Source: an uncultured delta proteobacterium (GTDB lineage Bacteria; Desulfobacterota; Binatia; JACPRU01). Taken from it: a stretch of DNA of 64,000 nt. This document shows positions 1 to 64,000 of the stretch, piece by piece. The DNA is taken from assembly GCA_963745025.1 (NCBI GenBank), contig CAVUWD010000019.1, forward strand, positions 96,001-160,000. Reading direction: 5' to 3'. The position numbers and the translations under genes were made by a program. The notes under the pieces are model-generated. The model was not told the DNA's origin. It did not search any database and worked only from the letters and a program-made list of their open reading frames with translations. Positions within the stretch are counted from its first letter, which is position 1. The number at the start of each line of letters is the position of its first letter.

Positions 1-1
1 T

Positions 2-88
2 GCGCCGATCTCGAAGCTGCCCTCGGTCAGTGCGCCAGCAGCTCCGCGCGCCGAGGCGCCGCAAGCGCCTGCGTCACCTGCGCAATGA
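2..88 (+). CDS. 3' end of a gene truncated by the window (Pro/Ala-rich tail)
   Basis: Open frame APISKLPSVSAPAAPRAEAPQAPASPAQ* whose TGA overlaps the next ATG (ATGA 85-88). Confidence 0.55.
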   Translation, partial: APISKLPSVSAPAAPRAEAPQAPASPAQ

Positions 89-456
89 TCCACTGGCAGA
101 AGAAGCTCGAGTCGCTGAAGGAGCGGAGCACGTGCCGGATCACGACCCGCGGTCGGCGGACGGGCCGCGAACACACGGTCACCATCTGGTTCGTTGTCGG
201 AGACAACGGCAGGATCCATCTCGGGACCCTGAAGATGGGGCGCGATTGGCCCAGGAACCTCGCCGCCAACCCAGACGTCATTCTCGAGATCGGCGACCTA
301 CGGCTGAGCGGCCGAGCGGAGCAGGTGAGCGAGGAGAGCGGGCGCGCCCGAATCGAGTCTCTCATTGTCGGCAAGTATTGGGGGGCCTGGATCGGCTCCT
401 GGTTCGGCCTCAAGCCGCAAGGCGTGTTCGAAGTCCGGGTGGTCGGAGAGGCATAG
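85..456 (+). CDS. Deazaflavin (F420)-dependent nitroreductase-family / split beta-barrel protein
   Basis: ITTRGRRTG and DWPRNLAANPDV motifs typical of the DDN/DUF385 family. Confidence 0.8.
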   Translation: MIHWQKKLESLKERSTCRITTRGRRTGREHTVTIWFVVGDNGRIHLGTLKMGRDWPRNLAANPDVILEIGDLRLSGRAEQVSEESGRARIESLIVGKYWGAWIGSWFGLKPQGVFEVRVVGEA

Positions 457-534
457 CAGCATGACGGAGACATCTGTAAAGGCGCAATGAGCCTTTTGTC
501 TCCCGCGGTAACCCGAAGCGGGTGGGCCTGAATC

Positions 535-999
535 CTACTTGTAGTACCGGTACACCGCTTCGGCCACGCAGCCGGGCTTCGACTCACCCTCGACCTCGAA
601 GCTCATGCCGATCGTGACCTGTGCACCGGCGCCGTTGGCGATATCCTCGAGATCGGCGAGCGTCGCCTTCAGACGAACCCGTTTGCCGATCCGCACCGGG
701 CCCGGATAGCGGAGCTTGTTCAGCCCGTAGTTGATCCCCATCCGGATGCCCTTCACCGCCACGATCTGCTCCATGAGGTAGGGCGCGAGCGACAGCGTGT
801 AGTAACCGTGCGCGATCGGCCCACCGAACGGCGATTCCTTCTTCGCCCGCTCCGGATCCACGTGGATCCACTGGTGGTCATGGGTCGCCTCGGCAAACTT
901 ATTGATCTCCTCCTGCCCCACGAGGTGCCAGTCGGAAGTGCCGATCTCCTGGCCCTTCATGGCTTTCAGTTCGTCGATCGTCAGCGTACGTGCCGCCAT
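535..999 (-). CDS. MaoC-family (hot-dog fold) dehydratase
   Basis: FAEATHDHQWIHVDPERA...PFGGPIAHG hydratase motif; start placed at ATG after GAGGGGGG. Confidence 0.9.
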   Translation of the reverse strand: MAARTLTIDELKAMKGQEIGTSDWHLVGQEEINKFAEATHDHQWIHVDPERAKKESPFGGPIAHGYYTLSLAPYLMEQIVAVKGIRMGINYGLNKLRYPGPVRIGKRVRLKATLADLEDIANGAGAQVTIGMSFEVEGESKPGCVAEAVYRYYK

Positions 1000-1158
1000 G
1001 GATCCCCCCCTCGAAGCTCGATTATCGCGACTGGTGTTCAATTTGACCCCTCAGCGCACCCTGCAAGAGGAGCATGAGTCGAGCCGACGTCGCAAGTGTT
1101 GGCTATGAGTGCTGGCCCGTGATGAGTGGCCGATCGATACGCTACGGAAGTGGAACAC

Positions 1159-1341
1159 CTAATGCTTGTGCTCGACCTTCTTTCCGTAACTCACTTCACC
1201 CTTATCCACGCGCAGCGAGAAGCCGCACTCGGGGTTCGTGCAGACCCACGCCTTGAAGAGCACCGAGGAACCCTCCTGCCCGTAGTCCGAAAGAGGTATC
1301 AGAGTTCCGTTGTTGCATTTCTGACACTTCGGAAGGTCCAT
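1159..1341 (-). CDS. Small zinc-ribbon-like protein (60 aa)
   Basis: CQKC...CTNPEC; strong SD (GGAAAGGAGG) and a good promoter upstream. Confidence 0.75.
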   Translation of the reverse strand: MDLPKCQKCNNGTLIPLSDYGQEGSSVLFKAWVCTNPECGFSLRVDKGEVSYGKKVEHKH

Positions 1342-1392
1342 CTTCCCCCTCCTTTCCCGGCAGATCGAGGCTGCCGCCCAGCACCAACCGCG

Positions 1393-1421
1393 AGTGTAGT
1401 GGTGGGTCAGTTTGAACGCAA
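1393..1421 (-). promoter_or_regulatory. Sigma70-type promoter of the zinc-ribbon gene
   Basis: TTGCGT-17 nt-TACACT on the minus strand. Confidence 0.55.
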
Positions 1422-1548
1422 GGAGGAGAAGGCGACGGGACGGCGAGGAAACGACGTCTCGCCGCAGTTGAGCCGAGCGGCTGGATATCTGGTGCGAGAA
1501 ACCCTTACGACGGATCCTTCGGATCCCGTGGAAGCGCTCTACCTAGAA

Positions 1549-1620
1549 TGCCCCCGCCAAGAATCGAACTTGGACCTGCAGCTCCGGAGGCTGCCGTGAT
1601 ATCCATTTCACCACGGGGGC
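1549..1620 (-). tRNA. tRNA-Arg(CCG)
   Basis: Minus strand: GCCCCCG acceptor stem, anticodon loop CTCCGGA, GTTCGATT T-loop; CCA not encoded. Confidence 0.93.
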
Positions 1621-1754
1621 AGAAACTCAGCTCCCGGCCTTCCGCCTTGGGCTTTCCGCAAAGAATTCACCCCGTGCTTTGCCGATAGCCGTCGACCGAG
1701 CGCCGAGGGCCGATCCCTACTACATCGGCCGCCGCTCGTCGACGGTTTGACGTA

Positions 1755-2531
1755 TCAGAGAAGCGGCCCGATCAACTCGAGCATCTCTTCGTGAATCCAT
1801 CCGTTCGAGGCGAGCGTCTGCTCGCCGAACGCGTCGAATCGCCCACCGCGGAAATCGCTCACCCTCCCGCCCGCCTCCTCGACGAGCAGCGCTCCAGCGG
1901 CAGTGTCCCAAGGCTTGAGCTTCCACTCCCAGAACCCGTCGACGCGTCCCGCAGCGACCCAGCAGAGATCGAGCGCCGCCGATCCGGCGCGGCGAATACC
2001 TTGCGTGCGCAGCATGAACGCCTTGAAGAAGGAGAGGTAAAACACAGCATGCTCGCGTCGGTCGTAGGGAAAGCCGCTCGCCAGCAAGGATGAGGCCAGG
2101 CTCGCGGTCGACGAGACCCGTAGCGGCCGGTCGTTGAGAAATGCGCCGCCGCCGCGACGGGCGACGAAGAGCTCCTCCCGGATCGGGTCGTAAACCACTC
2201 CGAGAACGGTTTGCAGGCCGCGTCGGAGAGCGACCGAGATCGCGACTTGAGGATACCCGTGCGCGAAGTTCGTGGTGCCGTCGAGCGGATCGACGAGCCA
2301 GAGGAATTCGTGCTCACCCCGCGCTCCCGACTCCTCGGCCAGCACCGCGTGGTCCGGGAACGTCGAGCAGATCACGTCGAGGATCGCCGCCTCGCAGGCC
2401 CGGTCCACGTCGGTCACCAAATCGATTGCGCTCGATTTGACGTCGACACGCCCATGCTCGTGCCAGCGACGCTTCAAGATGCTGCCCGCACGATCGGCAG
2501 CGAGCCTCGCCGCCGATTCGAACGCTTCCAC
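1755..2531 (-). CDS. suhB: Inositol monophosphatase
   Basis: DLVTDVD, WLVDPLDGTTNFAHG, WDTAAG motifs; GTG start inferred. Confidence 0.92.
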   Translation of the reverse strand: MEAFESAARLAADRAGSILKRRWHEHGRVDVKSSAIDLVTDVDRACEAAILDVICSTFPDHAVLAEESGARGEHEFLWLVDPLDGTTNFAHGYPQVAISVALRRGLQTVLGVVYDPIREELFVARRGGGAFLNDRPLRVSSTASLASSLLASGFPYDRREHAVFYLSFFKAFMLRTQGIRRAGSAALDLCWVAAGRVDGFWEWKLKPWDTAAGALLVEEAGGRVSDFRGGRFDAFGEQTLASNGWIHEEMLELIGPLL

Positions 2532-2573
2532 GGGCTGGTTCTGCCACGGCGAACTCCCCAAGTCCACGCGTCG

Positions 2574-2602
2574 TTGACAGCCTATCGGGGCGCGGATACG
2601 AT
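2574..2602 (+). promoter_or_regulatory. Sigma70 promoter for the tRNA-Gln/prs operon
   Basis: TTGACA-17 nt-TACGAT. Confidence 0.7.
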
Positions 2603-2719
2603 GCATCGTTTCGCGTTGATCGGTCGATGGTTTGAAGGGGGACGGGAGTCAAAATCGAGCGGATTGGCGACGGAAAGCCGTTTCTCGACAGCCTGCTAGA
2701 GTCCAACCAACCCGAGCGG

Positions 2720-2790
2720 TGGGCGGTCGCCAAGTGGTAAGGCACCGGTCTTTGGAACCGGTATCGAAGGTTCGAATCCTTCCCGCCCAG
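2720..2790 (+). tRNA. tRNA-Gln(TTG)
   Basis: TGGGCGG acceptor stem, CTTTGGA anticodon loop, GGTTCGAATCC; usual position upstream of prs. Confidence 0.95.
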
Positions 2791-2809
2791 TCATTTCGGA
2801 TATGCCTCG

Positions 2810-3769
2810 ATGAACGAGCGAGCCAAGGACGAGCTGATCCTCTTCACCGGCAACTCGAACCGTGTGCTCGCCACCTCGGTGGCGCACGACCTCGGCGTGC
2901 CTCTCGGCGCCGCCACCGTTCGCACGTTCAGCGATGGCGAGATCCTGGTCGAGATCGATGAGAACGTCCGTGGCGGCGACGTCTTCGTGCTTCAGTCGAT
3001 CTGCACGCCGGGGAACGATCACCTCATGGAGCTGCTGCTGATGCTCGACGCGCTGAAGCGCGCATCGGCCAAACGGATCACCGCGGTGATCCCGTACTAC
3101 GGGTACGCGCGTCAGGACCGCAAGGTGGCTCCGCGCGTGCCGATCAGCGCCAAGTTGATCGCAGATCTCGTCACCACTGCGGGCGCTTCCCGCATGCTGA
3201 CCATGGACCTCCATGCCGGCCAGATCCAGGGCTTCTTCAACATTCCGGTCGACAACCTCTACGCGACACCGGTGCTGCTGCCGTACATGCTCGAGCGAGC
3301 TGCCGGGGAAGAGGTCGCGGTGGTGAGCCCAGACGCGGGAGGCGTAGAGCGCGCCCGCGCCATCGCCAAGCGGCTTGATGCGGGATTGGCGATCATCGAC
3401 AAGCGCCGCCCGGGTCCAAACGAAGTCGCCGAGATGCGCATCATCGGCGACGTCGAGGGCCGCTGCGCGATTCTCGTCGACGACATCGTCGACACGGCCG
3501 GTACCATCGTCACCGCCGCCGCCGCGCTGCGTGAAGCCGGAGCGCGCAAGGTGATCGGTTGCTGCACGCACGGCGTGCTTTCGGGTCCGGCCATCGAACG
3601 GTTGATGGCGTCCGACATCGAAGAGCTGGTCGTGACCGATACGATTCCGCTCCGCCCCGACGCCAAGAAGAGCGGCCGGGTGAGCGTTCGCTCGGTTGCG
3701 CACTTGCTTGCCGAGGCAATCCGCCGCACCCACGACGAGGAATCGATCAGCTCGCTGTTCCTGTCGTAG
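2810..3769 (+). CDS. prs: Ribose-phosphate pyrophosphokinase
   Basis: [32 protein letters not shown] motifs. Confidence 0.98.
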
Positions 3770-3785
3770 CTCGAGGAGAGAAGAG

Positions 3786-4469
3786 ATGGAAATCGTTTCC
3801 GTGAGCGTTGAAAAGCGCGCGACTGTCGGCAAAGGGCCGGCTCGTCGTGTGCGCGCCGCGGGCAAGGTCCTGGGCGTCTTCTATGGACCGAACCAGAGAG
3901 ACGCGATCACCCTGCAGCTCGACGAGAAGGAGTTCTCGAAGAAGATCGCGGTGCTCGAAGGCTCGGCACTGATTCAGTTCGACTCGGTGGCTCCCGAGTT
4001 GAAGAGCCGCATGGTGCTGCTGCGCGAGGTGCAGAGCCACCCGGTGAGCGGAGCGGTGCTGCACGCCGACTTCTACGAGGTCGACCTCACGAAGAAGCTC
4101 GAGGTCACGGTGGCGCTGCACTTCACCGGCAAGGCCGTCGGCGTCGAGGCCGGGGGCATCCTCCAGCCGATCGTGCGCGAGATCACCGTGATGTGCCTGC
4201 CGACGGAGATTCCCGCCTTCATCGACGTCGACGTCGGAGCGCTCGGCATCCACGACTCGATCCACGTCGAGGAGCTGAGGCTCCCCCAGGGAGTCGAGCC
4301 CGTGTTCGACACCAACTTCACGGTCGTGACCGTATCGCCGCCCACCGTGGAGGAAGTGAAGGTCGAGGCGCCGGTCGAAGGCGTTCCTGTCGAGGGCGCT
4401 CCGGCGCCTGTGGCGGAAGGCGAGGCGCCGGCGGAGGGTGGTGCCGAGGGTGGCAAGAAGGGCGAATAG
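3786..4469 (+). CDS. rplY: 50S ribosomal protein L25 (Ctc-type)
   Basis: GKGPARRVR, HADFY, C-terminal TL5 domain; prs-rplY-pth synteny. Confidence 0.95.
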   Translation: MEIVSVSVEKRATVGKGPARRVRAAGKVLGVFYGPNQRDAITLQLDEKEFSKKIAVLEGSALIQFDSVAPELKSRMVLLREVQSHPVSGAVLHADFYEVDLTKKLEVTVALHFTGKAVGVEAGGILQPIVREITVMCLPTEIPAFIDVDVGALGIHDSIHVEELRLPQGVEPVFDTNFTVVTVSPPTVEEVKVEAPVEGVPVEGAPAPVAEGEAPAEGGAEGGKKGE

Positions 4470-4484
4470 CCTGGGCGCGAGCAC

Positions 4485-5072
4485 TTGCGGACGAACGTCG
4501 TCGTCGGTCTCGGCAACCCGGGCTCATCTTACGGGCGCAGCCGTCACAACGTCGGGTTCCGGGTCGTCGAGGCGCTCGCGGAGCGGCACGGTATGCGCTT
4601 CTCCAGGCGCGAGTACAAGTCGCAGGTTGCCGAAGGACGGATGGACGGCATGGACGTTCTGTTGATGAAGCCGCAAACTTATATGAATCTGTGCGGCGAA
4701 GCCGTTGGGCGGGCACGACGAGCTCTCGGCCTCGACCCGGAGCAGTTCATCGTCGTATACGACGACCTCGATCTCGCGGTCGGTCGTGTTCGCGTGCGGG
4801 AGGGCGGCAGCGCGGGCGGCCACCACGGAGTCGAGTCGATCATCGAGGCGCTCGGCAGCAAGGCGTTTCCCCGCGTCCGCATCGGGATCGGCCGGCCGGC
4901 GAGCAAGAGCGGCAACGTCGATTATCTGCTCGACGCAATGACGAGCGAAGAAGCCGAAACCCTCGCGGATTCGGTCACACGCGGAGCGGACGCGGTCCAA
5001 ACGATGCTCGCCGAGGGAATTCTCGCAGCCATGAATCGATTCAACGGCAAGCCGAAGGCCGAAGGCCGATAG
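4485..5072 (+). CDS. pth: Peptidyl-tRNA hydrolase
   Basis: VGLGNPG, RHNVGF, KPQTYMN, GGHHG; TTG start. Confidence 0.96.
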   Translation: MRTNVVVGLGNPGSSYGRSRHNVGFRVVEALAERHGMRFSRREYKSQVAEGRMDGMDVLLMKPQTYMNLCGEAVGRARRALGLDPEQFIVVYDDLDLAVGRVRVREGGSAGGHHGVESIIEALGSKAFPRVRIGIGRPASKSGNVDYLLDAMTSEEAETLADSVTRGADAVQTMLAEGILAAMNRFNGKPKAEGR

Positions 5073-5141
5073 CCGATCTCAACCCAACTCCTTGCTCTCG
5101 TCCGTTACCTTGGCGGGGGCCAAAGACCAGAGGGAGGTTCG

Positions 5142-5510
5142 ATGTACGATTACGAAACACTGACGGTCCTGCACCCCGATCTCGGGGAGGTCGGCGCCAA
5201 GGACATGGTCCAAAAGGTGCGCGGCATACTCGAGGGGGGGCGCGCGGAGATCAAGAAAGTGGACGAATGGGGCGTGCGGGAGCTCGCCTACCCCATCCGG
5301 AAGCAACGCCGTGGCATCTACGTGCTCGTCGAGTACAAAGCGGAGCCGCAAACCGTATGGGAGCTCGAGCGCCAGCTCAAGCTGAACGACCAGGTGCTAC
5401 GGTTCGTCTCGGTGCGCCAGATCCACAAGAAAGCGTTGCCGCCACGCCGTCCGCGTCCCGATCGCGACGAGCAGGCGGGCGATCTCGAGTCCGTCGAGGA
5501 GATGGGCTGA
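5142..5510 (+). CDS. rpsF: 30S ribosomal protein S6
   Basis: YET..., WGVRELAYPI motif. Confidence 0.96.
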   Translation: MYDYETLTVLHPDLGEVGAKDMVQKVRGILEGGRAEIKKVDEWGVRELAYPIRKQRRGIYVLVEYKAEPQTVWELERQLKLNDQVLRFVSVRQIHKKALPPRRPRPDRDEQAGDLESVEEMG

Positions 5511-5815
5511 ACGCCCGGAAGAACCGGGTCGAGCTTGCCGGAACTATCGTCTCGGTGCCCGAGCGAAGGCGCACTCCAGCGGGTACGCCGGTTACGCTTT
5601 TTCGGCTGCGCGTGCCGCCAAGCCCGGACGAACCCGCCCTATCGGGGTGCGTGATGCCGGTGGTCGTGTTTGGCGAGCACACGGTGGGTGCGGAGGTCAA
5701 GGAAGGACGCGAAGTCGAGGTCGAGGGTGCGCTGACGGAGCGACGCTGGCGGGGGGCGGGCGGAAGTCGCCAAAGCCGCTTCGAGATACTGGCCCGCACC
5801 GTCCGAGTATTGTAA
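5507..5815 (+). CDS. PriB/SSB-like single OB-fold ssDNA-binding protein
   Basis: NRVELAG...RRTPAGTPV...VEVEGAL; lies between rpsF and rpsR; probable CTG start overlapping the rpsF stop. Confidence 0.75.
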   Translation: MNARKNRVELAGTIVSVPERRRTPAGTPVTLFRLRVPPSPDEPALSGCVMPVVVFGEHTVGAEVKEGREVEVEGALTERRWRGAGGSRQSRFEILARTVRVL

Positions 5816-5848
5816 AAACAATGGTTTAGCAGCAAAGGGGAGGAGCTC

Positions 5849-6145
5849 ATGGAATCGGGAAGAGGACGCGCCGGAGGCGGCGCGAAGCGTCGGGGAAGAC
5901 CTGGCGATGACAAGATGCCATATCGCCGTCGCATGCAGCGGCGGAAGATCTGCCGCTTTTGCGCCGAGCGAATGCCGATCGATTACAAGGACGTTCGCCT
6001 CCTCGGCAGCTTCATCAGCGAGCGCGGCAAAATGATTCCCAGCCGGATCACCGGCAACTGCGCACGACATCAGCGCGAGCTGACCACCGCGATCAAACGC
6101 GCCCGGAACGTGGCGCTGCTGCCGTTCACCTCGGCCACGGTTTGA
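5849..6145 (+). CDS. rpsR: 30S ribosomal protein S18 (Zn-binding C+ type)
   Basis: [26 protein letters not shown]. Confidence 0.97.
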
Positions 6146-6153
6146 ACCGCATC

Positions 6154-7113
6154 ATGGTCGAGCAACGAACGACCGCAGAAGCAGCCGTAGGCTGGATCGG
6201 CGTGGCGCGTGCGTCCGTTGCCACGGCGGTGCTCTTCCTCGGGGGGCTACTGTTGCCGATCGGTGGGCCGCTGCTGATGGCGCTCACGCCGCAGCCGGGG
6301 CTGCGGCTGTCGCAGGCCGGCCACGGACGCGCCTTGACCTTCGTCGTCGCGCTCGCTGCTGCCGGGGTGGGTCTCGCTGGCGGCGCGGCACCGGCGGTGT
6401 TCTACCTCGTGAGCTTCGGGCTTCTGACCATCGCCCTGCCAGCGCTTCTCCGGCGCGCCTGGTCGATCGAGGTGACGATCGGGCTGGCCACGGCGGGGGT
6501 TGCGGTGGCGATTCTCGGCGTGGCTCTGTGCATCTCCGCTCCGACCGAGCTTTGGATCGCGATCCGAGCGGGTCTCGAGCAAATGCGCGAGGAGGCCGTC
6601 GGCGTCTACGCCCGCGCCGGTCTCGCTCCAGACATGATCCACGACCTCGAGGACGGAAGCGCCCGCGTGATCGATGTCGTACTGCGTCTCGCCCCGGCCC
6701 TGTTCCTGGTGTCCATCGCCACGGTCGTGCTGATCAACGTCCAGCTCTTGCGCCGCAGCCAACGCGTTCGCGGGCTCGTGCCCGTCTTTGGCGATCTCAC
6801 GCGCTGGGAGTGTCCTCCCGAGCTCGTGTGGATCCTCATCGCCAGCGGCTACGGCTCGTTCGTCGCGAGCGGAGTGCTCGAAGCGGTCGCGACGAACGTC
6901 CTCGCGGTGCTGCTCGTGGTGTATTTCTGCCAGGGGTTGGTGATCGCGCAATTCTACATGGGTCGCTGGCGCTCGCCCCTCTGGCTGATCGGCCTCGTCT
7001 ACCTGTTCATCGTCGTAGAATGGCTGCTGGCGACCGGGGTCACGCTGCTCGGCGTGTTCGACCTGTGGGCGGACTTTCGCCGTTTGAATCCACGCCCCGT
7101 GGAAGAAGATTGA
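6154..7113 (+). CDS. DUF2232/YybS-family membrane protein
   Basis: Multi-TM, YFCQGL and LGVFDLWADFR C-terminus; between rpsR and rplI. Confidence 0.85.
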   Translation: MVEQRTTAEAAVGWIGVARASVATAVLFLGGLLLPIGGPLLMALTPQPGLRLSQAGHGRALTFVVALAAAGVGLAGGAAPAVFYLVSFGLLTIALPALLRRAWSIEVTIGLATAGVAVAILGVALCISAPTELWIAIRAGLEQMREEAVGVYARAGLAPDMIHDLEDGSARVIDVVLRLAPALFLVSIATVVLINVQLLRRSQRVRGLVPVFGDLTRWECPPELVWILIASGYGSFVASGVLEAVATNVLAVLLVVYFCQGLVIAQFYMGRWRSPLWLIGLVYLFIVVEWLLATGVTLLGVFDLWADFRRLNPRPVEED

Positions 7114-7131
7114 AGCGAGGAGAACCGAGAG

Positions 7132-7593
7132 ATGGAAGTCATCCTGCAGCAAGACGTAGAGAACCTCGGCACCATCGGCGACGTGGTGAAGGTGAAGCCG
7201 GGCTACGCTCGCAATTATCTTCTGCCGCGCGGGCTCGCGCTCGAGGCCGACGCAAGGAACCTCGCCATGCTCGAGCATCGCAAGCGCGCCCTGGCGGCAA
7301 AGCGTGCGAAGGTGCAAAAGGCGAACGAGGCAGAGGCGAGTCGGCTCGCGGCGCTGTCGGTCGTCATTTCGGCGCGGGCCGGCGAAGAGGAAAAGCTCTT
7401 CGGCTCCGTCACGAACCTCGACATCCAGCGGGCGCTCGCCGCACAGGGCTTCGAGATCGACCGCAAGAGGATCCTTCTGCAGGGCCCGATCAAGGTGCTC
7501 GGGGAGCATTCCGTCACGGTCGATTTCGGCGCGGGCGTGCGTACGGCGCTCAAGGTTGCCGTAGTGAGGCAGGAAGAAACCGAGGCGGAATAG
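7132..7593 (+). CDS. rplI: 50S ribosomal protein L9
   Basis: VKVKPGYARNYLLP, KLFGSVT. Confidence 0.97.
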   Translation: MEVILQQDVENLGTIGDVVKVKPGYARNYLLPRGLALEADARNLAMLEHRKRALAAKRAKVQKANEAEASRLAALSVVISARAGEEEKLFGSVTNLDIQRALAAQGFEIDRKRILLQGPIKVLGEHSVTVDFGAGVRTALKVAVVRQEETEAE

Positions 7594-7608
7594 GCGAGCG
7601 GCGCCGCT

Positions 7609-9267
7609 TCAGCGCGGCGCGAGCAGTCGGCGTCGGAGCGCGCCGGCCAGTCGATCGAGATCGGAGAGCCCGAGCGCACGGCCCGCAAGATAGAAGGTGG
7701 CCGCGCCGAGTGGCACCGTGGTCGCGACCTGCACGAAGTCGCGGGCGAATCCCCGCTGCCCGCGATCCATCCACGCGATCCACGGCCAGCAAGCGAGCCC
7801 CATGACGGCGGTCGCGCCGAGGATTCGCCGGAGATCGCCCGCAAGACCAAGCGACGTGCCGCCGATTCGCTTGCGCAGCAGCACGAACAGCCACGCCGAA
7901 TTCCACAGCGCGACGAGCGACGTAGACAAGGCGAGACCGCCATGGCCGAGCCTGAGCAGCCGCATCGCCGTCCAGTTGCAACCGAGATTGAGGATCACCG
8001 AGAGCGCGCTGACCCGCATCGGCGTCCGTGCGTCGCCGAGCGCGTAGAAGGCGGGTCCCAAGATCTTGATCGCCGCGTAACCCGTCAGTCCGACCGAGTA
8101 GGCGACGAGCGCGATCGCCGCCGCCCGGGTGTCGGCCGCGCCGAAGCGGCCGTGCTGATAGATGAGGGCGATGATCGGCTCGGCGAGAAGCGCTAGACCC
8201 GCGGCGGCCGGCACGCAGAGCAGGCAGAGCAGACGGAGCCCCTCGCGAAGCCTCACGCGGAACGTCTCCATGTCGCTGCGTGCAACCGATCGGGCCAACG
8301 CGGGCAGTGTTACCGTGCCGAGCGCGACGCCGAACATGCCGATCGGCAGGTACATGAGACGAAACGCAACGCTCAGCCAGGAGACCGGGCCGTTACCGAG
8401 CTCGGAGGCGAAGTAGGTGTTGACCACCACGTTGATTTGCACCGCCGCGATGCCGAGCGTCGCCGGCCCCATCAAACGGAGCACCTGACGGACTCCGGGG
8501 TCGCGGAATCCGCCGATTACGCGGTAGTGAAATCCGACCCGTCGCAGGCTCGGGAGTTGCACGAAGAACTGCAATGCGCCGCCGAGCAGGGTACCGAGCG
8601 CCATTCCGATCAGGGCGGGAACGACCTCGTGTGGGGTGGCAGGCGCGGCACCGTGAAGGTGAGCCCACGTCCAGCGGAGGTAGCCCGGGGCGAGCCAGGC
8701 GACGAAGAAGAGACCACCGAAGATCGAGCCGAGATTGAAGAACGACGAGGCCGAGGCCGGCACCAAGAACACCGAGCGCGCGTTGAGCACTCCCATCGCC
8801 ACCGCGGCGAGCGCGACGAGCAAGAGAAACGGAAAGAGAATGCGCGTGAGGATGATCGTCAACTCGATCTTTCCCGGCTCGTCGCGAAAGCCGGGGGCGA
8901 TCCAGTCCACGATCCACGGTGAGCCGATGATGCCGGCGATCACGAGGACTCCGACCACGAAGAGGATGTCGTTCAGCACGCGATTGGCGAGCTCCCACGC
9001 GGGCGCCTCTCCCTCACGCTCGAGCTTTTGCGAGAAGGTCGAGACGAAGGCGGCCGACAAGGCTCCTTCGGCGAAGAGATCCCGCAGCAGGTTTGGGATG
9101 CGAAACGCGGCGATGAACGCGTCGAGCTCGCGGCTCGCACCGAAGAGGCTCGTGAATACCACCTCACGGACGAGGCCGAGAATCCGGCTCACGAGCACGG
9201 CGAGGCTGACGCCGCCCGCGGCTCGCGACAGGCTCGCCGCCGGCTTCGGTGCCGGGTTTGCGGGCAT
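7609..9267 (-). CDS. murJ: Lipid II flippase MurJ
   Basis: SRILGLVRE, FRIPNLLRDLFAEGA; many TM segments. Confidence 0.95.
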   Translation of the reverse strand: MPANPAPKPAASLSRAAGGVSLAVLVSRILGLVREVVFTSLFGASRELDAFIAAFRIPNLLRDLFAEGALSAAFVSTFSQKLEREGEAPAWELANRVLNDILFVVGVLVIAGIIGSPWIVDWIAPGFRDEPGKIELTIILTRILFPFLLLVALAAVAMGVLNARSVFLVPASASSFFNLGSIFGGLFFVAWLAPGYLRWTWAHLHGAAPATPHEVVPALIGMALGTLLGGALQFFVQLPSLRRVGFHYRVIGGFRDPGVRQVLRLMGPATLGIAAVQINVVVNTYFASELGNGPVSWLSVAFRLMYLPIGMFGVALGTVTLPALARSVARSDMETFRVRLREGLRLLCLLCVPAAAGLALLAEPIIALIYQHGRFGAADTRAAAIALVAYSVGLTGYAAIKILGPAFYALGDARTPMRVSALSVILNLGCNWTAMRLLRLGHGGLALSTSLVALWNSAWLFVLLRKRIGGTSLGLAGDLRRILGATAVMGLACWPWIAWMDRGQRGFARDFVQVATTVPLGAATFYLAGRALGLSDLDRLAGALRRRLLAPR

Positions 9268-9307
9268 CAGGCTTCCGCCACCGGGGCGGGAAGCCGGCTC
9301 CCCGGCA

Positions 9308-9766
9308 TCAGTAGACGCCACCGAGCTTCGAATGATCCCAGCTCGCGATGCGCTTCGGGCGAACGCGAATGGCCACTCGCTTGGTTGCCTGACGCCGAAG
9401 GATGTCGCGAGCCGACGCGGCGTTTGACCCGGAGTGCCGCGAGTGGATGTCCGCGAGGATATCCGTGCAGAGGTCGACGTCCTCGACGATGTCCGCTTGT
9501 CCGCGAATCATCAGGCCGCGAAGCTCCGCGTAGTGAGTTCCCGATTCGGCGAGCAGCGAGACCCTGGGATTGCGTCGGAGGTTGAGGATCTTTTGCGATT
9601 TGCGGAACGTTGTCATGTGCACGATGCCGTCGATCAGCGAAAACCACATGGCGACCGAATGTGGGTAGCCGCTGGAATCGACGGAGCTCAGGATCAAGGT
9701 CTTCGTGCCCGCGAGAAACGTCGCCTGCTCCTCGGGAGTCATGGCGATCTGTGCTCTGCGGTTCAT
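9308..9766 (-). CDS. Pyridoxamine 5'-phosphate oxidase-like (PPOX class, possibly F420-dependent) protein
   Basis: PHSVAMWF, KSQKILNLRRNPRVSLL, ELRG, WDHSKL. Confidence 0.85.
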   Translation of the reverse strand: MNRRAQIAMTPEEQATFLAGTKTLILSSVDSSGYPHSVAMWFSLIDGIVHMTTFRKSQKILNLRRNPRVSLLAESGTHYAELRGLMIRGQADIVEDVDLCTDILADIHSRHSGSNAASARDILRRQATKRVAIRVRPKRIASWDHSKLGGVY

Positions 9767-9774
9767 TGGGGGGA

Positions 9775-9843
9775 AGGCTTCAGGCTTTAGGAAAGACACC
9801 ACGAAGCGCTTCTACTGAGCTCGTAGCCTGAAGCCTGAGTCCT
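9775..9843. repeat. Heptamer-repeat palindrome (GGCTWCA/TGWAGCC family)
   Basis: AGGCTTCAGGCT ... AGCCTGAAGCCT inverted arms. Confidence 0.7.
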
Positions 9844-10003
9844 ACTTCTTCTCGTGTCCCGCAGCGAAGTGACTGGTCTGGCCGACGGCCCACTCTCGCC
9901 ACTGGAGCGTGTAGCGCCGGAACGATTGCAGATTGTCGCCGTAGTTGACGTAGAGATAGACGACCAATGCGCCGAACGCCAGCCCCCAGAGAAATTGCCG
10001 CAT
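9842..10003 (-). CDS. Small single-TM protein (53 aa), below the ORF-track cutoff
   Basis: MRQFLWGLAFGALVVYLYVNYGDNLQSFRRYTLQWREWAVGQTSHFAAGHEKK*; GGGAGG SD 6 nt upstream of ATG. Confidence 0.65.
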   Translation of the reverse strand: MRQFLWGLAFGALVVYLYVNYGDNLQSFRRYTLQWREWAVGQTSHFAAGHEKK

Positions 10004-10067
10004 AGTGAACCTCCCGCGTCCCTAAGCTATCGGAAGCCCCCGTATACCCTCAAGCACCCCAATGCCG

Positions 10068-10096
10068 TTGGCCTCGCCTGCGTCACTTGCTAGGGT
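10068..10096 (+). promoter_or_regulatory. Putative sigma70 promoter upstream of the structured region/yebC
   Basis: TTGGCC-17 nt-TAGGGT with extended TG. Confidence 0.4.
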
Positions 10097-10108
10097 CACG
10101 ATCCGCAT

Positions 10109-10299
10109 GAGCTCCCGCGTCGCCAACTGGAAAGAAGTCCTCACCACCACCAACCTCTCGTGTGAGGTGGGCGGCGTACCTTCAGCGCGCCGCGCACGCC
10201 CGGAGGCGCCGCTCCGTGCGCGGTGGTGCGATCAGGGTTCCTCTCGTCCCGAGCACGCGTCGAGACGACCCCTCATCGCGCGACCCGCGCAGGGAGGTC
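10109..10299. ncRNA. Candidate 6S-RNA-like long rod (or structured yebC leader)
   Basis: Ends pair (CTCCCGCGTCGC/GCGACCCGCGCAGGGAG); central hairpin near 10190-10225; minus strand has CCCACCTC-ACACGA-GAGGT resembling a 6S 3' bubble hairpin. Confidence 0.4.
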
Positions 10300-10350
10300 T
10301 TCGCTCGCTGGTGTACGGCGGTTGTGGTAGCAAGAGCCGAGGAGTCCATC

Positions 10351-11100
10351 ATGTCCGGTCATTCCAAGTGGTCGTCGATCAAGCACAAGAAGGCGGCGAA
10401 GGACGCAAAGCGCGGCAAGCTCTTCACCAAGCTGATCAAGGAGATCACCGTCGCCGCGCGCAACGGCGGGGATGTGAACGCGAATCCTCGCTTGCGAACG
10501 GCCGTGCTCACCGCCCGCGCGGCGAGCCTGCCGAACGACACGATCGAGCGTGCGATCAAGAAGGGTAGCGGACAGCTCGAGGGGCAGACGCTGGAGGAAA
10601 TCGACTACGAGGGTTACGGACCGGGCGGGGTCGCCGTCATGGCTCGCGTGCTCACCGACAATCGCAATCGCACGGTGAGCGATCTTCGCTTCCTCTTCAG
10701 CAAGCACGGCGGGAACCTCGGCGAAGCGAACAGCGTTGCCTGGATGTTCCAGAAGCGGGGCGTGGTCCACGTGGACAAGGGAGGCGTCGACGAGGATCGG
10801 GTGATGGAGCTGGCGCTCGAGGCCGGTGCTGACGACGTCTCGGACGCGGGCGAGAGCTTCGAAGTCGTCTGCTCGCCGGAAAATCTCGAGGCGGTGCGCA
10901 GCGGAATCGAGGGGGGCGGACTCAAGCTCACGAGCGCGGAAGTGACGATGATTCCGAAGAGCACCGTTCATTTGACCGGACCGCCGGCGGCGTCGGCCCT
11001 GAAGCTCCTCGAGGCCCTCGAGGATCACGACGACGTGCAGAACGTCTCGGCGAACCTCGACGTCGACCCGGCCGAACTCGAGAAGCTGTCCGCCGCATAA
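10351..11100 (+). CDS. yebC: YebC/PmpR family protein
   Basis: MSGHSKWSSIKHKK, YEGYGPGG, TDNRNRT. Confidence 0.97.
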   Translation: MSGHSKWSSIKHKKAAKDAKRGKLFTKLIKEITVAARNGGDVNANPRLRTAVLTARAASLPNDTIERAIKKGSGQLEGQTLEEIDYEGYGPGGVAVMARVLTDNRNRTVSDLRFLFSKHGGNLGEANSVAWMFQKRGVVHVDKGGVDEDRVMELALEAGADDVSDAGESFEVVCSPENLEAVRSGIEGGGLKLTSAEVTMIPKSTVHLTGPPAASALKLLEALEDHDDVQNVSANLDVDPAELEKLSAA

Positions 11101-11110
11101 GCATAGACGA

Positions 11111-11642
11111 GTGAATCAAGAGAGGGTGAGGGTGCTCGGAATCGACCCGGGCACCTCGGTGACAGGGTGGGGGGTGGTGGAGCCCGCGGGGCGGCGTTTC
11201 GCCACGTCGCGAGCGGCACCGTGGGGCTATCCGCCCGGTTGCCTCTCGGCGAGCGGCTGCGCCGAATCCGCGCTGCGGTCGAAGATCTCTGCCGAGCGCA
11301 CGCACCGATCGCGGTCGCACTCGAAAAGGCGTTCGTCGCGCACAACGTGCAGAGCGCCTTCCGCCTCGGCGAGGCCCGCGGCGCCGTGCTCATCGCGGCC
11401 GCCGAGGCCGGACTGCCGGTCTTCGAGTACGCTCCCGCGCAAGTGAAGCTGACGGTCGTCGGCTACGGACGCGCCGACAAGCAACAGATGGTGCGCGGCA
11501 TCGCGCTGCGCCTCGGCGTTCCGCCGGCCGAGCAAGCGATGAGGCGGACGCGCTGGCGCTCGCGCTCTGTCACCTGATCGGCGCGCGGCTGCGCGTACCC
11601 GAGCGCGCGCCTGCGCGACGCCGTGGCGGGGCGGCGCTGTGA
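11111..11642 (+). CDS. ruvC: Holliday junction resolvase RuvC (two apparent indels, ~11200 and ~11538)
   Basis: LGIDPG...GWGVV in one frame, [15 protein letters not shown] in a second, [12 protein letters not shown] in a third. Confidence 0.9.
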
Positions 11643-12230
11643 TCGCGCGCCTACGAGGACGGCTTTGTGACCGGACGGCGGAGGAGGTGGTCGTCGACGT
11701 CGCCGGCGTCGGTTATCAGGTCTACGCGTCCGCGCAGACGCTGGCGGCGCTTCCCGGCGAGGGCAGCGAGGTCGATTTGCTGATCGTCACCCACCTGCGC
11801 GACGACGCGCTCCAGCTCTTCGGCTTCGCCGACGCAGCCGAACGGACGCTCTTCCAGCTTCTCCACTCGGTATCCGGAATCGGCCCTCGCCTGGCCTTGA
11901 ACATCCTCTCGGGAATGCCGGTCGCCGAGCTTCGCGAGGCGATCCGCCGCCGCGATCTCGTTCGCCTGCACGCGCATCCCCGGCGTCGGCAAGAAGACCG
12001 CCGAACGCCTGTCGGTCGAGCTCGCCGACAAGCTCGCCGCGCTTCCCGAGGAGCGTCCCGTGCGACGCGACGGAACGGCGCACGGCGTCGCGGAGCAGGC
12101 CGTTTCGGCGCTCGTCAATCTCGGCTTCCGACCGGCCGAGGCCGAGCACGCCGTCGAAGCCGCGATGGGGGCCGGTCTCATGGCGTTCGAGGAAGTGGTT
12201 CGCGAAGCGCTGCGGAGCACCCGGCGATGA
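11639..12230 (+). CDS. ruvA: RuvA (apparent indel ~11975)
   Basis: [22 protein letters not shown]; [12 protein letters not shown] and ALVNLGF in the shifted frame. Confidence 0.9.
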
Positions 12231-13261
12231 CGCGCATCCGCGCGCGTTCGGGAGCGCTCGGCCCCGCCGCGCTCGACGACGACCGGGTCGTCGACCAATC
12301 GCTCCGTCCACTGCGCTTCGACGAGTACGTCGGCCAGGAGCGCGTGAAGGAGAACCTTCAGCTGATGGTGACTGCGGCACGCAGCCGTGGCGAGGTGCTC
12401 GACCATCTGCTCTTCCACGGCCCTCCGGGGCTCGGCAAGACCTCGCTCGCGCATCTGATCGCGCGCGAGATGGGGGTCAACATTCGCACCACCTCGGGAC
12501 CGATGATCGAGCGTGCCGGTGACCTGGCAGCGATCCTCACGAGCCTGGAGCCGCACGACGTGTTCTTCATCGACGAAGTCCATCGACTGAACCGGCTGAT
12601 CGAGGAAGTCCTCTATCCGGCGATGGAGGACTTCAAGCTCGACCTCGTGATCGGGCACGGTCCGGGCGCGAGCATGTCGAAGATTCCTCTGCAGCCCTTC
12701 ACCTGATCGCCGCGACCACTCGCGCGGGCCTGCTCTCGGCGCCGCTACGCAATCGGTTCGGCAATGATTTCCGGCTCGATTTCTACACGCAGGCGGAGCT
12801 CGAACGAATCCTCGCACGCTCGGCGCGCATCCTGTCGCGTGCGACTCGAAGCGGACGGCGCCGCGGAGATCGCCCGCCGCTCGCGCGGTACGCCGCGCAT
12901 CGCCAATCGGCTGCTCCGGCGGGTTCGTGACTTCGCGGAGGTGCGCGCGGACGGCGTCATCCGCTTGTCGGTCGCCCGGGACGCGCTGAAGCTTCTCGAC
13001 GTCGACGACATCGGCTTCGACCCGATGGACCGAACGCTGCTGCTCACGATCATCGACAAGTTCGACGGCGGGCCGGTCGGCATCGATACGCTGGCCGCCT
13101 CGATCGGAGAGGAGCGCGACACGCTCGAGGACGTCTACGAGCCGTACCTGTTGCAGATCGGATTCCTGCAGAGGACTCCGAAGGGCCGAGTTGCAACGTC
13201 GAGCGCGCGGCGGCATCTTGGCAGAGAACCCCGCAAGGGACCGCAGGGAGGCCTGTTTTGA
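12227..13261 (+). CDS. ruvB: RuvB (apparent indels ~12703 and ~12837)
   Basis: [50 protein letters not shown]. Confidence 0.93.
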
Positions 13262-13264
13262 GGA

Positions 13265-13332
13265 AGGCCACGGGCTTCAGGCCACGGAAAGAATGCGTGA
13301 CGTCTTGGCCTGTAGCCCGTAGCTCGTAGCCC
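13265..13332. repeat. Heptamer-repeat palindrome
   Basis: GGCCACG GGCTTCA GGCCACG GAAAG ... TGTAGCC CGTAGCT CGTAGCC. Confidence 0.7.
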
Positions 13333-13545
13333 ATGATGGATCTAGGCAAGACGCTCATTCTGCTTGGCGCGGTGATCATCGCCGCGGGCGTGGTGTTTCT
13401 GCTCCTCGGCCGCGTCCCCTGGATCGGTCGGCTGCCGGGTGACATCGTGATTCGGCGGGATGACTTCGTCTTCGTCTTTCCGCTGACGAGCTGTCTCCTG
13501 GTGAGCGCGCTACTCAGCCTCGTTCTCTATTTGCTTCGTCGTTGA
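13333..13545 (+). CDS. DUF2905 family small membrane protein
   Basis: GRLPGDI...FVFPLTSCLL signature; common downstream of ruvB. Confidence 0.88.
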   Translation: MMDLGKTLILLGAVIIAAGVVFLLLGRVPWIGRLPGDIVIRRDDFVFVFPLTSCLLVSALLSLVLYLLRR

Positions 13546-13563
13546 GCTTCGAGGAACGCGCGA

Positions 13564-15790
13564 GTGACGACGTTGAACACCAACGAAACCAACCCGATCG
13601 AGGCCGAGGGCATCGCCGATGCGCGCGTCCGCCGTCGCGATGCCTGGCTGATCGCCATCGTCGCGATCGGCGTGTTTCTCTTCGCCGTCTTCGAGGCGCG
13701 ACTGCCGCAATTTTCGAGCGCGCAGTCGTTGATGAATCACCTCACGTTCTTCCTGCTCATCAACCTGAACGTGCTGCTGCTCGTCGTCTTCGCCTTCCTG
13801 GTGGTGCGGAATCTCGTCAAGCTCATGTTCGAGCGCCGCCAGCAGATTCTCGGCTCGCACCTTCGCACGCGCCTGGTGGTCGCCTTCGTCGGGCTTTCAC
13901 TTTCTCCCGCGGTGCTGCTGTTCATCGCGTCGACGAACTTCATGGACAACTCGATCGAGAAGTGGTTCGACGTACAAGTCGAGCAATCGCTCGAGGGCTC
14001 GCACGACGTGGTGCAGGCCTTCTACAAAGGGACCGCGGAGTCGATGCAGGCCCGCTCACGCGAGATCGCGGATACGCTCGCCACCCGAGGGCTGATCGCG
14101 CCCGAGCGACGCGCGGAGCTCCATCGCTTGCTCGAAGCGCGCCGGGCCCAGGCGGGGGTCAGTGCGGTGCAGATCTTTTCGCCAGCCCGAGAGCTCCTGA
14201 GCGTCGCGTTCTCGCCGTCCGCCGTGGGCGGCATCACTGTGGCGCCCGATAGCGAAGCATTCGAGCATCTGCTCGCGGGAGAGAGCCTGATGCGCGTCGA
14301 GCCCCTCGGAGATGGCGACGTTGTGCGCGGAGCCTCTCCCGTTCTCGATCATGGCCGCGTGATCGCCGCGGTGGCCATGGACCAATACATCCCGGTCAGC
14401 CTCTCGCATCGCGCCGAGGACATCGAACGCTCGTTCCGGGAATACCGCGAGCTGAAGATTCTCAAGCAACCGATCAAGAACACCTATCTGCTGACGCTCA
14501 CGCTGATCACGCTCGTCGTGGTGTTCGCCGCCACCTGGTACGGATTGTCGCTCGCCAAGAGCATCACCGTGCCCATCCAGCAGCTCGCCGAGGGCACGCG
14601 GGAGGTCGCGCACGGGAACTGGGACGTTCACATCGAGGGCGCGGGTGGGGACGAGATCGGCACCCTAGTGTCCGCGTTCAATCAGATGACCGGCGACCTC
14701 AAGAAGTTCAATACCGAGATCGAGGAGAGGCGCCGCCACATGGAGACGATTCTCGCCAACATCCGCGCCGGCGTCGTCTCGGTGTCTCCGGACGGTACCA
14801 TCACCACGTGGAACGCCGCGGCCGAGCACCTGTTCGGCATCTCGGCGCGCCAGGCGCGTGGCCGGCGGGCGGTCGAGGTGCTCACCGGTACCACGCTGGC
14901 ACCCGTGCGGGAGATGCTCGACCAGCTGCTCGCGACCGGTGCGACCCAGGGTGAACGCCAGGTCGAGGTGGTGCACGCCGAGGAGGCATTCACGCTGCTC
15001 GCAGCGGCTGCGCCGCTGCGGGATCCCGGCTCGCCGATCGACGGACCCCATGGCGCGGTGCTCTTCTTCGAGGACATCACGCAGATCCTCCAGGTGCAGC
15101 GAATGGAGGCCTGGCGCGAGGTCGCGCGGCGCATCGCGCACGAGATCAAGAATCCGCTCACGCCGATCCAGCTCTCGGCCCAGCGCCTGCAGAAGCGCTA
15201 CGCCCAGCTCCTCCGCGACGACGTGTTCGACGAGTGTACGCAGGACGATCATCAAGCAGGTCGATGACCTGAAGGCCCTGGTGAACGAGTTCTCGAGCTT
15301 CGCGCGCATGCCCACCGGGCACCATCGCCCCGAGGATCTGAACGGTCTCGTCGAGGAGGCCGTCGTCCTCTTCCGCGAGGGGCACCGGAAGATCCGCTTC
15401 GACGTGCGCACGGACCCGAGCCTGCCGCCTCTGATGCTCGACCGCGAGGGCGTCAAGCGAGCACTCATCAACATGCTCGACAACGCCGTCGCGGCTTGTG
15501 CCAACGGCCACGCGCAGGGGGGGCGGATCGAGATCACGACGTCGTATCTGCAGTCGCTCGGCCTGGTTCGCCTCGAGCTCGCCGACAACGGCTCGGGAAT
15601 GACGCCCGAGGTGAAGGCGCGGCTTTTCGAGCCCTACTTCTCGACGAAGAAGGACGGTACGGGTCTCGGCCTGGCGATCGTTTCGGCGATCTTCTCCGAT
15701 CACCGCGCCTTCATCCGCGTGCGCGACAACGAACCGAAGGGGAGTCGATTCATCGTCGAATTTCCGGTAAAAGAGCCGGTTGATGGCTGA
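13564..15790 (+). CDS. NtrY-like sensor histidine kinase (TM, HAMP, PAS, HisKA, HATPase; apparent indel ~15241)
   Basis: AWREVARRIAHEIKNPLTPIQLSAQRL; DNGSG, FEPYFSTK, GTGLGL in the shifted frame. Confidence 0.9.
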
Positions 15791-17050
15791 GACGATCCTG
15801 ATCGTCGACGACGAGGAGCAGATCCGCGCCAGCGTACGCGGGGTGCTCGCGGACGAGGGCTTCCGTGTGCTCGAGGCGGACAACGGGCGAACCGCGCTCG
15901 CGGTGATCGCCGCGGAGCACCCGCGGCTCGTCCTCGTCGACATCTGGATGCCCGAGGTCGATGGCGTCGAGATTCTGCGCGAGATCCAGAAGCGTCATCC
16001 TGGAACCCGAGTCGTCGTCATCTCCGGGCACGGAAACATCGAGACGGCCGTGCGCGCCACCCAACTCGGAGCGATCGACTTCATCGAGAAGCCATTTTCG
16101 ATCGAGCGCCTGCTGCAGCGGATCGAGCGCGCGCTCGGGTCACCGGCCGCCCGACTGCTGGAAGACGAGGCGGTCGCGACGGCGTCTCCACTGCGCGCGC
16201 CGGCGACTCCCGTCGGCCGCACCTCGCGCGCCGCACGCTCGCGCGCAGCGTGGTGGTCAACGGCCAGGGGCTCCACTCCGGCATCCGCACCGGCCTCATT
16301 CTCCATCCGGCGCCTCCGGGAACGGCAGTCGTCTTCGAGACCATCTCGGCCGACGTCGAGATCCCCGCGCTCGTCTACTACGTCGAGTCGACGGGCTACG
16401 CGACGACTCTCTTCCGCGACGGCGTGGTCGCCCAGACGGTCGAGCATCTAATGGCGACGCTGCACGCGTTCGGCATCGCGAACCTGCGGATCCGAATGCA
16501 AGGGGAGATTCCCATCCTCGACGGCTCTGCCATAGAATTCTGCGACCTCGTCGAATCGGGGGGCATCGAGCCCCAGGAGGAGGAGATCGAGGAGCTCGTC
16601 GTCGACCGCCGGGTAGCGATCGGCGATCCGGAAACCGGAAAGTACATCGCGCTCGAGCCCTGCGACGGATTCGAGGTGGACTACACGCTCGAGTATCCTC
16701 CACCGGTCGGGCGTGAGCACGTCGTCTACAAGCACGGCGGTGCCGACACGTTCCGCACCGAGATCGCTCCGGCGCGCACGTTCGGGTTCGTGAAGGACAT
16801 CGCTGCGCTCGAGCAAATGGGCCTCGCGGGCGGCGGACGCTTGCACAACTGCATCCTGATCGGCGACGACGGCGTCGTCAACACCCGCCTTCGACTCGAT
16901 TGTGAGTTCGTGCGGCACAAGATTCTCGACATCATGGGAGATTTTTTCTTGCTCGGCCGCCCCATTCGCGGTCGCGTCGTCGCGCGGATGACGGGTCACG
17001 GCGACAACATCGCGCTTCTCAAGCAAATCGATCAGCAGCTGGCGGACTAG
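15783..17050 (+). CDS. lpxC: Receiver domain fused to LpxC (UDP-3-O-acyl-GlcNAc deacetylase); apparent indel ~16222
   Basis: REC: ILIVDDE, DIWMP, ISGHG, KPF. LpxC: RTLARSV..GQGLHSG, TVEHLMA, PILDGSA, ARTFGF, HKILD, GH. No start codon upstream of the LpxC RTL motif. Confidence 0.8.
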
Positions 17051-17093
17051 ACTCGATCGAGATTTCCGTCGACGCCAGGCGCGGCGCTCGGAA

Positions 17094-17343
17094 AGCCCTC
17101 AGTTTTCGCCACACGCGCTGGAAATTCGTGAAGCGCTGGATCTTCCGGTTGGCCCGTACTCGGGTCGACCGGAAGAGCCAGCCACCGCGCGCAAGCGCGG
17201 AGAGTAATAGACCAGCTCGTGGGTTATTGTCTTCCGCGCTCCGCGCGGTTGCGGTCGGTTGTGATCGGTCCGAGTACGGGTCGATCACAACCGACCGCGC
17301 TCTTCGTCGTCCCGGAGCATTCGAGGCGAAGACTGAGGCGTTA
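17094..17343. repeat. Multi-hairpin structured repeat, copy 1 (MITE/REP-like or ncRNA)
   Basis: Hairpins 17135-17182 and 17251-17298 with GTACTC/GAGTAC loops; terminal inverted repeats 17097-17110/17325-17338; 12-bp direct repeat CGGCGCTCGGAA on both flanks. Confidence 0.85.
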
Positions 17344-17454
17344 CGGCGCTCGGAAGAAATCGCTTGTGTGTTCGACCTAGGGTGGTAGACTGCCCGTCTA
17401 CAACTCAAGGGTCAGGGAGATTCGTTGGAACGTCGGGGAACGCCGAGGGTATCC

Positions 17455-17766
17455 ATGAGCGAGGCACAGGAACGTCGAGGAGCCGAGCGACGGCACGCGG
17501 ATGCCGGGGGGACGATCTCGTTCGGGCAAGAGGCGTTGGGTTGCCGAGTCATCGATCTCTCCGAGACGGGCGCTCAGGTGCGGATCGACGGCAAGCGCGC
17601 CAGTCGAAATCTCGTCGGCAAGCGGGCGTCGTTGACGTTGGAAGGCTCCAAGCCGAGGCTGGTCGAGGGACGGGTCGTGTGGGCACGCCCCGCGGTGAAC
17701 GGCGTCTATCTCGGGATCGCCGTCGAAAACAGCGAGCCGAAGCCCGTCGAAAACGCCTCGCAGTGA
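17455..17766 (+). CDS. PilZ-domain (c-di-GMP-binding) protein
   Basis: ERRGAER (RxxxR) and DLSETG (DxSxxG). Confidence 0.85.
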   Translation: MSEAQERRGAERRHADAGGTISFGQEALGCRVIDLSETGAQVRIDGKRASRNLVGKRASLTLEGSKPRLVEGRVVWARPAVNGVYLGIAVENSEPKPVENASQ

Positions 17767-17769
17767 TTC

Positions 17770-18666
17770 TCAGCGGACGCGCAACGCGTTCAACGGCCCG
17801 TAGAGCGTGAACGAATAGGATCCGCTCGCCGCCTTCTGGTTGTGATTCAGCAGGGTCAGCAGCGGCTCGAACCCCGCGGGCGCTCCCGGAATCGGTTTCA
17901 CGTTGAGTACGGCATTGACGACCGGCATCTGGTTCGCGCTCAGCAGGAAGAGCTGACCATGTAGCTCGGCGTCTACCTCGGAGCCGGAGAGCTTGAGTGA
18001 GCGAACGTCCAGCCTCCCTGCCTTCAACTCGAATTCGGCCTCGCCGTTGGCGAAATGAAGATCGGGAATGGTGAATCCCTGCGCCTTGGCTTGCGTGAGG
18101 GACGCGCTCTTCAAGCCGAGCTTGCCGCGGCCCTCGAGATTCTTGAGCTCGCCGCGGCCGCTGAAGTGAATGTCTCCCGAGAGTGTTCCCTCCCAGTTGC
18201 CCTCGAGCAGCGCCGTGAGTCGCGGATACTGGGAAAGCCGGACCTCGTTCCAGGAGAGCCCGAGTGCTCCGGATGGATCGACGGAGCCGGTGAAGTCACC
18301 ACCGTATGCCCGACCCGAAAAATAGAAGGGGAAGCCATCACGGCCGAGCGATGGCCGGAAGGCGACTTCCGCGGCGGCGAACCACGGGTCGGTATCCTTT
18401 CCCGGCGCGATCAGGCGCGGCTGCGACAAGTGGTAGCCGTTCCACGGGCGCAACCACACTTCATCATAGTGGATTCGCCAGCCGGATTGGGCGGCGATCT
18501 CGTCGGTCCAGCGCCGGACGATGAGGTCGTGCGGGAACGTCAGCGCGAAGAACAGAACGAACCAGCCGACCGTCCACGCGGCGTAGCCGAGGGACGACCG
18601 GCCGGGGTATCGCCGGGGAAAGAAGCGGCCGAACCTGCCGGCGAAGCTCGCGATCGAGGAGCTCAT
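17770..18666 (-). CDS. gspN: Type II secretion protein GspN
   Basis: N-terminal TM ending LTFPHD; last gene of the gsp operon. Confidence 0.8.
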   Translation of the reverse strand: MSSSIASFAGRFGRFFPRRYPGRSSLGYAAWTVGWFVLFFALTFPHDLIVRRWTDEIAAQSGWRIHYDEVWLRPWNGYHLSQPRLIAPGKDTDPWFAAAEVAFRPSLGRDGFPFYFSGRAYGGDFTGSVDPSGALGLSWNEVRLSQYPRLTALLEGNWEGTLSGDIHFSGRGELKNLEGRGKLGLKSASLTQAKAQGFTIPDLHFANGEAEFELKAGRLDVRSLKLSGSEVDAELHGQLFLLSANQMPVVNAVLNVKPIPGAPAGFEPLLTLLNHNQKAASGSYSFTLYGPLNALRVR

Positions 18667-18671
18667 GCGTG

Positions 18672-19232
18672 TCAGCTCGCTGCCTTGATGCTGACGCGGG
18701 ACACCGCGAAGGTGACGTCGAACTGAGAGGGATCGGCGCCCCGCTTCTTCATCTGCAAGCGCGACACGTGAAGGGCGGCCGGCGACCGCTCGAGCTCATG
18801 GAGCAGCTCGACCGTCTGCTGCAGCGTGATTCCGACGAGCTGGACGTTGACGGCTTCTTCGACGTATTGATCCCCGATCGTCTTCGGGGAAGACGGCGCC
18901 ATCGACGCGACCCTGTCGCGGCTGACCTTCTTGGTGACGATACCATCGAGCGTGGAGTAGAGCCCGTTCGCCCCAGCGTCCTTGCTCGTGAGCGCGTCGG
19001 TCTGGCGTTTCAGGTCAAGGAAGACCCCGCGGAACGACTCCACCTGCTCCAACTGATGCTGCTTGGCGACGATTCGAGTTCGCAGCGCGCTCTTCACCGC
19101 TTGGGCCTTGTAGACGATCAGGAATACGAGGAAGCTCGCGAAAACCGCGCCGCCGATTGCGACGAACAGACGCTCCCGGGGTGCCAGCCGCGCGAAGGCA
19201 TGCTGGAGGTTGGCGAGCGAGAGCCACCTCAT
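18672..19232 (-). CDS. gspM: Type II secretion protein GspM
   Basis: LAPRERL + TM; position after gspL. Confidence 0.85.
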   Translation of the reverse strand: MRWLSLANLQHAFARLAPRERLFVAIGGAVFASFLVFLIVYKAQAVKSALRTRIVAKQHQLEQVESFRGVFLDLKRQTDALTSKDAGANGLYSTLDGIVTKKVSRDRVASMAPSSPKTIGDQYVEEAVNVQLVGITLQQTVELLHELERSPAALHVSRLQMKKRGADPSQFDVTFAVSRVSIKAAS

Positions 19233-20668
19233 CCCTCGGATCCTTTCCCCAAGAGCAAATTCATCCGGAATTCGACCTTGCCGTCCGCAGTCGTGCGCGG
19301 CTCCTTGACCTGCACCTCGCCGAAGAGCGGTGATTCGGCGATCTTCTTCCGGATGGTCTCCACGGCCTCGAACGACGAGGTCTTGGCCCGCAAGTGGACG
19401 CCGTCGACATCGATCGCCAGCTCGTCGACGTTCATGCGGGGCTCGGTGGGGGCGTGCTCGGAGATCTGCCGCAAGATCTCGAGCGGTGAAACCGGACCCG
19501 TCGGGCCGAAACCCAGTTGTTGCTGCTGCTTCTGGAGCCTCTTGATCTCCTGCTGGAGTTGCTCCGCTTCGTCGACGACTGGGGTGTTTGGCAACGCTTC
19601 GTGAAACGCCTGGCGGACGATGTCGCGAAGCTCGTCGTACTGACGGGATAGCTGATAATAGGAGACACCCTGCCAGAGAGCGAACGACACGAGGACGACG
19701 GCGGAGAGCACCGCGAGGCGCGTCACCGTTCCCTGCATCTGCTCTTGGCCGCGCCGATACGAGAACGACTCGCGGCGGAAATTCAGACCGAGCGTCGGCG
19801 CGTCGGCGATCCCCCGCAGCGCGAGGCCGAGCGCCGGAGCATAGGTCCCTTGGCGGCCGTGTAGCGCCGCTGGAACCTGACGGAGCGGAAGGTCTTCGAG
19901 TCGCTGGACGGTGAGGCCGACTTGGCTGCGTAGCAACTCGAGCAGCTCTGGTCCCGACGAGCCTCCGACCAGCAACGCCCGAAGCTCGACGTCATGCCCG
20001 CTCGGGGGCCCGCCGTTGAGGCTCTTGAGGCTCCAGACGATCTCACGGAGGAACGCAGGCACCGGCGGCTCACCCGCCACGTCGATCACTCTCAGGTGCT
20101 CGAGCTGACCGCTGCGGTAGATCGCGAACGTGCCGCGTGCGCCGCTCACGTGAAGGAAGGCGTAGCGCTCCGGTCGATCGCCCTCGAACAGTTGGAGCAC
20201 GTTCAGGGTGGTGAGCGGCGCGAAGTCGACCACCGCGGGATCGAGTCCCGCCTCGGCAAGAATCTTCAGGTGATCGTCGATCCGAGATTTCGGTGCCAGC
20301 GCGGCGAACACCCGCGTGCCGTCAGCCGTCTTATTGAGAACCTGGAAATCGACGATCGCCTCATCGACGGCGAACGGGACCTGGCTCTCGAGCTCGAAGG
20401 GGACGGTTTGCTGAAGCTTCCGCCAGTCGCGGAACGGCAGCTCGAGAAACCGGTAGACGGCAGCGTCTCCGGGGAGGGCCGACAGCACCGTGTCCGCGGT
20501 CATGGGATGGCGGGATACGAAGTTCCTCAGTTGCTCACCCAATTGCACGGTGGGGTCCCGAGGCTCGGAGAAGTACCCGACGATCTGATAGCTGCGGAAG
20601 CTCGTCTCGACGACCACCGCGACCAGCTGGGAGCCATGCGGGTCGAGTGCCAGGATCCGATTCGGCAT
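19229..20668 (-). CDS. gspL: Type II secretion protein GspL (PilM/PilN-like)
   Basis: Actin-like N-terminus (LPF...VPFELESQVPF), TM, PilN-like C-terminus. Confidence 0.85.
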   Translation of the reverse strand: MPNRILALDPHGSQLVAVVVETSFRSYQIVGYFSEPRDPTVQLGEQLRNFVSRHPMTADTVLSALPGDAAVYRFLELPFRDWRKLQQTVPFELESQVPFAVDEAIVDFQVLNKTADGTRVFAALAPKSRIDDHLKILAEAGLDPAVVDFAPLTTLNVLQLFEGDRPERYAFLHVSGARGTFAIYRSGQLEHLRVIDVAGEPPVPAFLREIVWSLKSLNGGPPSGHDVELRALLVGGSSGPELLELLRSQVGLTVQRLEDLPLRQVPAALHGRQGTYAPALGLALRGIADAPTLGLNFRRESFSYRRGQEQMQGTVTRLAVLSAVVLVSFALWQGVSYYQLSRQYDELRDIVRQAFHEALPNTPVVDEAEQLQQEIKRLQKQQQQLGFGPTGPVSPLEILRQISEHAPTEPRMNVDELAIDVDGVHLRAKTSSFEAVETIRKKIAESPLFGEVQVKEPRTTADGKVEFRMNLLLGKGSEG

Positions 20669-20670
20669 GA

Positions 20671-21714
20671 TCAGCGGTTCATCGACGGCAAGAGATTAAT
20701 TGCATCGGATGCTGGCGGGGTTGTCAAGGAAACGGTCCCCGGCTCTTCGCGCCAGTCGAGCACTTCGAGCCGTTGACCGTTTCGCCGCTCCAGGACCGCC
20801 AGACCGCGCGTGACCTCGGCGGCGATCCCGGCGGCATGGATCGTGAAATAGGCGCTTCGCATCGTGAAGAACGAGCGGAACTGGGGCGGCAGCTGGCTCC
20901 ATCCGGGGATTTCGTTGAGCTCCTGCCCGCCCTGAAACGGGTGATCTTGTCGCTGCGCGACGATCGCCTTGGCCGCCGCGGGATTGTCGACGGACCCGAG
21001 CAGGGTCGTCAGCAGCAGCTCCGAGGCCGTGTTGACGTTGATCTGCAGCTCTTCGTTTGGCAGCGCCGTCACCATCGCGCGGAGAGCGGCCCACTGCTCG
21101 CGAGTGAGCTCGCCGAAGCCGCGCACGAGCTGCAGCTCGTCGAGATTCAACAACCGGCCGTTGCGGGGATCGTAGGGGGGGGTGAGGCCCTCGTAGTACT
21201 CTCGTTCCGCGCCGCTCTGCGAAGTCACGTCGTCATCGGGATCCAGCCAATCGAGCAGCGGGAAGAGCAGATTGATGTCGAGACCGAGCACGGCGAGGAC
21301 GCCCTGGAAGAGGGTCTTCCGAGTTTCGAGCACCATCGGACTGACTCCCGGCCGAAGCGCCAGCGAATTGACGTTGAACCGCGCGGACTCGTCGTCGATG
21401 CGGAACGCAGCGTCGCCGACGCCTTCGCCGATCGGGCTTGGCGGAAACGGCTGCGCCCAAGGGTCGGCGAGCGTATCCACGTTCGGGCGCACGTTCTTGG
21501 CTTTCTCCGCGGCGTCGACCTTCAGCAGCATCTCGGCGAGCACGAGCCCGGCCCTCGCGAGATAGCGCGCCTGCATGGAGGACAGCGCGTTGCGCGTCAG
21601 GTGCGCCTCGACCTCTGTCGAATACGTGAACTCCACCACCAGGATCGTGAGCAGCGACACGACCAGCAGCGTGATCAGCAAGGCAATGCCCGCTGGCTCT
21701 TTCTTGCGAGTCAT
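20671..21714 (-). CDS. gspK: Minor pseudopilin GspK
   Basis: G|IALLITL leader; DWLDPD, INVNTAS. Confidence 0.92.
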   Translation of the reverse strand: MTRKKEPAGIALLITLLVVSLLTILVVEFTYSTEVEAHLTRNALSSMQARYLARAGLVLAEMLLKVDAAEKAKNVRPNVDTLADPWAQPFPPSPIGEGVGDAAFRIDDESARFNVNSLALRPGVSPMVLETRKTLFQGVLAVLGLDINLLFPLLDWLDPDDDVTSQSGAEREYYEGLTPPYDPRNGRLLNLDELQLVRGFGELTREQWAALRAMVTALPNEELQINVNTASELLLTTLLGSVDNPAAAKAIVAQRQDHPFQGGQELNEIPGWSQLPPQFRSFFTMRSAYFTIHAAGIAAEVTRGLAVLERRNGQRLEVLDWREEPGTVSLTTPPASDAINLLPSMNR

Positions 21715-22571
21715 TGACGGGGAGCCGGCCGCCCGGCGACTTGCGGATTACGAATGTTCCGGATCATCGGCAGGTCGACGGCGGTCTCGTAACGTTCCGA
21801 CTCGCCGGCGTCGTTCGTCACGGTGAGCGTGATCTCCACCGCCTCCGGCGCCGCGGTGAAGTTGCGGGAGTCGCTCGAATCCCAATCCTCGCCCCAGTTC
21901 TTGCCGTCGAAGAAGCGATAATCGAGTCCGCTGACGCCGGGCAGGATGAGCACCGAACCCGCGGGATTCGCCTTGTCGGGATCGAATCCGTCGCCCGTGA
22001 GCGAGAAGATCGTTTCCCGATAGAGACCGAGGTTCGCCGACTGCGGACTCTCCGGGGCGACGAAGTAATGCACGATCCCGAGATCCACGCCCGCGAACGT
22101 CGCCGCCGCCGGACGGCGCACGATGGTCGTGAACGCCACGTCGTCGACGGCAACGCCGGCATCGGTGCGCACGCGCCCGAGAAAGAGCGCGCGACCGGGA
22201 GGAAACTTCGCCGACCCGCCCGCGCGTGGCGTCGGCGCGACTCCCGGCGCCGGTGCTTGTGACTGCGCGGGCGCCGCGGAGAGCGTGGCCCGAGCGTTCT
22301 GAAGGTCCTGGGTCATGCGCGTGAGCGCCGCGCGCACACCGGCGGCCTCGTCTGCGCGCCTTTCGGCGAACTCCTTGGCGGCGATCGTCTGTGAGAACAC
22401 GCCGTAGATGATGGTCAGCACCACGCCGAGGATCGCCAGCGTGATCGTGATCTCGAGCAGGGTGAACCCGGAGTAGGGCTTGCAGCTTCTGGCTTCGGGC
22501 TTCAGCAAAGGGACTCCCCGAATTCTCTGGCGTAGCCCGTGGCCCGCAGCCTGTGGCCGCTCTTTCGTCAT
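21711..22571 (-). CDS. gspJ: Minor pseudopilin GspJ
   Basis: G|FTLLE; long leader containing a heptamer palindrome. Confidence 0.85.
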   Translation of the reverse strand: MTKERPQAAGHGLRQRIRGVPLLKPEARSCKPYSGFTLLEITITLAILGVVLTIIYGVFSQTIAAKEFAERRADEAAGVRAALTRMTQDLQNARATLSAAPAQSQAPAPGVAPTPRAGGSAKFPPGRALFLGRVRTDAGVAVDDVAFTTIVRRPAAATFAGVDLGIVHYFVAPESPQSANLGLYRETIFSLTGDGFDPDKANPAGSVLILPGVSGLDYRFFDGKNWGEDWDSSDSRNFTAAPEAVEITLTVTNDAGESERYETAVDLPMIRNIRNPQVAGRPAPRQ

Positions 22572-22954
22572 TGTTCCGGCTTCCTGACCATCGTCACGAG
22601 CCGTACCGCATCGGGATCGTCGACGTCCCAGAACACGCGGACGTGAATCTCCCGGATCTCGTCCTCGAGCTCCCGCGTCGGGCCACGTAGAATCTCGAGC
22701 TCCCAGTGGTAGTCCGGGTCGTTGGCGAAGTCGCCGGTTGATCGGGTCGGGTCGGGAAAGCTATCCGCGACAATCGAGCGCGTCATCAAATCCTGCGCGA
22801 GCAGCGTGGCGCGGTTCAGCCTCTGGTCGTAGGCGATGATCTGGATGTTTCTGCCGTGCAGCGAGAGCAGGCTGACCAGGGCCGTGGCGATGACCGCCAC
22901 GGCGACGAGGACTTCGAGCAGCGTGAATCCGCCCGACTGCCTAGGAGCCTGCAA
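22568..22954 (-). CDS. gspI: Minor pseudopilin GspI
   Basis: G|FTLLEVLVA; TTG start inferred. Confidence 0.85.
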   Translation of the reverse strand: MQAPRQSGGFTLLEVLVAVAVIATALVSLLSLHGRNIQIIAYDQRLNRATLLAQDLMTRSIVADSFPDPTRSTGDFANDPDYHWELEILRGPTRELEDEIREIHVRVFWDVDDPDAVRLVTMVRKPEQ

Positions 22955-22958
22955 GATC

Positions 22959-23519
22959 CTAGTGTCCCTCGGAGATTTCCGCTCGGCCACGGATGGGGTC
23001 GATGCGCAGCGTATACGCGTGGCCTTCGTCATCGACGAGACCGACTACGGAAGCGTCGGCGTAGCCCTCGGGATAGAAGCGTGTCGGCACCAATCCCTGT
23101 GCGAACTTGCCGACGCCGGGAACGAACACGTCGGTGATGCGCACGTCCGGAGACAGGACGACCCGGCGAGCCAGCAGGTCGGTGTCTTCGACGAGGGTAC
23201 TCGTCCCCTCCTCCGCGTGCGCCACCCAATACTCCTGCCGGTCGAGATCGAAGTACAGCACCAAGACCGTGCCCCGCAGGGCGGCCTCCTCGTAGAGATA
23301 GCGGGTGGCATTGGCGAGTCGTCGCGTGGTGGCGATCAGCTCGGCACCGGTCACGCTGCGAATCCGTGGGATCGCGATTCGCGCGACGATGGCGATGATC
23401 AGTACGACGATCGACAGCTCGATGAGAGTGAAGCCGGTCTCTCTCTTCCGGCATCGGATTTCCGCAGAAGACTTCCCGCGCCGCAGGCGTAAAGCCTGGG
23501 GCCCGAAGCCATTGTTCAT
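22959..23519 (-). CDS. gspH: Minor pseudopilin GspH
   Basis: G|FTLIEL; FYPEG. Confidence 0.85.
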   Translation of the reverse strand: MNNGFGPQALRLRRGKSSAEIRCRKRETGFTLIELSIVVLIIAIVARIAIPRIRSVTGAELIATTRRLANATRYLYEEAALRGTVLVLYFDLDRQEYWVAHAEEGTSTLVEDTDLLARRVVLSPDVRITDVFVPGVGKFAQGLVPTRFYPEGYADASVVGLVDDEGHAYTLRIDPIRGRAEISEGH

Positions 23520-23523
23520 GCCT

Positions 23524-23943
23524 TCATCCGAGGTCTCTGCTGTCGATGTCGGCGTTCTTTCCTTCGCCTCCTTGCTCACTGTCGCCGCCGAGGCACTTGA
23601 GCACGAAGCTCTGCCCGTCGCTCAGATACACGTAGGGATTTCCCCAGGGATCTTCCGGAATCTTCTGGATGTAACCCTCGGGATTGTACCTCCGCGGCTG
23701 CGGGCCGCCGGACGGCTTTCGCACGAGCGCCGCGATACCCTGCTCTGTGGTCGGATAGATCGCGTTGTCGAGCTTGTACAGATGGAGGCCTTGCTCGATC
23801 TGCTTGAGATCGGCCTTGGCCTTGGTGATGCGGGCGTTGTCGGTCTGGCCGATCACGTTGACCGAGACGATCGTCGCGAGCAGGCCGATGATGAAGACCA
23901 CGACCAGGATCTCGATCAGCGTGAAGCCGGCAGTTCGGCGCAT
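23524..23943 (-). CDS. gspG: Major pseudopilin GspG
   Basis: G|FTLIE, YPTTEQG, DPWGNPY. Confidence 0.96.
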   Translation of the reverse strand: MRRTAGFTLIEILVVVFIIGLLATIVSVNVIGQTDNARITKAKADLKQIEQGLHLYKLDNAIYPTTEQGIAALVRKPSGGPQPRRYNPEGYIQKIPEDPWGNPYVYLSDGQSFVLKCLGGDSEQGGEGKNADIDSRDLG

Positions 23944-24050
23944 CCTATCTCCAAACGTTTCGACGTCAGGCGGTGCTTAGAAATTCGCGCGTTGGTAGGG
24001 TTAGGATACCAGCGGGGCTCCGAACGGGCAAACCATGATCGGCGGCTTGC

Positions 24051-25274
24051 TCACCGAACCAGTTGGCTCATCTGGAAGATCGGCAGCAGGATCGACAGGA
24101 CGATGAAAGTGACCATACCCCCCATGAAAACGATCATCACGGGCTCGAGGAGCGTCGTCAGCGTGGCGATCGTACTGTCGACCTCCCCCTCGTAGGTCTC
24201 GGCCGTCTTGAAGAGCATCTCCTCGAGCCGCCCGCTCTTTTCGCCGACGGCGATCATGTGGATCATCAGCGGCGGAAAGATGCCGCTCTTCTTGAGCGGG
24301 GGAGCGATTGACTGGCCTTCGCGAATGGCATCGCGGGCCGCCTCGGTGGCATCGTAGAGCACGCGGTTGTCGACGATGTTCTTGACGATGTCGAGCGACG
24401 GGAGGAGCCCGATCCCGCTCTGCAGCAGCGTCGACAGGGTGCGGGAAAAGCGCGCGACGGCGATCTTCTGCATGAGCTTTCCGAAGACCGGCACGCGCAG
24501 CACCCATCGGTCGTAGCGCTGCCGGCCCGCCTCGGTGCGCACGTAATAGCGGAAGGCGAGCGCCACGACCGCGAGCAGGACGACGACGAGCGGCCACCAG
24601 GTCGACAGCATGCCCGAAAGCGCCATGAGGATCCGCGTCGGCAACGGAAGGACCTGCTTCGACTCGGTGAAGATGCGCGTGATCTTCGGCACGACGTAGG
24701 AGAGGAGGAAGAAGAGGATCGTGGCTCCGATGATCAGCATGACCGCAGGGTAGGTGAGCGCCGAGCGGAGCTTGCTGCGGAGGCGCGCGGTCGACTCCGT
24801 GTAGTCGGCGAGTCGGAGCAGCACGACGTCGAGCGCGCCGCTGGCCTCGCCCGCGCGCACCATGTTGACGTAGAGATCGCTGTAGACTCTGGGATGCTCC
24901 GCCAGCGCGTCGGCGAGTGAGGTGCCTTCGTTCACGCGCTCGCGCGTCTGCGTGAGCATGCGCTTCAAGCGCTCGGAGTCGACCTGATCGATGAGCGCCG
25001 AGAGGCAGTCGACGAGCGGCAGGCCCGCGGAAACGAGCGTCGAGAGTTGCCGTGTCATGACCGCCAGCTCCTGCGCGCCCACCCGCTCGAAGAGGCGCGA
25101 AAGCGAGCGGGAGGCCCGGGGTGTGGACTCCGCTTCGCGGCTCTCCGCTAGCGAGGTCGGAAAGACGCCCGAGCGGCGGAGCTTCAGGCGTGCCGCGCGC
25201 GGGTTGTCAGCGTCGATGACCCCGGTGACGTTCTTGCCGTCGGGACTCAGGCCGACGTACGAATAAACTGGCAT
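24051..25274 (-). CDS. gspF: Inner-membrane platform GspF
   Basis: TRQLSTL, AGEASG, ALTYP, LLEP. Confidence 0.95.
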   Translation of the reverse strand: MPVYSYVGLSPDGKNVTGVIDADNPRAARLKLRRSGVFPTSLAESREAESTPRASRSLSRLFERVGAQELAVMTRQLSTLVSAGLPLVDCLSALIDQVDSERLKRMLTQTRERVNEGTSLADALAEHPRVYSDLYVNMVRAGEASGALDVVLLRLADYTESTARLRSKLRSALTYPAVMLIIGATILFFLLSYVVPKITRIFTESKQVLPLPTRILMALSGMLSTWWPLVVVLLAVVALAFRYYVRTEAGRQRYDRWVLRVPVFGKLMQKIAVARFSRTLSTLLQSGIGLLPSLDIVKNIVDNRVLYDATEAARDAIREGQSIAPPLKKSGIFPPLMIHMIAVGEKSGRLEEMLFKTAETYEGEVDSTIATLTTLLEPVMIVFMGGMVTFIVLSILLPIFQMSQLVR

Positions 25275-25280
25275 GATCGA

Positions 25281-25354
25281 ACTTCAGGCTGCGGGCTTCA
25301 ACAAGAGTCTCCCCGCAATCCAGCTGGAAGCCTGACGTCTCCGGCCCGAAGTCG
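25281..25354. repeat. Heptamer-repeat palindrome between gspE and gspF
   Basis: ACTTCA GGCTGCG GGCTTCA ... GGAAGCC ... CGAAGTC. Confidence 0.6.
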
Positions 25355-27059
25355 TCATTCGACTAAGATGTCTTCCTGCGTCACGCGCATGACTTCTTCG
25401 ATCGTGGTCAGGCCTTCGAGCACCTTCCGCGTGCCGTCGTCGCGGAGCGTCGGCATGCCGCGCGAGGTGGCATCGCGGCGAATCGTTGCCGCGTCGGCGT
25501 TCTTCATGATGAGCGCCCGAATGTCGTCGTCCACGACCAAGAGCTCGTGGATGCCGATCCGTCCGCGGTAGCCCGTCTGTTTGCAATCGGGGCAGCCCGT
25601 TCCGGCGTGAAAAACGGTGCCGGTGGCAGCCTGAGCGGGCGAGATGCCGATCTCGCGGAGCTGCTCGGACGTGGGTTGGATCAGCGTGCGGCACTTCGCG
25701 CAGACCCGGCGGAGTAGGCGCTGGGCCATTACGGCGATCACGGACGACGACACGAGGAAGGGCTCGATGCCCATGTCGACCAGCCGCGTGACCGCGCCGA
25801 ACGAGTCGTTGGTGTGGAGCGTCGAGAAGACGAGGTGGCCGGTGAGCGCCGCCTGAATGGCGATCTCGGCCGTCTCCATGTCGCGGATCTCGCCCACCAT
25901 GATGACGTCGGGATCCTGGCGCAGGATCGAACGCAGACCGTTGGCGAACGTGAGCTCGATCTTCGGATTCACCTGCATCTGACCGACGCCCGCGAGCTGG
26001 TACTCGATCGGGTCCTCGATCGTGATGATGTTCTTCTCGTTGGAATTGATCTTCTGCAGCGCCGCGTAGAGCGTCGTCGTCTTGCCGCTGCCGGTCGGGC
26101 CGGTGACGAGGATGATGCCGTGGCTCTGATGGATCAGGCGCTGGACGGTCTTCAGGTTCTGCCCGGCGAGTCCGAGGTCGTCGAGCGGGAGCAGGGTCGC
26201 CGAGCGGTCGAGAAGTCGCATGCACGATGCGCTCGCCAAAGGCCGTCGGGATGACCGAGACGCGGATGTCGACGTCCTTGCCGGCGATCTTGGTGCGAAT
26301 TCGGCCGTCTTGGGGCAGGCGCTTTTCGGCGATGTTGAGACCCGCCATGATCTTCACGCGTGAGAGGATGACGGGCTGGAAGCGCTTCGGCGGCTTGACG
26401 ATGTCGTAGAGAATCCCGTCGATGCGGAAGCGCACGACGAGCTGCCGTTCGAAGGGCTCGATATGGATGTCCGAGGTGCGGTCTTTGACCGCTTGGAAAA
26501 TGAGTTGGTTGACGAGGCGGATGATCGGCGCCTCGTCGCTCGCGTCGAGCAGATCCTCCGGCTCTTCGAGCTCGGTGGCCATGAGGTCGAGGCGCTCCAC
26601 GTCGAGCCCGGAGACGAGCTCCGCGGTCGATCCCGAGGCGCGGTCGTAAACGCTGTTGATCGCATCGGCGATGAGCGGTGCGGGTGCAACCACGGCGCGC
26701 ACCGCCTTGCCGAACAGCAGACGAAGATCGTCGATGGGGCCGATCAGCGACGGGTTGGCGGTCGCCACGATGACGGCATCGCCGTCGACCCTGATGGGCA
26801 GGAGGTTATGCCGCTTGGCGAACTGGATGGGTAAGCGCGTCACCAGGTCGAGGGGGACCGAGTCCGTAGGCAGCGTATCGATGAACGGCAAGCCGTAATA
26901 CTGTGCGACGATCTCTCCCCAGCGATCCGCCGTCAGCGCCCCCATCTCGAGCAGCACGTCGCCGATGTCCTTGCCGTCTCGCAGCCGCTCGCGGGCGCGA
27001 TCGAGAACCTCGGGAGAGATGCCCGCCTGCTGGACGAGATTGGCTTCGAGCCCGTTCAT
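25355..27059 (-). CDS. gspE: Type II secretion ATPase GspE (apparent indel ~26223)
   Basis: SDIHIEP, LPQDGR; [15 protein letters not shown], CxxC motifs in the shifted frame. Confidence 0.92.
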
Positions 27060-27101
27060 CGGGAGACGATTCTATCGAGAAGCACGCCCGCGTGCCAGAA
27101 C

Positions 27102-27178
27102 GGTCACCGGCTACCGACTTGCGCCGGCGCCTTCGCGAAAATCACTTGCGGTAACCGGAAGTCGGTGGCCGGCAGTTG
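27102..27178. repeat. Heptamer-repeat palindrome between gspD and gspE
   Basis: GGTCACC GGCTACC GACT ... GGTAACC GGAAGTC GGTGGCC. Confidence 0.6.
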
Positions 27179-27182
27179 CGTT

Positions 27183-29987
27183 TCAGCGCGCGCGTTTCCA
27201 GGGCGAGGCGCCGGCAACCATCGCGCGCATCTGCTCGGCCGAGATCGGTCGCCACCGCACCACTGCGCCGGCCCAGCGTTCGAGCGGCTGGCCCTCAGGA
27301 TAGACGGACAGCGCGGTAGCGGCGTCGGGGAAGACCTCGAGGCAGCTATATCGCGCCTCGTAGGTCGACGACTTGTATTCGTAGGCGCCACCCTTGACGA
27401 AGAACTCACCGGCATCGATCGGCGTGTAGACGGTCGCGAAGCCGTTCGTGGTCTGCAGCTCCGGCGGCGCGTCGCCCTTCTCGAAGAGCGTCAGCAAGAT
27501 GGCGAAACGGTGGCCGGTGGTCGGGATGCCGAGGGCGCTCGGCGAGCTAGGCACGATCGGCGGTGACGGCGCTGGCGGCGCCACCGGTCGCGGCGCGATC
27601 GCCGCCTGCTCCTGGGGTGTCGGCACGCGTAAGGGCTCGGTCTGGATCGCAGGCGTAGGAGGAGGAGCATGGAACGCGCCGGCGTCTCCAGGAACGAGGT
27701 TGGAGGGTGCGCCGCCGGCCGGGGGGGTCGCCGAGGCGGCATTCCACGAAGGGGTGTTGAGCTGCTCGTAATGGCGAGGCCCGAGCTTCTCCTGGCGCAG
27801 GTAACGCTTGAACTGCTCGCGCTGATCGATCGAGATCTCTTCCAGATCGGCGTCGTCGTGCACGACATGCGGCGTCAGAAAGATCAGCAGGTTGATCTTT
27901 TCGCGGCGATCGTTGTTCTGCTTGAACAGGTTTCCGAGCACCGGGAGGTCGCCGATGAAGGGGAGCTTGCCCTGCGTCGAGACGGCGTCGTCCGAGATCA
28001 AGCCGCCGATCACGACCGTGTGACCGGTGCGCGCGACGACCGTCGTCGAGGCCGAGCGAACGGTCGTCGTCGGGCCGGCGAGGTTCGCGTCGACGAGCGG
28101 GTTCGGAACCAGAGCCGACACTTCTTCGTAGAGATCGAGTCGCACCACGTCCCCCTGAGAGATCTGCGGCGTCAGGCGAAGCGTGATGCCGACGTCCTGG
28201 CGGTCGACGGTGGCGAAGGTGTTCGACAGGTTGGTCTGGTCGGTCGCACGGCTGGCGAGGAACGGGACGTTCTGCCCGACCAGGATCTCCGCTTCCTGAT
28301 TGTCCGAGGTGAGGATGTTCGGCGCGGAAAGGACGTTGACGTCTCGGTCGTTCTGAAGGGCGTTGAATAGCGCCACCTGGGCTGGCACCGTCGTGCCGTC
28401 GGGAAGCGTGATCGTCTGGTTGCTGACGGCCGCCATCACCAGACCCTGAATCGTCTGCGGCGTGGTGAGCGCCTGGTTCAGGCTGGTGAAGTTCAAGCGC
28501 GCGAGGCCCAAGGCATCGTTGCCGAGCGCGGTGCCGCCTTGGTACTCGAAGCCGAGCGCGAGCGACTTCTGGAGCGAGATCTCGAAGATGATCGCCTCGA
28601 CGTAGACCTGCTTGCGCGGGATGTCGATCTCGCCGATCACGCGCTTCAACACGTCGTAGTCCTGCGGGCTGGCGCTGATGATCACCGAATTGGTGAACGG
28701 GTCGGCGGTGATGCGGACCTCGCCGACGAACTCACCTCCGCCTCCGACTGCGCTGGTCGGGCCCCCTTGCCCCGGGGCGCCGCCGGTTCCACCGGCGGTG
28801 CCGCCGAGCAGCCCCGTCGTGCCGCGGCCGGGGGTTCGGGATATGAACGATTGTTGTTGTTGCTGCTGCTGCTGCTGACGCGTCGTGCGTCGGGCGTTGG
28901 CGCTGCCCGCCGCGCCGCCGGCGCCGCGCTGTCCGCCGCCCCCGCCGCCCCCACCGCCCCCACCGACTAGATCCGACAGCACCTGCACGATCTCCGTCGC
29001 GTTGGCGTACTTCAGCGCATAGACGTGAATCTTCGAGACGCCCTCGAGGTGCTTGTCGAGATCCTTGATGAGCTTTCGGATCATACGCATCTGCGACGGG
29101 CTGGCGAGCGCGATGATCGAGTTGGTGCGCTCGTCCGAGATCACCTTGAAGGCGGCCGTGCCCGGCGCTCCCCCGGGGGCGGCGGGCTGTCCCGGCCTTG
29201 GGGCCGGCGCGGGCGCTCCTCCGCCCTTGGCCCCGGCGCGCTCGCCTTGCGCCTCGAGAACCTCCTGGAGCGTCTTGGCGACGGTCTCCGCGTAGGCATT
29301 CTCGAGATGGACCATCTCGATCCCGCGTGCGGGCATCTCGATGTCAAGCTCGGAGATGATGCTGAGCAATCGCTCGATGTTGGATGCGGTGTCGATGATG
29401 ACGAGCGTGTTGGCCGCGTCGTATGCGCTGATGAGGCCGTCCTTGGACACCATCGGCTGCAGCACCGGTAACAGGGTGCTCGGCTCGACGAAGCTGAGCG
29501 GCACCAGCTGGGTGATGAACTGATCGCCCGTCGCTGCCTTTGGCGCGAGCGGTGCACCGGAATCCTTGGCGTCGCGAACCGGGACGATCTTGATCACGGG
29601 GCCGGCCGGCAGCGTCGTGAAGCCTTTGACCTCGAGGATCGACTGGAAAACGCGATAGGCCTCGTCGATCGAGATTTTGGTCGGCGAGATCACGGTGACC
29701 TTGCCGCGCACCTTCTCGTCGAGGATGAAATTCTTGCCGGTGATCTCGCTGATGAACTTGACCAGCACGCCGATCTCGACGTCCTGGAAGTCCATGGTGA
29801 TGAGCTGCTTCTCGGGAACTTTCTCCGCCGCGGCACCGGGCGCGACCCGAATTGTTTCGGGCGCTGCGGCGGCAGCCGGGGGCCGAGCAGCGGGAGGAGC
29901 GGGGGACTTGCGCGCCTGCGCTCTTGCGGCGACCGCCCACAGGACCAAGATTCCCGCGAGCCCGAGGACGATCGTGCGCAGTCTCAC
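27183..29987 (-). CDS. gspD: Secretin GspD with C-terminal extension
   Basis: Signal peptide, N0-N3 domains, VGQNVPF, DVGITLRLTPQI, LPVLGNLFK. Confidence 0.95.
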   Translation of the reverse strand: MRLRTIVLGLAGILVLWAVAARAQARKSPAPPAARPPAAAAAPETIRVAPGAAAEKVPEKQLITMDFQDVEIGVLVKFISEITGKNFILDEKVRGKVTVISPTKISIDEAYRVFQSILEVKGFTTLPAGPVIKIVPVRDAKDSGAPLAPKAATGDQFITQLVPLSFVEPSTLLPVLQPMVSKDGLISAYDAANTLVIIDTASNIERLLSIISELDIEMPARGIEMVHLENAYAETVAKTLQEVLEAQGERAGAKGGGAPAPAPRPGQPAAPGGAPGTAAFKVISDERTNSIIALASPSQMRMIRKLIKDLDKHLEGVSKIHVYALKYANATEIVQVLSDLVGGGGGGGGGGGQRGAGGAAGSANARRTTRQQQQQQQQQSFISRTPGRGTTGLLGGTAGGTGGAPGQGGPTSAVGGGGEFVGEVRITADPFTNSVIISASPQDYDVLKRVIGEIDIPRKQVYVEAIIFEISLQKSLALGFEYQGGTALGNDALGLARLNFTSLNQALTTPQTIQGLVMAAVSNQTITLPDGTTVPAQVALFNALQNDRDVNVLSAPNILTSDNQEAEILVGQNVPFLASRATDQTNLSNTFATVDRQDVGITLRLTPQISQGDVVRLDLYEEVSALVPNPLVDANLAGPTTTVRSASTTVVARTGHTVVIGGLISDDAVSTQGKLPFIGDLPVLGNLFKQNNDRREKINLLIFLTPHVVHDDADLEEISIDQREQFKRYLRQEKLGPRHYEQLNTPSWNAASATPPAGGAPSNLVPGDAGAFHAPPPTPAIQTEPLRVPTPQEQAAIAPRPVAPPAPSPPIVPSSPSALGIPTTGHRFAILLTLFEKGDAPPELQTTNGFATVYTPIDAGEFFVKGGAYEYKSSTYEARYSCLEVFPDAATALSVYPEGQPLERWAGAVVRWRPISAEQMRAMVAGASPWKRAR

Positions 29988-30823
29988 CGGATCTCGTAGT
30001 TGAGAGTCGCCGGTTGCCGGTTCCGGTTCACGTCAACCGTGACGCGGCCCTCGTTGCGCAGCTCTTGGATGAGCGCCATTGCGCGAGCCGGATCCGTGAG
30101 CTCGTTTCCGTTGATCCGCGTGATGATGTCCCCGTTCTTCAAGCCGATCTTTTCGAAGACCGAATCCTGCTTGATGGCGAACAGCCGAAACCCGGCCGCC
30201 TTCCCGTCTTGGAAATGCGGCACCGCACGGATCTGGGTGAAGAGCTGATTCATGTTCTCCATCGCCTTGTCGACCTCGGCACGATCGATGACGAAGTCGC
30301 TGTCGCCACGTTGCTGGACGGAACCGCTGCCCGCCTCAGGCGCGGCGGGCGCGGTGCCAGCCTTGCCGCCGGGCTCGACGATCTTGAGGATCTCCTCTCC
30401 CTGGCCGCTTTCCAGCACCACTTGGCCCCATTCGACCCCGATGAGCGTGCGGTTCTGCAGCTTGTCCCCGACGCGGTAGAGCTGGTCCGTTTTGTTTGTC
30501 TCGTCGTGGATGATCGCGAAGGAATCGATGCCTTCGCCGGGTGCGGTGCCCAAGAGCTTGGCGTTGAGCGGGACGGTCTGCACCTGCTGTTCCGGCCCGG
30601 CGGCGCGCGGCGGATTGAAGACGTCCTTCGTCGTGATCGGAGCATAGTAGGCGAGCGGATGCTTGGTTGCCGGGGCGGCTTCCGCCGGCTGGCTCGCGGA
30701 TAGCGTCGGACGGCTACGGAAGCGACCGGCGATCCAGGCGTTGACCGTGCTCGCCGAAAAGAGAGCCGCGAGCCCAAGAAGCGCCAGTTGGCCCGTGGTG
30801 AGCAGAGTACGTGGCGAGATCAT
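29984..30823 (-). CDS. gspC: GspC with PDZ domain
   Basis: TM, LLGT HR domain, GLKNGDIITRING. Confidence 0.9.
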   Translation of the reverse strand: MISPRTLLTTGQLALLGLAALFSASTVNAWIAGRFRSRPTLSASQPAEAAPATKHPLAYYAPITTKDVFNPPRAAGPEQQVQTVPLNAKLLGTAPGEGIDSFAIIHDETNKTDQLYRVGDKLQNRTLIGVEWGQVVLESGQGEEILKIVEPGGKAGTAPAAPEAGSGSVQQRGDSDFVIDRAEVDKAMENMNQLFTQIRAVPHFQDGKAAGFRLFAIKQDSVFEKIGLKNGDIITRINGNELTDPARAMALIQELRNEGRVTVDVNRNRQPATLNYEIR

Positions 30824-31010
30824 TCAACCTACGCAGGCGAAGTAGGACATTCAAATAGAAGAATCGTCCGTGGGTTGCAAGTAAAAGTGTACGCGGATCG
30901 ACGACGCTCAAGGACGCTTCTCGGTCTGTGCGGTCTTCCGCGAAGACCGGACTCGCTGGAATCAGTCGCTGCGTCGGAGACTGCTCAGACCGTGAAGCCT
31001 TCCCGTCGCG

Positions 31011-31039
31011 TTGCAGGCGTGGTTCGTGCGGTGTAGAAT
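31011..31039 (+). promoter_or_regulatory. Sigma70 promoter of the ctpA operon
   Basis: TTGCAG-17 nt-TAGAAT; GGAGG SD downstream. Confidence 0.6.
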
Positions 31040-31069
31040 AAGAAAATTGTACTCCGGAGGTAGACATCG

Positions 31070-32494
31070 ATGTCCTTCCTGAAGCCGCGGCGGCGTCTTC
31101 TCGCTAGCGTCACGTTGATCGCCGCGCTCTGGCTCGCCAGCGGGGGAGTCAAAACCGTCGGAGCGGTCGCGCACGAGAGTTACGAGAACATCGAGGTCTT
31201 CACCAACATTCTGGCGATCGTGCAGAAGAACTACGTTGACGCGGTTACGACGAAGCAGCTCATCGAGGGCGCGATCAACGGCATGTTGACGTCGCTAGAT
31301 CCTCATAGCGCGTATCTCACCCCCGACCTCTATCGCGAGTTGCAGGTCGACACGCAGGGTAGCTTCGGAGGGCTCGGCATCGAGATCACGGTGAAGAACG
31401 GTATCCTCACGGTGGTTTCGCCGATCGAAGACACGCCGGCCTTCCGAGCGGGAATCAAGCCGGGCGATCAGATCCTGAAGATCGAGGGCGAGTTCACCAA
31501 GGACATGAGCTTGGTGGAAGCGGTCAAGAAGATGCGCGGGCCGAAGGGCACCAAGGTCAAGCTCACGTTACGGCGCGAGGGCGCCGCCGACCTCTTCGAC
31601 GTGCAGGTCACGCGCGAGAACATTCAGATTCAGAGCGTCAAGTCGCGGTCGCTCGAAAAGGGGTACGGCTACGTGCGCCTCACGCAATTTCAGGAGCGCA
31701 CGGACGAGGATCTCGAGAAGGCGATCGAAACGCTCGGCAAGCAGAGCGGGGGCAAGCTCGAAGGTTTGGTGCTCGATCTCCGTAACAATCCGGGCGGGCT
31801 TCTCACTCAGGCCGTGCGCGTGTCCGATCTGTTCCTGGATTCGGGTATGATCGTCTACACGGACGGTCGCCTCGAGAGCCAGAAGCAGCGTTACTACGCG
31901 CACAAGCGGAAGAACCACGTCGAGTCCCCGATGGTGGTGCTGGTGAACGGCGGGAGCGCCAGCGCGGCGGAGATCGTCGCGGGTGCCCTGCAGGACCATC
32001 GGCGCGCGCTGATCCTCGGCACGCAGACCTTCGGCAAGGGCTCGGTCCAGACGATCCTGCCGCTCGACGACAACTCGGCGTTGCGCCTGACGACGGCGCG
32101 CTACTACACGCCGCGCGGACGCTCGATCCAAGCGACCGGCATCACCCCGGACATCATCATGAGCAACGAGCTCACGGCGGCGAAGCCGACAGGCGCGCAG
32201 AACGAGATGGGGGACTTCCTCCGCGAGGAGAACCTGCGCGGTCACTTCAACAACGGGAATCCGCTGCCGGCGAAGCCGGAGAAGCCCGCGAAGCCCGGCG
32301 ACGCGGAGAAACCCGACGGCGCGACACAGCCGCAATCCCAAACGCCCGTGGGAGAGCCTCCGGGTGCGTCGGCGGTGGCGGAGGTGCGCGAGGGTGAGAC
32401 CGGCCGCGATCCGCAGCTCGACCGAGCGCTCGAGCTCCTGAAGAGCTGGAAGGTCTTCAAGGCCCTGACGAACCCGTCCACGGAAACGGGGTGA
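31070..32494 (+). CDS. ctpA: C-terminal processing protease (S41)
   Basis: LDPHS, PDZ GLGI, DLRNNPGG, SASAAEI, TFGKGSVQ. Confidence 0.95.
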   Translation: MSFLKPRRRLLASVTLIAALWLASGGVKTVGAVAHESYENIEVFTNILAIVQKNYVDAVTTKQLIEGAINGMLTSLDPHSAYLTPDLYRELQVDTQGSFGGLGIEITVKNGILTVVSPIEDTPAFRAGIKPGDQILKIEGEFTKDMSLVEAVKKMRGPKGTKVKLTLRREGAADLFDVQVTRENIQIQSVKSRSLEKGYGYVRLTQFQERTDEDLEKAIETLGKQSGGKLEGLVLDLRNNPGGLLTQAVRVSDLFLDSGMIVYTDGRLESQKQRYYAHKRKNHVESPMVVLVNGGSASAAEIVAGALQDHRRALILGTQTFGKGSVQTILPLDDNSALRLTTARYYTPRGRSIQATGITPDIIMSNELTAAKPTGAQNEMGDFLREENLRGHFNNGNPLPAKPEKPAKPGDAEKPDGATQPQSQTPVGEPPGASAVAEVREGETGRDPQLDRALELLKSWKVFKALTNPSTETG

Positions 32495-33855
32495 ACGGCC
32501 GTCTTCGCTCGGCGCCCACGGCTCCGCGTGTTCTCACCGTTGCCGAGCTCGCGCGCCGGATTCAGCATGCGCTCGAAGGCGGTCTCGACGGGGTCTGGGT
32601 CGTCGGCGAGATCTCGAACTTCCGCGCGGCCCCTTCCGGCCACTATTACTTCACGCTGAAGGACGAAGAGGCGCAGCTCGCCGCCGTGCTCTTCCGCAGC
32701 GCCGCGGCGCGCATCCGCTTCCGGCCGAGCGATGGCCTCGAGGTCGTGGCCGGCGGGCGCGTGCGACTCTACGAGGCGCGAGGGACGCTGCAGCTCTACG
32801 TCGAGTCCCTCGAGCCGCGTGGGCTCGGCGCGCTGCGCCTGCAGCTCCAGCAGCTGCGCGACAAGCTCGCCGCCGAAGGGCTGCTCGCGGCGGAGCGCAA
32901 GCGACCGCTGCCGTACCTGCCGCGTTGCGTTGGCGTCGTCACGGCGCTCGGCGGTGCCGCGATTCACGACATTCTCACCATGCTGCGTGCTCGATTTCCG
33001 AATCTCCGCGTGATCGTCCGCCCCGTCCGCGTCCAGGGTCTCGGTGCCGAGCGCGAGATCGCCGCCGGCATTCACGAGATCGGCGCGGTGCCCGAGGTCG
33101 AGGTGCTGATCGTCGGCCGCGGCGGCGGCTCGGTGGAAGATCTCTGGGCGTTCAACGATGAAAGCGTGGCGCGGGCGATCGCGGGGTGTCGGGTGCCGGT
33201 GGTGTCGGCGGTCGGGCACGAGATCGACGTGACGATCGCCGATCTGGTCGCCGATGCGCGCGCGCCCACGCCGACGGCCGCCGCGGAGCTCGTCGTGCCG
33301 CTCGAGCGGGAGCTCGTGGCGAAGCTCGAGGAGCATCGCCGTGCGCTCGAGCGCGCGCTCGAGCGCCATCTCGAGAGGGGTTATCGGATCGTCCGCTCGT
33401 TGCGTGCGCGCCTGCGCGACCCGCGAGGCGCGATTCGCTCGGCCGGGGCTCGGACGATCGAAATCCGGCTTCGGTTGCTCCGCGCCGCACGCCGCGCTCT
33501 CGCCGGGTCGCGCGAATCCGTGATCGGTTTCGAGCAGCGGCTGTTGTTTTCCTCTCCCGCGCGGCGCGTCGCCGGGGATCGCGCGCGAATCGAGGAGGCG
33601 GTTCCCCGGCTCTCGGCTTCGATGCGGCATCGCGCGGCGATCGCGCGCGAGCGGCTGGCGCGGCTCGCGGCGTCCTTGTCGAGCCTCTCGCCGCTCGGCG
33701 TGCTCGAGCGCGGCTATGCGGTCGTCTGGAAAACCGCAGGGGCGACTCCGCTGCGCGCCGCGAGCGAGGTGCAGCCGGGCGAGGAGCTCCGCATCCGGCT
33801 CGCCCGCGGCGGGCTTCGTGCCCGAGTCGAGTCCCGCGAGGATGAGGATGGCTGA
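32491..33855 (+). CDS. xseA: Exodeoxyribonuclease VII large subunit
   Basis: GEISN, SGHYYFTLKD, GRGGGSVEDLWAFN, VGHEID, PTPTAAAE. Confidence 0.96.
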   Translation: MNGRLRSAPTAPRVLTVAELARRIQHALEGGLDGVWVVGEISNFRAAPSGHYYFTLKDEEAQLAAVLFRSAAARIRFRPSDGLEVVAGGRVRLYEARGTLQLYVESLEPRGLGALRLQLQQLRDKLAAEGLLAAERKRPLPYLPRCVGVVTALGGAAIHDILTMLRARFPNLRVIVRPVRVQGLGAEREIAAGIHEIGAVPEVEVLIVGRGGGSVEDLWAFNDESVARAIAGCRVPVVSAVGHEIDVTIADLVADARAPTPTAAAELVVPLERELVAKLEEHRRALERALERHLERGYRIVRSLRARLRDPRGAIRSAGARTIEIRLRLLRAARRALAGSRESVIGFEQRLLFSSPARRVAGDRARIEEAVPRLSASMRHRAAIARERLARLAASLSSLSPLGVLERGYAVVWKTAGATPLRAASEVQPGEELRIRLARGGLRARVESREDEDG

Positions 33856-34690
33856 GCGGCTAGGAGTGGAGACGTTCTTGGCCGCTCTGTGGCTCGCAGC
33901 GGCGCCGGGGCTCTCCGCCGCGCATTCGGTGACCGTGGATCCACCCGCCGTCCCGGTTGGCGGTCTCGCCGTGGTCCGCACGGACGCCTCTGCTCCGAAC
34001 GGAACCTTCGACGGCAAGCGCCTGCGATTTTTCGCTGCCGCGGGCGGCTCGGCCGCGCTCGTCGGCATCGACCTCGACCGGCGCTCGGGCCGCTACCCGA
34101 TCGAGGTCGAGTATCGGGACGGAATGCGGGTGCGGGCGGAACTCGAGGTTCGCGACAAGACATTTCCCGAAGAACGACTGATGGTGCCGAAGGCCTACGT
34201 CGCGCCCGATGCCGCAACGCTCCGCCGGATAGACCGCGAGCAGCGTCTGCTCGCTGGGCTCTGGGAACGGAGCCCTCCCGACCGCTACTGGCGAGGCGAG
34301 TTCGTGCCGCCGTCCGAAGGTGCAGCCGGATCCCCATTCGGCCTGCGGCGCTTTTTCAACGGTGAGCCGCGGAGCCCGCACGCCGGCATGGACTTCCGCG
34401 CACCGCAAGGCGCGCCGGTTCACGCGTCGAACCGCGGCCGCGTCGTGCTCGCGCAGGATCTCTTCTTCACGGGCAACACGGTGGTGATCGATCATGGCTT
34501 CGGGCTCTTCACGCTCTACGTGCATCTGTCGAGGCTCACGGTTCGGCGCGGAGCGATGGCGGACAAAGGCCAGGAGATCGGCCAAGTCGGCATGACGGGT
34601 CGTGCTACGGGTCCGCACCTCCACTTCGCGGTGCGCGTCGCGGATGCGCGCATCGATCCCGAGGCCTTACTGGAGCGCGATCTGGATTGA
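33848..34690 (+). CDS. M23 family peptidase
   Basis: HAGMD (HxxxD), GRATGPHLHF (HxH). Confidence 0.92.
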   Translation: MAERLGVETFLAALWLAAAPGLSAAHSVTVDPPAVPVGGLAVVRTDASAPNGTFDGKRLRFFAAAGGSAALVGIDLDRRSGRYPIEVEYRDGMRVRAELEVRDKTFPEERLMVPKAYVAPDAATLRRIDREQRLLAGLWERSPPDRYWRGEFVPPSEGAAGSPFGLRRFFNGEPRSPHAGMDFRAPQGAPVHASNRGRVVLAQDLFFTGNTVVIDHGFGLFTLYVHLSRLTVRRGAMADKGQEIGQVGMTGRATGPHLHFAVRVADARIDPEALLERDLD

Positions 34691-34695
34691 TAAGG

Positions 34696-34771
34696 ACGGC
34701 TACCGACTACCGGCCACCGCAGAGGATCCTTGGGGCTTTTTCCGGTAGCCTGGAGCCGGAAGCCGGTAGCG
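34696..34771. repeat. Heptamer-repeat palindrome
   Basis: GGCTACC GACTACC GGCCACC ... GGTAGCC TGGAGCC GGAAGCC GGTAGC. Confidence 0.75.
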
Positions 34772-34786
34772 CAGGAGGCCCGATCG

Positions 34787-35014
34787 ATGAAGTTCGAAGA
34801 ACGTCTCAGCGATCTCGAGGGAATCGTCGAGAAGCTCGAAAGCGCGGACCTGCCGCTCGAGGAGGCGCTCGCACTCTTCGAGAAGGGCATCGGCCTCGTC
34901 CGCGAGCTCTCCACGCACCTCGAGGAGGTAGAGCGGAAGCTCGAGGTGCTGACGCGCGACGCCGCCGGAGAAGCCGAGCTTCGCGAGATGGAGGAGCCGA
35001 AGCGTGACGACTGA
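34787..35014 (+). CDS. xseB: Exodeoxyribonuclease VII small subunit
   Basis: FEERLSDLEGIVEKLE...LEEALALFEKG. Confidence 0.93.
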   Translation: MKFEERLSDLEGIVEKLESADLPLEEALALFEKGIGLVRELSTHLEEVERKLEVLTRDAAGEAELREMEEPKRDD

Positions 35015-35888
35015 CGAGTATCTGCAGCGGTGGACGACCGAGGTCGACGCCGCCCTCGGCGAGCTCGTGCGCGAGAGGCGCGCGAGGGTGGAGCCCCGAC
35101 TGCTCGAGGCAATGGAGTATAGCTTGACGTCGCCCGGCAAACGCATCCGCCCGATCCTCGTGCTCGCGGCCGCGGAGGCACTCGGCGCCGACCCTCGTCC
35201 GCTCCTTCCGTTCGCTTGTGCGGCCGAGATGGTGCACACCTACTCTCTGATCCACGACGATCTGCCGGCGATGGACGACGACGATCTCCGCCGCGGCCGC
35301 CCGACGAACCACAGGGTCTTCGGCGAGGCCGTCGCGGTCCTCGCCGGAGACGCCTTGCTGACCGAGGCATTCGCCGTCCTCAGCGCCGACGGCGGGCTCA
35401 GTGCCGAGCGCCGGCTCGCGGCGATTCGTGAGCTCGCCGTTGCGGCGGGTGCCGAGGGAATGGTCGGAGGACAGACGGCGGACATCCTCGCCGAAGGCGC
35501 CGAAGCCGACCCACGCCGGGTCGAGTCCATCCACCGCCGCAAGACGGGCGCGCTGCTGCGTGCCTGCGTCCGCATCGGCGCAATCCTCGCCGGGGCGGAC
35601 GCGCCGGCTCTCGCGAGTCTATCGGCCTACGGTGAAGCGATCGGCTTGGCCTTCCAGATCGCCGACGACCTGCTCGACGAGCTCGGCAGCACTCGGGTCA
35701 CCGGCAAGTCGGCGCAGCGCGACCGCGAGCGTGGCAAGTCGACCTACCCCGCGGCGCTGGGGGTCGCGCGCGCCCGTCAATTGCTCCGCGAGTTGCTGGA
35801 GCAGGGCCTTGCGGCGCTCGGTGAATTCGGTGCCAGCGCCGAGCCGCTGCGGGAGATCGCGCGTCGCGTCGTGGAGCGGGCGTTGTAA
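35004..35888 (+). CDS. ispA: Farnesyl/geranylgeranyl diphosphate synthase
   Basis: GKRIRP, SLIHDDLPAMD, FQIADD. Confidence 0.94.
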   Translation: MTTDEYLQRWTTEVDAALGELVRERRARVEPRLLEAMEYSLTSPGKRIRPILVLAAAEALGADPRPLLPFACAAEMVHTYSLIHDDLPAMDDDDLRRGRPTNHRVFGEAVAVLAGDALLTEAFAVLSADGGLSAERRLAAIRELAVAAGAEGMVGGQTADILAEGAEADPRRVESIHRRKTGALLRACVRIGAILAGADAPALASLSAYGEAIGLAFQIADDLLDELGSTRVTGKSAQRDRERGKSTYPAALGVARARQLLRELLEQGLAALGEFGASAEPLREIARRVVERAL

Positions 35889-35891
35889 AAA

Positions 35892-35971
35892 GGACGGCTA
35901 CCGGCTACCGACTACCGGTTACCGGAAAGGCAGCGCGGCGTCTTTGCCGGAAGCCGGAAGCCGGTAGCCGG
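35892..35971. repeat. Heptamer-repeat palindrome
   Basis: GGCTACC GGCTACC GACTACC GGTTACC GGAAAG ... CTTTGCC GGAAGCC GGAAGCC GGTAGCC. Confidence 0.8.
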
Positions 35972-35973
35972 AG

Positions 35974-36708
35974 ATGCCAAAGATTCGCCTCGACGTCCTT
36001 CTCGTCGCCCGAGGTCTGGTGAAGTCCCGTGAAGAGGCGCAGCGCATGATCCTCGCGGGCGAAGTGCGCGTTGGTGATCGGCCGGCTGCCAAGCCGTCCG
36101 AGAATGTGGCGCCGGATGCGACCCTCGCGGTCGGGAAGCGGCCGCGGTTCGTCAGCCGGGGTGGCGAGAAGCTCGACGGCGCGCTCCGCGCGCTGGGCGT
36201 CGACTTCTCGGGACGGGTCGCCCTCGACGTTGGCGCGTCGACCGGCGGCTTCACGGATTGCCTTCTCCAGCACGGCGTCCGTCGTGTCTATGCAGTCGAC
36301 GTCGGCTACGGCCAACTCGACTGGCGCCTTCGCAAGGATCCACGAGTGGTGGTGATCGAGCGCCAGAACATCCGCGCGCTATCGCCCTCGTCCATTCCCG
36401 AGCCGGTCGACGTCGCGGTCGTCGACGTCTCCTTCATCTCGCTTCGCCTCGTGCTGCCAAAGATCCGCGAGCTGCTCGGCCCGGCGGCGACGGTCATCGC
36501 GCTCGTCAAGCCGCAGTTCGAGGTGGGCAGGGGGAACGTCGGTAGGGGTGGGGTCGTACGCGACTCCGCGCTTCACCGCGAGGCGATCGACGGTGTCCGC
36601 CAGGCGGCGCACGCGCTCGGCTTCGTCGAGCGCGGCTTCGCCGAGTCGCCGCTTCGCGGCCCGAGTGGAAACCGGGAGTTTTTTCTCTATTGGTCCACGG
36701 ACGGTTGA
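35974..36708 (+). CDS. tlyA: TlyA rRNA 2'-O-methyltransferase
   Basis: S4 domain, VSRGGEKL, DVGASTGGFTD, LVKPQFE. Confidence 0.95.
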   Translation: MPKIRLDVLLVARGLVKSREEAQRMILAGEVRVGDRPAAKPSENVAPDATLAVGKRPRFVSRGGEKLDGALRALGVDFSGRVALDVGASTGGFTDCLLQHGVRRVYAVDVGYGQLDWRLRKDPRVVVIERQNIRALSPSSIPEPVDVAVVDVSFISLRLVLPKIRELLGPAATVIALVKPQFEVGRGNVGRGGVVRDSALHREAIDGVRQAAHALGFVERGFAESPLRGPSGNREFFLYWSTDG

Positions 36709-36743
36709 CAGGGAGCGACCGAGGGTCGACGCTTGGCGTCACC

Positions 36744-37181
36744 ATGGGCGATCGACGCGATCGTCTTGCTCGGATGCTGAATGCCAAGCGGGGAGAGCTC
36801 TTCCTGACGTTACGGCGGGAGTTCGGGGAGCGCCTCGAGGAGGATGCGCTCACGTCTCAAGACGAGAAGATCGAGATCGGCGACCGCTCGGTCTCAGTGC
36901 TCGGCCAAGACGTCGAGCTCGAGCGGCTGGAGATGAAGCGGCGGCAGCTCCGGCGCATCGACGATGTGCTCGAGCGTCTCGACCAGGGCAGCTATGGTCT
37001 TTGCGAGGATTGCGACGCCGAGATCGCCGAGGAGCGCCTCGAGATCGTGCCGCTCGCTACCCGCTGCGTGGAATGCGAGCGCAGGAGAGAGGTCGAAGAA
37101 AAGCGCATCGAGACGACCGGTGGAGGGTTTCGCGCCGGATTCCGCGACATCCGGGAGAGGTCCGAGGAGGGCGAGGATTGA
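36744..37181 (+). CDS. DksA/TraR-family C4 zinc-finger protein
   Basis: Coiled coil plus GSYGLCEDC...RLEIVP..CVEC. Confidence 0.88.
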   Translation: MGDRRDRLARMLNAKRGELFLTLRREFGERLEEDALTSQDEKIEIGDRSVSVLGQDVELERLEMKRRQLRRIDDVLERLDQGSYGLCEDCDAEIAEERLEIVPLATRCVECERRREVEEKRIETTGGGFRAGFRDIRERSEEGED

Positions 37182-37252
37182 GGGTGCCGAGAGCGGCGCG
37201 GTTGCATTTGCGCCGGTCGTGATCAGGGTATTTTTAACTGGCGGTCGGCAAG

Positions 37253-37444
37253 CTACTTCGGGTAGACCATCCGAACCTTGCCCGCGCCGATTTCGCGCAG
37301 GCTGGTGACGATGTCCTTGTTATCGGTTTCGACCAGGGGCCGGGCGCCCTTCAGCAGCAACTTGGCCCGCTTCGATGCGAGGAGTACGAGTTCGAAGCGG
37401 TTTGGGATCTTCTCGAGGCAATCTTCGACGGTGATGCGAGCCAT
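37253..37444 (-). CDS. rpoZ: RNA polymerase omega subunit
   Basis: [23 protein letters not shown]. Confidence 0.95.
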
Positions 37445-37520
37445 GTGCGTATCCTTCTTTCGATTCCGCTACTTCTATCCGGGCGGTGCGGTCAGCGCAA
37501 GCACGCCACGATCCTGACCG

Positions 37521-38642
37521 ATGGCCCGAAAAGATCTCTACGGGGTTCTCGGCGTCGGCCGAAAGGCGTCGGCCGATGAAATAAAGAAGGCGTACCGCAA
37601 GCTCGCCCGTAAGCATCACCCGGACGTCAATCCCGGCAACAAGCAGGCGGAGGAGCGTTTCAAGGAGATCTCGTTCGCCAACGACGTGCTCGCGGATCCC
37701 GAAAAGCGGAAGATCTACGACGAATTCGGCTTCGAGGGGCTGCAAAGCGGATTCGACGCGGATCGTGCGCGACAGTACCGCGAATGGCAGTCGAGCGGCG
37801 GCTCGGCTCCGGCGGGGCGGGGATTTGGCAAGTATTCGAGCTTCGAGGACGTCTTCAGCGATCTCGGCGATCTGTTCGGCGGCCAGGGTCGGGGGTTCCG
37901 CGGCCCGGGACGCGGCGCCGATCTCGAATACTCGCTCGAGCTCGATCTGCTCGATGCGGTGCATGGCGTTACGCAGACGATCGCGCTGCGACGGCCGGTC
38001 GCCTGTCCTCAGTGCGGAGGCGCCGGAGGCAAGGGGGCCACGGTTTGCCCGCAGTGCGAGGGGGCCGGTCAGGTGCGGGTGGGCGGGGGCCCGGTCGCCT
38101 TCGGCCGGACGTGTCCGCGTTGCTCCGGGAGCGGACGCGCGTACACCGAGCCGTGTCCCCGCTGCGGGGCGACCGGTCGGATCGACGAGGTGGATCGGCT
38201 GAGTGTCAAGATTCCCGCTGGCGTCGACGAGGGCTCGAAAATCCGCCTCGCGGGCAAGGGCGAGGCTGGATACAAAGGAGGACCGCCGGGAGACCTCTAC
38301 ATCAACGTCCGGCTCCGCCCGCATCCGTTCCTCGAGCGGCGAGGCCAAGACCTCTATCTCGATCTCCCGGTCACCGTCGGCGAAGCCACGCTCGGTGCCT
38401 CCGTCACCGTTCCAACCCCGGGCGGGGACGTGAGCCTGCGCATTTCGCCAGGCAGTCAGAGCGGCCAGCGTCTGCGGCTGCGTGGCCGCGGTGTGAAGGA
38501 CGCGAAGAGCAAAGCCGCAGGCGACCTCTACGTCCGCTTGCTCGTGCAGGTGCCCCGCGATGGCGGCGAAAAGGCCCGCCGGGCGGCCGAGGAGCTCGAG
38601 CAGTGCTACGGCGAGAGCCCGCGCAAGAACTTGAAGCTATGA
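37521..38642 (+). CDS. DnaJ-family chaperone (DnaJ2/CbpA-like)
   Basis: J domain HPD; four CxxCxGxG repeats; C-terminal domain. Confidence 0.92.
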
Positions 38643-38941
38643 GGTACTTGCGCCTGAGCGACATTGCCGAACGCTACGGTATCGGCCGCGACGAGCTGGA
38701 GATCTTGGCGCGAGAACAGCTGATCGAGATCAAGCACACGCTCGAGGAGGAGGCGGTCGTCTCGTGTGACGACGTCGACAAGGCGCGCCTCGCGAGGGTG
38801 CTGATGAACGAGCTCGACGTGAATCTGGCCGGCGCCGAGGTCATCGTCCACATGCGAGAAGAGATGCTCGCCATGCAGCGTCAGTTCGGCAAGATCCTCG
38901 AACTGCTGATCGAGGAGATCCGTCGCGCCGCAGAGCGTTGA
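38639..38941 (+). CDS. CbpM/HspR-like MerR-fold chaperone modulator
   Basis: [12 protein letters not shown] motif; ATGA-coupled to the dnaJ-like gene. Confidence 0.8.
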
Positions 38942-38992
38942 GCCGTCTCGCGAATTGCCCTACCTTCGGGGCTGACGACGCGCGGGCCGACC

Positions 38993-40031
38993 ATGGCGGA
39001 CGTACCCGAAAAGGCCGATTTGGCCGCCGAAGAGCTGCAGCCGGGCGAGGGAGACGGGGTGCCCGACCTCGTCGAATCCGACAAGGAGCAGCGTTCCGAC
39101 GAGACCGCTCTCATCCCTCGGGATCCGCTCAGCCGCTATCTCGCCGAGATTCGCCGCTATCCTCTGCTCACCCCCGAGGAGGAGCACCGCCTGGCAGTCG
39201 AGTACAAGGCATATGGCGACATCACGCCGGCGTACCGCCTGGTGACCGCCAACCTCCGTCTCGTGGTGATGATCGCGCGGCGACTACGAGAACGCGTTCC
39301 GCAATCTCTTCGATCTCATCCAGGAGGGCAACATCGGCCTGATGGAGGCGGTCAAGAACTTCGACCCCTACCGCGGGATCCGCTTCCCGACCTACGCCGT
39401 GTGGTGGATCCGCGCCTACATCATCCGTTACTTGATGAACAATTTCCGCATGGTGAAGCTCGGTACCACGCAGGCGCAGCGCCGCCTGTTCTTCAACCTG
39501 CAGAAGGAAAAGCAACGACTCGAGGCCGAAGGTTTCGAGATCAGCCCGAAGCTGATCGCCCGCCGTCTCGACGTGAAGCCGAGCGAAGTCATCGAGATGG
39601 AGCAGCGCATGAGCGCGCGCGACCTCTCGGTCGACAGCCCGATCGGCGTCGATGAGGAAGGAACGATGCTCGACTTGCTGCCGAGCAAAGGGACGACCGA
39701 GGAGACCGTGGCGGACGCGCATTACCAGAAGGTCATCGCCGAGAAGATGCGCGAGTTCGGCACGACGCTGACGGGCAAGGAACGCACGATCTTCGAGAAG
39801 CGACTGCTCACCGAGGAGCCGATGACGCTTCAGGAGATCGGTGAGATGTACGACATCAGCCGCGAGCGCGTGCGGCAGATCGAGGAGCGGCTCAAGCGGC
39901 GGCTGCGGGAGTTCTTGCTCGCCGACATGAAGGACCTCGAGACCGTGGAGGTGGTGAGCTCGACACCGCGCCGGCGTCGCCGCAAAGCCGCGGCGGAGAC
40001 GTCGACCGAGGTCCCGCCCAAGTCCGGTTGA
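38993..40031 (+). CDS. rpoH: RpoH (sigma32)-like sigma factor (apparent indel ~39280)
   Basis: [10 protein letters not shown]; [11 protein letters not shown]; [16 protein letters not shown] RpoH box; [10 protein letters not shown]. Confidence 0.88.
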
Positions 40032-40111
40032 GACGCGTTCGGCTGTCCGCGATCGGCCTTCGGCAAAGACGCCGGGTGTCGAGAGCGGATGGCGGACAGC
40101 CATTCGCGTTT

Positions 40112-41125
40112 CTAGCGCTTCTCGCTCGGGTCCAACCCGCGCTGGATCCACGCGATCATCGAGCCGGGGTACTCGGGTGGCGGCGCCGTGGCCTCCTCGA
40201 GGCGGGCGGCGATCTCGGGCGTGATGGCGACCTCGCGGGCCGCGAGGTTGTCTTCGAGCTGCGAGGCCGTGCGCGCGCCGATGATCACCGAGGTGATCTC
40301 TGGCTTGGCGAGCTGCCAGGCGAGCGCCAGCGCGGCCGGAGTGACCTCGATCGTCGCCGCGCACTGGCGCAGCACCTCGACGATCGCGAACGCGCGATCG
40401 GTGAAGTAATCCTTGTAGATCGGAATCTCGCGCTGGCCGAGCCGAGCGTCGGAGGGCCGCGCGTCTTTGCGGATCTTGCCCGTGAGCATGCCGGCGGCGA
40501 GCGGGCTCCACGTGAGGATGCCGAGCCCGAGGTCGCGGCAGGCGGCGAAATGCTCGCGCTCGATCGCGCGCACGAGGAGGTTGTACTGAGGCTGCAACGA
40601 AACGAAGCGATTGAGGCCCCGCGCCTCGCACCAGGTCACGGCCTGCGCGATCCGGTATGCACGATAATTGGAGCAGCCGAGGTAAAGGACCTTGCCCGCA
40701 CGAACCAGATCGTCGAGCGCCGCGAGCGTCTCCTCGAGCGGCGTCGATAGATCCTCGGCATGGATCTGGTAGAGGTCGATCGTGTCGACGCGCAAGCGCT
40801 TGAGGCTCGCTTCGCAGGCTTCGCGGATGTGCTTGCGGGAGGCGCCGCGGTCGTTCGCACCTCGCCCCGTCGGCATCGTACACTTGGTGGCGAGGACGAT
40901 CTCGCGGTGGCGGCCGTCGAGGGCCTTGCCGCAGATCTCCTCCGACCGTCCGTCGGCATAGATGTCCGCCGTGTCGATGAAGTTGCCGCCGGCGTCGAGG
41001 AACCGCGCGACCAGATCGAGCGCGGCCTTCTCGTCGCATCCCCAGCCCGCCGTGCCGAACGTCATGGCTCCGAGACAAAGCTCCGAGACGCGAAGTCCGC
41101 TTCGACCGAGCGTACGAAGTCGCAT
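40112..41125 (-). CDS. Aldo/keto reductase
   Basis: LCLGAMTFG, DTADIY, IDLYQIH, WSPLAAG. Confidence 0.94.
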   Translation of the reverse strand: MRLRTLGRSGLRVSELCLGAMTFGTAGWGCDEKAALDLVARFLDAGGNFIDTADIYADGRSEEICGKALDGRHREIVLATKCTMPTGRGANDRGASRKHIREACEASLKRLRVDTIDLYQIHAEDLSTPLEETLAALDDLVRAGKVLYLGCSNYRAYRIAQAVTWCEARGLNRFVSLQPQYNLLVRAIEREHFAACRDLGLGILTWSPLAAGMLTGKIRKDARPSDARLGQREIPIYKDYFTDRAFAIVEVLRQCAATIEVTPAALALAWQLAKPEITSVIIGARTASQLEDNLAAREVAITPEIAARLEEATAPPPEYPGSMIAWIQRGLDPSEKR

Positions 41126-41262
41126 TGATCGTCCTCCGTCGACGTGGTTTAGCAGCGATCGCAGGTGACTACTACGTTAGGAATTCGCGCTTTTCCACGA
41201 GCATGTGAGATACGAGGCGTCGTCGCCGTCGCGCGTTCGAGTGGCGGCGACGTCGCATTGAG

Positions 41263-42312
41263 ATGAAGGTCGTTCTCGCAGGCTTTCCGCGCGTCGGTAA
41301 GACTACGGTCTTCCAGTCGCTGACCGGTCTGGCCGATTCCACGACCGCGCGTGGATCCGCCGCGCGCGGGGTGATCCGCGTTCCCGATGCGCGCGTCGAC
41401 AAGCTCTCAGAGGTCTATCGTCCGAAAAAGACCACCTACGCGACGGTCAGCTTCGTCGACGTGCAGGCTCCGGACGCGACGGGTGCGGACAAGTCGACGC
41501 TGCTTTCCTTGCCGCTGCTGGCCGAGCTGAAGGACGCAGACGCCGTGATCGCCGTCGTCAGAGGCTTCGTCGATCCGTACTCCGGCTCGCCTGCGGAGCT
41601 CGAGGCGGAGTTCGGGCGATTCGATGAAGAGCTCATCCTCACCGATCTCGCGGTGCTCGACAAGCGGCTCGAGCGCTTGAACAAGGAGGGTAAGAAGGAC
41701 CGAGAGCATGCGGTCATCGAACGGCTCGTCGGTACGCTCGGCGAGGGGAGGCCACTCCGAACGGTGAAGGTCGCGCCCGAGGAGGTAAAGCTCCTCTCCG
41801 GGTATTCACTGATCTCGGGCGCGCCGCTCCTGGTCGTCCCGAACCGCGCCGACGAGGAGGCGGCCAAGCCGCTGCCGCCCGCGTTCGTCGAACGGGTCAA
41901 GGGGCACGGCGGCGACTGCCTCGCCCTGGCCGGCCGGCTCGAGCGCGAGATCGCCGAGCTCGCGCCCGAGGATCAGGCGCCCTTCCTGCGCGACGCTGGC
42001 CTCGAGGCCTCGGCCCGCGACCGCTTCGTGCAAGCGGTCTACCGGATGCTCGATCTGGTGAGCTTTCTCACCGCCGGAGAGGACGAGGTGCGAGCCTGGA
42101 CGATCAAGCGCGGCACCCCGGCGCAGAAGGCGGCGGGCAAGATTCACAGCGACATCGAGAAGGGATTCATCCGCGCCGAAGTCATCGCCTACGATGATTT
42201 CATCCGCTATGGCAGCGAGGCGGAGTGCAAGAAGGCGGGCAAGGCGCGGCTCGAGGGCAAAGAGTATCCGGTGGTCGACGGCGACATCATCCACTTTCGG
42301 TTCAACGTGTGA
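41263..42312 (+). CDS. YchF/Obg-family ATPase paralog (TGS/DUF933 domain)
   Basis: GFPRVGKTT, AGKIHSDIEKGFIRAEV, RLEGKEY. Confidence 0.9.
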   Translation: MKVVLAGFPRVGKTTVFQSLTGLADSTTARGSAARGVIRVPDARVDKLSEVYRPKKTTYATVSFVDVQAPDATGADKSTLLSLPLLAELKDADAVIAVVRGFVDPYSGSPAELEAEFGRFDEELILTDLAVLDKRLERLNKEGKKDREHAVIERLVGTLGEGRPLRTVKVAPEEVKLLSGYSLISGAPLLVVPNRADEEAAKPLPPAFVERVKGHGGDCLALAGRLEREIAELAPEDQAPFLRDAGLEASARDRFVQAVYRMLDLVSFLTAGEDEVRAWTIKRGTPAQKAAGKIHSDIEKGFIRAEVIAYDDFIRYGSEAECKKAGKARLEGKEYPVVDGDIIHFRFNV

Positions 42313-42379
42313 GGCCGGCTCTCCGTCAGCGGCTCTCGGCTTTCGCGAGCCGATCGCCGCGAGTCGATGGCTGACGGCC

Positions 42380-43591
42380 ATGGGTGATCTCGCCGACATT
42401 CGCGCCGCCTACGAGCGAATCCACGCGCACATCCTGCGCACGCCACTCCAGGGGAGCCAGACGCTCAGCCGCATGGCGGGGGCGAAGATCCACCTGAAGT
42501 GCGAGAACCTGCAGAAGACCGGCTCCTTCAAGGCGCGCGGCGCGCTCAACCGAATCCTTCAGCTCGAGCAAAGCGAGCGGCGCCGTGGGGTGGTCGCCGC
42601 CTCGGCGGGAAATCATGCGCAGGGGGTGGCGTATGCCGGCGCGATCGCCGGCGTCAACGTCACGGTGGTGATGCCGGTGAGCGCCGCCATCGCCAAGATC
42701 GAAGCCACCCGGGGCTACGGCGCTGACGTCGTGCTCGCCGGCGAAGACTACGCGGCGGCGTTCCGCCACGCGGCGAAGCTCGCCCGCCGCAGCCGCGCGA
42801 CGCTCGTGCCCGCGTTCGACGATGATCGCGTGATCGCCGGGCAGGGGACCGTGGGGGTCGAGATTCTCGAGGATCTTCCCGGGGTCGAGATCGTCGTCGT
42901 GCCGGTCGGCGGCGGCGGTCTCGCTGCGGGCATCGCCGCAGCGATCGCCCCGATCGCCCCCCGTGTGCAAGTGATCGGCGCTCAAGCCGAGCTCGCGTCG
43001 ACGCTGGTACCGAGCCTCCGCGCACGGCGCCGGATTGCCGCGACGCCGGCACCGACCATCGCCGACGGGCTCGCGACGTCCTCGATCGGCGCGCGACCGT
43101 GGCGAATCTTGCGCCGTCGTCTGCGGCGTGCCGTGACGGTCGGGGAAGCCGAGATCGCGGCAGCGATTCTCCTGCTTCTGGAGCGCGCCAAGCTGGTCGT
43201 CGAAGGCGCCGGCGCGACCGCGCTCGCAGCGTGCCTTGGACCGCTGCGCCGCGCCATTGCCGGCCGACGCGTCGCGGTCGTGCTCTCGGGAGGCAACATC
43301 GACGTCAACGTGCTCGACCGCATCCTCAATCTCGGTCTCGCGAAGCAGGGGAGAGTGTTCCGCTTCGCGACCGTCCTCCCCGATCGACCCGGTGCGCTCT
43401 CGCGATTGACCGCGGTGGTCGGTGAGGCGGGTGCCAACGTCAAGACGATTCACCACGATCGTGGCCGGGTCGACGTCGGCGTCCTCGAGACCTTGGTGAC
43501 CGCGGAGATCGAGACCCGGGGGCCGGAACACGTGCCCGAGATCGTCCGCCGGCTGCGTTCCGCGGGCTACCGTCTGATCGCGGGCGTCTGA
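42380..43591 (+). CDS. ilvA: Threonine ammonia-lyase with ACT domain
   Basis: KCENLQKTGSFKARG, ASAGNHAQG, VGGGGL, SGGNID, DRPGAL. Confidence 0.93.
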   Translation: MGDLADIRAAYERIHAHILRTPLQGSQTLSRMAGAKIHLKCENLQKTGSFKARGALNRILQLEQSERRRGVVAASAGNHAQGVAYAGAIAGVNVTVVMPVSAAIAKIEATRGYGADVVLAGEDYAAAFRHAAKLARRSRATLVPAFDDDRVIAGQGTVGVEILEDLPGVEIVVVPVGGGGLAAGIAAAIAPIAPRVQVIGAQAELASTLVPSLRARRRIAATPAPTIADGLATSSIGARPWRILRRRLRRAVTVGEAEIAAAILLLLERAKLVVEGAGATALAACLGPLRRAIAGRRVAVVLSGGNIDVNVLDRILNLGLAKQGRVFRFATVLPDRPGALSRLTAVVGEAGANVKTIHHDRGRVDVGVLETLVTAEIETRGPEHVPEIVRRLRSAGYRLIAGV

Positions 43592-44250
43592 GACGCGATC
43601 AAGCGCGGAATCTCGAGATCCGCCGGCGGCCGCGGGCTTCGCAAGCGGTGCGAGATCTCGGCGAGCGCCGCCCGGAACGTCGCGAGCTCCACGCCGTGTG
43701 CCTCGCGGCCGAAGCCCGCGAGCTTGGCATTGCCTTCCTCGAGGAGAGCGATCGCGCCGCGGAGGTTTCCGTTGGCGTGATGGTGTAGGCCGACGGCCAC
43801 TTGAACCAGCCCTTGCAGGAACGTCTTGAGATCGCCCTCCGCCTCTCGCCAGCGGTCCTCGAGGAGCTCATGGACCTCGAAGAAGAGGCCCGCGTTGAAG
43901 AGTGCTGCCGCGGCGCAGAGCGCCCACGGCACCCTGGGTTCGCCGGCTGGAGCTACGCCGCACTCGCTCCGGCACCTCGACAGCGCCTCGGCGAATCGCG
44001 CCGCGCGCCAACGCAGCGCCTCGAGGTCGGCGGCGAAGTCGCTACGGAGGCGAAGGCCTTCCTGGGCCGGCTCGAACAGCCCGGAGTCCTCGAGGACTCG
44101 TCGTTGCTGTGCGGAAAGCCCCGCGGCGACGCCATTCGGCGCCGTTCGCAGGGCGAAGGCGGCGAGCGCGTCGATCGATGCGTCGGCCGCGGCATCGGCG
44201 AGCGCGGCCAGGCACCATTCGGCGAGACGATTGCGCAAAACGCGCTTCAT
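43567..44250 (-). CDS. DUF309 domain protein with N-terminal extension
   Basis: FNAGLFFEVHELLEDRW...LQGLVQVAV. Confidence 0.85.
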   Translation of the reverse strand: MKRVLRNRLAEWCLAALADAAADASIDALAAFALRTAPNGVAAGLSAQQRRVLEDSGLFEPAQEGLRLRSDFAADLEALRWRAARFAEALSRCRSECGVAPAGEPRVPWALCAAAALFNAGLFFEVHELLEDRWREAEGDLKTFLQGLVQVAVGLHHHANGNLRGAIALLEEGNAKLAGFGREAHGVELATFRAALAEISHRLRSPRPPADLEIPRLIASQTPAIRR

Positions 44251-44298
44251 CTTCCGCCCATCGTAAGGCCGCAGCGCTTGCAAGAACTCGGCAAAGAC

Positions 44299-44530
44299 GT
44301 CGCCGAATGATCAACGCGCGTGTTTGTGTTCGAGCCGTACTCGGATCGAACACAAACACGCGTAACCGCGCGAAGCGCGGAAAGGTTCGAGCCGCGCCTT
44401 GCGGTATTGCCTTCCGCGCTTCGCGCGGTGGCGTGGGTTTGCGGTCGACCCGAGTACGGATCGACCGCAAACCCACGCGCTGTTCCTTCGTGCGCAGATT
44501 GCGGCGACCATCCTATGGCAGAGACTGAGG
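44299..44530. repeat. Multi-hairpin structured repeat, copy 2
   Basis: Hairpins 44317-44362 and 44431-44478 with GTACTC/GAGTAC loops; inner CCGCGC-GAA-GCGCGG hairpins. Confidence 0.85.
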
Positions 44531-44646
44531 CATCACTCCCGTTCCGCGGTCCATCTTGCGCGCAGTCGCGATGGAATGGTAGCTATGCCAGTTTCCGCGT
44601 TATCGAATCCAAGCAAGTGGTTTGATGCCGCGGAGGGAGGGGATTC

Positions 44647-44991
44647 ATGCTCACAGTCAGTGCTACCCAAATCGAGCTGATGCAGAAGATCGCACGCAGG
44701 ATCGATCGCAAGCTCTCGTTGCAACTCCATCACTTGGCCGACGGATCGATCGAGGTGAAGCTCAGCCAGGGACCGCGCAAAGCAGAGACTCGCGTCGGCG
44801 GTGCCGCGCTGGAGGCCGCGCGCGACGACGTCGCACAGTTCGAGGCGCTTCGGTTGCAGATCAAGCGCGTCTACGACCGCATGTGGGCGCCGGTGCCGCC
44901 ACCCAAAACGCCTCGTGTGGAGATCAACCGCGATATCGCGTTTGGCTTCCGACCGGGCGGTCAGCGCGGGAAGCCCGGCGGCCGGAGGTAA
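44647..44991 (+). CDS. Hypothetical protein (114 aa)
   Basis: Strong GGAGGGAGGGG SD; protein-like composition. Confidence 0.7.
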   Translation: MLTVSATQIELMQKIARRIDRKLSLQLHHLADGSIEVKLSQGPRKAETRVGGAALEAARDDVAQFEALRLQIKRVYDRMWAPVPPPKTPRVEINRDIAFGFRPGGQRGKPGGRR

Positions 44992-45012
44992 CGCTCTGCG
45001 CTCGCGTTCCGC

Positions 45013-46374
45013 CTAACGCGAGCGGGAGGGCGAACGCGACTTTTCCGCCAATCGGCGCATCTCGGCGAGCGTCGCGGCGACTCGCATGAGGTGCATTCCG
45101 GGCGCCGTGTGAACCTCGGCGGCGGCGACGCTCCCAGACCAGCGTTCGTCGATCTGGCGGACGCCATCGGGGGTGTCTGGGAGATCGCCCGTGCCCGCGA
45201 TCAAGCGCACGAACGCTTCGCGTAGCTCGAGCGCGCCTGCCGAATCGACGAGCTTGCGGGCCTGCCAGAAGTAGGACTCCGGATCGGCGTGGTGATTGTA
45301 GAAAAACGTGACGAAGCGCCGGTAGCGCTCGAAGGCGCGACGATAGGCGGCATCGTAGTCGGAGAACGCGGCCGTGGCGTCGCGACGGTTCGTGAGCACG
45401 TCCTCGAGCGCATCGGCCGCGAGCAAGCCGGCGAGCAGCGCGAGATGAACGCCGGTCGAGAAGACGGGATCGATGAAGCACGCCGCGTCGCCCGCGAGCA
45501 GCGCCGCGGAGTGGTAGAAGCTGCGGCTCGAATAGGAATAGTCGCGAATGACACGAACGGGAGCGACCTGGCGCGCGCCGCGCAGCATCTCCGTGACGGG
45601 TCGACAACGCTCCAGAAGCGACCGATAGGTCTCTGGGAGGGTCTCCGGGCGGGCTCGCTCCTTCCAACGCGAGGCATCGACGACCGCACCGACGCTGATC
45701 GTCCCGTCGTGCAGCGGAATGTACCAGCACCAGCCTTCGCCGTGCGCGGCGGAGAGAATGTTGTCGCGCAAATCGCCTTCCAGGCGCGCCGCGTCCGCGA
45801 AATAGCTCCAGATCGCCAGGTTCTTGAAGAACGGATTGTACTCGCGAAGCCCCTCGCGCCGTCCGAGGAATGCCTGCTGACCGCTCGCGTCGATGACGAA
45901 GCGCGCGTCGACGACCACCGCCGAACCGTCAGCCGCTCGCGCTCCGACGCGAAACGGACCTTCGCCCTCGATCGATTCGACGGTCATTTCTTCGAGCACG
46001 TCCGCGCCTTGGTGCGCCGAATGCCGCAGCAGAATGGCGTCGAACTCGGAGCGCACCACGTGGTAGGCGTGGGCAAATCCGCCGGGATCCTCGCGGAACC
46101 AGAAGCTCCACGGCTCGCCGTTGGAGCCCCAGAGAAACGTGCCGCCGGGCTTCTTTACGAAGCCGTGGCGCTCGACCTCGGGCAGCACGCCGAGGTGCGC
46201 GAGGATCGGCAACGAGGCGGAGAGCAGCGATTCGCCGATGTGATAGCGCGGAAATCGCTCTCGCTCGAAGACGACCACGCGATGGCCGGCGCGGGCGAGC
46301 AGGCTCGCGGCCGTCGACCCTGCAGGACCGCCGCCGATGACCGCGACGTCGTAGTCGGAATGTCGAGCCTTCAC
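45013..46374 (-). CDS. Flavin-dependent halogenase-like protein
   Basis: GGGPAG, PRYHIGES, FVKKPG (Lys at the expected catalytic position), WCWYIP (WxWxIP), GDAACFIDPVFSTG. Confidence 0.85.
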   Translation of the reverse strand: MKARHSDYDVAVIGGGPAGSTAASLLARAGHRVVVFERERFPRYHIGESLLSASLPILAHLGVLPEVERHGFVKKPGGTFLWGSNGEPWSFWFREDPGGFAHAYHVVRSEFDAILLRHSAHQGADVLEEMTVESIEGEGPFRVGARAADGSAVVVDARFVIDASGQQAFLGRREGLREYNPFFKNLAIWSYFADAARLEGDLRDNILSAAHGEGWCWYIPLHDGTISVGAVVDASRWKERARPETLPETYRSLLERCRPVTEMLRGARQVAPVRVIRDYSYSSRSFYHSAALLAGDAACFIDPVFSTGVHLALLAGLLAADALEDVLTNRRDATAAFSDYDAAYRRAFERYRRFVTFFYNHHADPESYFWQARKLVDSAGALELREAFVRLIAGTGDLPDTPDGVRQIDERWSGSVAAAEVHTAPGMHLMRVAATLAEMRRLAEKSRSPSRSR

Positions 46375-46393
46375 GCCGGGGCCGCGGCTCTCT

Positions 46394-48860
<2,467 letters not shown>

Positions 48861-48921
48861 GTCGCCCCGACCGCGTGTGCTCGGAAAGCGCGCGACTCGC
48901 GAGCCACCGGATCGAGCTCAA

Positions 48922-48950
48922 AAGCTAGTACACGACTCCCGGGGTGACAA
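48922..48950 (-). promoter_or_regulatory. Putative sigma70 promoter of lon
   Basis: TTGTCA-17 nt-TAGCTT. Confidence 0.45.
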
Positions 48951-49024
48951 GGGTGGTCATCGAAAAAAAAGGAACCGAAGGTGAAAAAGGCTCGGCACGC
49001 TCTACGGCTTCCGGTTGTTTCGCT

Positions 49025-49828
49025 TCAAGGTGAGAAGCCCGCGGGTGCGAGCCGCCGCGCGACGGTCAGGAAGCCGGTGTGCGCGACCATCCGGTGCTCC
49101 GGACGGATCGAGATCTCGCGCACGTACCAGAAGCGCTGCAGCGTCTCGAAGGTTTCGATGGCGCCGAACCCCGGATGCGCGTGCAGCGCGTCGACGAACG
49201 ATTTGACCTGCAGGACCGTCGGTACGTAGCCCACGAGCACGCCCCCCGGAACGAGAGCGCGCGCGGCGGCTTCGAGCGCTCGCCACGGCTCGGGCACGTC
49301 GAGCACGATGCGGTCCACCTCGGCCTCGTCGATCACCGTGTAGACGTCGCCGAGCTTCACCGTCCAGTTCGAGGCTTCGCCGAAGAAACGAACGACGTTC
49401 TTGCGCGCCATCTCGATGTGATCCTCGCGGCATTCGTACGAGAGGACGCGCCCTTCGGTGCCGACCGCGCGCAGCAGCGCGATCGTCAACGCGCCGGGGC
49501 CGACGCCGGCCTCGACGACGGTCGCGCCGGGGAAGATGTCTCCCCAGACGAGGATCGCGGCGGCGTCCTTCGGGTAGATGACCTGCGCCTCGCGGGGCAG
49601 GTGGAGTACCAGGTCGGCGTAGCTCGGCCGCAAAACGAGAAAGATCTCGTTGGCGGAACTGGTGACGCGCAAGCCGTCCGGATGCCCGATCAGCGCTTCC
49701 GACTCCACGGTCCCATCACGAACAGGGATCTTTGCGCCCGCGCGCAGCGTACGGAGATACCGCCGTCCCTTGCGGTCGATGAGGAGAACCGAGTCACCGG
49801 CGCGCAGAGGACCGCTGGGGCGCTGCAT
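49025..49828 (-). CDS. trmI: tRNA (adenine58-N1)-methyltransferase
   Basis: PREAQVIYPKD, EAGVGPGAL, LDVPEPW, MVAHTGFL. Confidence 0.92.
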   Translation of the reverse strand: MQRPSGPLRAGDSVLLIDRKGRRYLRTLRAGAKIPVRDGTVESEALIGHPDGLRVTSSANEIFLVLRPSYADLVLHLPREAQVIYPKDAAAILVWGDIFPGATVVEAGVGPGALTIALLRAVGTEGRVLSYECREDHIEMARKNVVRFFGEASNWTVKLGDVYTVIDEAEVDRIVLDVPEPWRALEAAARALVPGGVLVGYVPTVLQVKSFVDALHAHPGFGAIETFETLQRFWYVREISIRPEHRMVAHTGFLTVARRLAPAGFSP

Positions 49829-49910
49829 GGGCGAAGGCTCTAGGAGACGGGGGACGAGATGTCAAAGAACCATTCGGGAACGGCCGATCCGGAGCGGCAA
49901 CGCCACAGCT

Positions 49911-50150
49911 TCTCAGCGTTTGCCTCGAACGCCGCGGAGGACGGAGAGCGCGGTCGGTTGTGATCGGCCCGTACTCGGGTCGATCACAACCGACCGCAAC
50001 GGCGCGAAGCGCCGGAGGCCATCACCCGCGACCCGGTCTATTGCCTTCCGCGCTTCCGCGCGGTGGCTGGATTTTCCGGCCGACCCGCGTACGGGCCGGC
50101 CGGAAAATCCAGCGCTTCACGATATCCAGCACTCTTGAGGAGAGTGAGGG
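49911..50150. repeat. Multi-hairpin structured repeat, copy 3 (inverted relative to copy 1)
   Basis: Hairpins 49950-49997 and 50066-50113; flanks homologous to the reverse complement of copy 1. Confidence 0.85.
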
Positions 50151-50241
50151 AACGCCTCTGCAGCGCCTCTGAGCCGTCGGGGGCGCGGCGGCTCGCGAAG
50201 CGCTGGTTTCAGCAGGGACGGATCGCTAGACTCAGTCGATT

Positions 50242-51984
50242 ATGCGCCGGCTGTACGCCTACATGCTCCGCTACAAGCGGCGCTACGTGTTTGGCTTCGT
50301 GTGCCTGTTTGCAACCGCGACGGTTGCGATGATCATCCCGTATTTCTTGAAGCGTGCCGTCGAGGTGATCGAGCACGACCACGAGCTTCGCGGATTACGG
50401 TTCTACATCTTGCTCATCATCGGCTTGGCGCTCGTGCAGGGCGTGGCGCGGACGTTCTCTCGTTTCACGATCTTCAACATCGGCCGCGACATCGAGTACG
50501 ACTTGCGAAACGACCTGTTCGCACACCTCGAGACGCTGCCGCAGAGCTACTACCAGAAGAGCCAGACGGGCGACCTGATGTCGCGGCTGGTGAACGACAT
50601 CGGCGCGGTGCGCATGATGATCGGGCCGGGGATCCTGAACTTCATCAATACGCCCGTCTACTACCTCTACGCCGTATCGATCATGGTGACGATCAGCGTG
50701 CCGCTCACCGTGTTTTCGCTAACGGCCTATCCGATCGTGCTCTGGATCGTGAAGCGACTGTCGCGGCAGCTCATGGAGCGGACCGTCAAAGTCCAGGAAG
50801 GGCTCGCCACGCTCTCTTCGCGAGTTCAGGAGAATCTTTCGGGTATGACGGTCGTCAAGGCGTACGCGCTCGAGGACTCCGAGATCGCCAGCTTCGAGAG
50901 GTTAAACGCGGAGTTTCAGGAACAGAGTCTCGCGCTCGCGCGAGTTCGGGGATTCATCGCCCCGGTGATGAAGCTCGTCTCGAGCGCGGGCATCTTGGTC
51001 GTTCTCTGGTTCGGCGGCTGGCTGGTGATCCGCGAACGGGTCGGGATCGGCGATCTCGTCGCCTTCATCGCCTACCTGCACCTTCTCGCCTGGCCGACGA
51101 TGGCGATGGGCTGGATGCTGTCGATCCTGCAGCGCGGCCGCGCGTCGATGATGCGCCTCGAGCACATCTTCGTGGCCGAGCCCGAGATCTTCGGACCGCC
51201 GAGCGACGGTGAGGCGCCGATCGAGCGCGGCGAGATCGAGTTCGACGCCGTGCGCTTCGCCTACCCCGGGCGGAGATCGCCCGACGTGCTCGCCGACGTA
51301 CGGCTGCGGATCCCGGCGGGGTCGACGGTGGCGATCGTCGGCCGGACGGGGGCCGGCAAGACGACGCTGGTGAACCTGATTCCGCGCCTCTTCGATCCCA
51401 CCTCGGGAAGCGTTCGCATCGACGGGCGGGACGTGCGCGCGATGTCGCTCGCGACGCTGCGCCGCGCGCTCGGCCTCGTGCCGCAGGATCCGTTTCTCTT
51501 CTCCACCACGATCCGCGAGAACATCGCCTACGGCCTCTCCGGCAACGGCGACGTGGACGCGAAGGTGCGCTGGGCGGCAACGGTCGCGGGTCTCGAGAAG
51601 GACCTCGAGGCGTTGCCGCGCGGCCTCGAGACGCTCGTCGGCGAGCGCGGGATCACGCTCTCCGGCGGGCAGAAGCAACGCGTCACGCTCGCGCGGGCGC
51701 TGGCGGTCGACCCGAAGATTCTGATCTTCGACGATGCGCTGTCGAGCGTCGACAGCGAGACCGAACGGCGGATTCTTCGCCAGCTTCGGGAGTCGTTCCC
51801 GCATCGGACGCGGCTGGTGATCTCGCACCGCTCGTCGACCGTGCGAGGCGCGGACCACATCGTGGTGCTCGACGAAGGTCGCATCGTCGAAGTCGGTACA
51901 CACGAGGATCTGCTGCGCCGCGGCGGCGTGTATGCGGAGATCTTCATGGAACAAATGGTCGAAAACGAGTTGGAGGCGCTGTGA
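50242..51984 (+). CDS. ABC exporter, fused TMD-NBD (MdlA-like)
   Basis: TM domain, GRTGAGKT, LSGGQKQR, degenerate Walker B IFDD. Confidence 0.93.
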   Translation: MRRLYAYMLRYKRRYVFGFVCLFATATVAMIIPYFLKRAVEVIEHDHELRGLRFYILLIIGLALVQGVARTFSRFTIFNIGRDIEYDLRNDLFAHLETLPQSYYQKSQTGDLMSRLVNDIGAVRMMIGPGILNFINTPVYYLYAVSIMVTISVPLTVFSLTAYPIVLWIVKRLSRQLMERTVKVQEGLATLSSRVQENLSGMTVVKAYALEDSEIASFERLNAEFQEQSLALARVRGFIAPVMKLVSSAGILVVLWFGGWLVIRERVGIGDLVAFIAYLHLLAWPTMAMGWMLSILQRGRASMMRLEHIFVAEPEIFGPPSDGEAPIERGEIEFDAVRFAYPGRRSPDVLADVRLRIPAGSTVAIVGRTGAGKTTLVNLIPRLFDPTSGSVRIDGRDVRAMSLATLRRALGLVPQDPFLFSTTIRENIAYGLSGNGDVDAKVRWAATVAGLEKDLEALPRGLETLVGERGITLSGGQKQRVTLARALAVDPKILIFDDALSSVDSETERRILRQLRESFPHRTRLVISHRSSTVRGADHIVVLDEGRIVEVGTHEDLLRRGGVYAEIFMEQMVENELEAL

Positions 51985-51985
51985 A

Positions 51986-52057
51986 CGGGCTACAGGCTAC
52001 GGGCTACGGGAAAGGATCCACGAAGTCTTTTCCCGCAGCCCGTAGCCGGTAGCCGTC
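51986..52057. repeat. Heptamer-repeat palindrome
   Basis: GGCTACA GGCTACG GGCTACG GGAAAG ... CTTTTCC CGCAGCC CGTAGCC GGTAGCC. Confidence 0.8.
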
Positions 52058-52065
52058 CTTTTCCC

Positions 52066-53884
52066 ATGGACCGCGACGAAATCACCGGCAAGGCGTACGA
52101 CCTCCGCTTGATGCGCCGACTCTTGGGATACGTCCGCCCTTACCGGCGGACGTTCCTGCTCTCGCTCGTCTGCTTGCTCGTCTCCTCGCTCGCGCTGCTG
52201 GTGCAGCCCTATCTCTTGAAGATCGCCATCGACCGCTACATGGCCGCCAAGGATCTCGCCGGTCTCTCGGGGATGGCGGTGCTCTTCGTGCTCGCCGCGC
52301 TCGTGGAACTCGGTGCCTTCTACGGCAACTACTATCTGACCATGCTCGTCGCCCAGCGCGCCTCTCCGACCTCCGCGTGGAGGTGTTCGCTCACCTGCAG
52401 CGGCTGCCGATGGCGTTTTTCGACCGGAACCCGGTCGGGCGGCTCGTGACGCGCATGACGACCGACGTCGACGTGCTGAACGAGATGTTCGCCGCGGGTG
52501 CGCTGACGATCGTCATGGACGGTCTCACGCTCGCCGGCATCGTGGCGATCCTCTTTCACCTCCACGGCAGCTCGCGCTCGTCACGCTTTCGCTGATGCCG
52601 GTCATGGTCCTGGCGATCAACTTCTTCCGGGTTCGGGCGCGGCAGTCCTATCGCCTGATCCGCGAGCGCATCGCGCGCATCAACGCGTTCCTTCAGGAGC
52701 ACATCTCGGGAATGGCGATCGTGCAGCTCTTCGGGCGCGAAGCGCGCACGTTCCGCGAGTTCGACCAGCGGAACGACTCCCACCGCGACGCGAACCACCT
52801 GTCGAACGTCTACGAGGCATCGCTCTTCTCGCTCGTCGAGGCGGTGAGCTCCATCTCGATCGCGCTGATGGTGTGGTATGCGAGCGGCCGCATCGTCGCG
52901 GGGGCGATCGCGTTCGGCACGCTCGTCGCGTTCGTCGAGTACATCCAGAAGTTCTTCATCCCGATCCGCGACTTCTCGACGAAGTACGCGGTGATGCAGT
53001 CGGCGATGACCGCGGCCGAGCGGGTCTTTCAGCTCCTCGACACGAAGCCGCCCGCCGAGACCGAGCGCCGGCACGCGCCGTCGACGGTCGTCGGGCGTGT
53101 CGACTTCGAATCGGTCTGGTTCTCCTACAAGCGCCCGAAGGACGGCGAAATTGCCGCAGACGACTGGGTCTTGCGGGATGTGTCGTTCTCCGTCGCCGCC
53201 GGCGAGACGGTCGCGATCGTCGGCGCGACGGGCTCGGGAAAGACGACCCTCGTGAAGCTCCTCGCCGGCTTTTACGACGTCCAGCGAGGCGCCGTGAAGA
53301 TCGACGGGGTCGACGTGCGGAGCTGGCGGCTCGAGCGGCTGCGACGGAGCGTCGGCATCGTGCTTCAGGACGTGTTGCTGTTCCGCGGAGACGTCGCCTA
53401 CAACATCACGCTCGGCCGCGAGGAGATCGGCCGCGAGCGCATGGTGGCGGCGGCGAGCGCCGTCCACGCGGACAGCTTCGTGTCGCGGCTCCCGTCGGGT
53501 TACGACGAGCCGGTGCGCGAGCGCGGGAACAACCTCTCGACCGGCCAGCGCCAGCTCCTGTCCTTCGCCCGTGCGCTCGCGTACGACCCGGCCATCCTGG
53601 TGCTCGACGAGGCGACGTCGAGCGTCGATCCCGAGACCGAAGTGCTGATCCAGGACGCTCTGGAGCGGCTTCTCGCCGGCCGCACGGCGATCGTGATCGC
53701 GCACCGGCTGTCGACGATCGAGCGGGCCGACCGCATCATCGTGCTGCACCACGGCGAGGTGCGCGAGATCGGCACGCACGCCGAGCTCCTCGCCAGAGAC
53801 GGGATCTACGCCAAGCTTTACCGGCTGCAGTTCGCCGGGCATGCTGCGAAAGAGCTCGTCGCGAGCGGGGCGCCCGAGCGATGA
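52066..53884 (+). CDS. ABC exporter, fused TMD-NBD (MdlB-like; apparent indels ~52362 and ~52566)
   Basis: GATGSGKTT, LSTGQRQL, LDEAT; N-terminus split over three frames. Confidence 0.9.
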
Positions 53885-53935
53885 GCCACCGCTCGCCGAA
53901 GCCGCTTCTGGCGCGATCGAGGCGGGGCTAGAGGC

Positions 53936-55114
53936 ATGCAGCGAGCGAAGCGATTGACGCGATGGAAGATCCTGTCGGCGGCTCTCGTCGCCCTCGCAGC
54001 CGGCGCGATCTCCCTGTCCGGCTGCTCGGTGGGCTACGTGGCGCGTGCCGCCTACGAGGAGGCGCGCATTCTGTGGAAGCGCGAGCCGATCGAGACCGTG
54101 ATCGCGCGGCCGGACACTTCTCCGGCGGTGAAGCGCAAGCTAGAGCTCGTGCTCGACGTGCGCGAGTTCGCCGCCGAGCGCGTCGGGTTCCGCGTCGGCG
54201 GCAGCTTCCGCTCGATCTCGCCCATCGACGGGGGGGCGGTCGTCCAGCTGCTGACCGCCGCCCCACGTGACCGGCTCGAGGCTTACACCTGGTGGTTTCC
54301 GATCGTCGGACGCGTGCCCTACAAGGGCTTCTTCTCGAAGCAGGCCGCGCTGGCGACCGCCGCACAGCTCGAGAGAGACGGCTACGACACCTACGTGCGG
54401 CCCGCGATCGCCTTCTCGACCCTCGGCTGGTTCGACGATCCGCTGCCCTCTCCGCTGCTCAACCATGATGAGATCGCGCTCGCGCAGGTGATCTTCCACG
54501 AGCTCCTCCACAACACCCTGTTCCTGGCTGGAGAGACGGCGTTCGACGAATCGGCGGCGACCTTTGCCGGGTACCGCGCCGCGATCGAGTTCTTCTGCGA
54601 CGGTGAGCGCTCGGTGAGCGAGCAGTGCCGCGGGGCGACCGCCGACTGGCAGGATACGCTCACGATCTCGGCGTTCTTCGCGGCGAGCGTCGCGCGCCTC
54701 GAGAAATTCTACGAAGCCAAGCCGACCGGCGCGGCTCTCGAGGAAGGGCGCCAGCGAGCGTTTGCCGAGATCCGGGAACAATTCAGGGCGCTGAAGCTCC
54801 ATCCGGGCCGCCACGCGGACTTCGCCGCCGGACCCATCAACAACGCGAGCCTGCTCCAGGAGCAGATCTACCTGAGCGATCTAGCCCTCTTCGAGCAGCT
54901 CTACCGAGGTGAGGGCAATCTCCGCGCGACCGTGAAGCTCATCGAGACCGCGGTCGACAAAGGCGGGAACCCGTTCGACCGAGTGCGGGAGGCCCTCGAG
55001 GCCAATACGCGGGCGGTCGCTGCGGCTCGCGCTAGGAGGGTGCGTCACGGATCGCGCCCGACGGGCGCGATCAAAGGGGATGCAACATCCTACCGCGCTA
55101 GCGCCCGCCCGTAG
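53936..55114 (+). CDS. Putative zinc aminopeptidase lipoprotein (DUF2265-like)
   Basis: Lipobox LSGC; WWFPIVG..PYKGFF; STLGWFDDP; HELLH...E. Confidence 0.85.
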   Translation: MQRAKRLTRWKILSAALVALAAGAISLSGCSVGYVARAAYEEARILWKREPIETVIARPDTSPAVKRKLELVLDVREFAAERVGFRVGGSFRSISPIDGGAVVQLLTAAPRDRLEAYTWWFPIVGRVPYKGFFSKQAALATAAQLERDGYDTYVRPAIAFSTLGWFDDPLPSPLLNHDEIALAQVIFHELLHNTLFLAGETAFDESAATFAGYRAAIEFFCDGERSVSEQCRGATADWQDTLTISAFFAASVARLEKFYEAKPTGAALEEGRQRAFAEIREQFRALKLHPGRHADFAAGPINNASLLQEQIYLSDLALFEQLYRGEGNLRATVKLIETAVDKGGNPFDRVREALEANTRAVAAARARRVRHGSRPTGAIKGDATSYRASARP

Positions 55115-55619
55115 CGGCTTCGCCGGTCGGGGTCTCGCGCTTGTGGAGCGACAAACGCTCGTTTTCGAGCTGCGTGGCTTCCTTGTCGAGCTTCTGGAAC
55201 TCCGCGTCGTCACCGCGGTTCTTGGCGGCGAGCCGGACGCGGTAGACCTCGAAGAGCTTGGCGGTGATTTCGCGCTGGCGCGCTTGAGGATCGCTCGAGG
55301 CTGCGGAAGCGGCGCCGCGAGAGGGCTGCGCCGGGGAAGAGGACGATTGCAGCGCGGCGACCGCGGCCGGGGAGAGGTTCCTCTGCACGTCGGCGGGCAT
55401 CTCGCCGCTCACTTCGCGAATCGAGCGGACGGTTGCGCGATCCACCTCGATCGCGCCGAGGGGACGATAAACGACCAGCTTGTCGCCCTGATCCGTGTAG
55501 GACTCGCCCGCGATGTGCCGGCCGTTGTCGAGCTCGATGTCCACGTAAGCGGTCGCCAGCGCGGGCGCCAAGGCGCACGCCACCGTGGCGACTGCGAGCA
55601 CGGGAAACGGGGTTCGCAT
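55098..55619 (-). CDS. Secreted hypothetical protein
   Basis: Signal peptide (ALA), IELDNG beta-rich start, coiled-coil C-terminus; last gene of the pilin operon. Confidence 0.65.
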   Translation of the reverse strand: MRTPFPVLAVATVACALAPALATAYVDIELDNGRHIAGESYTDQGDKLVVYRPLGAIEVDRATVRSIREVSGEMPADVQRNLSPAAVAALQSSSSPAQPSRGAASAASSDPQARQREITAKLFEVYRVRLAAKNRGDDAEFQKLDKEATQLENERLSLHKRETPTGEAATGGR

Positions 55620-56821
55620 CAGTCACTCCAAGCCAGCACCGTCGCGTGTTGGGGAAGGACCTGACCCTGACCGGTCGGCAGGTTGTTGACCATCGACAAC
55701 GCCTGATTCGAGTAAAGCACCTGGGCGTTGCCTGCCACGGTGAGCTCGAGGTTGGTCGTCCAGATCGAACCGTAGATGAGCGCGTGCCCCGAGAGGTCGG
55801 TGTCGAAGTGAGTCGTGCCGCGCACGATGATCAGGCCGGTGAAATCCACGTCGCCGTTGATCGTCAATCCGCCATCGACGATCAGCACGCCCGCGCCCTG
55901 CATCGTGCCGTGCTGGCCGATCGTCAGGTCTCCCGTGTAGTGCGTGACCTTCGGGTCCGCCATCGTGCCAAAGGTGTCGTTGCCGTTGAGTTGCGGATCC
56001 GTCATCACGCAGGACGGCGAGGCGGTGGCGCAAGGGAGGTCCAGGATGTCGGGCACGATCTCATTTCGTACCCGGTCGACATCCGGTCCGACGCACGTCC
56101 CGACGCTCGGCATGTTCGGCCCGACCGGCGTACCCACCACGTTGTCGATGCCCGCGTTGCCGAGCTCGCTGACGATTCCGTTCGCGTCGGCCTGGGTGCG
56201 AGTGCTGATCCCGAGGGTGGGTGCGCTACCGCCGACAGCAGGCTGTCCGGTGGTGGGATCGTAGTCGGTGCCATCCACCATGAAGGAGTTGCCGTTGAAC
56301 GTCGAGTCGATCGGGGTGTTCGGCAGATCGACGGCGCCGCAGGTGAAGGGCCCGATCAGCCCGAGGTGAGCCTTCAGAGTGCGCTGCGATTCGCCGGGCG
56401 CTTGCCCAGCCGACGCGAGCAGCATTTTCTTGCTGCTGTTCGTGCCGCCGGGATCGCGATTGGGATCGGACGACGGAGTGATCGTATAGCGGATGTCGGA
56501 GTTCGCGGGCATCGTGAACGTTGGCGTCGACCAGCCGGAGAACGTCGTCCAGTTGTAGACGCCCGTGTTCGAGCTCGCATCGCCAAAGGTGGTGACGCCG
56601 CCGTTGGCGTTGATCACCCCGATCGCGTGCACGAGGCCCGACTCGGCCGCCTGCATCGCCTGGATGCCCGTGCGGTAATTGTTCGACAGCGTCACGCCGA
56701 AGCTCGCCGCCGAGAGTCCGGCGATGCCGAGCGTGAGAATCGCCAACAGCACGAGGAGGGCGAAGACCATCGACGAACCTTGGTTTGCGCGAGGAGCGAA
56801 ACGGTGTGATGGTTTTTTCAT
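55619..56821 (-). CDS. PilX-like minor pilin with long C-terminal domain
   Basis: RANQG|SSMVFALLVL leader; AAESG; C-terminal GDLTI/GGLTING repeats. Confidence 0.8.
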   Translation of the reverse strand: MKKPSHRFAPRANQGSSMVFALLVLLAILTLGIAGLSAASFGVTLSNNYRTGIQAMQAAESGLVHAIGVINANGGVTTFGDASSNTGVYNWTTFSGWSTPTFTMPANSDIRYTITPSSDPNRDPGGTNSSKKMLLASAGQAPGESQRTLKAHLGLIGPFTCGAVDLPNTPIDSTFNGNSFMVDGTDYDPTTGQPAVGGSAPTLGISTRTQADANGIVSELGNAGIDNVVGTPVGPNMPSVGTCVGPDVDRVRNEIVPDILDLPCATASPSCVMTDPQLNGNDTFGTMADPKVTHYTGDLTIGQHGTMQGAGVLIVDGGLTINGDVDFTGLIIVRGTTHFDTDLSGHALIYGSIWTTNLELTVAGNAQVLYSNQALSMVNNLPTGQGQVLPQHATVLAWSD

Positions 56822-57465
56822 AGTTTTGCCAAAACGCGATTTCGCAGCGCCACTCGCGCCCCGAGGTTCACGTTGGTGATCGCGGTCGCGGCGCGAGCGG
56901 TTTGCACCTTGACCGTGACTTGGATGTTGGTCACGCCGTTACAGTCCGCGCTGGTGACCTCACTCGGGCTTCCCGACATCGCGGCCGCGGAGGCATCCTT
57001 GAAGTACTGAAGGGTGAGGCCCGCGGCGTTGCGAATCAGCAGCGTGTCGACGCCGTTGACGGTGCGCCAGATTCGCTTTCCGGCCGAATCGTAACGGTAG
57101 GTGATCGACTCGTTGGCATCGATCGTCCCATCGATGGGGCTTCCATTGGCACCATCCCAGGCGATCGTCAGTCGGCTCGTCTGCGCACCGCTGAGTCCCG
57201 CACCGCAGGTTCCCGTCTGCGGCCAGGTACCTGCCGGGTTGGCGCCCGCCATGCGAATCTCGTTGGCCATGAAATCGAGCGCGGCACGACTGCCCTCGAT
57301 GGCGTCGAGGCCCGCGGACTGATCCGTGAGCGAACGGAGCTGGCTGCGGAAGAAGAGGAAGCCCGCGGAACCCAGCACGAACGAGATCATCGTCGTCACC
57401 AGCAGCTCGACGAGGGTGAAACCAGCCGCGGCCGGATGCTTGCCCTTCACCTTCCTCATGCTCAT
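56818..57465 (-). CDS. PilW-like minor pilin
   Basis: G|FTLVELLV; EIRMAG. Confidence 0.85.
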   Translation of the reverse strand: MSMRKVKGKHPAAAGFTLVELLVTTMISFVLGSAGFLFFRSQLRSLTDQSAGLDAIEGSRAALDFMANEIRMAGANPAGTWPQTGTCGAGLSGAQTSRLTIAWDGANGSPIDGTIDANESITYRYDSAGKRIWRTVNGVDTLLIRNAAGLTLQYFKDASAAAMSGSPSEVTSADCNGVTNIQVTVKVQTARAATAITNVNLGARVALRNRVLAKL

Positions 57466-57842
57466 TGGGGCACCAGCGTCACCAGCCGGACAGAGCCGGG
57501 CCCCGGACGGTCGGGCCACGAGACGGCGACGTCGACGCGACTGATTCCGGTGGTCGGCGAGTTCGCCGTCACCGTCCAGGTTCGGCTGAAGATTCCACCA
57601 CTCGTGCCGTCGGCGTTGAGTGGTCCGTCGCTGCCACTGGCCACGGTCGAGAGGGTACGGATCTGCTCGATCTTGTCTTCGGCGAGCGTGGTGGCGACCG
57701 ACTGGTTCCTGCTGAGATCGGCGACCTTGCGCGCACTGAGCAACGTAGGCGAGAGGCCGATCACGACGACGGCGAAGACCGCGATCGCCGCGAGAACCTC
57801 GATGAACGTGCCGCCGTGCTGCGAGCGCGCCGGCTTCATCAC
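57462..57842 (-). CDS. PilV-like minor pilin
   Basis: GG|TFIEVL; VAVSW. Confidence 0.8.
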   Translation of the reverse strand: MMKPARSQHGGTFIEVLAAIAVFAVVVIGLSPTLLSARKVADLSRNQSVATTLAEDKIEQIRTLSTVASGSDGPLNADGTSGGIFSRTWTVTANSPTTGISRVDVAVSWPDRPGPGSVRLVTLVPQ

Positions 57843-58318
57843 GAGATATCCACCGAGCCGATGAGCCCGACGAGGATGGTGCGGGTGTCTCCCCGTGCGT
57901 TCTGCAGCGTCACCGTGACCGCGTTGGCGACGGTGCCCTGGGGCGTGAACGTCAAGAGGATGTTGTCGGGTGACACCACCGTGACGCCACCGTCGAGGAC
58001 GAGCGGAGTGCCGATCGAAGTCACGGTGGCGAAGCCGTCGCGGCTTCCCTGCACGACGAGCGTAGTTCGATCCTCGCTCACGAACACCCTGGCTTGCTCG
58101 TTCCGCGTCACGGCCGTGCTGCGAGCAACCCGGATGGAGCCGACCGCGCCTCGCAGCCCGGCCGTCAAGCGGTGGCTGTTCAACGCGCTCGACATACCCG
58201 GGACCGTGACGGCGGCGAGCGTGCCGGCGATGCTGGCGGTCACCAGCGTTTCGAGAAGCGTGAATCCCCTTTGGGATTTTTTTGCTGAGGCCCGGCGAAC
58301 GCTTGCGCTGTAGTCCAT
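57839..58318 (-). CDS. FimT/FimU-like minor pilin
   Basis: G|FTLLETLV; ARSTAV; FTPQG. Confidence 0.85.
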   Translation of the reverse strand: MDYSASVRRASAKKSQRGFTLLETLVTASIAGTLAAVTVPGMSSALNSHRLTAGLRGAVGSIRVARSTAVTRNEQARVFVSEDRTTLVVQGSRDGFATVTSIGTPLVLDGGVTVVSPDNILLTFTPQGTVANAVTVTLQNARGDTRTILVGLIGSVDIS

Positions 58319-58330
58319 GGCAATCGGAAA

Positions 58331-58346
58331 AGCAGATCCTGTGCCA
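58331..58346 (-). promoter_or_regulatory. Sigma54 (-24/-12) promoter of the minor pilin operon
   Basis: TGGCACAGGATCTGCT (GG-N10-GC). Confidence 0.7.
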
Positions 58347-58590
58347 CAGTATGTGTCGAAAATTAGTTAAACTTTCCGTAGGTCGATGGTTTTTGCCCTC
58401 GCTATTGTAATGTGGAGTGGTACAAAATTGATCGCCAATCTATTGAAACTAAGATGGCAAAGTTCTGACAATTTGCCGTAACAACGACCATTTGTGTGCC
58501 AACTCAATGATGCTTCCAATGCTGTCAAAAAAATGGCGCAGAAAAACCAAGTTAAAACAGATAGTTGCTGCTTTTGCATATTTGGGTGAA

Positions 58591-58606
58591 TGGCATTCAT
58601 CTTGAA
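58591..58606 (+). promoter_or_regulatory. Putative sigma54 promoter of pilB
   Basis: TGGCATTCATCTTGAA (correct spacing, GA at -12). Confidence 0.5.
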
Positions 58607-58666
58607 GCGTATCGTCGAAGGGCGAAATTAAAGCCCGCAATTGCCAATCCCTGAAGGGAGCTTTTG

Positions 58667-60361
58667 ATGTCGACCCTCGGCGGCCTCCTGATCAAAAAGT
58701 CCATCCTCACGTCGGACCAGCTGGCTCGAGCCAAGAACGACCAGCAACAGCAAGGTGGTCCGCTGGTGACGAGCCTTATCCGCCTCGGCTTGATCCGCGA
58801 CGACGACTTGTTGATGTGCCTCCATCAGGAATATCGATTGCCGATCCTCGATCTGCAATCGATCGAGCCGAGTCCCGAGGTGCTGCGGCTGATTCCTCCG
58901 GCGCTGGCCCAGAAGCATCACGTCCTGCCCATCAACCGCAGTGGCTCGATCATCACGCTCGCCGTGGCCGATCCCTCGCATCTCGCGGCGTTCAACGAGA
59001 TCAAGTTTCTGTCGGGCTGCGACGTCAAGGTAGTGCTCGCCCAGGCCGGCGCCATCGAGAGAGCGATCCAGAAGCACTACAGCCAGAGCGCGCGGGCCTA
59101 CGAGGAGGTGCTGGCCAAGCTCGAGGTGGAGAGGCTGGCCGACGTCGACGTGGATGTCGATGAGCTGCAGCGAGCGAGCGAGGACGCTCCCGTCGTCAAG
59201 CTCGTCTCGACGCTGATGTCGGACGCGATCGAGAAGCGCGCCAGCGACATCCACATCGAGCCGTACGAGGAAGACCTGCGCGTACGCTTCCGCATCGACG
59301 GCGTGCTGCACGAGATCATGCAGCCGCCCGTCCGCCTGCGGGCCGCGATCGCCTCGCGCATCAAGGTGATGGCGTCACTCGACATCGCCGAGCGGCGCTT
59401 ACCACAGGACGGCATGATTAAGATCAAGACCGCGGGCGGGAAGGAGATCAACTTCCGCGTGTCGGTGCTCCCGACCGTCTTCGGCGAGAAGGTCGTGCTC
59501 CGCCTGCTCGCCAGGGGAAGCCTGCAATACGACCTCAACAAGCTCGGCATGACCGAAGACGGCTACCAGGTCTTCCGCAAGATGATCTCCGAGCCGTCGG
59601 GAATGCTGCTGGTCACGGGACCGACGGGCAGCGGAAAGACGACGACCCTCTACTCGGCTCTCGCGGTGCTCAACAAGGAGGAGCGGAACATCTCGTCGGC
59701 GGAGGACCCCGTCGAGATTTACATGCGCGGGATCAATCAGGTGAAGATCAGCGAAGACATCGGCCTCACCTTCGCCGCGGTGCTCCGCTCGGTTCTGCGA
59801 CAGGATCCCGACGTGCTGATGATCGGCGAAATTCGCGACTTCGAGACCATCGAGATCGCGGTCAAGGCGGCGCTCACGGGACACCTCGTGCTGTCGACTC
59901 TGCACACCAACGACGCGCCATCGACGGTCGGCCGCATGCTCAACATGGGCGTCGACCCATTCCTGATCGCCGCGTCGTTGAACCTGATCGTCGCCCAGCG
60001 CTTGGCGCGGGTGATCTGCCAGCAGTGCAGGGCGATCGTGGAGGACTACCCGCGCGACGCGCTGCTCGAGGTCGGGTTCGGCGAAGAGGAGCTGTCGGAC
60101 CTGGTCCTCTATCGCGGCGCCGGCTGCGAAGAATGTTCGAACACCGGCTACCAGGGCCGGCTTGCGTTCTACGAGCTCCTGCCGATGACCGAGGAGATGC
60201 GGAGCCTGGTCATGGCACACGCAACGACCGACGAGCTTCGCAAGCGAGCGATCGCCGCGGGAATGACGACGCTGCGCGAGGGTGGGTTGCAGAAGGCACG
60301 CGAGGGCCTGACGACGGTTGAGGAGGTGCTGCGCGTCACCTCCTCGGAGGGCGCGAACTGA
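58667..60361 (+). CDS. pilB: Type IV pilus extension ATPase PilB
   Basis: [30 protein letters not shown], CxxC..CxxC. Confidence 0.92.
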   Translation: MSTLGGLLIKKSILTSDQLARAKNDQQQQGGPLVTSLIRLGLIRDDDLLMCLHQEYRLPILDLQSIEPSPEVLRLIPPALAQKHHVLPINRSGSIITLAVADPSHLAAFNEIKFLSGCDVKVVLAQAGAIERAIQKHYSQSARAYEEVLAKLEVERLADVDVDVDELQRASEDAPVVKLVSTLMSDAIEKRASDIHIEPYEEDLRVRFRIDGVLHEIMQPPVRLRAAIASRIKVMASLDIAERRLPQDGMIKIKTAGGKEINFRVSVLPTVFGEKVVLRLLARGSLQYDLNKLGMTEDGYQVFRKMISEPSGMLLVTGPTGSGKTTTLYSALAVLNKEERNISSAEDPVEIYMRGINQVKISEDIGLTFAAVLRSVLRQDPDVLMIGEIRDFETIEIAVKAALTGHLVLSTLHTNDAPSTVGRMLNMGVDPFLIAASLNLIVAQRLARVICQQCRAIVEDYPRDALLEVGFGEEELSDLVLYRGAGCEECSNTGYQGRLAFYELLPMTEEMRSLVMAHATTDELRKRAIAAGMTTLREGGLQKAREGLTTVEEVLRVTSSEGAN

Positions 60362-60365
60362 AGAG

Positions 60366-60428
60366 AGGCTACCGGCTACCGGCAAAGACTTCACGGTGCC
60401 TTTGCGGTAGCCGCTAGCCGGCAGGCCC
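60366..60428. repeat. Heptamer-repeat palindrome between convergent genes
   Basis: GGCTACC GGCTACC GGCAAAG ... CTTTGC GGTAGCC GCTAGCC. Confidence 0.75.
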
Positions 60429-62119
60429 TACCGTCTCAGTTCCTCCAGCGCGCGGATTCCGCGCACCGTCGCGACTGCGAAGACCGCGAGATCGAAGGTG
60501 ACGACCGCCGCGAAGCTCGTGGCGATGCCGGCGACCTCGGCCGTCGACAGCGGCCGATGGACGAGCCGCGCGAAGAGAATCGCCCAGAGCGGCCAGGCCT
60601 CGAGCACGACGTTCAGGCCGATGAACAGGATCGCGAGGATCATGTAGACGACGCCGCCGAAGCTCGAAGGGATCTTCGCAGCGTTCTCGTACTCGAACTG
60701 CGGATAGAGGCTGCCGAGACAGAGCCCGAGCGCAGCGATGCCGAGCGTCATCAACGCCAGGGTCACGACCGAGACCACCATCGTCACGGTGCCGACGCCG
60801 AGCGCGCGATTGCCGAGCACCAGGAGCAGGATGCCGAGCGCCGCGAGCGGCCCGACGCCGCTCCAGAACTTGCTCCACCACACGCGGCGGAGCCGGATCG
60901 GCGCGCTCTCGACTAGCCAGAACGCCCGCCCCTCGAGACTAATGGACGGGTAGAGGAAGCGCACCGCCACGGAGGCCATCACGAACGACGCCAGTGCGAG
61001 ATTCAGAAAGGCGAGCGCGTGCTCGAGATAGAACTGTGCCATGAACGCGCCTGCACGGGGCAGCACGCGGAAGTTGTAGATGTAGACGACGACCAGCGCG
61101 CCGAGCAGGATGAGCTGCGACCACTGCGTGGTGTCGCGGAGGAACGTCTTCAGGTCCTTCAGCACGAGGGCGCGCGCGGGGGGCGAGATCGGCAGCCGCG
61201 CGAACAGTCGATCCCAGAGCGGGAGCCCGGTGACGCGGGCCCGGCGGCCCTCCTGCGAGTGCGACCAGCCGGTCGCGTAGACCCGCTCGGCGACGATCGA
61301 ACAGACGACGAACCCCGCCGCCGCGCTGGTCGCGAGCGCGAGGTATTGAAGCGCGGGATCCTGTCCGGGACGCGGCGCGATGAAGGGAAGGAGCGTGGCA
61401 ACGGCCCAGCTGCTCGGCAAATACGGAGACACCGGGGCCTGCACGGCTGCCAGAAACTGCAGGAAGTCCGCGAACGCTTCGGGCCGAACCAATCGCTCCG
61501 GCTGGAGGAATCGCAGGAACACGTAGAGAAGCGCCACCGCCGCCACGGAGAGCAGCAAGCAGACGTCTTTCGTGCTGCGTGCTGGAAACACGCGCACCAG
61601 CACCATGGTGATCGTGACGCCGATCGCGCACGGGAGCACGAGGAAGGGCGGAAGCACCGCGACCGTCGCGAGGTAGAAGGCAGCGCCGGCATGGTACACG
61701 ACCCCGTAGGCGAGAAAGATCGGCAAGCCGAATAGCACGATCATCCACGACGAATCCCAAAGTGTTTCCAGAAAACGGCCGGTGTGAAGCGCCCCCGCGG
61801 AGATCGGCGAAGCAAGGAGCAGGCCGAGATCGGCGGAGAGGTAGTAGGTGGAAAGCGCCGTGATGATGTTCGAGAACAGCAGGATCGAGAAGAACGACAG
61901 GAGGACCATCGCGAGCAGGCGTTCGGCGAGCACCGGCCCGAGCTCGGGAACACCCTGGAAGTAGGCGAGCACGCGGGCGAAGAACAGGAAGATCGCCGCC
62001 CAAAACACCAGGCCGAGCCCGAGGAGCAAGGCTCCGCGCCGCCGCTCCGAGCGCTCGGCGCGAATCCACTGCCCGCGGAGGGCGAGCCAGCGGGGGCGGA
62101 GAAGCGCGATGCCGGTCAT
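60428..62119 (-). CDS. Putative ABC-2-like permease (~12 TM)
   Basis: Multi-TM; KDLKTFLRD, SISLEGRAFW; coupled to an ABC ATPase. Confidence 0.85.
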   Translation of the reverse strand: MTGIALLRPRWLALRGQWIRAERSERRRGALLLGLGLVFWAAIFLFFARVLAYFQGVPELGPVLAERLLAMVLLSFFSILLFSNIITALSTYYLSADLGLLLASPISAGALHTGRFLETLWDSSWMIVLFGLPIFLAYGVVYHAGAAFYLATVAVLPPFLVLPCAIGVTITMVLVRVFPARSTKDVCLLLSVAAVALLYVFLRFLQPERLVRPEAFADFLQFLAAVQAPVSPYLPSSWAVATLLPFIAPRPGQDPALQYLALATSAAAGFVVCSIVAERVYATGWSHSQEGRRARVTGLPLWDRLFARLPISPPARALVLKDLKTFLRDTTQWSQLILLGALVVVYIYNFRVLPRAGAFMAQFYLEHALAFLNLALASFVMASVAVRFLYPSISLEGRAFWLVESAPIRLRRVWWSKFWSGVGPLAALGILLLVLGNRALGVGTVTMVVSVVTLALMTLGIAALGLCLGSLYPQFEYENAAKIPSSFGGVVYMILAILFIGLNVVLEAWPLWAILFARLVHRPLSTAEVAGIATSFAAVVTFDLAVFAVATVRGIRALEELRR

Positions 62120-62871
62120 GCCCGCAGCGCCTCGATGACGTCGAGCAGATCTTCGGCGCCGGTGAGCTTCAAGAAGATCTCTTCGAGCCCGCGCGCGTCT
62201 CCGGCGCGCAGGCGTAGCTCGTCGAGCGTGCCGACCGCGGTCAGGCGTCCCGACTGGATGATGCCGATGCGGTCGCACAGCGCCTCGGCGACCTCCAGGC
62301 TGTGCGTCGAGAGAAACAGCGTCGTGCCCTTCAGGGCGAGCGAGCGAAGCAGCGAGCGCAGCACGCGTGCGCCGCGCGGATCCATGCCGACCATCGGCTC
62401 GTCGACGATCAGCAGCTGCGGCTCGTGCAGCAGCGCGGCGGCGAAGGCGAGCCGTTGTTTCATGCCGTGCGAGAAGCTCTCGATGAGCTCTCCCGCCCAC
62501 TCGCTGAGATCGAAGAGCGCGAGCAGCTTGTCGATCCGCTCTTCGCGGGCGCTCGGATTCACTTCGTAGAGATCGCCGCAAAACCGCAAGAGCTCGACGG
62601 CCGTCAGCTTCTCGTAGAGGAACGGGCGGTCCGGCACGAATCCGGCGAGGCGCTTGGCCTCGATGGGTTGCTCGGCGAGATCATAGCCGCCGAGCCGAAT
62701 CCGCCCGACGGTGGGCAGCAATAGCCCCATCATCATCCGGATCGTCGTCGTCTTGCCGGCGCCGTTCGGACCGAGGAAGCCGAAGATCTCTCCGCGCGAC
62801 ACTTCGAGGGACAGATCGTCGACGGCCGTGAACGCACCGTATCGCTTGGTGACCCGCTCGAGCTCGATCAT
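62116..62871 (-). CDS. ABC transporter ATP-binding protein
   Basis: GPNGAGKTT, FSHGMKQR, VDEP. Confidence 0.94.
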   Translation of the reverse strand: MIELERVTKRYGAFTAVDDLSLEVSRGEIFGFLGPNGAGKTTTIRMMMGLLLPTVGRIRLGGYDLAEQPIEAKRLAGFVPDRPFLYEKLTAVELLRFCGDLYEVNPSAREERIDKLLALFDLSEWAGELIESFSHGMKQRLAFAAALLHEPQLLIVDEPMVGMDPRGARVLRSLLRSLALKGTTLFLSTHSLEVAEALCDRIGIIQSGRLTAVGTLDELRLRAGDARGLEEIFLKLTGAEDLLDVIEALRA

Positions 62872-63998
62872 CCGGCCTCCTCCACGTCGAAACGGAGCTG
62901 GCCGAGCATGCCGATCAGGGCGACGTCCTTGTCGGGACCGCCCTCGACGAGCTCCACGTGCGTCGCATCGGCGGGAAACTGACCGAACGTCGGGTCGACG
63001 GCGATCCAGGCGCCGAGCCAGACTTCGTTCCAGGCGTGGTAATAGAATGCGGCGGGGGTCCCCCCGTCGCGGGGCATGTACACGACTCCGGCCACCATCC
63101 GGGCCGGCAGGCCGGCAGCGCGCGCCAGCGTCGCGTAGAGCACGGCGTGCTCGTTGCAATCGCCCTTGCGCTCCGCGAGCACCTCCACGGCGTTCGGCAC
63201 GCTGATCGTCGGCACCTTCGCGAGGTTCGTGTGCACCCAATCGAGGATCCTTCGCGCGCTCCGCATCGCATCGGAGTCGGCGCCGACGATCTCGGCGGCG
63301 AGCCGGCGGATGCTCGGATCGTCCGTTTGGAAGAATGCCGTCGGACGGAGATCGTCGGCCAGCTCCGGGTCGCGCCCAGGGAGCGCGTACGAGTGCAGCG
63401 CTGCCTCGTCGTCGCGCTCGATGACGAGTACGTCGTTTTCGAGTCGTTGACGCGGGGGAAACGACAGCGCCGCAGGCGCCGGAGCCGCGGAGACCCGCAG
63501 TCGCAGCCGGCGAGCGCTCCGCGGCTCCGCGATCGCGCGTGCGACCGTGATCGCCGCCGCGGTGCCGAGGTCGACGCCGCCGCTGTCGATTCCGCTCATC
63601 GCGGCGCTCGCGTCCTTCTCGCGAACGATCGTCATGCCGAGCGGCCCTTCTTCCTTGACGACCTCTCCGCTGGCGTCGACCCACAAGCGGAAATGCGAGC
63701 CTTGATACTCCTCGTCCACCCGGTACGCGGAGCGAGCTCCGGCGGGCAACGTGACGCGTTCCATCGGCCCCACGGTCAAGGAAACGGGGGCGGGCGTGTT
63801 GCTCAGCGGGTCGAAGAGCGCGTAGCGCAGCGTTCGACCCTTCTCGAGGCGTTCCTGGCCGAGGAAATCCGCCAGCGTCTCGGAGAGCGCGATGGGTGGC
63901 GACATCGGCATGTGGACGGCCCGCGCGCCGGGGGAGTCGGAGGTGAGCGCGAGCTCGTTTCCCTGCGCGATGCCCCGGAGCGTGAAGTCGATGGTGCC
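62868..63998 (-). CDS. Transglutaminase-like protein (5' end beyond the window)
   Basis: GDCNEHA, YYHAWNEV, DPT Cys-His-Asp triad; frame stays open to the window edge. Confidence 0.88.
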   Translation of the reverse strand, partial: GTIDFTLRGIAQGNELALTSDSPGARAVHMPMSPPIALSETLADFLGQERLEKGRTLRYALFDPLSNTPAPVSLTVGPMERVTLPAGARSAYRVDEEYQGSHFRLWVDASGEVVKEEGPLGMTIVREKDASAAMSGIDSGGVDLGTAAAITVARAIAEPRSARRLRLRVSAAPAPAALSFPPRQRLENDVLVIERDDEAALHSYALPGRDPELADDLRPTAFFQTDDPSIRRLAAEIVGADSDAMRSARRILDWVHTNLAKVPTISVPNAVEVLAERKGDCNEHAVLYATLARAAGLPARMVAGVVYMPRDGGTPAAFYYHAWNEVWLGAWIAVDPTFGQFPADATHVELVEGGPDKDVALIGMLGQLRFDVEEAG

Positions 63999-64000
63999 CG

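Follow-up and report, generated by a model that had tools for sequence, protein, structure and literature searches.

In an uncultured soil bacterium of Candidatus Binatia, the lipid A enzyme LpxC is almost certainly fused to a response-regulator receiver domain (REC), as judged from a 64,000-nucleotide stretch of its DNA (the window). LpxC, a major target for antibiotics, determines the flux into lipid A, and most of what is understood about its control comes from enterobacteria, where it works via FtsH/LapB proteolysis. A receiver on the sole LpxC across a bacterial class suggests a different and directly testable logic, in which a kinase signal would act on the enzyme itself. Our best overall explanation, which we think likely to be right, combines a two-gene operon, assembly errors, phospho-control and a fusion history. 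Here, a gene for an NtrY-like membrane sensor kinase would be followed by a gene for a single protein of ~422 aa, made up of an NtrX-type receiver, a disordered linker and a complete LpxC, the cell's only copy. The kinase would phosphorylate Asp53 of the receiver, and the phosphorylated receiver would alter LpxC output post-translationally, instead of proteolytic control of the FtsH/LapB type, as in E. coli.

The receiver-LpxC gene and its reading frames

The features of the locus, in the window as assembled, are as follows:

13564-15243, + strand: N-terminal part of the NtrY-like sensor histidine kinase (transmembrane/N-terminal region, HAMP, PAS, start of HisKA), frame 1; Pfam
15241, + strand: extra base that breaks the kinase frame; one X1 contig and one X2 contig lack it
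15242-15790, + strand: C-terminal part of the kinase (remaining HisKA, HATPase_c), frame 2; Pfam HATPase_c, 74.9 bits
15783-16230, + strand: NtrX-type REC domain (15783 to ~16140) and Ala/Pro/Arg-rich linker, frame 0; Pfam Response_reg
16230-16231, + strand: site of a missing base, where one more C makes REC and LpxC share a frame; contigs of X1 and X2
16232-17050, + strand: LpxC (UDP-3-O-acyl-GlcNAc deacetylase) domain with a short C-terminal tail, frame 2, stop codon at 17048-17050; Pfam LpxC

The receiver matched the Pfam Response_reg model PF00072 over positions 1-111 of 111 (115.9 bits, cut-off 30.2, E 1.3e-33). Numbered from the ATG at 15783, it contains D9/D10, the phospho-acceptor D53 (DIWMP), S81 (SGHG) and K103 (KPF), and the roles of these residues (acidic pair, phospho-acceptor Asp, Ser/Thr and Lys) are established for the family. 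An earlier note on this DNA had described a complete receiver with these motifs, and they are indeed present, with the Ala/Pro/Arg-rich linker next to them. The best NCBIfam model for the receiver was NtrX (NF051870, 136.4 bits), the runner-up being AtoC (105.3 bits). The match to NF051870, however, covered only positions 2-121 of 452 and stayed below the equivalog cut-off of 600; by these profile matches, the fused protein is not an NtrX but carries an NtrX-type receiver. The closest solved structures were 4d6x and 5m7n (E 6.5e-32), whose PDB titles read 'Nitrogen assimilation regulatory protein' and 'Fis family protein' and which we take to be Brucella NtrX.

The LpxC frame matched the Pfam model PF03331 with 260.2 bits (cut-off 27) over positions 1-266 of 268, model position 1 falling at window position 16229. 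Its zinc and catalytic motifs EH, HKILD and GH, which the earlier note had reported as kept, align with the solved P. aeruginosa LpxC (E 3.4e-47), where EH, RTFGF, HKILDxxGD and GH match column for column. The ortholog in genome G002 scored above the TIGR00325 lpxC equivalog cut-off (238.7 versus 187.25 bits), and the domain is predicted to be a deacetylase acting on UDP-3-O-acyl-GlcNAc. In a comparison of 70 fused proteins, which are 46-93% identical overall, E216, H217, T328, H374, K375, D378, D382 and H401 were invariant in all 70; these are presumably the zinc ligands (His/His/Asp), the Glu general base, the second His, the Thr and the Lys. Receiver residues D9, D10, D53, S81 and K103 were likewise invariant (70/70). 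A check for other lpxC genes found the fused one to be the single LpxC match in the 5.65-Mb genome (~7% unassembled). As the only LpxC match in a genome where LpxB and LpxK are present, the REC-LpxC gene is presumably needed by the cell.

Between 15783 and 17050, the assembled window holds a complete REC and a complete LpxC in two frames, offset by one base. The REC ORF extends over 15780/15783-16451. In the LpxC frame, the earliest ATG, GTG or TTG is the GTG at 16250, which lies 3' of the RTL...GLHSG N-terminus; the observation that this N-terminus precedes any start codon in its own frame thus stands. An uninterrupted LpxC coding sequence is absent from the window as assembled and is found in near-identical contigs and in 10/10 intact relatives. 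The contigs, obtained in two other studies from ~97%-identical strains, have an extra C after 16230 that places REC and LpxC in one frame. The X1 contig (1992 nt) spans 15130-17058 with 2 gaps in all, and the X2 contig (792 nt) spans 15910-16700 with 1 gap; runs X3 and X4 do not extend across 16230. The contigs without the shift differ from the window at 59 letters in 1929 bases (strains ~3% different), and the sole two indels are exactly the frame-breaking ones at 15241 and 16230. The earlier note was right that a single added base joins the frames, and the contigs refine its position from ~16222 to just after 16230.

The same arrangement was found well beyond these strains. The earlier note had called for a search for Response_reg plus LpxC architectures, and REC and LpxC form one ORF in 10/10 intact relatives' loci, from six families of the class; in a database search, the best 120 of 4638 matches at E<=1e-30 all carry both PF00072 and PF03331. 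The earlier note's reading would have been refuted if reads confirmed the shift and relatives had REC and LpxC as separate genes; the relatives instead carry a single gene, and the near-identical strains lack the shift. Furthermore, 35 genomes in a 301-genome phylum sample gave one alignment across both domains, and 17 of the 30 ESM Atlas clusters matched have both domains in 100% of their members. The fusion is widespread and apparently unstudied: no paper on a REC-LpxC protein was found among the openly searchable articles, and response-regulator census tables could list it. We know of no structure or assay for this architecture.

The frame break is very probably an assembly artefact, a verdict that is based on near-identical strains and error density, not on reads of the source strain. 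Both genes would look broken because the assembly has one-base consensus errors, namely the extra base at 15241 and the missing C after 16230. An actual frameshift in the strain, which would yield a REC with an out-of-frame tail together with an LpxC truncated from the GTG at 16250, or an lpxC pseudogene, is most improbable. The assembled sequence does carry the shift, and the shift-free contigs belong to strains ~3% different. However, such a shift would strike the genome's single lpxC although LpxB and LpxK are retained, and a start at 16250 would drop the conserved first LpxC strand, given that the Pfam model begins at 16229. Exactly these indels are also absent from two independent related contigs. 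Moreover, five frame breaks fall within 11.1-17.05 kb (~6 kb), affecting ruvC twice, ruvA, the kinase and the REC-LpxC gene, a density that points to assembly rather than biology. The same-genus assembly G001 is broken at sites other than those of the window, and its linker continues in frame into the LpxC N-terminus. For this window, the practical point is that the gene is very probably not split and that frequent one-base assembly errors will mislead gene callers. Programmed frameshifting was rejected as well, since the gene is simply in frame in relatives and in near-identical strains, and the breaks in G001 lie at other places.

The adjoining sensor kinase

The kinase in the window comprises HAMP, PAS, HisKA and HATPase_c across two frames. 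The start of HisKA is found in the frame 1 ORF (13564-15267) and HATPase_c in frame 2 (to 15790), and tblastn located the switch from frame 1 to frame 2 at 15242/15243. The N-terminal part (HAMP 54.8 bits, PAS 46.9 bits, HisKA 28.1 bits) shows 79% identity to residues 1-565 of the intact 747-aa G002 kinase, and the C-terminal part shows 91% identity to its residues 565-744. That the kinase frame is also broken, by the extra base at 15241, had been missed in the earlier reading. No Pfam match to NtrY_N was obtained for the window kinase at E<=0.01; the G002 ortholog passes with 27.3 bits (cut-off 23.2). Among the best 25 of 76 NCBIfam matches there was no NtrY equivalog, and the top match was the LIC_11548-family kinase (276 bits versus a cut-off of 750).

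An NtrY-like kinase lies directly upstream of the fusion in 14/14 Binatia-type loci, which bears out the pairing proposed in the earlier note, and in the window the kinase stop codon overlaps the REC start by 8 nt. Outside the Binatia type, a kinase adjoins only 3/14 fused loci within the flanks retrieved, so the pairing is not universal in the family. For the Binatia, gene order makes the adjacent kinase the candidate cognate kinase of the receiver.

Proposed receiver phosphorylation and LpxC output

Taken together, the conserved receiver and its neighbouring kinase suggest that REC phosphorylation probably controls LpxC in some way, and direct phospho-control of the enzyme, as put forward in the earlier note, is plausible. 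The AF2 model of the G002 ortholog had a pTM of 0.90, with linker residues 123-137 at pLDDT <50; the high pTM suggests a fixed REC-LpxC arrangement in the model. A complex prediction for the REC (1-122) and LpxC (143-417) domains of this ortholog, run without controls, gave 0.30 and 0.14 against a mark of 0.32. In CheB, the unphosphorylated receiver occludes the active site, and by analogy we use occlusion of this type as a working model for REC-LpxC. CheB (REC-methylesterase), PleD/WspR (REC-GGDEF) and RpfG (REC-HD-GYP) are likewise built from a receiver at the N-terminus that a flexible linker joins to a catalytic domain at the C-terminus. In contrast to these signalling enzymes, the catalytic part here is a metalloamidase that serves biosynthesis in an essential pathway, and it is the only copy.

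Control in E. coli by FtsH/LapB is similar in that the committed step is under post-translational control, which for REC-LpxC is proposed. The C-terminal end of E. coli LpxC is reportedly required for degradation by FtsH. The fused LpxCs, however, have no long C-terminal tail: the stretch after the catalytic GH has a median length of 16-17 aa when LpxC is fused (n=38 and n=18) and of 42 aa when it stands alone (n=20), and this shortening may represent the loss of the usual control element. A further difference is that nothing in this genome passed the LapB cut-off, a TPR plus zinc-ribbon protein reaching 38 bits versus a cut-off of 363; given this weakly LapB-like protein, proteolytic control is possible. 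In the search with PF18073, which matches 10/14 control genomes, Gram-positives included, the best match in the genome was RadA, and the TPR plus zinc-ribbon protein came second.

The receiver might instead control the stability of LpxC and not its catalysis. In its phosphorylated or unphosphorylated state, it would target the enzyme to an AAA+ protease, either as an internal degron or as an adaptor, so that proteolysis would set the LpxC level as in E. coli, with a two-component signal as the gate; we regard this as unlikely. RssB and CpdR are stand-alone receivers that act as AAA+ protease adaptors, and the window receiver does score against their models (96.1 and 67.4 bits). Since the fused forms lack a long C-terminal tail, any degradation signal would sit elsewhere, for example in REC or the disordered linker. 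In PMC3333781, LpxC is described as classically under proteolytic control. On the other hand, the RssB and CpdR scores reflect generic receiver similarity and NtrX scores far higher (136.4 bits), the fixed arrangement suggested by the pTM of 0.90 would fit allostery at least equally, and no protease partner was identified.

Much less probable still is that the receiver merely survives from the fusion and regulates nothing, or that it is only a phosphate sink for the kinase, with LpxC constitutive. The AAA+ module of longer fused forms has decayed (Walker B DE and GAFTGA motifs in 0/19), so parts of a fused regulator can lose function, and 11/14 fused loci outside the Binatia type show no kinase in the retrieved flank. 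Yet the five residues of receiver phospho-chemistry are invariant in 70 of 70 proteins despite overall identities of 46-93%, REC would have been retained when AAA+ was deleted, and kinase adjacency and the start/stop overlap were retained across Binatia-type loci. Phospho-control of LpxC by the receiver remains the reading that we favour.

Known lpxC regulators and a proposed origin of the fusion

NtrX is a DNA-binding REC-AAA+-HTH regulator. The kinase described here shares the architecture of NtrY of Brucella, Rhodobacter sphaeroides and Caulobacter (NtrY_N, seen in the G002 ortholog, then HAMP, PAS, HisKA and HATPase_c), and the receiver comes closest to the NtrX model and the chains 4d6x/5m7n. 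The fusion differs from NtrX in having no AAA+ and HTH parts, its output being the enzyme itself. NtrYX has also been linked to the envelope and to lpxC: in R. sphaeroides lacking ntrYX, lpxC mRNA was 8.8-fold up and there was more LPS, according to PMC7240162. A two-component system dedicated to lpxC is likewise described in PMC3333781, in which the sigma54 regulator DVU2934 of Desulfovibrio vulgaris (kinase DVU2931) has lpxC (DVU2917) as its single mapped target, and the orthologous regulator operon of S. fumaroxidans has lpxC immediately upstream. In D. vulgaris, however, control is transcriptional and the proteins are separate, whereas the receiver here is covalently joined to LpxC. The S. 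fumaroxidans order resembles that of 5/16 unfused loci of relatives, in which lpxC is followed by an NtrY-like kinase and an NtrX-like regulator that keeps sigma54-activator motifs (Walker B DE in 5/5, GAFTGA in 4/5).

In a quick LpxC tree, a branch supported at SH-aLRT 99 set the 58 fused rows apart from the 24 stand-alone rows; by this branch, the fused LpxCs are one clade. The loci for the tree and motif counts were hand-picked from the search of the 301-genome phylum sample and are not a random sample, and the counts of Walker B DE and GAFTGA were made with simple regular expressions. The clade includes the long REC-AAA+-LpxC forms with decayed ATPase motifs. This quick tree does not by itself put short and long forms in an order: the two are intermixed, and no more than one change is required by the starred branches. 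The proposed history is that an lpxC-linked kinase/sigma54-regulator cluster, as in the unfused relatives, gave rise to a regulator-LpxC fusion, whose AAA+ module would then have decayed and been lost in Binatia. We give roughly even chances to the fuller reading, in which a sigma54 regulator's control of transcription and proteolysis of the FtsH/LapB type would both have been replaced, the lpxC-dedicated regulator having fused to its own target enzyme and then lost its ATPase and DNA-binding parts.

If true, this would document the conversion of a transcription factor into an allosteric domain within the very protein whose gene was once under its control. Separate lpxC, kinase and regulator genes, a regulator-LpxC protein with a decayed ATPase, and REC-LpxC would form a stepwise series, which could show the conversion of transcriptional into post-translational control. 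One of the long forms aligns with positions 3-452 of the 452 in the NtrX model and then continues into LpxC.

Receiver, LpxC and kinase in the window

On the forward strand of the window, a kinase is followed by a receiver domain (REC) and then by LpxC, the deacetylase at the committed step in making lipid A.

Coding features of the kinase and REC-LpxC region
13564-15267, plus strand: kinase, N-terminal part (Pfam HAMP, PAS and start of HisKA)
ending at 15790, plus strand: kinase, C-terminal part (Pfam HATPase_c), in a different frame
15780/15783-16451, plus strand: REC reading frame (Pfam Response_reg, full model, 115.9 bits, E 1.3e-33)
model beginning at 16229, plus strand: LpxC (Pfam, model positions 1-266 of 268, 260.2 bits), one base off the REC frame

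The earlier note had described a complete REC with DD, DIWMP, SGHG and KPF, running through an Ala/Pro linker into an LpxC that keeps EH, HKILD and GH, and the domain matches bore this out. The REC signature consists of D9/D10, D53 (DIWMP), S81 (SGHG) and K103 (KPF), counted from the ATG at 15783; an Ala/Pro/Arg-rich stretch separates it from LpxC, whose EH, RTFGF, HKILDxxGD and GH motifs align with the solved P. aeruginosa LpxC. Judged by sequence, both halves look competent. The earliest ATG, GTG or TTG in the LpxC frame is the GTG at 16250, so that none of these codons lies ahead of the conserved RTL...GLHSG strand, just as had been claimed. The kinase stop and REC start overlap by 8 nt, and the kinase is itself split over two frames, a point absent from the earlier note.

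To compare these breaks with other data, contigs of the four best-matching public runs were used; none of the public runs contained at least half of the sampled words. A 1992-nt contig from one run of another study (X1) covers 15130-17058 and differs by 59 substitutions and 2 gaps, and contigs from a second such run (X2) cover 14900-15372 and 15910-16700 with 1 gap each. The only indels listed, one base left out at 15241 and one put in behind the C at 16230, each occur in one X1 and one X2 contig, and they are exactly those that repair the kinase frame and join REC with LpxC. The proposal that one added base unites the two frames was confirmed, the extra C being present in both runs, while its site moved from about 16222 to behind 16230. 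Set against the reading frames of G002, a genome of the same family, the window shows 5 frame changes at 11.1-17.05 kb (ruvC 2, ruvA 1, kinase 1, REC/LpxC 1), and the same-genus assembly G001 is broken at other sites, with two breaks in REC and one in the kinase. Moreover, the LpxC of the fusion is the single LpxC match in the 5.65-Mb genome, which answers a question raised at the outset; LpxB and LpxK are present too. Since related contigs lack the breaks, frame changes recur in the region, G001 is broken elsewhere and this LpxC is the sole one, the breaks are very probably single-base consensus errors in an assembly that is prone to them.

The fusion and its kinase in relatives and databases

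LpxC was present in all 31 genomes of the relatives' search, and all 10 intact loci, which represent 6 families of the class, have REC, linker and LpxC in one open frame (G002, G003, G005, G007, G010, G015, G018, G021, G023 and G026). Proteins combining Response_reg with LpxC, for which the earlier note had advised a search, were also found in databases: the G002 protein gave 4638 matches at E<=1e-30, and the best 120 of these, mostly from Candidatus Binatia, all carry PF00072 and PF03331. A single alignment spans both domains in 35 genomes of a 301-genome phylum sample, and 17 ESM Atlas clusters (>=50 members) have both domains in every member, with Binatota and Thermodesulfobacteriota as the commonest phyla. 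Across 70 aligned fusions, whose identity to the first of them is 46-93%, D9, D10, D53, S81 and K103 of REC and E216, H217, T328, H374, K375, D378, D382 and H401 of the LpxC part are invariant.

The top model for the window REC is NtrX (136.4 bits, below the whole-protein cut-off of 600), followed by AtoC (105.3); its best solved relatives are 4d6x/5m7n. The G002 kinase ortholog passes Pfam NtrY_N (27.3 versus 23.2 bits) and carries HAMP, PAS, HisKA and HATPase_c. Kinase synteny was confirmed for Binatia-type loci, with the kinase directly upstream in 14 of 14; beyond this group, only 3 of 14 fused loci show it in the fetched flanks.

One genome of the phylum sample, G064, carries a stand-alone LpxC alongside a highly divergent REC::LpxC with a branch length of 1.3 (loci L102 and L170); the fusion may be redundant there, or neofunctionalised. 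In family f53 of that sample, G107, G202, G231 and G314 (99-100% complete) have no match to the REC::LpxC query at E<=1e-20, and three further genomes match only weakly (~1e-21). LpxC may be absent from these genomes.

Family history

Among 82 loci hand-picked, not randomly drawn, from the phylum sample, 39 are short forms (143-182 aa from REC start to LpxC start), 19 are long forms (410-466 aa; one without REC in the same frame) and 24 are stand-alone LpxCs. The long forms read REC, Sigma54_activat, AAA_lid, LpxC, and one covers NtrX model positions 3-452 of 452 ahead of LpxC. In a quick maximum-likelihood tree of LpxC domains, a branch with SH-aLRT 99 parts all 58 fused from the 24 stand-alone rows, and short and long forms interleave, so that the tree gives no order between them. 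With six rows lacking the GH motif left out, the median tail after the catalytic GH is 16 aa in short (n=38), 17 aa in long (n=18) and 42 aa in stand-alone forms (n=20). For E. coli LpxC, degradation by FtsH depends on the C-terminal end.

Five of 16 stand-alone loci carry, on one strand and in this order, lpxC, an NtrY-like kinase (39-43% identical) and a full REC-AAA+-HTH regulator. Simple pattern matching found Walker A in 5/5, Walker B DE in 5/5 and GAFTGA in 4/5 of these regulators, and in 19/19, 0/19 and 0/19 of the fused long forms, respectively. These data fit a path on which an lpxC-linked sigma54 two-component system would have come first, its regulator would then have been fused to LpxC, and the ATPase module would have decayed and later been deleted. 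Because lpxC stands first in the unfused clusters and last in the fusions, we infer a rearrangement between them, such as a tandem duplication.

Possible mechanism, novelty and neighbouring genes

An AlphaFold2 model of the G002 ortholog (mean pLDDT 89.3, pTM 0.90; linker residues 123-137 below 50) suggests that the two domains are held in a fixed arrangement. The kinase would phosphorylate D53 and thereby alter LpxC output, either through catalysis, by dimerisation or by occlusion or release as in CheB, or through LpxC stability. According to PMC3333781, lpxC is the single mapped target of the D. vulgaris regulator DVU2934, and according to PMC7240162, R. sphaeroides lacking NtrYX shows lpxC mRNA up 8.8-fold and LPS up, indirectly. 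Both cases are precedents for linking such systems to lpxC.

A literature search, with subscription journals and supplements outside its reach, turned up no publication describing a REC-LpxC protein, and such proteins stand in public databases under a plain LpxC name ('UDP-3-O-acyl-N-acetylglucosamine deacetylase' is the sole name among the best 120 matches). Response regulators with enzymatic output are a known kind, to which REC-LpxC adds a new type of output.

The gene order yebC-ruvC-ruvA-ruvB-DUF2905-kinase-REC::LpxC is common to the window and G002. Within 11111-12212, the frame of ruvC shifts twice (near 11200 and near 11535) and that of ruvA once (near 11967), so that both are broken relative to the intact G002 genes, and the YebC-family gene (10333-11097) and ruvB (12185-13258) are intact. 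The PilZ protein, a c-di-GMP receptor, may or may not be tied to the adjoining putative lipid A switch. The minus-strand genes at 17770-20668 point to type II secretion or to the assembly of type IV pili.

Neighbouring genes
13333-13545, directly upstream of the kinase: DUF2905 small membrane protein (78.2 bits; same place in G002, ORF o7)
17425-17766, plus strand, just downstream of LpxC: PilZ-domain protein, 113 aa (39.6 bits; 84% identity in G002)
17770-18666, minus strand: 298-aa protein
18672-19232, minus strand: T2SS-M-like protein (weak match)
19229-20668, minus strand: GspL/PilM-like protein
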